A stretch of DNA of 32,000 nt, from assembly GCF_000014265.1 (NCBI RefSeq), contig NC_008312.1, positions 540,001 through 572,000 of the forward strand. Reading direction: 5' to 3'. The notes beneath the pieces were generated by a model, which made no database searches, was not told the origin of the DNA, and was given only the letters and a program-made list of their open reading frames with translations. Both the position numbers and the translations under genes were made by a program. Below, piece by piece: positions 1 through 32,000 of the stretch (its first letter is position 1; every line of letters begins with the position of its first letter). Source of the DNA: Trichodesmium erythraeum IMS101. GTDB lineage: Bacteria > Cyanobacteriota > Cyanobacteriia > Cyanobacteriales > Microcoleaceae.

Positions 1-345
1 AATGAGTTGAGAATGAGTTTAGCTTTTTCTACCTTGCTTAACCCCTCACTCATTACAGCGGTTTTCTGTCCATTTCCTACACAAATCTCAAAATTATAGA
101 TTAATTAAGATCAAAAAATTCCGTAGTGTTATATAAGCAAAAAAGAGAAAGAATTCTCTAAGTAGGTAAGCATAAATAGAGGTTAATATAAAAAATATGA
201 AAAAGTAGCTATAACCCAGTTTCCAATTTTTTACTGTTTTGAATTTTTCTTGCTATTGTACTAATAATTAAGTAGACCTACTTACTAAGAATTCTGAGCA
301 AAATTTTTCTTAGTGTTGAAACTGTAAAATCTTAATGCATGACTT

Positions 346-1866
346 TTAACTTCCTTGAAATGGAGATGGGGTAGCGATCGCAGATTTGTTAACTACCTGT
401 GAGACTGTAGTTTTACTAGTGCTCATACTATTTGCTTCAGTTTCAGTCCAACGCACCACCCAATTAGGCTGTATTCCTAGAACAACGATCATAACTGCTA
501 AAACAATTGCTGGTATTCTATCAGACCATTTTACTGGAGGCAGATTGATTACTGTTTCAGATAACCTACCAAAAAATACTCGGTTAATTAAAAGCAAGAA
601 ATAGGCTGATGTTAATCCTGTTCCAATCATACACAATAGAGTTGGAATTCTAAAAGCATTAAAACTGCCTCTAAATACTAAAAATTCAGAAATAAATCCA
701 ACCATTCCTGGAATACCAGCACTTGCCATTACTCCTAAAATCATGAGACTGCCAACCATTGGTAAACCTTGTTCTGGGTTTAATAGACCTCGCAATAAAT
801 CTATATCCCTTGTACCAGCTTTTTTGTAGACTATTCCCACTAATAAAAATAGTAGGCCTGAAATTAGACCGTGGCTAATCATTTGAAAAACTGTGCCCAA
901 GATACTGAGGGGAGTTGCTGCTGCACTAGCTAACAAAATGTAACCCATGTGACCAACTGAACTATAAGCCACCATTTTTTTCATGTCTTTTTGAGCGATC
1001 GCATTAAGTGAACCGTAAATTACACTTACTACAGCCCACACTGCTAACCAGGGAGAAACATCTGCCCAAGCTTCAGGAAACATATTTAATCCAAATCTTA
1101 GCAAACCATAAGTTCCTAATTTTAATAGTACTCCTGCTAAGAGTACAGAAACTGGTGTAGAGGCTTCAACATGGGCATCTGGCAACCATGTATGAAAGGG
1201 AACTAGGGGAATTTTAATTCCAAACCCGACAACTATTGCTCCTAATAATAATAGTTGAGTTCCTAAAGGTAGAGTATGGACAACTGCTTGGTCATAAGCA
1301 AAATTTGACGAACCACTTAACCAAACTACTCCAAGAAAGCCTACTAAGATTAGGATTCCTGAAATTGCTGTATAAATAAGAAATTTAGTGGATGCGTAAC
1401 CCCGTTTTAGTCCTCCCCAAATTGCAATTAATAGGTATAAAGGAATAAGTTCGAGTTCATAAAACAGGAAAAACAGTAGTAAATCTTGAGCAAGAAAGGC
1501 TCCAAATACACTAAGGGCCAATAATAATATTAAGGAGTAATAAAAACGAGGTCTATTAATTGATTCATCTGTAGCATATATGGCAATAGTGGTTAATATA
1601 CCGTTTAATACCACTAATGGTAGAGATAAACCGTCTATTCCTAAGGAGTAGTTTAGGCCTAGGGAATCTATCCAGGGAACCATAACAACAAATTGTTGAT
1701 TTGGATCTTGTGTATTGAATTGGGTAAGTAACACCAAAGACCATAAAAGACTAATGATGGCCACTATTAAAGCTAGTTGGCGGGCCAATTTTGGCGATAG
1801 GTAACTTGGCCAAAAACCAATAATACCAGCACCAATTAGTGGTACTAAGATGAGACTATTGAGCAT
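346..1866 (-). CDS. ndhD: NDH-1 (NAD(P)H-quinone oxidoreductase) subunit 4, NdhD; the N-terminus looks like the NdhD3/D4 subclass
   Basis: 506-aa ORF with ATG at 1864-1866. It is a polytopic membrane protein with complex I chain 4 (NuoM-type) motifs such as FFLFYELELIPLYLLIAIWGG, FHTWLPDAHVEASTPVSVLLAGVLLKLGTYG and AQKDMKKMVAYSSVGHMG. The subclass call rests only on the MLNSLILVPLIGAGIIGFWP N-terminus. Confidence 0.9.
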   Translation of the reverse strand: MLNSLILVPLIGAGIIGFWPSYLSPKLARQLALIVAIISLLWSLVLLTQFNTQDPNQQFVVMVPWIDSLGLNYSLGIDGLSLPLVVLNGILTTIAIYATDESINRPRFYYSLILLLALSVFGAFLAQDLLLFFLFYELELIPLYLLIAIWGGLKRGYASTKFLIYTAISGILILVGFLGVVWLSGSSNFAYDQAVVHTLPLGTQLLLLGAIVVGFGIKIPLVPFHTWLPDAHVEASTPVSVLLAGVLLKLGTYGLLRFGLNMFPEAWADVSPWLAVWAVVSVIYGSLNAIAQKDMKKMVAYSSVGHMGYILLASAAATPLSILGTVFQMISHGLISGLLFLLVGIVYKKAGTRDIDLLRGLLNPEQGLPMVGSLMILGVMASAGIPGMVGFISEFLVFRGSFNAFRIPTLLCMIGTGLTSAYFLLLINRVFFGRLSETVINLPPVKWSDRIPAIVLAVMIVVLGIQPNWVVRWTETEANSMSTSKTTVSQVVNKSAIATPSPFQGS

Positions 1867-2292
1867 TTATTTATATTTTCCTTTAACGTCAAGATACAAA
1901 TTGATTAACTACAAATAACTTATTACAATATAATAGTATTCTTTGTGTCTAAAAGCAGATTATAAGAATCAACGTGATCAAATTGAACTAAATATGATAG
2001 TCTGAAAATAAAATCCATCTATTCATAGATTTGACCTCAACTAAAGTCAGACAAGACTATACTTTAGTTCTGTTTAAAAAATCATCAATAAAAATTAACA
2101 ACATTGTTAATTTTAAATTAACTGTTAGTAGGGCTTAGGGAAATCAATATGAAATAGGGTTTATTGCCCTGATTATTGTCTTTCGCGAATAAAATACGTT
2201 TAGTATAATTAATAAATTTATTGTTAGCTATAAACCTCAAAATAATTACTAAAATTACTTTCTATTATAATTTTAATTTTGATATATTTTTT

Positions 2293-2729
2293 ATGCATAG
2301 ATTATGGGAAGTTGGACAAACTATATTAGGCTTAATATACCCCCATCCTCTTACGGATACTAGTACAATAACTATTTTACCATTAGGCCAAATAGTTTTA
2401 GTTCGTCTTCGTGACAATAATCAATATACTCTGCTAGGAGGTATGGTGGAATAGGGCAAGGATGTTTCGACTACTGTGAAAAGGGAGTTATCTAAAGAAA
2501 CAGAGTTATAATTAGTAAAAACTATAATTATTGATAAGGGATATATTTTACACTAAATCTGGAGCCAATAGTAAATTATATGAATATTCTGCTTGAGGCT
2601 GATGTGAAGGAAAATATGGATTTTAAAGACAACTTAGAGATTAGTGATATTTAAGGTTTTGAAATGACATCTTTACTACAGGATTGATCATCATTACTAT
2701 CGATGATCAAGGATTATCTGAGTTCTTGA
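2293..2729 (+). pseudogene. Decayed Nudix hydrolase gene with multiple stops and at least one frameshift
   Basis: The ORF ending at TAG 2452-2454 reads ...LLGGMVE*GKDVSTTVKRELSKETEL*. This keeps the exact Nudix-box spacing G-x5-E-x7-RE-U-x-EE-x-G-U, but with an internal stop and E->K, E->K and G->E substitutions. Downstream, in another frame, NILLEADVKENMDFKDNLEISDI*GFEMTSLLQD*SSLLSMIKDYL resembles a Nudix C-terminal half and carries further stops. Confidence 0.6.
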
Positions 2730-3310
2730 CAGTTTTGGCTTAAATATTTCTTTAATTATAGCAGTTTTGAAATTAATTAGGTATCAAGTTTTACGGATTT
2801 AGGGAATAATAAATAGAGAATAAACATTAGTATTAAACTCTAACTCACTATCCTCAAAACTACTAATAAAATCAGAAAAAATTGTGTATAAAAATATATA
2901 TTTATTCCTCAGTGTGTATGAATAAAAAAAAATTAATTTGTACTAATTATTGAAAACAATATTATGTTTGACTGTGTTATAAGTATATATAGAAATCCAC
3001 CTATAAGTTATCAAAATTCAAAAACTATAAATACACTTCAAAACTCTTGCCCCTTGCTAGGATTATTATTTCCAAAAAGAACAAATATTTTAGATATAAA
3101 TAAAATAGGATGGCTATATCCAACATTAAAATTTTATCACCTCCTAATTCCTAAATTTTCACAACTACTTTTTAATACTTCAGTGTTTTTTCCCAATAAT
3201 TAACACCTCAAACCTAGCACCTAAAACTTTTGTTCAGGATATCTACCATTACATAGGTAATGTTTAGGTATTTAGGTCAAATATTTGTGAAATTTTCCCA
3301 TTAAATATTT

Positions 3311-4138
3311 ATGCAATCTGTATGGCTTAATTCTCGTGTAAAATTGTCTGATGGACTATTATTTTGGCGTGAAATTGGTACTGGTTCAAAAAATATAGTT
3401 TTTCTACATGGAACTTGGTATGACAGTAGTCAGTGGTTATCAGTGATGGAAAAATTAAGTTTACATTACCATTGTTTTGCACCAGATTTACCTGGATGTA
3501 ATGAGTCGAAATTTTATTCTACTTATTACTCAATTAGTCAAATGGTAGAATATTTAGCTGAATATATAGCTGCCTTGAAATTAGAAAAAGTTTATTTAGT
3601 TGGTCACTCTTTAGGAGGTTGGATAGCGGCTAGCTATGGTCTTAAATATCCAGATAAATTATTGGGTTTGATTTTAGTATCCCCTGAAGGAATTGATATT
3701 GCTGATGTAAAAGTACGTTGGCAGTGGTATCGCTGGTTAGCTCCGAAAGTTTCTTTGTTGTATTGGATGTTGCGATTAATATATCCTTTTACTAGGCTAC
3801 TAGGTCTTAATAAGAAGGTTAAACAAATACTACAAATAAGACAAAATTTGCGTCTTAATTCAACAGTAAATCAAATTTTATTCCGGCGCCGTTGGGCACA
3901 GATAAAACATGAATTATTAGCAGAAAATTTAGGTTATTTAAAAGTAGCAACGTTGGTTTTACAAGGTTATAAAGATACGGATATTACTCTATCTATGAGT
4001 AAATACTGTGCTGAACTATTGCCGAGGGCTAAACTTAGTTTAATTAGTTCTGGGGAGAGTAACTTACCTGAACAAATACCAGATATAGTAGTACAAAAAA
4101 TTATAGATTTTTTGAGTGACGAAGATAATTTATTATAG
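3311..4138 (+). CDS. Alpha/beta-hydrolase-fold protein; nucleophile elbow present, canonical catalytic His apparently absent
   Basis: 275-aa ORF with FLHGTWYDSSQW (oxyanion region), DLPGCNES, the GHSLGG nucleophile elbow and LVLQGYKDTD (Asp region). The C-terminal segment SGESNLPEQIPD sits where the aGHxxxxExP motif normally lies. Confidence 0.8.
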   Translation: MQSVWLNSRVKLSDGLLFWREIGTGSKNIVFLHGTWYDSSQWLSVMEKLSLHYHCFAPDLPGCNESKFYSTYYSISQMVEYLAEYIAALKLEKVYLVGHSLGGWIAASYGLKYPDKLLGLILVSPEGIDIADVKVRWQWYRWLAPKVSLLYWMLRLIYPFTRLLGLNKKVKQILQIRQNLRLNSTVNQILFRRRWAQIKHELLAENLGYLKVATLVLQGYKDTDITLSMSKYCAELLPRAKLSLISSGESNLPEQIPDIVVQKIIDFLSDEDNLL

Positions 4139-4179
4139 GAGTAGGAAGTAAAAGGTAGGTTTTAGGAGTAATAAATAAT

Positions 4180-4192
4180 GGCGCTTTTCGCC
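4180..4192. terminator. Weak short GC hairpin between convergent genes; possible bidirectional terminator
   Basis: GGCGCTTTTCGCC (GGCG/CGCC stem) is flanked by A/T-rich sequence. It lies between the stop of the hydrolase (4138) and the stop of bioF (4282). Confidence 0.25.
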
Positions 4193-4281
4193 TATAATTA
4201 TTAAAGATATCGTTATTATTTACTTATTACTTAATAACTAAAATTTTGAGTAAGGCCTTGGGCTATTTTCTGGAATTGGTA

Positions 4282-5463
4282 TCACTGACTCAAATTAATT
4301 AATGCAGCTATTAATTGCTGAAGATGACTTGTTTCATGGGTAGACATTAGAGAAATACGAATGCGACTGGTATTAACAGTAGGCGGGCGAATGGCAGGAG
4401 CAAATATTCCTTCCTGTTTTAACTTTTCTCCAACTTTCAATGCTTCGACTGCATTTTTAAGGGGAAAACAAATAATTGGTGATTCATAATTAGAGGTTTT
4501 CTTACCTTTGTGTAACAATTGACTTTCTGTTTCTAGTAAATTAATAAAAATCTCTAAATTCTGCCATAGTTTCATACGACGTTCTGGCTCTTTTTTAATA
4601 ATTTTTATAGCTGTTAAAGCTGCTGCAGTATCAGCAGGAGTTAAACCTGTGGTATATATCCAAGTGGGTGTTCTATTTCTGAGAAATTCTATTAAATTTT
4701 TTGACCCGGCAACATAGCCGCCTAAACTTCCTAATGCTTTACTCAAAGTACCAATTTGAATTAATTGTTTTCCTGTACAGTTAAAGTGTTCAACACAACC
4801 TCCTCCATTAATTCCAAATACTCCTGTTGCATGAGCTTCATCTACTAAAAGCATACTATTATATTTTTCTGCTAAATCTAATAACAATGGCAATTTACAT
4901 AAATCACCATCCATACTAAAAACACTATCTGTAATTATTAAACTGCGGCGATAATTTTCTCGTTTTTGTTCTAATTTATTTTTTAAATATTCAATATTAT
5001 TGTGGCTATATTCGATAATTTTGGCACCACTAAGAATAGCTCCATTTTTCAGGCTAGAATGATTATATTCATCTGATAAAATTAGGTCACGTTGACTGAC
5101 AACCGAAGAGATTACACCAATATTTGCTAAATATCCTGAACTAAATACTAATGCTGATTCTGTTTGTTTTAATTTGGCTATTTCTCGTTCTAATTCCTGA
5201 TGTATTTCTCGATGACCTGTTAATAAACGCGAGCCTGTACTACCGCTACCAAATTCTTTTGTTGCTTGTATAGCTGCTGCGATTAAACGTTCATCTCCTG
5301 CTAATCCTAGATAATCATTACTGGCAAAATTTATTAGTTTTTTTCCTTCTAATTTAATTATTGCACCGGGAATACTTTCAATAGTTTTGACCGAACGATA
5401 CCAGTTAGCTTTATGTATTGTTGATAGGGATGACTCTATCCAACTATAGGGGTTATTTTGCAT
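4282..5463 (-). CDS. bioF: 8-amino-7-oxononanoate synthase (PLP-dependent alpha-oxoamine synthase), biotin synthesis
   Basis: The ORF track extends to a TTG at 5529, but an ATG at 5461-5463 ([13 protein letters not shown]...) is the plausible start. AONS-family motifs are present: [30 protein letters not shown] and [13 protein letters not shown] (PLP lysine). Confidence 0.9.
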
Positions 5464-5695
5464 TTTTAAGGAATAGGAAATATGGAATAAGAAATAGGGA
5501 GTAGAGAGAATAAAGTAGGGAGTGGCCAAAAATTAAATTATTTATCACTTAACATTTTTAAGGATTATAAATACCGAGACTCCCTATCTAAACTCTAAAT
5601 CTAAAGAGTGTTAAAATAATACTATTACAATATATTTTTGCTTTACTCCACAAGGTTAAAAGTTAGTAAAGTAAGTTTGGTTCATTTTGTACAAT

Positions 5696-6007
5696 TTGCT
5701 TTCAAGCCCCGAAACAATCTTTGAAGAATAAGGGCCACGGTTTAGGACTGTACTAAGTTTGTCAGCTTATGGCTTTTGGTAGGGTCTTTCTGAAGTTGCT
5801 GCTAATAATATTCAAATTTAGGGACTATTTCTAGTCCAATTTTCTTCCTATTGAAGGACAACCTGAAGGCTGAGGCTGAAGGACTAAAGATCACTAACTT
5901 GCTAAAAACTAGATTTAGGGAAGTTGACCAAAAATTATTAGATCGTGTAGAAATTTTGTTAAGTTATCTTCTTCGAAAGGAGAGCCCGAGAGATGGTAAC
6001 CAGGTCA
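5696..6007 (+). pseudogene. Short degenerate remnant resembling the C-terminal DUF4351 region of Rpn-family (YhgA-like) PD-(D/E)XK nuclease/transposase genes
   Basis: One frame reads ...KAEAEGLKITNLLKTRFREVDQKLLDRVEILLSYL..., which resembles the EGE..LILRLL.RRFGE....L...IE.LS pattern of DUF4351. An upstream frame reads LLSSPETIFEE*, which resembles the ES.IYQEI.EEG segment. There is no start codon and the frames are interrupted. Confidence 0.3.
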
Positions 6008-6491
6008 GAGTAAATTAGATATCTCCAAAAATTAAAAATTAAATCAATACATACTCATTACGGGATGAGAACTATTAGGCATTAAATATAGCATTACTAT
6101 TCAGAAATGCTATAATTAGAGATAAAACTATGGCAGCAATTTTAGTATAATTTAGCAACTTAATTATTAAAGCGATCGCTTAATTCAGTCTCTCAAAAAA
6201 ACAAAAAAAACAGGCGCAGAAGTTGATATTCTGGGAGCAAATAATGACAACACTTGACACAAATATAATTTTGTTCACCTTTTTCTAGATTTAATGGCTG
6301 TGGTCTTACGGATACTCTATTGTATTTTTCCTTGAATTATACACAATTATTATTGTATGAATTCTCTCAATAATTTGTCAAATTACTGAGTCTCTTCTTA
6401 AAAAATAACTCTTTTTTGATTTCAAGATTTATATTAACTAACTACAAGGATGTCGGTAAGATACTGATCAACATTTTAGTAAGAAAAAACT

Positions 6492-6690
6492 ATGAAGACA
6501 AAATTAGGTCACCCCATGCTACCACAAGCTAATAATGATGAATTAGCACGGCAAAATTTTCAGTTTGAGAAAATATATGTTTAAAAAAATGCTCCCTGAA
6601 TTGAAGGTGGTATAGGAAGAAACTGTCAAACCACAATTTGAAGTAGAAAACCAACGTCTTCCTAAAGACCGTTATGAAATTCGGCGGGGT
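6492..6690 (+). pseudogene. Disrupted 5' portion of the downstream methyltransferase gene (frameshift at an A7 run plus an in-frame TAG)
   Basis: ATG 6492 opens MKTKLGHPMLPQANNDELARQNFQFEKIYV, ending at TAA 6582-6584 inside GTTTAAAAAAATG. In the next frame, MFKKMLPELKVV*EETVKPQFEVENQRLPKDRYEIRRG runs straight into the Met at 6691, with a TAG at 6613-6615. Confidence 0.5.
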
Positions 6691-7593
6691 ATGAAGCAAC
6701 AACAATGCTATAAATGGTTTAGTAGCTTAAAGCGGACTATCCAAGAGATGATGTGGGAGTCAGTTGCGACTACAGTCGAACGTCAGCTACCAGAATTGAT
6801 AGAACAAGCAAAAGATCGAGAAGCACCCCAAGGAACAGTTACCTTAGACCCTGAATTGAAAATACCAGCCTACCAAACTGCGGTAGATATTCATTGTATG
6901 CCTGGGGGATATAATGGTGAATACACTCAAGATGATATATCTGCTGGTGCTATCTATAATTTAGGTGTTTATATATATAGTCTGGCAAACCGTGACTCCA
7001 TTCGCGATGACAGAGTTCAGACAGTTATCCACAAATTCTTGAAGCAGGAATACCCAAATTTTCAGCCTGGAAAAATTCTAGATATGGGTTGTACGATAGG
7101 TGATAACACTTTGCCTTATGTAGATGCTTACCCAAATGCTGAAGTTTATGGTATCGATCTAGCTCGGGCTATATTACGCTATGGTCATGCGCGAGCCGAG
7201 TTTTTAGAAAAACGGGTGCATTTTAGTCAACAGAATGCCGAGAAAACTAACTTTCAGGATGAGTCATTTTATTTGGTGGTAAGTCATATTTTACTACATG
7301 AAATACCTGTACCAGCAATTCAGAATGTTTTCCGCGAAAGTTATCGTTTGTTAGCTCCAGGTGGAATAATGATACATCAAGATGCGCGTTTGTATTGTCA
7401 TCTAGATGTATATACTGCGTTCCTCTACGATGAAGAAACAACTAATAATAATGAACCCTTCTGGAGTTCGATGCGAGATTTAGATTTAGTAGCTGTAGCA
7501 GAAGAAGCAGGTTTTTCCAGAGATAGTCTCATTGAAACGCTACTGGTAAAAAATAATGGAATGCAGTTATTTATTATTGTTGGTACTAAATAA
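6691..7593 (+). CDS. Class I SAM-dependent methyltransferase; the intact ORF is probably an N-terminally truncated remnant
   Basis: 300-aa ORF with a Rossmann-type methyltransferase core: ILDMGCTIGDNT (motif I, with GCGxG degenerated to GCTIG), VYGIDLA, and FYLVVSHILLHEI...LLAPGGIMIH. The coding signal continues upstream but is broken (see 6492..6690). Confidence 0.7.
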   Translation: MKQQQCYKWFSSLKRTIQEMMWESVATTVERQLPELIEQAKDREAPQGTVTLDPELKIPAYQTAVDIHCMPGGYNGEYTQDDISAGAIYNLGVYIYSLANRDSIRDDRVQTVIHKFLKQEYPNFQPGKILDMGCTIGDNTLPYVDAYPNAEVYGIDLARAILRYGHARAEFLEKRVHFSQQNAEKTNFQDESFYLVVSHILLHEIPVPAIQNVFRESYRLLAPGGIMIHQDARLYCHLDVYTAFLYDEETTNNNEPFWSSMRDLDLVAVAEEAGFSRDSLIETLLVKNNGMQLFIIVGTK

Positions 7594-7613
7594 AAAAAAA
7601 AGACAGAAAAAAA

Positions 7614-7883
7614 ATGATTCCTAAACAAGCAAAAGGTAAACGACCAGTTTATTTAGATAATACAGATAACGATCAATTACTGGCAATAATAATGGCATTG
7701 GCAGGAGAGGTGTCAGTATTGCGATAACGCCTAGATACAATTGAAAAATTAGTAGTAGCTAAGGGTATTATGTCTCTTGAAGATATTGAAAATTATCAGC
7801 CAGATGTAAAAGTAAATGAGGAACGAGAACAATGGCGTGCTGATTATATTAATAGAATACTGAGAGTTATACAGAATCTTTAA
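7614..7883 (+). pseudogene. Small (89-codon) ORF of unknown function interrupted by an in-frame TAA
   Basis: ATG 7614 reads MIPKQAKGKRPVYLDNTDNDQLLAIIMALAGEVSVLR*RLDTIEKLVVAKGIMSLEDIENYQPDVKVNEEREQWRADYINRILRVIQNL, ending at TAA 7881-7883. The internal stop is at 7725-7727. The sequence looks protein-like on both sides of that stop in the same frame. Confidence 0.45.
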
Positions 7884-8062
7884 TTGCTCTCAGATAATGA
7901 AAAAAATTGTTGAGAAATTTGCCATTGTTGGTGCAAAATTAGATTTTTAAGTCAGCCTAAAATAGGGATAGAAGTTAGTAATGGTTCTAATTTTTGCGAG
8001 TGGTATATATGGGGATAATAATCAGGTAAAATAGTACAAAATCAAGATAAATTTGAGAATAC

Positions 8063-8857
8063 ATGAACATGAATCTACAAGAACAAAATTGGATAAATTT
8101 ATTCGGAGATCTTTCTCCAGAAGGAATAGCTTGGTATGGTATTTGGACTAGATATTCTCCAAAATTAGAAGTTATAACATCTTTTCAAGGTATCAGAAAT
8201 TTGTCAGCTAATAATAATAAAACAGTAATTACTCATCGTAATAATTATACTTATGCTGATGGTAGTACGAAAGAAATACAATGGCTTCTTGATAAAGAAA
8301 TTGCCAATCAACCAGATGGAATAATTCATTCGGGAGCAGAATCTATGAGGGTATTATCTTTCAGTGAAGAAGCCAAAACTTCGATATGCCCACAATTAAA
8401 AATAGAGAATCCTTTCGGTTGTGAATTGTTTTTCCAACATCAAAATTTTCGGACTAGCGTTGTCGTTATTTATGGAGAAAATGGCGAGCTAGCAAGATTT
8501 ACACAAATTCGCGAACATCTAAATAGTTATCCAGACCAAAAACCAGGAGCAAATTTAAATAATATATCAGGAAATTGGGTTAGAAAAAAACAATCTATGA
8601 CTCCAGATTTACAAGTTTTTCAAGAACCAGAGATGAGAGAAATTGAGTTAAATCTAACTACAGGTAAAAATCAAACATTTTTCCTACCTGATGCTATAGT
8701 TATCAATGTTCCTCAACAGCTAAAAATAGGAGAAGAATTTGAAATTTTAGTAGGTAAGATGGTGATAGAAAATAAGTATAAAAGGATGATTGTTAAATAC
8801 GATAAAAATGGCAAATTTATCCAGTTAATTTCTGAAGTTTTTGACCGGAAAGATTAA
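8063..8857 (+). CDS. Hypothetical protein, DUF3598-like (a cyanobacterial/plastid-lineage family of unknown function)
   Basis: 264-aa ORF. The N-terminus, QNWINLFGDLSPEGIAWYGIWTRYSPKLEVITSFQGIRNL...ITHRNNYTYADGS, matches my recollection of the DUF3598 pattern (W.G.WT.YSP.G.V..SF...R.F......H.N.Y.Y.DG). The family assignment is from memory only. Confidence 0.65.
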   Translation: MNMNLQEQNWINLFGDLSPEGIAWYGIWTRYSPKLEVITSFQGIRNLSANNNKTVITHRNNYTYADGSTKEIQWLLDKEIANQPDGIIHSGAESMRVLSFSEEAKTSICPQLKIENPFGCELFFQHQNFRTSVVVIYGENGELARFTQIREHLNSYPDQKPGANLNNISGNWVRKKQSMTPDLQVFQEPEMREIELNLTTGKNQTFFLPDAIVINVPQQLKIGEEFEILVGKMVIENKYKRMIVKYDKNGKFIQLISEVFDRKD

Positions 8858-9605
8858 ACTGGCTGGAAAAGTAGTAATTTTGGTTATTAGTTATGGGTAC
8901 TTTTGTAAACAATGCATTAAAAATAGCATCAAGCCTTTATATAGTCTAGGTTTGAGATTTAATAAATCTGTTTGATTTTTTCCTAATATATCTAAGTTAG
9001 AGCTATTTTTAGCAATAGGTACCTATTTCCTTGACGCCAAAAGAGCAATGATAAGCTAAAAAAATATCAAAGTACCGTTATCAGTTATTAGTACCTCTAA
9101 AATCAAGCCAAAAGCTGAAAATACTTTATTCTTTTGATATTCTCCTGAAAGGTCAGCTGTTTACCTTACTTTTTGTCAAAGGTAATTCTTTTAGGGGGAG
9201 TTGCCAGAAAAAGAGCGATCGCCAATTGATAATAGGAAAAAATTGACTAAAAATATAGAATATGTTATATTTAAAATCCTTATTTTTTATAATAATATCC
9301 TCAAAAAATAGAGATATTTGATAGAATACCTTTGCCATATAATTACTGTCTACTTTTTTTCCTTTATAATATACTCAAGAATCAATTTATTATACCAAAA
9401 TTTAACAAAAAAATATGTTTTAATAATCAGTGTGATTAAAGAAGTTAATAGGATATTTTCCTTGGAAAAAAAAATAACTTTTGACCTAAAAAATAGTGTT
9501 AAAACTATTTGAATGTGACTCCTGAATCCTAATAAATATTTTAGTCATTTCTAACAAATATTTATCACATTTAGTCTAATAAATTAGAAAGGATAAAATT
9601 CAGCA

Positions 9606-10889
9606 ATGGTAACAGATATATTCCAGAATAAACCCCTTCCTAACTGGGAAGAATTACTACAAGTTGCCCAACAAAATACTACGGCAAAATGGATATTAAG
9701 AACAGATAAAAGTCCTAGCACTGCAACAATATCTAGTTATATTGCTCGACTAAACCCTGAGGAAAAACCCTCTGTTTTGCTTTATAGAGATAATAATGCT
9801 TGGTGTCCTTTTTGTGAAAGAGTTTGGTTTGCGTTAGAAGAAAAACAAATCCCTTTTGAAGTTGAGTTAATTAACTTAGCAGATAAACCACAATGGTACA
9901 AGGATATGGTGCCAACCGGGTTAGTTCCGGCAGTGAAAATTGAAGGAGAGTTAGTCTATGAGTCGAAAAATATTTTACTTGCTTTAGAAAATAAATTTGA
10001 TAGGCTTCCCCTATTACCTAAGGAACCCCAAGAAAGGTCTGTAGCTTTAAATATGATAGAAGCTTTTGACAGTAATGGTTTAGTTAAATCAGGATATGAG
10101 TTTCTCTTTAATTCTGTGAAATCAAAAGAAATAACACCTGAAGAAAAAGAGGCACAGCTACTGAATTTGCAAACAATTTTTGAGACTAGGTTAGACCAGT
10201 TGGAAGAAACATTAAGTCAGTATCCTGGTGCTTATTTTTTGCACGAGTTTAGTTTGGTGGATATAATATATACTCCTGGTATTACGAGATTAGCAGCTAA
10301 TTTACCTGTATTTCGGGGGTATTCTATATATAATAACGATCGCTTTGCGAGAATTAATCAATGGTTGACGGCGATCAATCAGCGTCCGGCTTATCAACAT
10401 ATAAAACCAAATTCTCAAACTAATAATTTGATCATACAAAAAATATTTCATTTGCCGGCTATTTACAACAGTAAATCAGAACCTCAAGCAAAATTTGAAA
10501 GTCAGGAACAAGACTATCGGATGGAGGCAGCCGGGAGATTAAGTAGTAACTACAAAACTGTTGTTGCTGATATTCTCAAAAATTCGGGAATTCAAACATG
10601 GGTGAGTCAGGAGAGTTTACCAAAAATTGAATTGGTTATTGACTTTTACTTGAGACGTTTAGTTTATTCTTTAATTGAGGGGGGCGTCCCATCATTTTTT
10701 ACTCACTCAATTGATGCCAAAACTGAACAACACAATGAAGTCAAAGAGATAAATTCTGCTGATGCTGCCCTTGGAGCGATCGCTCTAGCTTTTCTCAGAA
10801 ATAGAGTTTGTGTACCCCGTGACATGAGTGCAAATGCTGCAGTGGCTTTTCAAACAGCAATTGATACTATGTTGTCTTGTCTCTATTAA
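9606..10889 (+). CDS. Glutathione S-transferase-like / glutaredoxin-like protein with a CPFC active-site motif and a long C-terminal extension
   Basis: 427-aa ORF. It has a thioredoxin-fold GST N-domain, VLLYRDNNAWCPFCERVWFALEEKQIPFEVELINLADKPQWYKDMVPTGLVPAVKIEGELVYESKNIL, followed by a helical GST-C-like region. About 140 C-terminal residues have no motif I recognise. Confidence 0.8.
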   Translation: MVTDIFQNKPLPNWEELLQVAQQNTTAKWILRTDKSPSTATISSYIARLNPEEKPSVLLYRDNNAWCPFCERVWFALEEKQIPFEVELINLADKPQWYKDMVPTGLVPAVKIEGELVYESKNILLALENKFDRLPLLPKEPQERSVALNMIEAFDSNGLVKSGYEFLFNSVKSKEITPEEKEAQLLNLQTIFETRLDQLEETLSQYPGAYFLHEFSLVDIIYTPGITRLAANLPVFRGYSIYNNDRFARINQWLTAINQRPAYQHIKPNSQTNNLIIQKIFHLPAIYNSKSEPQAKFESQEQDYRMEAAGRLSSNYKTVVADILKNSGIQTWVSQESLPKIELVIDFYLRRLVYSLIEGGVPSFFTHSIDAKTEQHNEVKEINSADAALGAIALAFLRNRVCVPRDMSANAAVAFQTAIDTMLSCLY

Positions 10890-10928
10890 ATTTATCTTCA
10901 AACTAAAAGTTGAACAAATAGCTTCTTC

Positions 10929-10938
10929 AGGACTTACA
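10929..10938 (+). repeat. Copy of the dispersed AGGACTTAC(G/A) motif
   Basis: CAGGACTTACACAGG lies 40 nt after the stop of the GST-like gene. The same core recurs at 29278-29289, 29354-29365 (reverse complement) and 30635-30654. Confidence 0.5.
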
Positions 10939-11025
10939 CAGGTGAACCTAGAGACCGAATTTTTTCATTAATATTTATGATTAAAAACAAAGACTTATCT
11001 TAGAAACCTAGTTTATTCAAGTAAT

Positions 11026-11099
11026 ATCATGTCTGGATAATTCAGTTATCAAAAAGTTTTTTTAGGAACTTTAATTATAACTATGTAACCAGACATGAT
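11026..11099. terminator. Perfect 11-bp inverted repeat with a long loop, between convergent genes
   Basis: ATCATGTCTGG (11026-11036) and CCAGACATGAT (11089-11099) are separated by 52 nt of A/T-rich sequence. The repeat lies between the stops at 10889 (+) and 11119 (-). Confidence 0.3.
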
Positions 11100-11118
11100 C
11101 CAAGTTCTCTTCTTCTGA

Positions 11119-11400
11119 TTATCTCTTATATTTTCGGTTCACTTGGAACCACATAATAATTCCTGTTACTGCCAACATTAACATTCCAAAGGCATTTAAA
11201 AATGGATAAATCATCTCTAAATTAATTCTCCCAAACTTGCCTCTATGCCATTCTAATAGCCAAATAAAATCACCAGCTTTACCTGTAATGACTGATATTT
11301 GAAATAGGGAACCTGTAATTAAACTAAGTAGTACAGGAAATAACATTACTGGAGCAAACCAATAGTGAAGTTGGCGCAGTCTTGCTTTATTAATTTTCAT
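11119..11400 (-). CDS. Small membrane protein resembling a PepSY-associated TM helix protein
   Basis: 93-aa ORF with two hydrophobic helices. The N-terminal RLRQLHYWFAPVMLFPVLLSLITGSLF resembles the PepSY_TM (H-x-W-x-G...ITG) pattern, and the C-terminus is basic. Confidence 0.6.
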   Translation of the reverse strand: MKINKARLRQLHYWFAPVMLFPVLLSLITGSLFQISVITGKAGDFIWLLEWHRGKFGRINLEMIYPFLNAFGMLMLAVTGIIMWFQVNRKYKR

Positions 11401-11449
11401 AGCTTAAAAATTTAATCGCAGGCAAACATCCCAGATGTATTATACAAAT

Positions 11450-11788
11450 TTATCTCAATAAATACGACTTCATTGAAAATAGTAAAAAGGGGATTATAAA
11501 TAATAGTAAAAAAATAATTTCTCCAGGTTGTACCAAAAAATTATTCATTTGAGCTAGGTCAGAGACATTAATAGCTTTTTGCTCTACAAGTGTTTCTACT
11601 TTAGTTTCTACCTTTGGAGAAGATACTTGTGGTATTTCATTTTTCGGTTTTTTATTGACAGAATTACTTTCTACTTGTTTTACTTCTGGGTTTGAATTAT
11701 CATTTTTACTAGGTACATGCAGTTCTGGGGCATGAGCGAGGAAAGATATAGTGTGCACTATTTTTTTACTCCTATCAATTTCAGTCAT
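11450..11788 (-). CDS. Hypothetical tail-anchored membrane protein with a His-containing N-terminus
   Basis: 112-aa ORF with ATG at 11786-11788. It has an HTISFLAHAPELH segment, a low-complexity K/E/P/V-rich middle, and a single C-terminal TM helix (IIFLLLFIIPFLLF). It is co-directional with 11119..11400 and divergent from the multicopper oxidase. Confidence 0.5.
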   Translation of the reverse strand: MTEIDRSKKIVHTISFLAHAPELHVPSKNDNSNPEVKQVESNSVNKKPKNEIPQVSSPKVETKVETLVEQKAINVSDLAQMNNFLVQPGEIIFLLLFIIPFLLFSMKSYLLR

Positions 11789-11922
11789 ATTCGGAGAAAA
11801 GGATAATTACATTTAGCTCCTAAGACAAAAAAATATCTTGATTTCATTATTTTACTCGATCATCATAGTAATTGGCTAAAATAAAATGTTAAATCAAATA
11901 TAAAATTCCCAAAATATTAATT

Positions 11923-13365
11923 GTGAAAAAAATTAATCGAAGAAAATTTTTCATCCTAAGTTCCAGTGCGATGGCAACTTTAATCACTCAATGTAATATA
12001 AATAATACTCAAAAAAATCAACAACTTATATCATCATACCCTCAAATACATCAGAGCCAAGATGGAATTCTAGAAATTGATTTGACAGCTAATATTAGTC
12101 AAATAAATCTGGGAAATAAACAAGCTTATGTATTAAATTATAACGGACAAATTCCCGGACCAAGATTAGAAGTAAAACCAAGAGATACAATTAGGATTAA
12201 TTTCACTAACAATTTACCCCAACCTACAAATATTCATTATCACGGACTACATATTCCCATGACTGGAAATGCTGATAACGTATTTCTGAATATTTCTCCA
12301 GGCGATCGCTTGACATATCAGTTTCAAATTCCTGAAAATCACCATGCTGGAATGTTTTGGTATCATCCACATCTCCATGGTTTAGTAGCAGAACAAATTT
12401 TTGGGGGGTTAGCTGGATTATTTATTGTCCGTGGAGAGCTCGATGAAATTCCCGAAGTAAAAGCTGCTTCAGAACAATTTTTAGTGTTGCAGGATTTTGC
12501 CCTAGACCAAAAAGGAAATATACTCCCATCTCATGAGCTTTCAATAATGACAGGAAGGCAAGGAAATTTGATCACTGCTAACGGTCAGTCTAACCCTAAA
12601 TTAACCATTCCCCCTCAAAATTTATTAAGAATTCGTATTCTTAATGCTTCAAGTTCCAGATTTTATCGGTTATCTTTAGAAGAACACCCATTTTATTTAA
12701 TAGCTACTGATGGAGGAGCATTAGCTGAACCTGTAGAAATGTCAGAACTATTATTGACTCCTGGAGAACGTGCAGATGTATTAGTCCAAGGTAACCGAGA
12801 GCCAGGAAAATATCGCTTGTTGAATTTACCTTATGAACGAGTGGGTATTGGTATGATGGGGAGAAATGTATCTGAAAGTCAACCACAAGTTTTAGCAACA
12901 GTGAGTTATGACCAACAGTCCACTGCTGTGCCACTGCCAACCAAACTCATCCCTGTCCCAGCATTGCCCGAACCTCAAAAAGTACGTCGTTTTCAGATGA
13001 ACCATGGCATGATACCTGGTCAAGGGATGGCATTTTTGTTTAATGGTCAGCCATATCAACCAGAAAGAATTGATACTCAAGTTCAGCTCAATACCGTTGA
13101 AGACTGGGAATTAATTAACACAGGCATAATGGATCATCCCTTTCATATTCATAGCAATGCTTTTCAAGTTTTGAGTCGGAATGGCAAACCAGAACCCTAT
13201 CGTGCCTGGAAAGATGTAGTCTTAGTCAGACAGGGAGAAACAGTTTTAATTCGGATGCCATTACAAGATTTTGCTGGAAAAACTGTTTATCATTGTCATA
13301 TTCTTGACCACGAAGATTTAGGAATGATAGGAAATTTGGAAATTAAAGCAAGACTTTCTATTTAA
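11923..13365 (+). CDS. Tat-exported three-domain multicopper oxidase (CueO/CotA/laccase-like)
   Basis: 480-aa ORF with a GTG start. It has a twin-arginine signal (NRRKFFILSSSAMA) and all four copper-ligand motifs: HYHGLH, WYHPHLHG, HPFHIHSNAF and HCHILDHEDLGM. Confidence 0.9.
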   Translation: MKKINRRKFFILSSSAMATLITQCNINNTQKNQQLISSYPQIHQSQDGILEIDLTANISQINLGNKQAYVLNYNGQIPGPRLEVKPRDTIRINFTNNLPQPTNIHYHGLHIPMTGNADNVFLNISPGDRLTYQFQIPENHHAGMFWYHPHLHGLVAEQIFGGLAGLFIVRGELDEIPEVKAASEQFLVLQDFALDQKGNILPSHELSIMTGRQGNLITANGQSNPKLTIPPQNLLRIRILNASSSRFYRLSLEEHPFYLIATDGGALAEPVEMSELLLTPGERADVLVQGNREPGKYRLLNLPYERVGIGMMGRNVSESQPQVLATVSYDQQSTAVPLPTKLIPVPALPEPQKVRRFQMNHGMIPGQGMAFLFNGQPYQPERIDTQVQLNTVEDWELINTGIMDHPFHIHSNAFQVLSRNGKPEPYRAWKDVVLVRQGETVLIRMPLQDFAGKTVYHCHILDHEDLGMIGNLEIKARLSI

Positions 13366-13418
13366 CCAGAAAATTTATCATTACAATAGAGTACTATAGA
13401 TTATTTAAGGTAATAATT

Positions 13419-13976
13419 ATGAAAAAAGTTTTCTCTAATTGGATAAAGTCTTTAATTGCTGGTGTTGCAGTTGCTGGAGTTTTAGGGGCAACATATTGGT
13501 ATTTTGTCGGTTTACCAGAAAATCCTACCTTGAGTACAAAAACTCAGACTGTTCTTAACTCTAGTTTATCTACCACAGACTTAGCACCACCAGTCCTTAA
13601 TGTCACTGTCTACCGTACTCCTACTTGCGGATGTTGTAAGGGTTGGGTGGAACATATCAAGCAAAATGGCTTTCAAATAACTGATATTGTCAAACCTGAG
13701 TCAGAAATTAAAACTATTCGCCAGAAATATAATTTACCCTCAGATTTAACATCTTGTCATACCAGTGAAATTGCTGGCTATCTTGTAGAAGGTCATGTTC
13801 CCGTGGCAGATGTCAAAAGTTTAATCGCCCAGAAACCAGATGTTGCTGGAATTAGCGTTCCTGGAATGCCCATTGGTACTCCTGGCATGGAAATGGGCGA
13901 TCGCAAACAATCTTTTGATGTATTTACCTTTGAAAAAGATGGTCAGACTAAAGTTTTTAATTCCTATAAATTCTAG
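13419..13976 (+). CDS. DUF411 (CopG-like) metal-binding protein with an N-terminal membrane anchor/signal
   Basis: 185-aa ORF, 53 nt downstream of the oxidase. It carries the DUF411 hallmarks YRTPTCGCCKGW and SVPGMPIGTPGMEMG. Confidence 0.85.
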   Translation: MKKVFSNWIKSLIAGVAVAGVLGATYWYFVGLPENPTLSTKTQTVLNSSLSTTDLAPPVLNVTVYRTPTCGCCKGWVEHIKQNGFQITDIVKPESEIKTIRQKYNLPSDLTSCHTSEIAGYLVEGHVPVADVKSLIAQKPDVAGISVPGMPIGTPGMEMGDRKQSFDVFTFEKDGQTKVFNSYKF

Positions 13977-14155
13977 AATAGGGAATAGAGAATAGTTAGA
14001 AGTAATTGATACTTTTTCGATGGTAATTAATTTTATCTTTGATTTTAGGAGAGTTTTAATAAAATAAATTAGATAAATATTTTATCCAGCTATAGAGTAG
14101 GGAATTTAACTAAAATTTTCCTACTTTATAACTAATTTAAACATACAAATTTATC

Positions 14156-14713
14156 CTAATTTTTGCCTTGATTAACTTGTTGTAAAACATAATTATAGAC
14201 AGGTTCAATTCCTCGAAAATATTCAGCTTCATCAGCATTATTTGAGACAAAAAACAAAGTCAAACATTTTATTATTTTCCCCTCATCTTTTAAATTATCA
14301 TTACCCACAAAAACTTTCACTGGATGTTCAGAAAATCTCTCATTTGTCAATTCAGCTATTTGATTAAAAGTATTAAATAAGCATTGATATTCCTCCTCAT
14401 CCCGGGGCATAACTGCTACATACCTCTGCCTCATCCCTGCATCTTCTCTAGAGAAATGACCTTGACAACTAGAATAGGTTATACAATTTAATTTCAGAAT
14501 TAGGGCAATAGTTAAATCTCTAACTCCTTGTTCAATTGACTGTTTAAAATAACGATGATATTTAGTAAAAATTGCCGAATCACAACAGGCAGCAGTTCCA
14601 TCACTATTAATATTACCCTGAGGACTGTGTTTAAATATGTCAAACTCTGTTACTTCAACAAATCTATCTTCCCAAGAATCAATAAAGGATTTAAAATCAC
14701 TAAATTCAGTCAT
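14156..14713 (-). CDS. Hypothetical protein, no recognisable family
   Basis: 185-aa ORF with an ATG start and ordinary amino-acid composition. It has several Cys residues (AACCDS, LNCITYSSCQGH) and is flanked by A/T-rich noncoding DNA on both sides. Confidence 0.55.
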   Translation of the reverse strand: MTEFSDFKSFIDSWEDRFVEVTEFDIFKHSPQGNINSDGTAACCDSAIFTKYHRYFKQSIEQGVRDLTIALILKLNCITYSSCQGHFSREDAGMRQRYVAVMPRDEEEYQCLFNTFNQIAELTNERFSEHPVKVFVGNDNLKDEGKIIKCLTLFFVSNNADEAEYFRGIEPVYNYVLQQVNQGKN

Positions 14714-15241
14714 AATTTTAAATATTTTTTTAATGCCAAAACAATAGTTAGCTAGATAATTATATAGTATGTATAGCTTAATTCAGAAGGCGAAAACTAC
14801 AAAATAAGAAGGGAAAATATTTGAATTATTACTGTTACTAAACTTGAGGTAAGCAATAATTTACGCCCTAGTAATGGGGACTACTATCAACAGAAAGTAT
14901 CTTAAAAAAGTATCTGATTTATTCTGGGTAGTTTAAAAATTAAAAATATTCATCTTCAATATAAAAAATGAAAAATATAAAACTTTTTTTCGGTGCTTTT
15001 CAGAGTCTTTGGTCAATTGGTAAAGTATATTAGTGGGACTTTTCAAAAACTTTTCAAGAAATTATAAATATCACAGAATATTATCGGTTTTATTGCTTAA
15101 GAATTGGGATATATTTTTGTGACTAGATTAATTTAATAATCTTTCATCGCAATTGAATTATAAAAAAGACTATTTGTCAATGATTTTGTTAAAATGAAAT
15201 GACCCTACTACTTTTTTAGCTTAATTCCCAACCAGTCTATT

Positions 15242-15889
15242 CTATTGATGAGCGATCGCTAAGTCTACTTGCTTCAACAAAGCTTCTAAGGTAGAGGAAT
15301 TATCCACAACAATATCCCCCTTTTGACATTTTTCTGATAGGGACATCTGATTATTAATTCGAGTGTAAGCTTGTTCTTGAGTCAAACAGTCACGTTTCAT
15401 TAATCTCTCTATTTGTTGTTGGAATGGAGCATATATAACCCAAATTTCTGTTACTAAGTCAGTCATCTTAGCTTCAAATAACAATGGTATTACTAATACC
15501 GCTGTAACATCTTGAGAAGTAATTTTATGGGATGTTACCTGTATATAATTTGTCTGCTCAAATTCACTATTTTTGGCAATAAAATACTTAATATTCTGCT
15601 CAAAGCGATCGCGGACATAAGGATGAATTTGTTTTTGTAACCAGAGTAACTCTTTTTGATCATTAAAAACAATCTCTCCTAATTGTCGTCTATCTAAATT
15701 ACCATTAGGTAAGACAATATTTTGACCGTAGTGTTCTACTATGCTCTTTAAAATTGATGAACCAGGTTTTACAGCTTCTCGCCCATAAACATCCGCATCC
15801 CAAATTGGAAACTGATAGTTTTTACTCAAATAATTAGAGACAGTAGTTTTTCCTGTGCTAATACCACCAGTTAAACCAATTAAGCGCAT
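15242..15889 (-). CDS. coaE: Dephospho-CoA kinase
   Basis: 215-aa ORF with the P-loop IGLTGGISTGKTTV at the N-terminus, then IWDADVYGREAV, and VIPLLFEAKM...VIYAP...QIERLMKRD, all typical of CoaE. Confidence 0.9.
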   Translation of the reverse strand: MRLIGLTGGISTGKTTVSNYLSKNYQFPIWDADVYGREAVKPGSSILKSIVEHYGQNIVLPNGNLDRRQLGEIVFNDQKELLWLQKQIHPYVRDRFEQNIKYFIAKNSEFEQTNYIQVTSHKITSQDVTAVLVIPLLFEAKMTDLVTEIWVIYAPFQQQIERLMKRDCLTQEQAYTRINNQMSLSEKCQKGDIVVDNSSTLEALLKQVDLAIAHQ

Positions 15890-16287
15890 AATTTTTAAGT
15901 TAAAATTTAAAAGTCAAAAGCAAGAGAAACAGTAGTAGCCCATAATAGAAAAGTTCCATGGAACAGTTCTAGAAGGGCAAAACTCAGAAGTCGGGATAAA
16001 TGGCCACTACCCGTACATTCTCAGTACGGACTAGATTTCAGAGGCGCGAGAAAGTCCTAACAACTTTGGCAACTGCTGTGTTTTTATGATTTAGTTTTAA
16101 TCATGAAAACTGTTATAGTTATGAAGTTGAGGTTGATTTATCCAGCCATTGGATAGTCCTACCATATTATTTTCAACCTTATATACCTAGAAATGATTAT
16201 CGGAACAACCTAACTTCTTATGAGAAGGATAAAAAAAATATTCTTGGCTAAAAAGTTATTTATTATTAAATAATATATCACAAACTA

Positions 16288-19200
16288 ATGAACTATGCAC
16301 CCTTTGATAAAATTTACAAAATACTCATAGCTATCCCCTTAACTGGACTTTGGGTATTTGATATTGCTACACTCTTACCATTCAAAAACAGCAAAAATAA
16401 TGCTAAACTCGGAATAATATCACGGGAATTATTTTCCCCTAAAACCACATTAGCTCAACCATCGACTGAACCAATAGTTCCTGAAGCCAACTCAACAAAC
16501 ACAGTAGTAACTCCAGTAACACCATCAAACAATTCTTCCCAAACTCGCTTCGATATTACAGGTGGAAAGTATTCGGAAGATAATGCTAATCTTTTCCATA
16601 GCCTTACTAAATTTAATCTGGGAGAAAAACAAATTGTTAATTTTATATCTAACCCCAATATCAGAAATATTTTAACTCGTGTTACAGGTGGAAATATTTC
16701 TATAATTAATGGTTTAATTCAGGTAACAGGGGGAAATTCTAACTTATTTATTATGAACCCTGCTGGTATTATTTTTGGTCCAAATTCTAGATTAGATGTA
16801 CCTGGATCTTTTGTTGTAACGACTGGTTTAAGTATTGGTTTTGATGATGGTTTGTTTAATTCTACTGGTGAAAATAACTACGATATTTTAACAGGAAATC
16901 CCAGTATTTTTTCCTTTCCTATAAATAATTCGGGAGTAATAATAAATGAAGGTGAATTCACTGTTAAAGCAGGAGAAAGTGTAGTTTTATTGGGTGGAAC
17001 AATTATTAACACAGGTAAAATATCTGCACCTGGTGGTGAAATTACAATTTCTGCAGTCCCTGGAAAAAATTTAGTCCGCATTAGTCAAGAAGGACGTTTA
17101 TTAAGTTTAGAAATACCAACGGAAAGTGAAGAAAACTCAAGCACAAATTCTGCCCAAGAATTAAAAACGTTCAATTACTTATCAATACCAGAACTTTTAA
17201 CTGGTAAAAGTGAAGCTATAGAAACAGCTACTGGAGTAATAGTTAATGATGATAATCAAATAGTTTTGGTAGGTTCTAATCAAGTAATTCCTACAGATTT
17301 AGGTACAACTATTGTCTCTGGATTCCTGGATGTTTCTTCAGCAGAAAAATTGGAATTTGCAAACACAGGTAGAATCAATATTTTTGGAGAAAAAGTAGGA
17401 TTATTTGATGCCAAGCTGAATGCTGGTGGTATTTATGGGAGTGGAAGTATTCAAATTGGTGGAGATTTTTCAGGTGTAGTAAATATTCCTAATGCTACTC
17501 GTACTTATGTCGATGAAAAAACAAAAATATTTACTACATCTTCTTTAGGTGAGGCAGGTAATGTCATTATTTCGAGTGCAGAAGAAACTATATTTTTGGG
17601 TAAAATAGAAGCTATTAGTGATGCCACAGAAGAGTCTATAGCGGAAGAAAAAAACTCTAGCAAAAATATAGTAGAAGTTTCTAGTCAAGGAACTTTAATT
17701 TTTGATGGTACTATTAATTTAGGTTCTCCAAATACTTTAGGAAATTTATCCTTAAAGTCGGAAAATATTAATATTGTAGATGGAAATATTGCTCTAGAAG
17801 ATAATCCTTTAACTGGAGAAGCAGAAACAGAATCTCAGATTGCTAAGTCATCTATAGAAACTATATCAAATACAAATATTAGGATTGAAGCATCAGATAA
17901 TATAACTATTAATAATTTATCTGAAGCTGAGTTAAACTTTTCAAATGTCAGAGGTAAAATATCATTTATAGCAGATAGTGACAAAAATAATTTCGGGTCA
18001 TTTAGAATAGATTCAGAAAATACTATTAATACTCAAGGAGCAGAAATTAGTATTTCTGGAAAAACAATAAATACAGATAATATTAATACAAAAGGAGGAA
18101 AAATAAGTCTGAGTAGTAGTCAAGGTTTTGTTATGACTAATAACTTATCTACTAGCAACTCCAATACAACAGTAAAAACTAATGGAGGAGATATAGATAT
18201 TAATGCTCAGGGAAATATTACTACAGGAGAAATTAATTCTAGTGGAGAGTCCAGTGGTGGAAATATTAATATCAATAGTCAAACAGGTAGCATTAAAATT
18301 ACAAGAGTAAATATAGATACTACTTCTTCAAATGGCCGGGGTGGAAATGTCAGAATGAATGCTGCTACTAATATTGACATAGAAAATATTAACGCTGAAG
18401 GTAAACAAAGTGGTGGAAATATTGAACTGAGATCTGAAGACACTCTCAACCTTAGGGTAATATCAACCTTAAGTGATAGCAGAGAAACTGGCAACATTTC
18501 TATTATTGGAAACGAAATCAACCTTTTAGGTGGAGAAAATAGCATTAGTAGCAATGGAAAACTGAACTTACACTCAGCATCAGAAAATCACAATATTACT
18601 CTGGGCGGTTTTCAAAATACAGCAGCACTTAACCTCAAAACATCAGACTTAGCAACTTTTGCAAATGGTTTTACATCTATTACCATTGGCAAATCAGAAA
18701 ATTCTGGTACTATTACTATATATTCTCCAGAAAAAAGTAACAACAATGGAGTCATATTTCGCGATCCGGTGACTCTTCAAGGAGAAAAAGTTACAGGTCA
18801 AGGTAAAATAACCGGAATAGATGATGCTAAAATTACGATAAATGCTAAAGGTGACATTCTTACTGGCAATATTTCTGTGCCTGGAGACATTAGTCTTCGA
18901 AGCACTCAAGGAAATATCAAGACTGGGAACATGGCTGTAAATATATCAGAAAATAGCATTGGTAACATTGATATTGTTACTGGTGGTGCTATAGAAACAG
19001 GGAAATTAACCACTACAGGAACAACAGCCGGAGGAAATATAAATCTCCAGGCAGGCGCTCACTTAACTACAGGTATAATAAATTCTAGTGCGACACCAGG
19101 AAATGCTGGAAAAATTCAACTGAGTGCGGAAAATGATATTGAAATTATCTCAATACAAGCAGAAGGTGGAAATATTGGAGGTAATGTAGAAATTAGTACG

Positions 19201-21606
19201 AGAGATGCTTTGAGAATAGCAGGTACTTTTTTAAATCAAAATCAGGAGCTGGTTAGCATTTCTACCGCCGGAGAATTAGCAGGGGGGAATATTAATATCA
19301 GCACAGGGAAAACACCTTTTACTGTAGGAGATATTACGACTAACGGTTCTGTAGGAGCAATTACAGATGGAAACCTGATAATTTCACCAGATCGTTCTCT
19401 ACCCAATAAGTTTAATCTCATTGATATCCAAAAGAGGGAAAACTCTCAACTACAGGATAATAACTCTAGTGAAACTCAAAAAGAAACAGAGTTACAGACT
19501 CAAAAAAGTCCACTCCAGCCAGACTCAACCGCGGATAGCAGTTCTAATAAAGATAACCAAGCTTCTGTAGTTACTCAAACTAAGTCTAGTAATTCTAAGG
19601 AAGAAAATCAAACCAGTGTAGTGACTCAACAAGAATTAGTTGAGCCATCAGACAATATTAAGATAGATCAGGTAGAAAAAACTCAAAGTTCTATTGAGGA
19701 AAATAATAAACCATCCTTAAACACAAACCAAGAAGTACAGACAGTATCTCAAGAACCTGTTTCTATTGAGGAAAATAATCAACCATCCTTAAGCACAAAC
19801 CAAAAAGTACAGACAGTTGAGAAAAATAATCAACCATCCTTAAACACAAACCAAGAAGTACAGACAGTATCTCAAGAACCTGTTTCTATTGAGAAAAATA
19901 ATCAACCATCCTTAAACACAAACCAAGAAGTACAGACAGTATCTCAAAAACCTGAAGCAAGTTCACAACGTTTAGACAGTTCTGAAGTGACTCCCTCTGT
20001 TATAGAAAATGTAGATAATATCAAATTATCAAGAAGCTTAGAAGAGCAAACTTCTCCTCCCCCAGTACTTGTAGTAGAAAATCAAAATACAACCACAATA
20101 GAATTAGAAAAAACTGATAATTTTCCACCTGTTCCAGAATTCTTAGAAAATCAAGAAGCAAAAATTATTGTGGAGGATATCGAATATAGTGAAACTCCAG
20201 CAGCTTCTAATAAAATTTTAGAGGATACCACCTCTAGTTTAAATTCAGCAGTTTCAAATCAAACAGTTGCTATAGAAAATCCTGCTCAAGGTAATTTTTC
20301 CCAGAAACCAACTCCAACGATAGTTGTAGAAGAAAATATTACAACTACTGCTTCAGAAATTTCTCCCAAGAATAATTTCCATCAAATTAGTTTAACAGAT
20401 ACCATATCTCAGATAGAGCTAACCAGACGCAGAGAATTTACTAATTATTTAGGAAAAAACATTTCTAAGAGAACTGCTACAGCAACAAATATCCGCAATA
20501 CTCTCAGCAGTGTTGCCAAAATAGATATCAGACCAGCAATGATATACGTCTCCCCACAACCCAATTATTTAGAACTACAATTGTTTTTGCCCAATGGTAA
20601 ACCAGTTGTTAAAAGCATTAAAAAAAATAGAGATGAGGTAATTGAGGTTGCAAAAAAATTCACTAACCAAATTAGAACTCCTCGTCAATTAGATTCTCAC
20701 AGCTATTTATCAAATGCTAAAAAATTATATAAATGGTTGATTGCGCCAATATCTCAAGAATTGGTAGCTTATAATATTAACATGATCGTTTTTTCAATGG
20801 ATAGTGGTTTGAGAACTATTCCCATAGCAGCTTTACATGATGGTCAACAATTCCTAGTAGAAAAATATAGTTTGGGTTTAATCCCTAGTTTTACTTTAAC
20901 AGATACAAGATATTTGGGATTAGATGGTTCTCAAGTTTTAGCAATGGGAGCATCTAAGTTTTCTCCTAATACCAATGAAACTCCTCTACCTGGAGTACTT
21001 GTAGAACTTAAAGCTATTGTGAATAATCTTTGGCCGGGTAAGTATTTTTTGAATCAAGAATTTACTCTAGATAACTTGAAGTATGAACGCCGAAAAGAAA
21101 AATTCAAAATTATTCACTTAGCTACTCATGTAGAATTTCATCCAGGGGGTGCTGATAATTCTTATATTCAATTTTGGGATACTAAGCTACCCTTAAATGA
21201 ATTACGACAGTTACGTTTGCATCGCCCCCAAATTGAATTATTGGTATTGAGTGCTTGTACTACTGCAGTGGGAGATGAAGATGTTGAATTAGGTTTTGCA
21301 GGTTTGGCAGTGCAAGCAGGAGTCAAGTCGGCTTTGGCAAGTCTTTGGTATGTTAGCGATGCTGGTACATTAGCTTTGATGACTGAGTTTTATCAACATT
21401 TATCAAAAAGACCTATTAAAGCAGAAGCATTACGAAAAGCTCAATTGGCAATGTTAAGGGGAGATTTGCATTTACAAGATGGTCATATACTCCGAAATGG
21501 TAATCAGGGTCTCCCTTTACCACCGGAGTTAGCCATAGGAGGTAGGAGAGATTTATCTCACCCTTATTATTGGGCATCATTTACCATGATAGGTTCACCG
21601 TGGTAA
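16288..21606 (+). CDS. Giant exoprotein: N-terminal TPS (haemagglutination-activity) secretion domain, beta-helix repeats, low-complexity linker and C-terminal CHAT protease domain
   Basis: 1772-aa ORF. TPS motifs are [62 protein letters not shown] (about nt 16465-17112). Many GGNI(N/E)I-type repeats occupy about nt 17125-19400. A Q/N/S/T/E-rich linker spans about 19430-20400. The CHAT region spans about 20404-21603, with [10 protein letters not shown] (His) and [11 protein letters not shown] (Cys). Confidence 0.9.
   Translation: [1772 protein letters not shown]
19693..19953 (+). repeat. In-frame 72-bp tandem repeat (about 3.7 copies) inside the giant gene's linker
   Basis: The copies are 19693-19764, 19765-19818 (short, 54 nt), 19819-19887 and 19888-19953. 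They encode IE(E/K)NN(K/Q)PSL(N/S)TNQ(E/K)VQTV(SQEPVS). The last two copies are almost identical at the DNA level. Confidence 0.9.
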
Positions 21607-22067
21607 GAGGATTTTGTTTCAGGGGTTATTGAAAAAAAGTTTCTACCTTTAAGCAAAAATACCAAATTGATAGCTGGCAAGACCCAGGCTTAAAATATAG
21701 GTAAGTATTCAATAGATGGGGAAATGGGATATATTGAAGTATTTTTTTACCTTTTTTCTGTATTGCTTCTTTTCATAGATGACTCTGTGACTCAAAAATT
21801 TAATTGCGGGTACTGTCGGTATACTATCAAGATTTAAACGTTAATCAATATTTGGAGTTCCTTATATAACTAAAGTAGAGGGTAAAAACACTTGTTTAAG
21901 AATTTATTTAGCAATATTAGAACGAAAAACGATTAGTTACTTGCACATTCCTTAAAAATGCTTAAGTATTCCATTTTCTTACTACTATACTACTTAAAAT
22001 TTAAGACTGTGCCAATTCCTACAATCATTATTACACATTGACCAAAGCCAAATATATTACCATTACT

Positions 22068-22235
22068 ATGCAAGACTACAAAAAAATTTTCTTGATTGGA
22101 ATAGTTTGTTTGATCCCTCTGTTTTTATGGGGAATGAATATAATTTTAGCCAGAGGTTATTTAGGCTCAGTAATGTTGGATATTTATGAGAGCGATCGGG
22201 ATGCCTCAGCTATTTTTTGGACAGATGTAGAGTAG
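22068..22235 (+). CDS. Possible small membrane protein (55 aa from the ATG; the track ORF starts at a TTG at 22038)
   Basis: MQDYKKIFLIGIVCLIPLFLWGMNIILARGYLGSVMLDIYESDRDASAIFWTDVE has one clear TM helix and an acidic tail. I recognise no family, so it could be spurious. Confidence 0.3.
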   Translation: MQDYKKIFLIGIVCLIPLFLWGMNIILARGYLGSVMLDIYESDRDASAIFWTDVE

Positions 22236-22494
22236 ATGGGGAGTGCAAAGAGTATATTAGTCAATCAATATTTTTCAACTTGATAATTTTTGGTTAACTT
22301 AAGAGAAACTATTGTTTATATTATGAATAACCAGCAAAAAATGATATTACCTGAAACTTTAAATAAGTAAGTATCATTTTGTTTAGCTTTCCGATAACTA
22401 TATTTTCGGTATAAAAAATTTTTGTCTAACTTTTTTTGTAAAATTTAAGAGTAAGTTTACTTTAATTTACAAAGATAAATAAATTTAAAATCAC

Positions 22495-23130
22495 CTAAGC
22501 ATAGGATTTTATAGGTATAGCTGTAACAACCATCAGTCCCCAAATAAATCCTAAACGAAATTTAGTTGCATTATGTATTTTAAACTCAGCAGATACCAAT
22601 AACTGATGTAATTCAGCTTGAGTATAGCATTGTTGATGAGCAGAATCGAAAATTCGTAAGAACCAGTCGCATATTCTGCAAAAAAAATAATCTTTGTTCC
22701 AGTCAAGAATTATTACTTTGCCACTGGGTTTAAGCACCCGTTTAATTTCTCCTAATGCTACTTGAGGATAGTCAAAATAATGAAAAGCATTAGCACATAC
22801 AACCACATCAAAAGAATGACTGTTAAACGGTAGTGAATGAACTGAAACTTTTTGAAACTCGACATTAGAATTAGTTTGATATTTTTTCCTAGCTATATTT
22901 AACATCTTCTCAGATATATCAATTCCGATAATTCTCTGTGTCGGATTTTTTTTGAGCAAGAGTCGTTCAAATTCCCCAGTACCACAAGCAACATCTAGAA
23001 TCTTTGCCTGTGGATCAATTTGTTCCCAAGTGTGAAGAAAACTCAGAGTATTCATGATATAACTTTGCCAGCGCCAATCATAAATATTAGCAATTTGATC
23101 ATATTGTTTTTGGATTTTAAATTCGCTCAT
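22495..23130 (-). CDS. Class I SAM-dependent methyltransferase (Methyltransf_11/UbiE-like)
   Basis: 211-aa ORF with motif I ILDVACGTGEF, GIDISEKML, the post-I/II segment DVVVCANAFHYF, and LKPSGKVIILDW. It is divergent from ptxA. Confidence 0.85.
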   Translation of the reverse strand: MSEFKIQKQYDQIANIYDWRWQSYIMNTLSFLHTWEQIDPQAKILDVACGTGEFERLLLKKNPTQRIIGIDISEKMLNIARKKYQTNSNVEFQKVSVHSLPFNSHSFDVVVCANAFHYFDYPQVALGEIKRVLKPSGKVIILDWNKDYFFCRICDWFLRIFDSAHQQCYTQAELHQLLVSAEFKIHNATKFRLGFIWGLMVVTAIPIKSYA

Positions 23131-23583
23131 ATCATTTCAGTTATCAATTATCAGTTATTAGGAAAATCAGCTAAACCCAGAGGATAAAAAAATAGTCAAT
23201 AGGATATTTTAATCCTACGAAAAAAATAGGATTAAGACATAATTTTTCATCAAATTTTAAGATTATGCCTTACACATACTTTTTCAATATCTAAATATAT
23301 ATATAATCCCTAAAGATATCTTTTTTTAGCTAACTTAGCTTCATAAGTAGGTAGTATATTAAGTAATATCAGAAGTTTGTAATAGTTGAGTAAAAACTAT
23401 TCATAACAAAAATAATTAAATTTAGAAAATCTAAGGATAATAACTAGGCAAGGATATATCAAATGGAATCTATAATATTTCTGGGCATCTAGATAAGAAA
23501 CTTATAAAATATACTTGAGCATATATTAAGAATAAAAGTAAGCTCTAGAAAAAATTAGTTAACCATTTAACCCATCAAGCATT

Positions 23584-24342
23584 ATGATCTCTCTAAATAA
23601 ACTGGGTGTGACTTACCCAAATGGCACAGAAGCTTTACACAACATTTCTATTGAATTGAATCAAGGAGAATTCACTGTAATTTTAGGGTCTTCTGGAGCT
23701 GGAAAATCTACTCTCTTACGCTGTATAAACTTTCTTACTTATCCTACCAGTGGAAAAGTCATTATTGAAGGTAATGGTGATTTAAATCACCCTAAAATAT
23801 TACAAAAACATCGTCAAAGGACAGGAATGATTTTTCAACAACATCAATTAATTCCTCGGCAAACTGCTCTCAAAAATGTTCTAGTAGGTCGTTTAGGTTA
23901 TCATTCTACCCTGAGAAGTTTATTTCCTCTTCCTAAAACAGATCAGTATATTGCCTTAAATTGTTTAGAAAGAGTAGGTTTATTAGAAAAGGCTTTAACA
24001 CCTGTTCAAGCTTTAAGTGGTGGACAACAACAACGAGTAGGAATTGCTCGTGCTTTAGCCCAAAAACCTAAATTTATCTTAGCCGATGAACCCATCGCCA
24101 GTTTAGATCCTGCTAGCTCTCATCAAGTTTTATCTAATTTACAAAAGATTTGTCAAGAAGATAGAATTGGGGCTTTAATTAGTTTACATCAAGTTGATTT
24201 AGCTTTACAATATGCCCAGCGTATTATTGGATTAGGTAAAGGGACAATTCTCTTTGATTGTAATCCTTCAGAGATCAAAAAACAGCAACTTGAAGAAATT
24301 TATCAAACTCTATCCTATAATCCTATAAGTAAGACTATATAA
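23584..24342 (+). CDS. ptxA: Phosphite/phosphonate ABC transporter ATP-binding protein (PhnC family)
   Basis: 252-aa ORF with Walker [11 protein letters not shown]-loop, signature [15 protein letters not shown], Walker B FILADEP and an H-loop (SLHQV). The ptx assignment comes from the context of the downstream PtxD. Confidence 0.85.
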
Positions 24343-24790
24343 CTATATACATATTGTCCGTCATACAATACAGTTCAATCAACGATTTTTTGCACTTCTG
24401 TAATCTGAACAGCTTATTTGTATATACTAAAAGTTTTATACTATAATAGTATTGGTATTATCTAGACTATATTAATTAAAATAAATGTACTAGAAAAAAA
24501 AAGCTTAGTAAAGTTAAACTGTCGCAAACCCATTTCCAAATAATTATTTATAAGGTCTGCTCGTCTTCAAAACTGAAGATGACACTTTCACCTCATCTAG
24601 CTCCTATCCTAAACTTCCCTTGTTATAGGCACATATTTTAAACTTTATCTCAGATCTAATGAGTTCACATTAGTTGACTGTTTGAGGTAATTGACAATTT
24701 TAGAGTCATAGTAATATTGATGCAATAGTTGTTTGTTTTTGTATGTGTTTCACCGCCTTTAGCTAATTAATTTTTCAGGACATAAAGATT

Positions 24791-25687
24791 ATGTTAGGTT
24801 TAATCCTCAAAAAAAATTTGTTTACAGTGCTTTTTTTGGCTTGCTTAAGTTTAGTTAGTTGTAGTAATTCTAATATTCAAAAATCAGAGAACAAAGCTAA
24901 TCCTCAAAAATTAGTTGTTGCTTTATTGCCAGATGAATCTGCTGCTACTGTTATTCAGAATAATAAAGGACTTGAGATGTACCTAGAAAATAAGCTAAAT
25001 AAAGATATTGAATTATTTGTTAGCACTGACTATTCTTCTATGATTGAAGTAGCTAGTAAAGGACGTTTAGATTTAGCTTATTTTGGTCCCTTATCTTACG
25101 TTTTAGCGAAAACTAAAAGTAATATTGAACCCTTTGCTGCTTTAGAAAAAGATGGAAAAAATACTTATCAAGCTCTAGTTATTGGTAATGCAGAAGCAGG
25201 AATTAATTCCTATGAAAAAATAGAAGGAAAAATCATGGCCTATGGCGATCAAGCTTCTACTTCTAGTCACTTAATTCCTAAGTCAATGTTAAAGCAAAAA
25301 CAATTAAAAGCTGGGGAAAATTATGAAGAAGTTTTTGTGGGTGCCCATGATGCTGTTGCTATTGCTGTTGCCAATGGTAAAGCGCAAGCTGGAGGGTTGA
25401 GTAAACCCATTTTTACTGCCTTAATTGAAAGGGGAACAATTGATAAAAATAAGGTAATTATTATTGCTGAATCTAAACCTTTTCCTCAGTATCCTTGGAC
25501 AATGCGCTCTGATTTAGATTCTGAACTTAAAACACAAATTCAACAGGCATTTTTAGAGTTGGAAGATAAGGCAATACTAAAACCATTTAAAGCAGATGCT
25601 TTTACATTAGTTACAGATCAAGATTATGATGTGGTTAGAAACTTAGGAGAAGTGCTAGAGCTTAATTTTGAACAATTGAATAAATAA
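24791..25687 (+). CDS. ptxB: Periplasmic phosphite-binding lipoprotein (PhnD family)
   Basis: 298-aa ORF with a lipoprotein signal and lipobox (LSLVSC). PhnD-family features include VVALLPDES, DLAYFGPLSYV, YGDQASTSSHLIP and YPWTMRSDL. Confidence 0.85.
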   Translation: MLGLILKKNLFTVLFLACLSLVSCSNSNIQKSENKANPQKLVVALLPDESAATVIQNNKGLEMYLENKLNKDIELFVSTDYSSMIEVASKGRLDLAYFGPLSYVLAKTKSNIEPFAALEKDGKNTYQALVIGNAEAGINSYEKIEGKIMAYGDQASTSSHLIPKSMLKQKQLKAGENYEEVFVGAHDAVAIAVANGKAQAGGLSKPIFTALIERGTIDKNKVIIIAESKPFPQYPWTMRSDLDSELKTQIQQAFLELEDKAILKPFKADAFTLVTDQDYDVVRNLGEVLELNFEQLNK

Positions 25688-25734
25688 GAGACTAAACCTC
25701 AGAAAAATTAGTCAATCTTATTTAAAAATTATCC

Positions 25735-26562
25735 TTGAAAGATATGAAAGTTACTCCTAAAATTACGCCCAATAAGTTTGATACTTTACTCCGTCAACAA
25801 CAAAGAAGTTGGTATATTTTTTTGACTAAAACATTGATATTATTAGGTATTATTTTAGTCAGCTTTGGGACTGTAGGATTATTGGATGGACAACGATTAT
25901 CTGAGGGTATTCCTGATTTAATTGGGATGGTTGGAGAAATGTTACCGCCAGATTTTAGTCGCGCTTTAGACTGGATTAAACCTTTAATTGATACTATTGC
26001 TATGAGTATTGCAGGTACAGGTATGGCTATTGCTCTTTCTATTCCTCTTTCTTTGGGAGCTGCTCGCAATACTACTCCTCATCCTGTTGTTTATTTTCTC
26101 TCAAGAATGATTCTGAATATAGCTAGGGCAATTCCTGAATTAATTTTAGGAATAATTTTTGTTGCAGCAGTTGGATTTGGCACACTTCCTGGGGTATTAG
26201 CATTAGGATTTCATTCAATTGGTATGGTGGGAAAATTTTTGGCTGAAGCTATAGAACATACGGATAATTCTCCTATTGAAGCTGCAAAATCTGCCGGAGC
26301 TAATCATTTACAAATTATTTTTCATGGCATTTTTCCTCAAATTTTTCCTCAAATTGCTGACCTAACTTTTTACCGTTGGGAATACAATTTTCGAGCCTCA
26401 ATGGTATTAGGTGCTGTAGGAGCTGGCGGCATTGGGTTTGAAATTATTGGAGCCCTACGTTTACTAAAATATGAGGAAGTTTCTGCACTATTACTGGTCG
26501 TGTTAATAATGGTTACTTTAGTTGATAGTTTAAGTAACTATTTGCGTCAAAAGTTTATTTAA
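25735..26562 (+). CDS. ptxC: Phosphite/phosphonate ABC transporter permease (PhnE family)
   Basis: The track ORF starts at TTG 25735, and an ATG at 25744 is an equally plausible start. It is a multi-TM protein with a PhnE-type EAA-like loop (EAIEHTDNSPIEAAKSAGANHLQIIFHGIFPQ). Confidence 0.85.
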   Translation: MKDMKVTPKITPNKFDTLLRQQQRSWYIFLTKTLILLGIILVSFGTVGLLDGQRLSEGIPDLIGMVGEMLPPDFSRALDWIKPLIDTIAMSIAGTGMAIALSIPLSLGAARNTTPHPVVYFLSRMILNIARAIPELILGIIFVAAVGFGTLPGVLALGFHSIGMVGKFLAEAIEHTDNSPIEAAKSAGANHLQIIFHGIFPQIFPQIADLTFYRWEYNFRASMVLGAVGAGGIGFEIIGALRLLKYEEVSALLLVVLIMVTLVDSLSNYLRQKFI

Positions 26563-26681
26563 AGCTTTAAGTAAGTAGTTCAAGTATCTAGTTTTTTCTA
26601 CTGGGGAGAAGGAAATATAATTTATTTCAATATATTCCCTACTTCCCACTATCTACTCCCTTAATTTCTCAGGTATTCAAT

Positions 26682-27677
26682 ATGGATAAAAAACCATTAG
26701 TTGTTATTACCCATTGGATTCATTCTCAAGTTATTGATTATTTAAGTAAAACTTGTGAAGTTATTCTCAATCAAACTCAATACACATTGTCTCGTGAAGA
26801 AATTATCAATCGAACAAAAGAAGCTGAAGGTCTAATGGTATTTATGCCTGACTTTATTGAATCAAGTTTCTTAGATGCTTGTCCTCAATTAAAAGTTATT
26901 GCAGGAGCTTTAAGAGGGTATGATAATTTTGATATAGATGCTTGTACAAAACGAGGTATTTGGTTCACAATTGTTCCCGACTTATTAGCAGCACCCACAG
27001 CGGAATTAACTGTTGGATTATTATTGGGATTAGCTCGTCGAATGTTAGAAGGCGATCGCCTAATTCGTGATGGTCAATTTCAAGGATGGAAACCAAAACT
27101 TTACAGTAGAGGATTATTACATCAAAATCTAGGAATTGTAGGGATGGGAAAATTAGGAAAAGCTTTAGCCCAAAGATTGGTAGGTTTTAACATGAATTTA
27201 TTCTACAGTGATTCTATTCCCTTATCTGTAGAACAAGAAACTGCTTGGAAAATTTCTAGAGTTTCTTTAGAAGAACTCTTAAAGATTAGTGATTATGTAG
27301 TTTTAATGGTACCATTAATTCCTGATACCTATCATCTTATTAATCAAGATACCTTAGCCAAGATGAAACCAAAAAGTTTCCTGATCAATGCCTGTCGGGG
27401 ATCAGTTGTAGATGAGAAAGCGATCGGGTCAGCAATTCAATCAGGACATTTAGCTGGATATGCTGCTGATGTCTTTGAGATGGAAGATAGGGCTATCCCT
27501 CATCGCCCTCAAGGGATTTACAATACATTAATAACTGAAAAAAATAAGACTTTTTTGACTCCTCATCTGGGTTCTGCTGTTGATGAAATTCGCCATGATA
27601 TTTCTTTTGAAGCAGCCAAAAATATTGTGCAAGTTTTATCAGGAGAAATTCCTCAAGGAGCTGTTAACAAGCTATAA
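26682..27677 (+). CDS. ptxD: NAD-dependent phosphite dehydrogenase (D-2-hydroxyacid dehydrogenase family)
   Basis: 331-aa ORF, collinear with Pseudomonas stutzeri PtxD as I remember it. Shared segments include [71 protein letters not shown] (GxGxxG), [19 protein letters not shown] and TPHLGSAV. Confidence 0.9.
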
Positions 27678-28086
27678 ATTAAAGAAGATAGTAGTCCTAA
27701 AATAAAATAGTAAACAGAAAGGAGATTATAACTATTAACTAACTCCGGTACTTTCTATTTATTGTTCTCTGTGTTCTAGTTCTGATTATTACTTATTTTT
27801 TCTTATGATAGTAAAGATTATTAAAAGTATCGGTGAAAGTTTGTAGTTATTCAGGACAATAATATTCTTGACAAGATTACTGCTTTTTTCCATATTTATG
27901 AGTTCTCTGATGGCTACATAGAGAAAGTTTCATCATCAAAAGGATTAAAGGAAAATAATTATATGACCATTCTCATAGTTTCTTGATGCACTACCGAAGG
28001 TTATTGTTGCCTATATTAATTACTTAATAACTGAAATGTGATCTAAGTATAATATTAATGCAGAAAAACTGGTATAATGGTCTAAT

Positions 28087-28123
28087 AGAGACTAGAAGTA
28101 GATATACAAAACCTCTAGTCTCT
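28087..28123. terminator. Perfect 10-bp inverted repeat between convergent ptxD and the CADD-like gene
   Basis: AGAGACTAGA (28087-28096) and TCTAGTCTCT (28114-28123) are separated by a 17-nt loop and followed by GTTT on the + strand. The repeat lies 38 nt beyond the stop of the minus-strand gene at 28161. Confidence 0.3.
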
Positions 28124-28160
28124 GTTTAGTAAGCTAATTATTCAACATGTTAATTAACCA

Positions 28161-28865
28161 TTAATTCACAGCTTGACAATATTCTTCATAAACACCATCA
28201 AGCAATAAATTCAAAGCATCCACCGCTGTTGCTGCTGCTGCCAACGCTTCCTCTTTCTGAGCATCAGTTTCACATAGTTTTACTAATGCTTCTTTTGTGA
28301 CTTTGCTGTGAATTTCATCAGCTTTTTCATGTACTTTAAAAAATGATAGAGCTGCTTCAGAATTAATCCCATAAAATTCTTTTAAACCAGCAATTTTAGT
28401 ACTAGCAACCTCAGGAATTTGTGATTCATAAGCATAAAGAGCAGCTAAACCTTTAGCCGGGTTTTCACTCCCAGCTAATTCCTTGAGAATACTTACAGAT
28501 TTCTTGGTTTTTGCTAAATGTTCCCGCTCTTTAACTGCTTCTCTTTTTACATCCAAACCTTCAGCAAAACGTAACCATAACTCAGGGTGATTTGCTGCTC
28601 CCATTTCTTCTTCAATCAGATTTTCTAAGAGCATTTTACGAATTTCTAAATCATCACAAGCTGCATGAGTAGCGCTAATATAAGTAGGGAAATAATGAAC
28701 TTGTAGATAATATTCCTGAGCGTACTCCTGCAACATTTTTAAAGATAATTTTCCTTGATTCCACATTTGGTAGAATGTGTGCTTAAGTAAATGTTGTTTT
28801 TCAATAATCTCATCCAGTAAGGACATGAAATCTTGTGCAGTCATTTGTTTGTCTTGAAGCAACAT
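28161..28865 (-). CDS. CADD / PqqC-like haem-oxygenase-fold di-metal protein; candidate alternative p-aminobenzoate synthase
   Basis: 234-aa ORF. It closely parallels Chlamydia trachomatis CT610 (CADD) as I recall it: LLKHTFYQMWNQGKLS, LQEYAQEYYLQVHYFPTYIS, DDLEIRKMLLENLIEEEMG..NHPELW, LAALYAYESQIPEVA and FKVHEKADEIH. Confidence 0.8.
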   Translation of the reverse strand: MLLQDKQMTAQDFMSLLDEIIEKQHLLKHTFYQMWNQGKLSLKMLQEYAQEYYLQVHYFPTYISATHAACDDLEIRKMLLENLIEEEMGAANHPELWLRFAEGLDVKREAVKEREHLAKTKKSVSILKELAGSENPAKGLAALYAYESQIPEVASTKIAGLKEFYGINSEAALSFFKVHEKADEIHSKVTKEALVKLCETDAQKEEALAAAATAVDALNLLLDGVYEEYCQAVN

Positions 28866-29270
28866 ACTTATTCGCTTAACTAAATATTAAATATCAATGC
28901 TAAAATAACACAACTTTCTGGTTTGTCAAGAATATAAAATATTTTTTTTATAAACTCAATTTAGACTCTGAATATTTTATCTATAGTTTTAAGGACAATA
29001 TCTATAGAAGGTAGAAATAGAAATAAATAATTGTTTTTATAGGAAGTACTGATAACTGATAACTGAAATAACTAAAAAAAGTAGGTCTTAACCCTTCCTG
29101 TTCAAGGTTTGGGAAAAAATAAACTTCAGTATCCTAATCCCGATACTAAGTGTTGTCAAGTACTAATAACCAATAACTTAAATGACCAGCTACTTATTTT
29201 TATTAGCTGACCAGACAGGATAAACCGATCTAATTTGCTGATTCCTATATATAGTTTTTTTAAAATTAAA

Positions 29271-29378
29271 TATATATAGGACTTACGTAAAGACACTAAT
29301 TGTAGTTTAAATATCGGAAATAATTATCAAAAATACACCACATATAGAAACAATACGTAAGTCCTGATATATATATAG
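29271..29378. repeat. Long-stem inverted repeat built on the AGGACTTACGTA motif (MITE-like or structured element)
   Basis: The left arm is TATATATAGGACTTACGTA (29271-29289). The right arm is TACGTAAGTCCTGATATATATATA (29354-29378). They are complementary over about 19 nt with a 2-nt bulge, and 64 nt separate them. Confidence 0.6.
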
Positions 29379-29546
29379 AAAATACAACAGATTTCGGGCA
29401 AATGATGTATAGCTGTGTTTGCTAAAAATTATTTACTGTGAGCATCTTGCTCCCGTGAATATACCATTAAACAACGCAAAGCCCTGTATATTATCAACAA
29501 GCGCCATAAAGCTTTATTTATTGATAATAACTCCAGGTTTATTGAC

Positions 29547-29662
29547 AAAATGCGTTTACCCTGGTGCTAGCAAGAGAGAGATTTTTTTTGCGATTTTTTT
29601 GTACAAGATGCGTTTGCCCTGACACTGGCAAGATGGGAATTTTCTTGGCGAATTTTTTGTAA
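29547..29662. repeat. Two tandem copies of a 58-bp unit (44/58 identical, no indels)
   Basis: Copy 1 (29547-29604) is AAAATGCGTTTACCCTGGTGCTAGCAAGAGAGAGATTTTTTTTGCGATTTTTTTGTAC. Copy 2 (29605-29662) is AAGATGCGTTTGCCCTGACACTGGCAAGATGGGAATTTTCTTGGCGAATTTTTTGTAA. The repeat overlaps the 3' end and stop of the ORF at 29567..30250. Confidence 0.8.
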
Positions 29663-30250
29663 TTTAGCTCCAGATAATTTAACGTTTGCATATTGATTTA
29701 GCCAGGAATAAAGTTTAGCTGCTATCAAACCTAAACCCATGGGTTTAGAAGTAAAACCTGAACGCAAATTTTTACGAAGTTGAGTTAATGTCAAACCTTG
29801 CTGTAGTAAAAAGGGAACAATATCAATTAATTCTTGAGAAATATTTTGTGGTTGAAAACTAGATTCTGGGTCTGCTTTCAAAGTAAATCTGCGACGACGC
29901 TGATAGTGATGCTGCCAAAACCAACTATAATGATCGTTATATGCTTCATGAGTATCAATAATAGGGTCTGAAGTTTTTATAGTATTAGGATTTTCCCACT
30001 CTAGCTTTTCTGCAACTATAAATACTAAATCACAATAAAGATTACTAAAGTTGGGAAAGGTGTCACCAGAAACCCAAAAGTTTATATTGCCAACTTGTGG
30101 TGACATTTGAGTAATGTGGCAATAAGTATGAAGAAACTTTTGATTCCAAACATAGGGATCTTGATTACCATTTGTGTTGTCGTGGTAAACTTTCGTAGTT
30201 TCAAAATTTGAAACTACACGAGGAGGGTGATAAATAAGATAACCGCTCAA
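29567..30250 (-). CDS. Hypothetical protein, no recognisable family; TTG start preceded by a strong Shine-Dalgarno
   Basis: 227-aa ORF with ordinary globular composition (W/H/Y-rich middle, HHYQRRRRF). AGGAGG lies 9 nt upstream of the TTG. The last ~30 codons lie in the 58-bp tandem repeat, so the true C-terminus is uncertain. Confidence 0.55.
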   Translation of the reverse strand: MSGYLIYHPPRVVSNFETTKVYHDNTNGNQDPYVWNQKFLHTYCHITQMSPQVGNINFWVSGDTFPNFSNLYCDLVFIVAEKLEWENPNTIKTSDPIIDTHEAYNDHYSWFWQHHYQRRRRFTLKADPESSFQPQNISQELIDIVPFLLQQGLTLTQLRKNLRSGFTSKPMGLGLIAAKLYSWLNQYANVKLSGAKLQKIRQENSHLASVRANASCTKKSQKKSLSC

Positions 30251-30259
30251 AATTATATG

Positions 30260-30265
30260 CCTCCT
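30260..30265 (-). promoter_or_regulatory. Shine-Dalgarno sequence AGGAGG for the 227-aa ORF
   Basis: The minus strand reads TTAGGAGGCATATAATTTTG, with the TTG at 30248-30250 and a 9-nt spacer. Confidence 0.5.
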
Positions 30266-30634
30266 AAAAATTTAATTTATACCATTTCTTGACTCGAATT
30301 TGGTTGATTTGTTTCTATCCCAGATTCCGTACCTCAAAATGTAGTATTTAAGATCACCTATTTTAAGCCTTGTCTGATCATAATTCTGAAATTTATAATT
30401 AAAAATAAATATTAGATAGACTATTACTATTAATTATTAATATTAATTATTAATAATAGAATCTGAAATCTACAAAGGCACTTGCCTTTATATGTCAATG
30501 CTGTGAAATTTAATCAGTAAGCCCTAAATAATTTTAGCGATCGCAACAATCATTTCTCAGTTTCTCAGGACTAATGCAAAACCTCTATAGTAGTGGCTTT
30601 ATGGCATTTACTCCCTACAGATAGGGTATTATCT

Positions 30635-30654
30635 AGGAGACTTGCGTAAGTCCT
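30635..30654. repeat. Self-complementary copy of the AGGACTTACG motif
   Basis: AGGAGACTTGCGTAAGTCCT (an imperfect hairpin) lies 4 nt beyond the stop codon (30659-30661) of the minus-strand transporter gene. It contains CGTAAGTCCTG, which is identical to 29356-29366. Confidence 0.55.
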
Positions 30655-30658
30655 GTTT

Positions 30659-31606
30659 CTAAAATAAACGTTTATGCTCCTGACTCAAAAATAAAATACC
30701 CATAGTAACAATAGCAATACCCATAATTTGCAAACCATTAATAGTTTCTTGAATAGTTAACCATGCTAAAATTGCTGTCAGACTAGGATTAGTTGCTCCA
30801 ATAGTTGCTGCAGTACTAGCACCTATCAACTTAATTCCATAATTAAACATTAAATGACCGCTCAAAGTAACGATCGCTGATAAGAAACCACCAACCCACA
30901 TAGGAGTCCAGTTAAGGTCTGCATTATCTCCTTGCCAGATTAACAAACTTATGGAAGATAACCCTAAAGTAGTAGCAAAACTAATCCAAGTAAAGGGAAC
31001 TAGGTGTATAGTTTCAAAACTTTTTTGTGCATTTACAGTATAGAGAGCATAAGCAACTGCAGAAGCCAAGGCAAAAATTACTCCAATTCCGTTGTAGTAA
31101 TCATCAGATGTTGTCTGAGTGTAAGGAATAGTCAGAAAAGTACCAACTAATACAATTACCATGATCATCCAGCGAAACTTTGTAGGAGGAATACCCAAAA
31201 ATATCCAAGAAAATAGTGAAGTGAATATTGGGTAAGCAAAAAACAGAGTTAAAGCAATTCCAGTTTCAATTAAACCGATAGATACATAAAGTAGTGCTAA
31301 ATAGAGAAACATCAAGACTCCACCAAGAAGCGATCGCCCCAACATAGGATATGCTTCATGATTTCCTAATTTTCTAATATCTTGCCAGGTAAGCGGGTAA
31401 AGTTTTGTCGCGAAGGATGCCATCAACGGAACTACTAACACCATCCGCATAAACATTAGTAGAAAAGAATTTTGTAGGTTAGGTATAACAAATCCACCGG
31501 TTTCAAATATCCCTAAAATTGTCTGTTCATTAAAGAGAATTCTGACAATGACATTTTGGAAACAGAAACAGAAGGATGCCAGTAAAACAATGATCAAACC
31601 AAACAT
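30659..31606 (-). CDS. DMT-superfamily (EamA-like) transporter
   Basis: 315-aa ORF with about 10 TM helices arranged as two EamA-like halves. Its composition is typical of drug/metabolite exporters. The substrate is unknown. Confidence 0.85.
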   Translation of the reverse strand: MFGLIIVLLASFCFCFQNVIVRILFNEQTILGIFETGGFVIPNLQNSFLLMFMRMVLVVPLMASFATKLYPLTWQDIRKLGNHEAYPMLGRSLLGGVLMFLYLALLYVSIGLIETGIALTLFFAYPIFTSLFSWIFLGIPPTKFRWMIMVIVLVGTFLTIPYTQTTSDDYYNGIGVIFALASAVAYALYTVNAQKSFETIHLVPFTWISFATTLGLSSISLLIWQGDNADLNWTPMWVGGFLSAIVTLSGHLMFNYGIKLIGASTAATIGATNPSLTAILAWLTIQETINGLQIMGIAIVTMGILFLSQEHKRLF

Positions 31607-32000
31607 AGACTAGGTTCAAATAAATGGTAGTTTTTGGGCTTAAAAAAATTAATAGTTTATACAATAGACATCTCGAAAAACGCCGATTTAGGAAAGGCGG
31701 GGCAAGGGTTTAATAACCTTTTCTAGAGAAGTCTAATAACTATTATAAAATTTTCTTCAGCCTACCAAAATTAAGTCTTTTAGTACAAAAAAATGCTGTG
31801 GGAAAATTGTTAATAACTTACCTCTATTATTTCGGTAAAAACTTGCCGCAGATTCGGTTATTAATATGTATTATTACTCTTTCATTCTTCTACGACTGAT
31901 AGCTATTTAGAAGTAAACTTCTTTCACTTTCACTCCAGAGAAATGTAGATTTCAGAAATAACTGTAGTTAAAATAAATCTTGTAATTATATCTGTAAAAA

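Follow-up and report, generated by a model that had tools for sequence, protein, structure and literature searches.

The window analysed here, by which we mean the whole stretch of 32,000 nucleotides, contains a complete gene (16288..21606, + strand) for a protein of 1772 aa that joins a two-partner secretion (TPS) domain to a C-terminal CHAT module. The reading we prefer, and consider rather probable, is that the product belongs to a large family of TpsA-type exoproteins restricted to cyanobacteria, that it leaves the cell by way of Sec and an unlinked TpsB, and that its exported β-helix and linker carry a CHAT protease acting in trans.

Gene and domain organization

The open reading frame proposed in an earlier sequence-only reading is present as described, both in the ORF list and in its translation, with an ATG start and 1772 codons before the stop. 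The domain layout of that reading is likewise borne out, since the TPS domain, β-helix, linker and CHAT C-terminus were all recovered. The start codon is backed by the homologues, in which the N-terminus is conserved from residue 1, and an identical protein (P0001) is encoded on a Tara Oceans contig. The noncoding flanks measure 398 bp upstream and 888 bp downstream. Rfam finds no RNA family in the window, and the promoter and terminator scans return sites no more numerous than in shuffled sequence. Dapis conserves a stretch of 73 nt just 3′ of the stop codon, which shows no stable fold (z = 0.09).

The N-terminal leader (aa 1–56; 16288..16455, +) was delimited by the conserved N-termini of the homologues and by calculated hydropathy. 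A single hydrophobic segment (aa 9–31) is followed by a polar spacer of 25 aa, and the leader ends near aa 56 at a conserved A-x-A↓Q-P site. This layout is atypical in that the hydrophobic segment precedes the polar spacer; the leader probably serves as a long Sec signal or as a signal anchor, with a predicted cleavage.

The TPS domain (aa 70–277; 16495..17118, +) is recognized by Pfam PF05860 over exactly these residues with an E-value of 9.5e-41, which confirms the earlier call, and by NCBIfam TIGR01901 at aa 103–181. Column conservation agrees: N122-P-N-I is present, and the motif N157-P-A-G-I is invariant or nearly so among 115 homologues. A homologue profile matches EtpA (8vba, E = 6e-37) and HMW1 (2odl, E = 3.4e-19). 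Degenerate GGNI-type coils then form the β-helix shaft, which was assigned from AF2 and Foldseek and extends to about aa 1040 (17119..19407, +). The AF2 model of aa 57–1060 consists nearly entirely of short strands (pLDDT 85.7, pTM 0.78), and its best Foldseek match is EtpA (8vbb, E = 9.5e-17), with HxuA, HMW1, HpmA and FHA also matched. The protein has two features of a TpsA, a TPS domain with NPNL/NPNGI-type motifs and a β-helical passenger, and from sequence and model together we predict a TpsA-type (type Vb) exoprotein that would be exported.

Between shaft and CHAT module lies a hypervariable linker rich in Ser, Glu, Asn, Gln, Thr and Pro (aa 1041–1370; 19408..20397, +). Its identity to homologues is only 0.02–0.20 and gaps in the alignment reach 92%. 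The claim of a Q/N/S/T/E-rich linker is upheld by composition (S/E/N/Q/T-rich). Tandem Repeats Finder locates tandem DNA repeats within it (19694..19954, +) with periods of 51, 72 and 123 nt and 94–98% matches; in translation they encode copies of IE(E/K)NN(K/Q)PSL(N/S)TNQ(E/K)VQTV(SQEPVS). The linker is probably disordered over its whole length of aa 1041–1370.

The CHAT module and its predicted catalytic dyad

The C-terminal CHAT module (aa 1371–1772; 20398..21603, +), delimited by Pfam, AF2 and Foldseek, is composed of two halves, an N-terminal pseudo-protease and a catalytic one. Pfam CHAT (PF12770) aligns to aa 1477–1770 (nt 20716–21597), covering model positions 4–289 of 289 with an E-value of 1.4e-67, and this match substantiates the CHAT assignment made previously. 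The AF2 model of the module (pLDDT 81.5, pTM 0.86) agrees with that assignment in adopting a CHAT fold, for which Foldseek gives Csx29 as the best match (7y9x_B, E = 1.3e-15, query-normalised TM 0.61). Further matches of the model are separase (E = 3.5e-10), DdvA (E = 1.6e-09), SAVED-CHAT and caspases. The relation to Csx29, separase and DdvA comes solely from this fold search, since no CHAT entry was retrieved when the CHAT region was searched against PDB sequences, either as a single sequence or as a profile. Alignment of the CHAT profile with human caspase-3 (approximate sequence) by hhalign gave a probability of 0.4%, and to the N-terminal pseudo-protease lobe only, which did not help to place the dyad.

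From the homologue columns, the predicted catalytic residues are His1614 (CAT), which together with the following Val1615 (GTA) occupies 21127..21132 (+), and Cys1657 (TGT; 21256..21258, +). The CHAT C-terminus is the best-conserved region of the protein among homologues. Both residues are invariant in all 115 of the 115 full-length homologues, and the alignment shows strong purifying selection on this predicted pair. In the model, the strand 256–266 terminates with its C-terminal end at His1614, and the strand 301–307 ends at Cys1657. Cys1657 is also the sole cysteine of the whole protein; orthologues with cysteines beyond the catalytic residue mostly have them as two close together.

Enzymes of clan CD have a His-Gly motif, in which a small residue, Gly, directly follows the catalytic His. 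The motif is absent here, where position 1615 is Val. The same Val is found after the predicted catalytic His of P0002, a protein from a second Trichodesmium MAG, whereas 108 of the 115 homologues have Gly and six have Ser. Judged from the sequence, this Gly-to-Val exchange could lower or abolish activity. Changes at near-invariant CHAT columns number four in this protein, within the range of other members. The dyad context had been called intact: this holds for the two codons (CAT at 21127–21129, TGT at 21256–21258) and for the invariance of the residues, but not for the usual Gly next to the His.

Family distribution and synteny

A TPS-CHAT fusion is no rarity. Related loci number at least 590 across the species genomes of GTDB, the CHAT domain matches 5062 clusters (50% identity) at E ≤ 1e-30, and the members of this very large family already have an annotation, with the NCBI name 'CHAT domain-containing protein'. 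Our literature search found no publication on the TPS-CHAT architecture, in agreement with the statement that no role has been defined for it by experiment; the family is catalogued in databases and unstudied. It is distributed over filamentous, mostly gliding cyanobacteria, with several paralogues per genome. The closest CHAT relatives include stand-alone proteins of 450–540 aa with signal-peptide-like (Sec-type) N-termini.

The divergent neighbour of the gene is coaE, encoding dephospho-CoA kinase (15242..15889, −; Pfam CoaE, E = 1.4e-55). This divergent pairing recurs in 26 loci across Microcoleaceae-type genera and is found in Trichodesmium, Dapis, Okeania, Microcoleus, Planktothrix, Lyngbya, Limnospira and Phormidium. 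Here, coaE serves as a marker of orthology, and no functional partnership with it is proposed. Judged by this synteny, the present copy is a vertically inherited orthologue of housekeeping type and not a mobile toxin cassette.

TpsB and DUF928

Among the ORFs of at least 80 aa in the 32-kb window, none contains a POTRA or ShlB domain, and a TpsB lies within about 10 kb at only one of 83 distinct CHAT-centred loci (L002–L083 and the window). The description of the gene as an orphan is therefore correct in that the window has no TpsB, but it marks no anomaly, as an unlinked TpsB is the norm. The TPS plasmid loci of Acaryochloris pREB1 and Nostoc pCC7120alpha also have no adjacent TpsB. Candidate β-barrel ORFs near CHAT genes (430–800 aa, with an F/W/Y end) were considered as TpsB and were identified instead as OprB porins, kinases and the like.

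The TpsB search was seeded with EtpB of ETEC, and the cyanobacterial ShlB-type TpsB proteins form a clade that is 55–70% identical across filamentous cyanobacteria. DUF928 is encoded in 37 of the 86 TpsB-centred loci, mostly 66–480 bp upstream, and a fused TPS-CHAT protein in 12 of the 86; among the 36 loci flanked on each side by 5 kb or more, 25 have DUF928 or TPS plus CHAT. For example, a Coleofasciculus cluster has the order DUF928-DUF928-TpsB-TPS-CHAT. The TpsB-linked TPS-CHAT proteins are 48–57% identical to the protein described here in the TPS domain and 45–56% in the CHAT domain. Microcoleus sp. POL10_C6 has TPS-CHAT and a member of the TpsB clade on separate contigs. On the Acaryochloris plasmid pREB1, DUF928 is encoded directly upstream of the TPS-CHAT gene, and in the locus L067 its gene borders directly on a CHAT gene that lacks the TPS domain. 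No DUF928 was seen adjoining the coaE-linked orthologues, the association being with TpsB and with paralogues. A conserved, arginine-containing N-terminal motif, PPxxGxPxxRExGGTR, is found in DUF928, and a transglutaminase-like protein is encoded upstream in Microcoleus and Coleofasciculus. Trichodesmium is absent among the best 120 homologues of the cyanobacterial TpsB; the only pointer to a TpsB in this organism is a review in which Tery_3487 of T. erythraeum is mentioned as a fusion of TpsA and TpsB (PMC3297439).

Since the TpsB clade adjoins TPS-CHAT genes of the same family elsewhere, usually directly downstream of DUF928, the comparison of loci suggests a dispersed system of TpsB, DUF928 and TPS-CHAT. 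A more far-reaching proposal, which we put forward as tentative and rather doubtful, is that TPS-CHAT, the ShlB-type TpsB and secreted DUF928 constitute an undescribed extracytoplasmic proteolytic system of filamentous cyanobacteria, in which a surface-displayed or released caspase-fold protease processes DUF928 or other envelope proteins, and whose components are scattered in some lineages including this one. The transglutaminase-like protein may also be part of it. If this is true, such a system could serve to remodel the sheath or surface, to break filaments or to signal between cells.

Proposed mechanism and alternatives

In the preferred reading, an exported exoprotein with a trans-acting protease, the protein would first cross the inner membrane via Sec using its N-terminal leader. 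The TPS domain would then be recognized, as the linkage in other genomes indicates, by a ShlB/FhaC-type TpsB encoded elsewhere, whose gene in most cases follows closely downstream of that for secreted DUF928. About 1000 residues would emerge to form an extracellular β-helix filament, with a predicted fold and a presumed export. As the sequence shows, a repeat-evolving and probably disordered linker joins this filament to the predicted C-terminal CHAT cysteine protease. The sequence signature further suggests that the whole protein works outside the cytoplasm, because it has no cysteine besides the catalytic one and because its nearest stand-alone CHAT paralogues have Sec-type leaders. Finally, and this is the weakest step, the CHAT endopeptidase may cut envelope or surface proteins in trans, with the β-helix delivering or positioning it; DUF928 would be the leading candidate as substrate or regulator.

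The CHAT domain had been placed at the tip of a surface stalk. A TpsA exoprotein with a C-terminal CHAT domain is retained from this picture, but the tip is one of several possible topologies: FhaB and CdiA keep their C-terminal parts in the periplasm. A CHAT domain can work there too, as is shown by that of DdvA, whose dyad is intact (PMC11506125). None of the present findings touches the earlier suggestion of a role in Trichodesmium cell death.

The alternative that survives best, although we consider it unlikely, retains the folded CHAT domain in the periplasm as a plug, which anchors the filament, and as a self-processing protease: the β-helix is exported, the linker threads TpsB, and upon a signal the linker is cut in cis or in trans and the filament is shed or matured. 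The long disordered linker that separates the shaft from the CHAT domain is consistent with such a plug, as is the periplasmic location of the FhaB and CdiA C-termini. For the periplasmic CHAT domain of DdvA, cleavage of the protein's own flexible linker has been proposed (PMC11506125), and surveys of polymorphic toxins describe caspase-like domains as releasing peptidases (PMC3482391). However, the closest CHAT relatives include the proteins of 450–540 aa that have a Sec leader and no passenger to release, which makes substrates in trans probable for the domain; moreover, no conserved cleavage site is visible in the hypervariable linker.

The exchange at position 1615 bears on a second alternative, a mainly structural surface filament or adhesin (for sheath, gliding or trichome cohesion) whose CHAT domain is weakened or non-catalytic in this Trichodesmium lineage through Gly1615Val. 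The replacement of a near-universal Gly in common with P0002 would fit this, and in fold the N-terminal 1000 aa come nearest to two adhesins, EtpA and HMW1. Only filamentous cyanobacteria, most of them gliding, have the family, and for haemagglutinin-like exoproteins in Beggiatoa and cyanobacteria a part in gliding or in forming filaments has been proposed (PMC1951784). Nevertheless, His and Cys are kept, near-invariant columns in the rest of the CHAT domain are not changed to excess, and the six members with Ser after the His indicate that the position tolerates change; we regard this explanation as improbable.

A CdiA-like polymorphic toxin, delivering CHAT into neighbours to kill or inhibit non-kin, would account for a TpsA architecture with an enzymatic C-terminal domain and for several paralogues per genome, and extreme-C-terminal caspase-like domains of polymorphic toxins have been proposed as toxins (PMC3482391), but we consider it highly improbable because the CHAT end is the most conserved region rather than a variable cassette and no conserved immunity ORF follows it, while Pfam finds no pre-toxin (VENN-type) domain, the chromosomal coaE synteny is stable across genera and the PADLOC defence-system scan gives no match. 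Two downstream ORFs, of 65 aa with a hydrophobic segment (22038–22235) and of 37 aa (21724–21837), were considered as immunity genes and rejected, as relatives are without them. The sequence-only reading had likewise argued against a CdiA-type toxin and had noted no immunity-like small ORF nearby, and both statements stand.

Significance

To our knowledge, what is understood of two-partner secretion comes almost wholly from adhesins, cytolysins and CDI toxins of proteobacteria, and CHAT proteases, DdvA aside, are known from cytoplasmic defence and cell-cycle roles. The two-partner route considered here would carry a caspase-fold protease, in a family with thousands of members across filamentous cyanobacteria, among them the bloom-forming Trichodesmium, Planktothrix and Limnospira and the soil-crust builder Microcoleus. 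The protein would add an extracytoplasmic CHAT protease beside DdvA, and the linkage of TpsB, DUF928 and TPS-CHAT would turn an apparent orphan into part of a candidate three-part system. The locus itself is an ordinary orthologue, and its value lies at the level of the family.

Comparison with known systems

The EtpA/EtpB adhesin of ETEC and the HMW1/HMW1B adhesin of Haemophilus influenzae have the same TPS domain and long β-helix shaft. In these systems, tpsB and a glycosyltransferase gene (EtpC, HMW1C) are in the operon, with etpB seen adjacent, and there is no protease domain, whereas the present system has an unlinked TpsB, a CHAT C-terminus and DUF928 as a recurrent accessory gene. In LepA/LepB of Pseudomonas aeruginosa, a protease is the two-partner secretion cargo; LepA is not known as a clan CD or CHAT enzyme and is encoded next to its TpsB. 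FhaB/FhaC of Bordetella and CdiA/CdiB likewise combine a large TpsA with a distinct C-terminal region, a prodomain or a toxin, which is periplasmic at least transiently. The sequence similarity to FhaB and CdiA is restricted to the TPS domain and shaft. The C-terminus here is conserved and predicted to be enzymatic, whereas that of CdiA is polymorphic and is accompanied by an immunity gene; FHA-2, VENN and immunity features were not found here by Pfam or by comparison of the downstream ORFs with relatives. The FhaB prodomain is covered in PMC4542190.

Csx29 (of Craspase, type III-E CRISPR), separase and DdvA share the two-lobed CHAT fold predicted by the model. Unlike these proteins, the one described here has no TPR repeats (Pfam), CRISPR neighbours, anti-sigma domain or DdvA-type transmembrane helix, and neither gRAMP/Cas7-11 nor SAVED/CBASS partners are encoded in the window. 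DdvA offers a counterpart in the spacing of His and Cys, which is 45 residues in DdvA (H862/C907; PMC11506125) and 43 here, and its CHAT domain is periplasmic, resembling the extracytoplasmic location that we infer for the TPS-CHAT protein.

Domain architecture and catalytic dyad

The TPS-CHAT gene is an intact ORF on the + strand (16288–21606) encoding 1772 aa. The TPS and CHAT domains proposed in the sequence-only reading are both solid calls: the TPS domain spans aa 70–277 (Pfam E = 9.5e-41), where NCBIfam also finds the haemagglutinin N-terminal domain TIGR01901 in the protein, and a full-length CHAT domain occupies aa 1477–1770 (Pfam E = 1.4e-67). An alignment of 115 full-length homologues was divided into 50-aa blocks, each scored by identity to the query. 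Conservation is highest over the C-terminal 370 aa (0.53–0.91), lower in the TPS domain (0.55–0.68) and lower still in the shaft (0.25–0.49), and residues 1040–1350 are hypervariable and for the most part gaps. The linker is rich in S, E, N, Q and T, and its DNA contains tandem repeats (19694–19954). The AF2 model of aa 57–1060 (pLDDT 85.7) shows short strands in an unbroken run, and the best-matching PDB folds are those of the TpsA proteins EtpA, HxuA, HMW1, HpmA and FHA; at the sequence level, a homologue profile also reaches EtpA (E = 6e-37) and HMW1 (E = 3.4e-19).

The model of aa 1351–1772 (pLDDT 81.5, pTM 0.86) matches the folds of Csx29 TPR-CHAT (E = 1.3e-15), separase, DdvA, SAVED-CHAT and caspases. 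The dyad codons named earlier hold, with CAT encoding His1614 and TGT encoding Cys1657. Both residues end consecutive core strands at their C-terminal side in the model and are invariant (115/115 homologues). Sequence profiles of the CHAT region reached no solved CHAT structure, and the dyad is placed from model strands and conservation. At the level of sequence, the one departure from the canonical dyad context is Val1615 (GTA, 21130–21132), the residue after the catalytic histidine, which is Gly in 108 of the 115 homologues, Ser in six, and Val in the window protein and P0002, a 95%-identical protein from a Trichodesmium MAG. Since P0002 has the same change, Val1615 is lineage-specific and not an assembly error. 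Elsewhere in the CHAT domain, near-invariant columns show no surplus of substitutions.

Family and genomic context

The family is very large, annotated and experimentally untouched, and the window locus is one of its ordinary orthologues. Among the candidates scored, 4475 full-protein homologues were found at E ≤ 1e-10, named at source 'CHAT domain-containing protein' or 'filamentous hemagglutinin family protein'. The best 120 are almost all TPS + CHAT proteins of 1600–2000 aa from Trichodesmium, Okeania, Dapis, Microcoleus, Tychonema, Planktothrix, Limnospira, Lyngbya and Kamptonema; the nearest named protein is that of the Trichodesmium MAG (95% identity), and a Tara Oceans contig matches the window exactly. 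A motif scan of GTDB species genomes gave at least 590 related loci, and several genomes hold at least three paralogues. The CHAT domain alone retrieves 5062 clusters (50% identity) at E ≤ 1e-30, and in all of the 150 best cluster matches (proteins of 443–3633 aa) it forms the extreme C-terminus. Oscillatoria princeps carries tandem TPS-CHAT genes of 3435 and 1165 aa (L032:911–14943), with a fragment of a third CHAT ORF at the contig edge.

The TPS-CHAT gene lies divergently beside coaE, the dephospho-CoA kinase gene, in 26 loci from Trichodesmium, Dapis, Okeania, Microcoleus, Planktothrix, Lyngbya, Limnospira and Phormidium, at 31–1205 bp in intact loci (2976 bp in L006, where the gene call is truncated). 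In CHAT identity to the window protein, these loci rank highest (56–85%), and paralogues at ≤57% are not beside coaE. The window gene is therefore a vertically inherited orthologue and not a mobile cassette.

The gene is flanked by 398 and 888 bp in a window of ~32% GC, and its neighbours are housekeeping genes (coaE, multicopper oxidase, DUF411, GST-like, SAM methyltransferase, phosphonate-type ABC transporter, 2-hydroxyacid dehydrogenase). Just 3′ of the stop codon, a 73-nt stretch (21628–21700) has a counterpart of 82–84% identity at the equivalent place in two Dapis genomes (L005, L006). The stretch lacks both an Rfam match and a stable predicted fold. The three-domain multicopper oxidase followed by a DUF411 protein (11923–13976) is likely a copper-handling pair. 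In Phormidium nigroviride (L002), too, the orthologous gene has a multicopper oxidase upstream of it. At 23584–27677, an ABC ATPase, phosphonate-type periplasmic binding protein, permease and 2-hydroxyacid dehydrogenase stand in a row, an order resembling that of ptxABCD, the Trichodesmium cluster for phosphite uptake and oxidation; the dehydrogenase matches from NCBIfam there all fell below threshold.

Possible TpsB partner and DUF928

The gene had been called an orphan, which is correct for local gene order: no ORF of ≥80 aa in the 32-kb window has a POTRA or ShlB domain. It need not mean a missing partner: a TpsB clade is linked elsewhere to TPS-CHAT proteins of the same family. With ETEC EtpB as seed, 83 distinct CHAT-centred loci (L002–L083 and the window) yielded a single TpsB ORF (L071:11594–13438). 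Among the candidates scored, 2407 are its homologues at E ≤ 1e-10; those listed are 53–91% identical (~55–70% between genera) and all carry POTRA_2 and ShlB. In Microcoleus sp. POL10_C6 the homologue is on a different contig from the coaE-linked TPS-CHAT gene; the Microcoleus TpsB gene has no adjoining TpsA and is preceded by a gene for DUF928, a small secreted protein. The Coleofasciculus order is transglutaminase-like, DUF928, DUF928, TpsB, TPS-CHAT, a Nostoc MAG has a giant CHAT protein near TpsB, and immediately upstream of the TPS-CHAT gene on Acaryochloris pREB1 is DUF928. A 563-aa transglutaminase-core protein is encoded farther upstream of TpsB in Microcoleus and Coleofasciculus.

Purpose-built HMMs were used to scan 80 TpsB-centred metagenome loci, which brought the TpsB loci to 86. 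In 37 of these, TpsB is preceded by one or two DUF928 genes, mostly 66–480 bp upstream, a pattern seen among L087:8827–12121, L089:8868–12121, L091:2699–13267 and L094–L173; a TPS ORF occurs in 20, a CHAT ORF in 18 and a fused TPS-CHAT in 12. Where both flanks reach at least 5 kb, 25 of 36 loci have DUF928 or TPS + CHAT. DUF928 is present in only one CHAT-centred locus, and thus its link runs through TpsB. L090:4454–7570 encodes a 1038-aa protein in which one POTRA_2–ShlB unit follows another, apparently a TpsB duplicated in tandem.

Compared with the window protein, the TPS-CHAT proteins linked to TpsB have 48–57% identity in the TPS domain and 45–56% in the CHAT domain; because they belong to the same family, the same transporter clade plausibly serves the window protein. 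A review cites T. erythraeum Tery_3487 as a TpsA–TpsB fusion (PMC3297439). At the family level, the linkage of TpsB, DUF928 and TPS-CHAT is what is new. Our literature searches found no paper that treats the CHAT domain alongside two-partner secretion, or alongside haemagglutinin in cyanobacteria, and DUF928 is mentioned in one paper, in passing. All that a Trichodesmium preprint notes on such proteins is an enrichment of CHAT and haemagglutination-domain proteins in T. thiebautii (10.1101/2022.04.20.488952), and the Beggiatoa genome paper proposed a role in gliding or filament formation for haemagglutinin-like exoproteins of filamentous cyanobacteria (PMC1951784).

Proposed mechanism and comparison with known systems

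In the best-supported reading, the protein would be exported through Sec and then an unlinked TpsB, its shaft would fold as a β-helix outside the cell, and the CHAT domain would be a predicted endopeptidase working outside the cytoplasm. Conservation of the N-terminus begins at Met1 and takes in a hydrophobic segment at aa 9–31 and a putative A-x-A|Q-P cleavage site near residue 56. Cys1657 is the sole cysteine in 1772 residues, and most homologues inspected have either the catalytic cysteine alone or that cysteine plus two more, set close together towards the end of the shaft; a few have one extra cysteine near the N-terminus. The closest stand-alone CHAT relatives (450–540 aa) begin with signal-peptide-like segments, and Microcoleus paralogues of 470–525 aa have Sec-type leaders (L082:9770–13506, also L055, L056, L060, L067, L073 and L079). 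In eight loci, the stand-alone paralogues are followed by a conserved ORF of 698 aa that matches nothing in Pfam.

Three observations point to trans substrates over pure self-processing: within the protein, conservation peaks in CHAT; some paralogues are stand-alone, secreted and carry no passenger; and DUF928 is found repeatedly together with CHAT genes as well as with TpsB genes. Proteins of the DUF928 family carry a signal peptide and, preceding their folded part, the conserved N-terminal segment PPxxGxPxxRExGGTR (shared motif PPxxGxPxxRExGGTR...C...LTALxP...PTFxWYxP), and for this reason we speculate that DUF928 is a CHAT substrate or regulator. Nothing found supports the surface-tip topology or the cell-death link suggested from sequence, and a defence role is likewise without support.

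The main rival reading is that CHAT would be retained in the periplasm as a plug and a linker-cutting protease. FhaB and CdiA are analogues for periplasmic retention of a C-terminal part. DdvA offers a further analogy, as a periplasmic anti-sigma factor whose CHAT domain has been proposed to cleave the protein's own linker (PMC11506125). The window protein is unlikely to be a CdiA-like toxin, since it has no pre-toxin domain and no conserved ORF downstream, its C-terminus is conserved and its synteny is stable.
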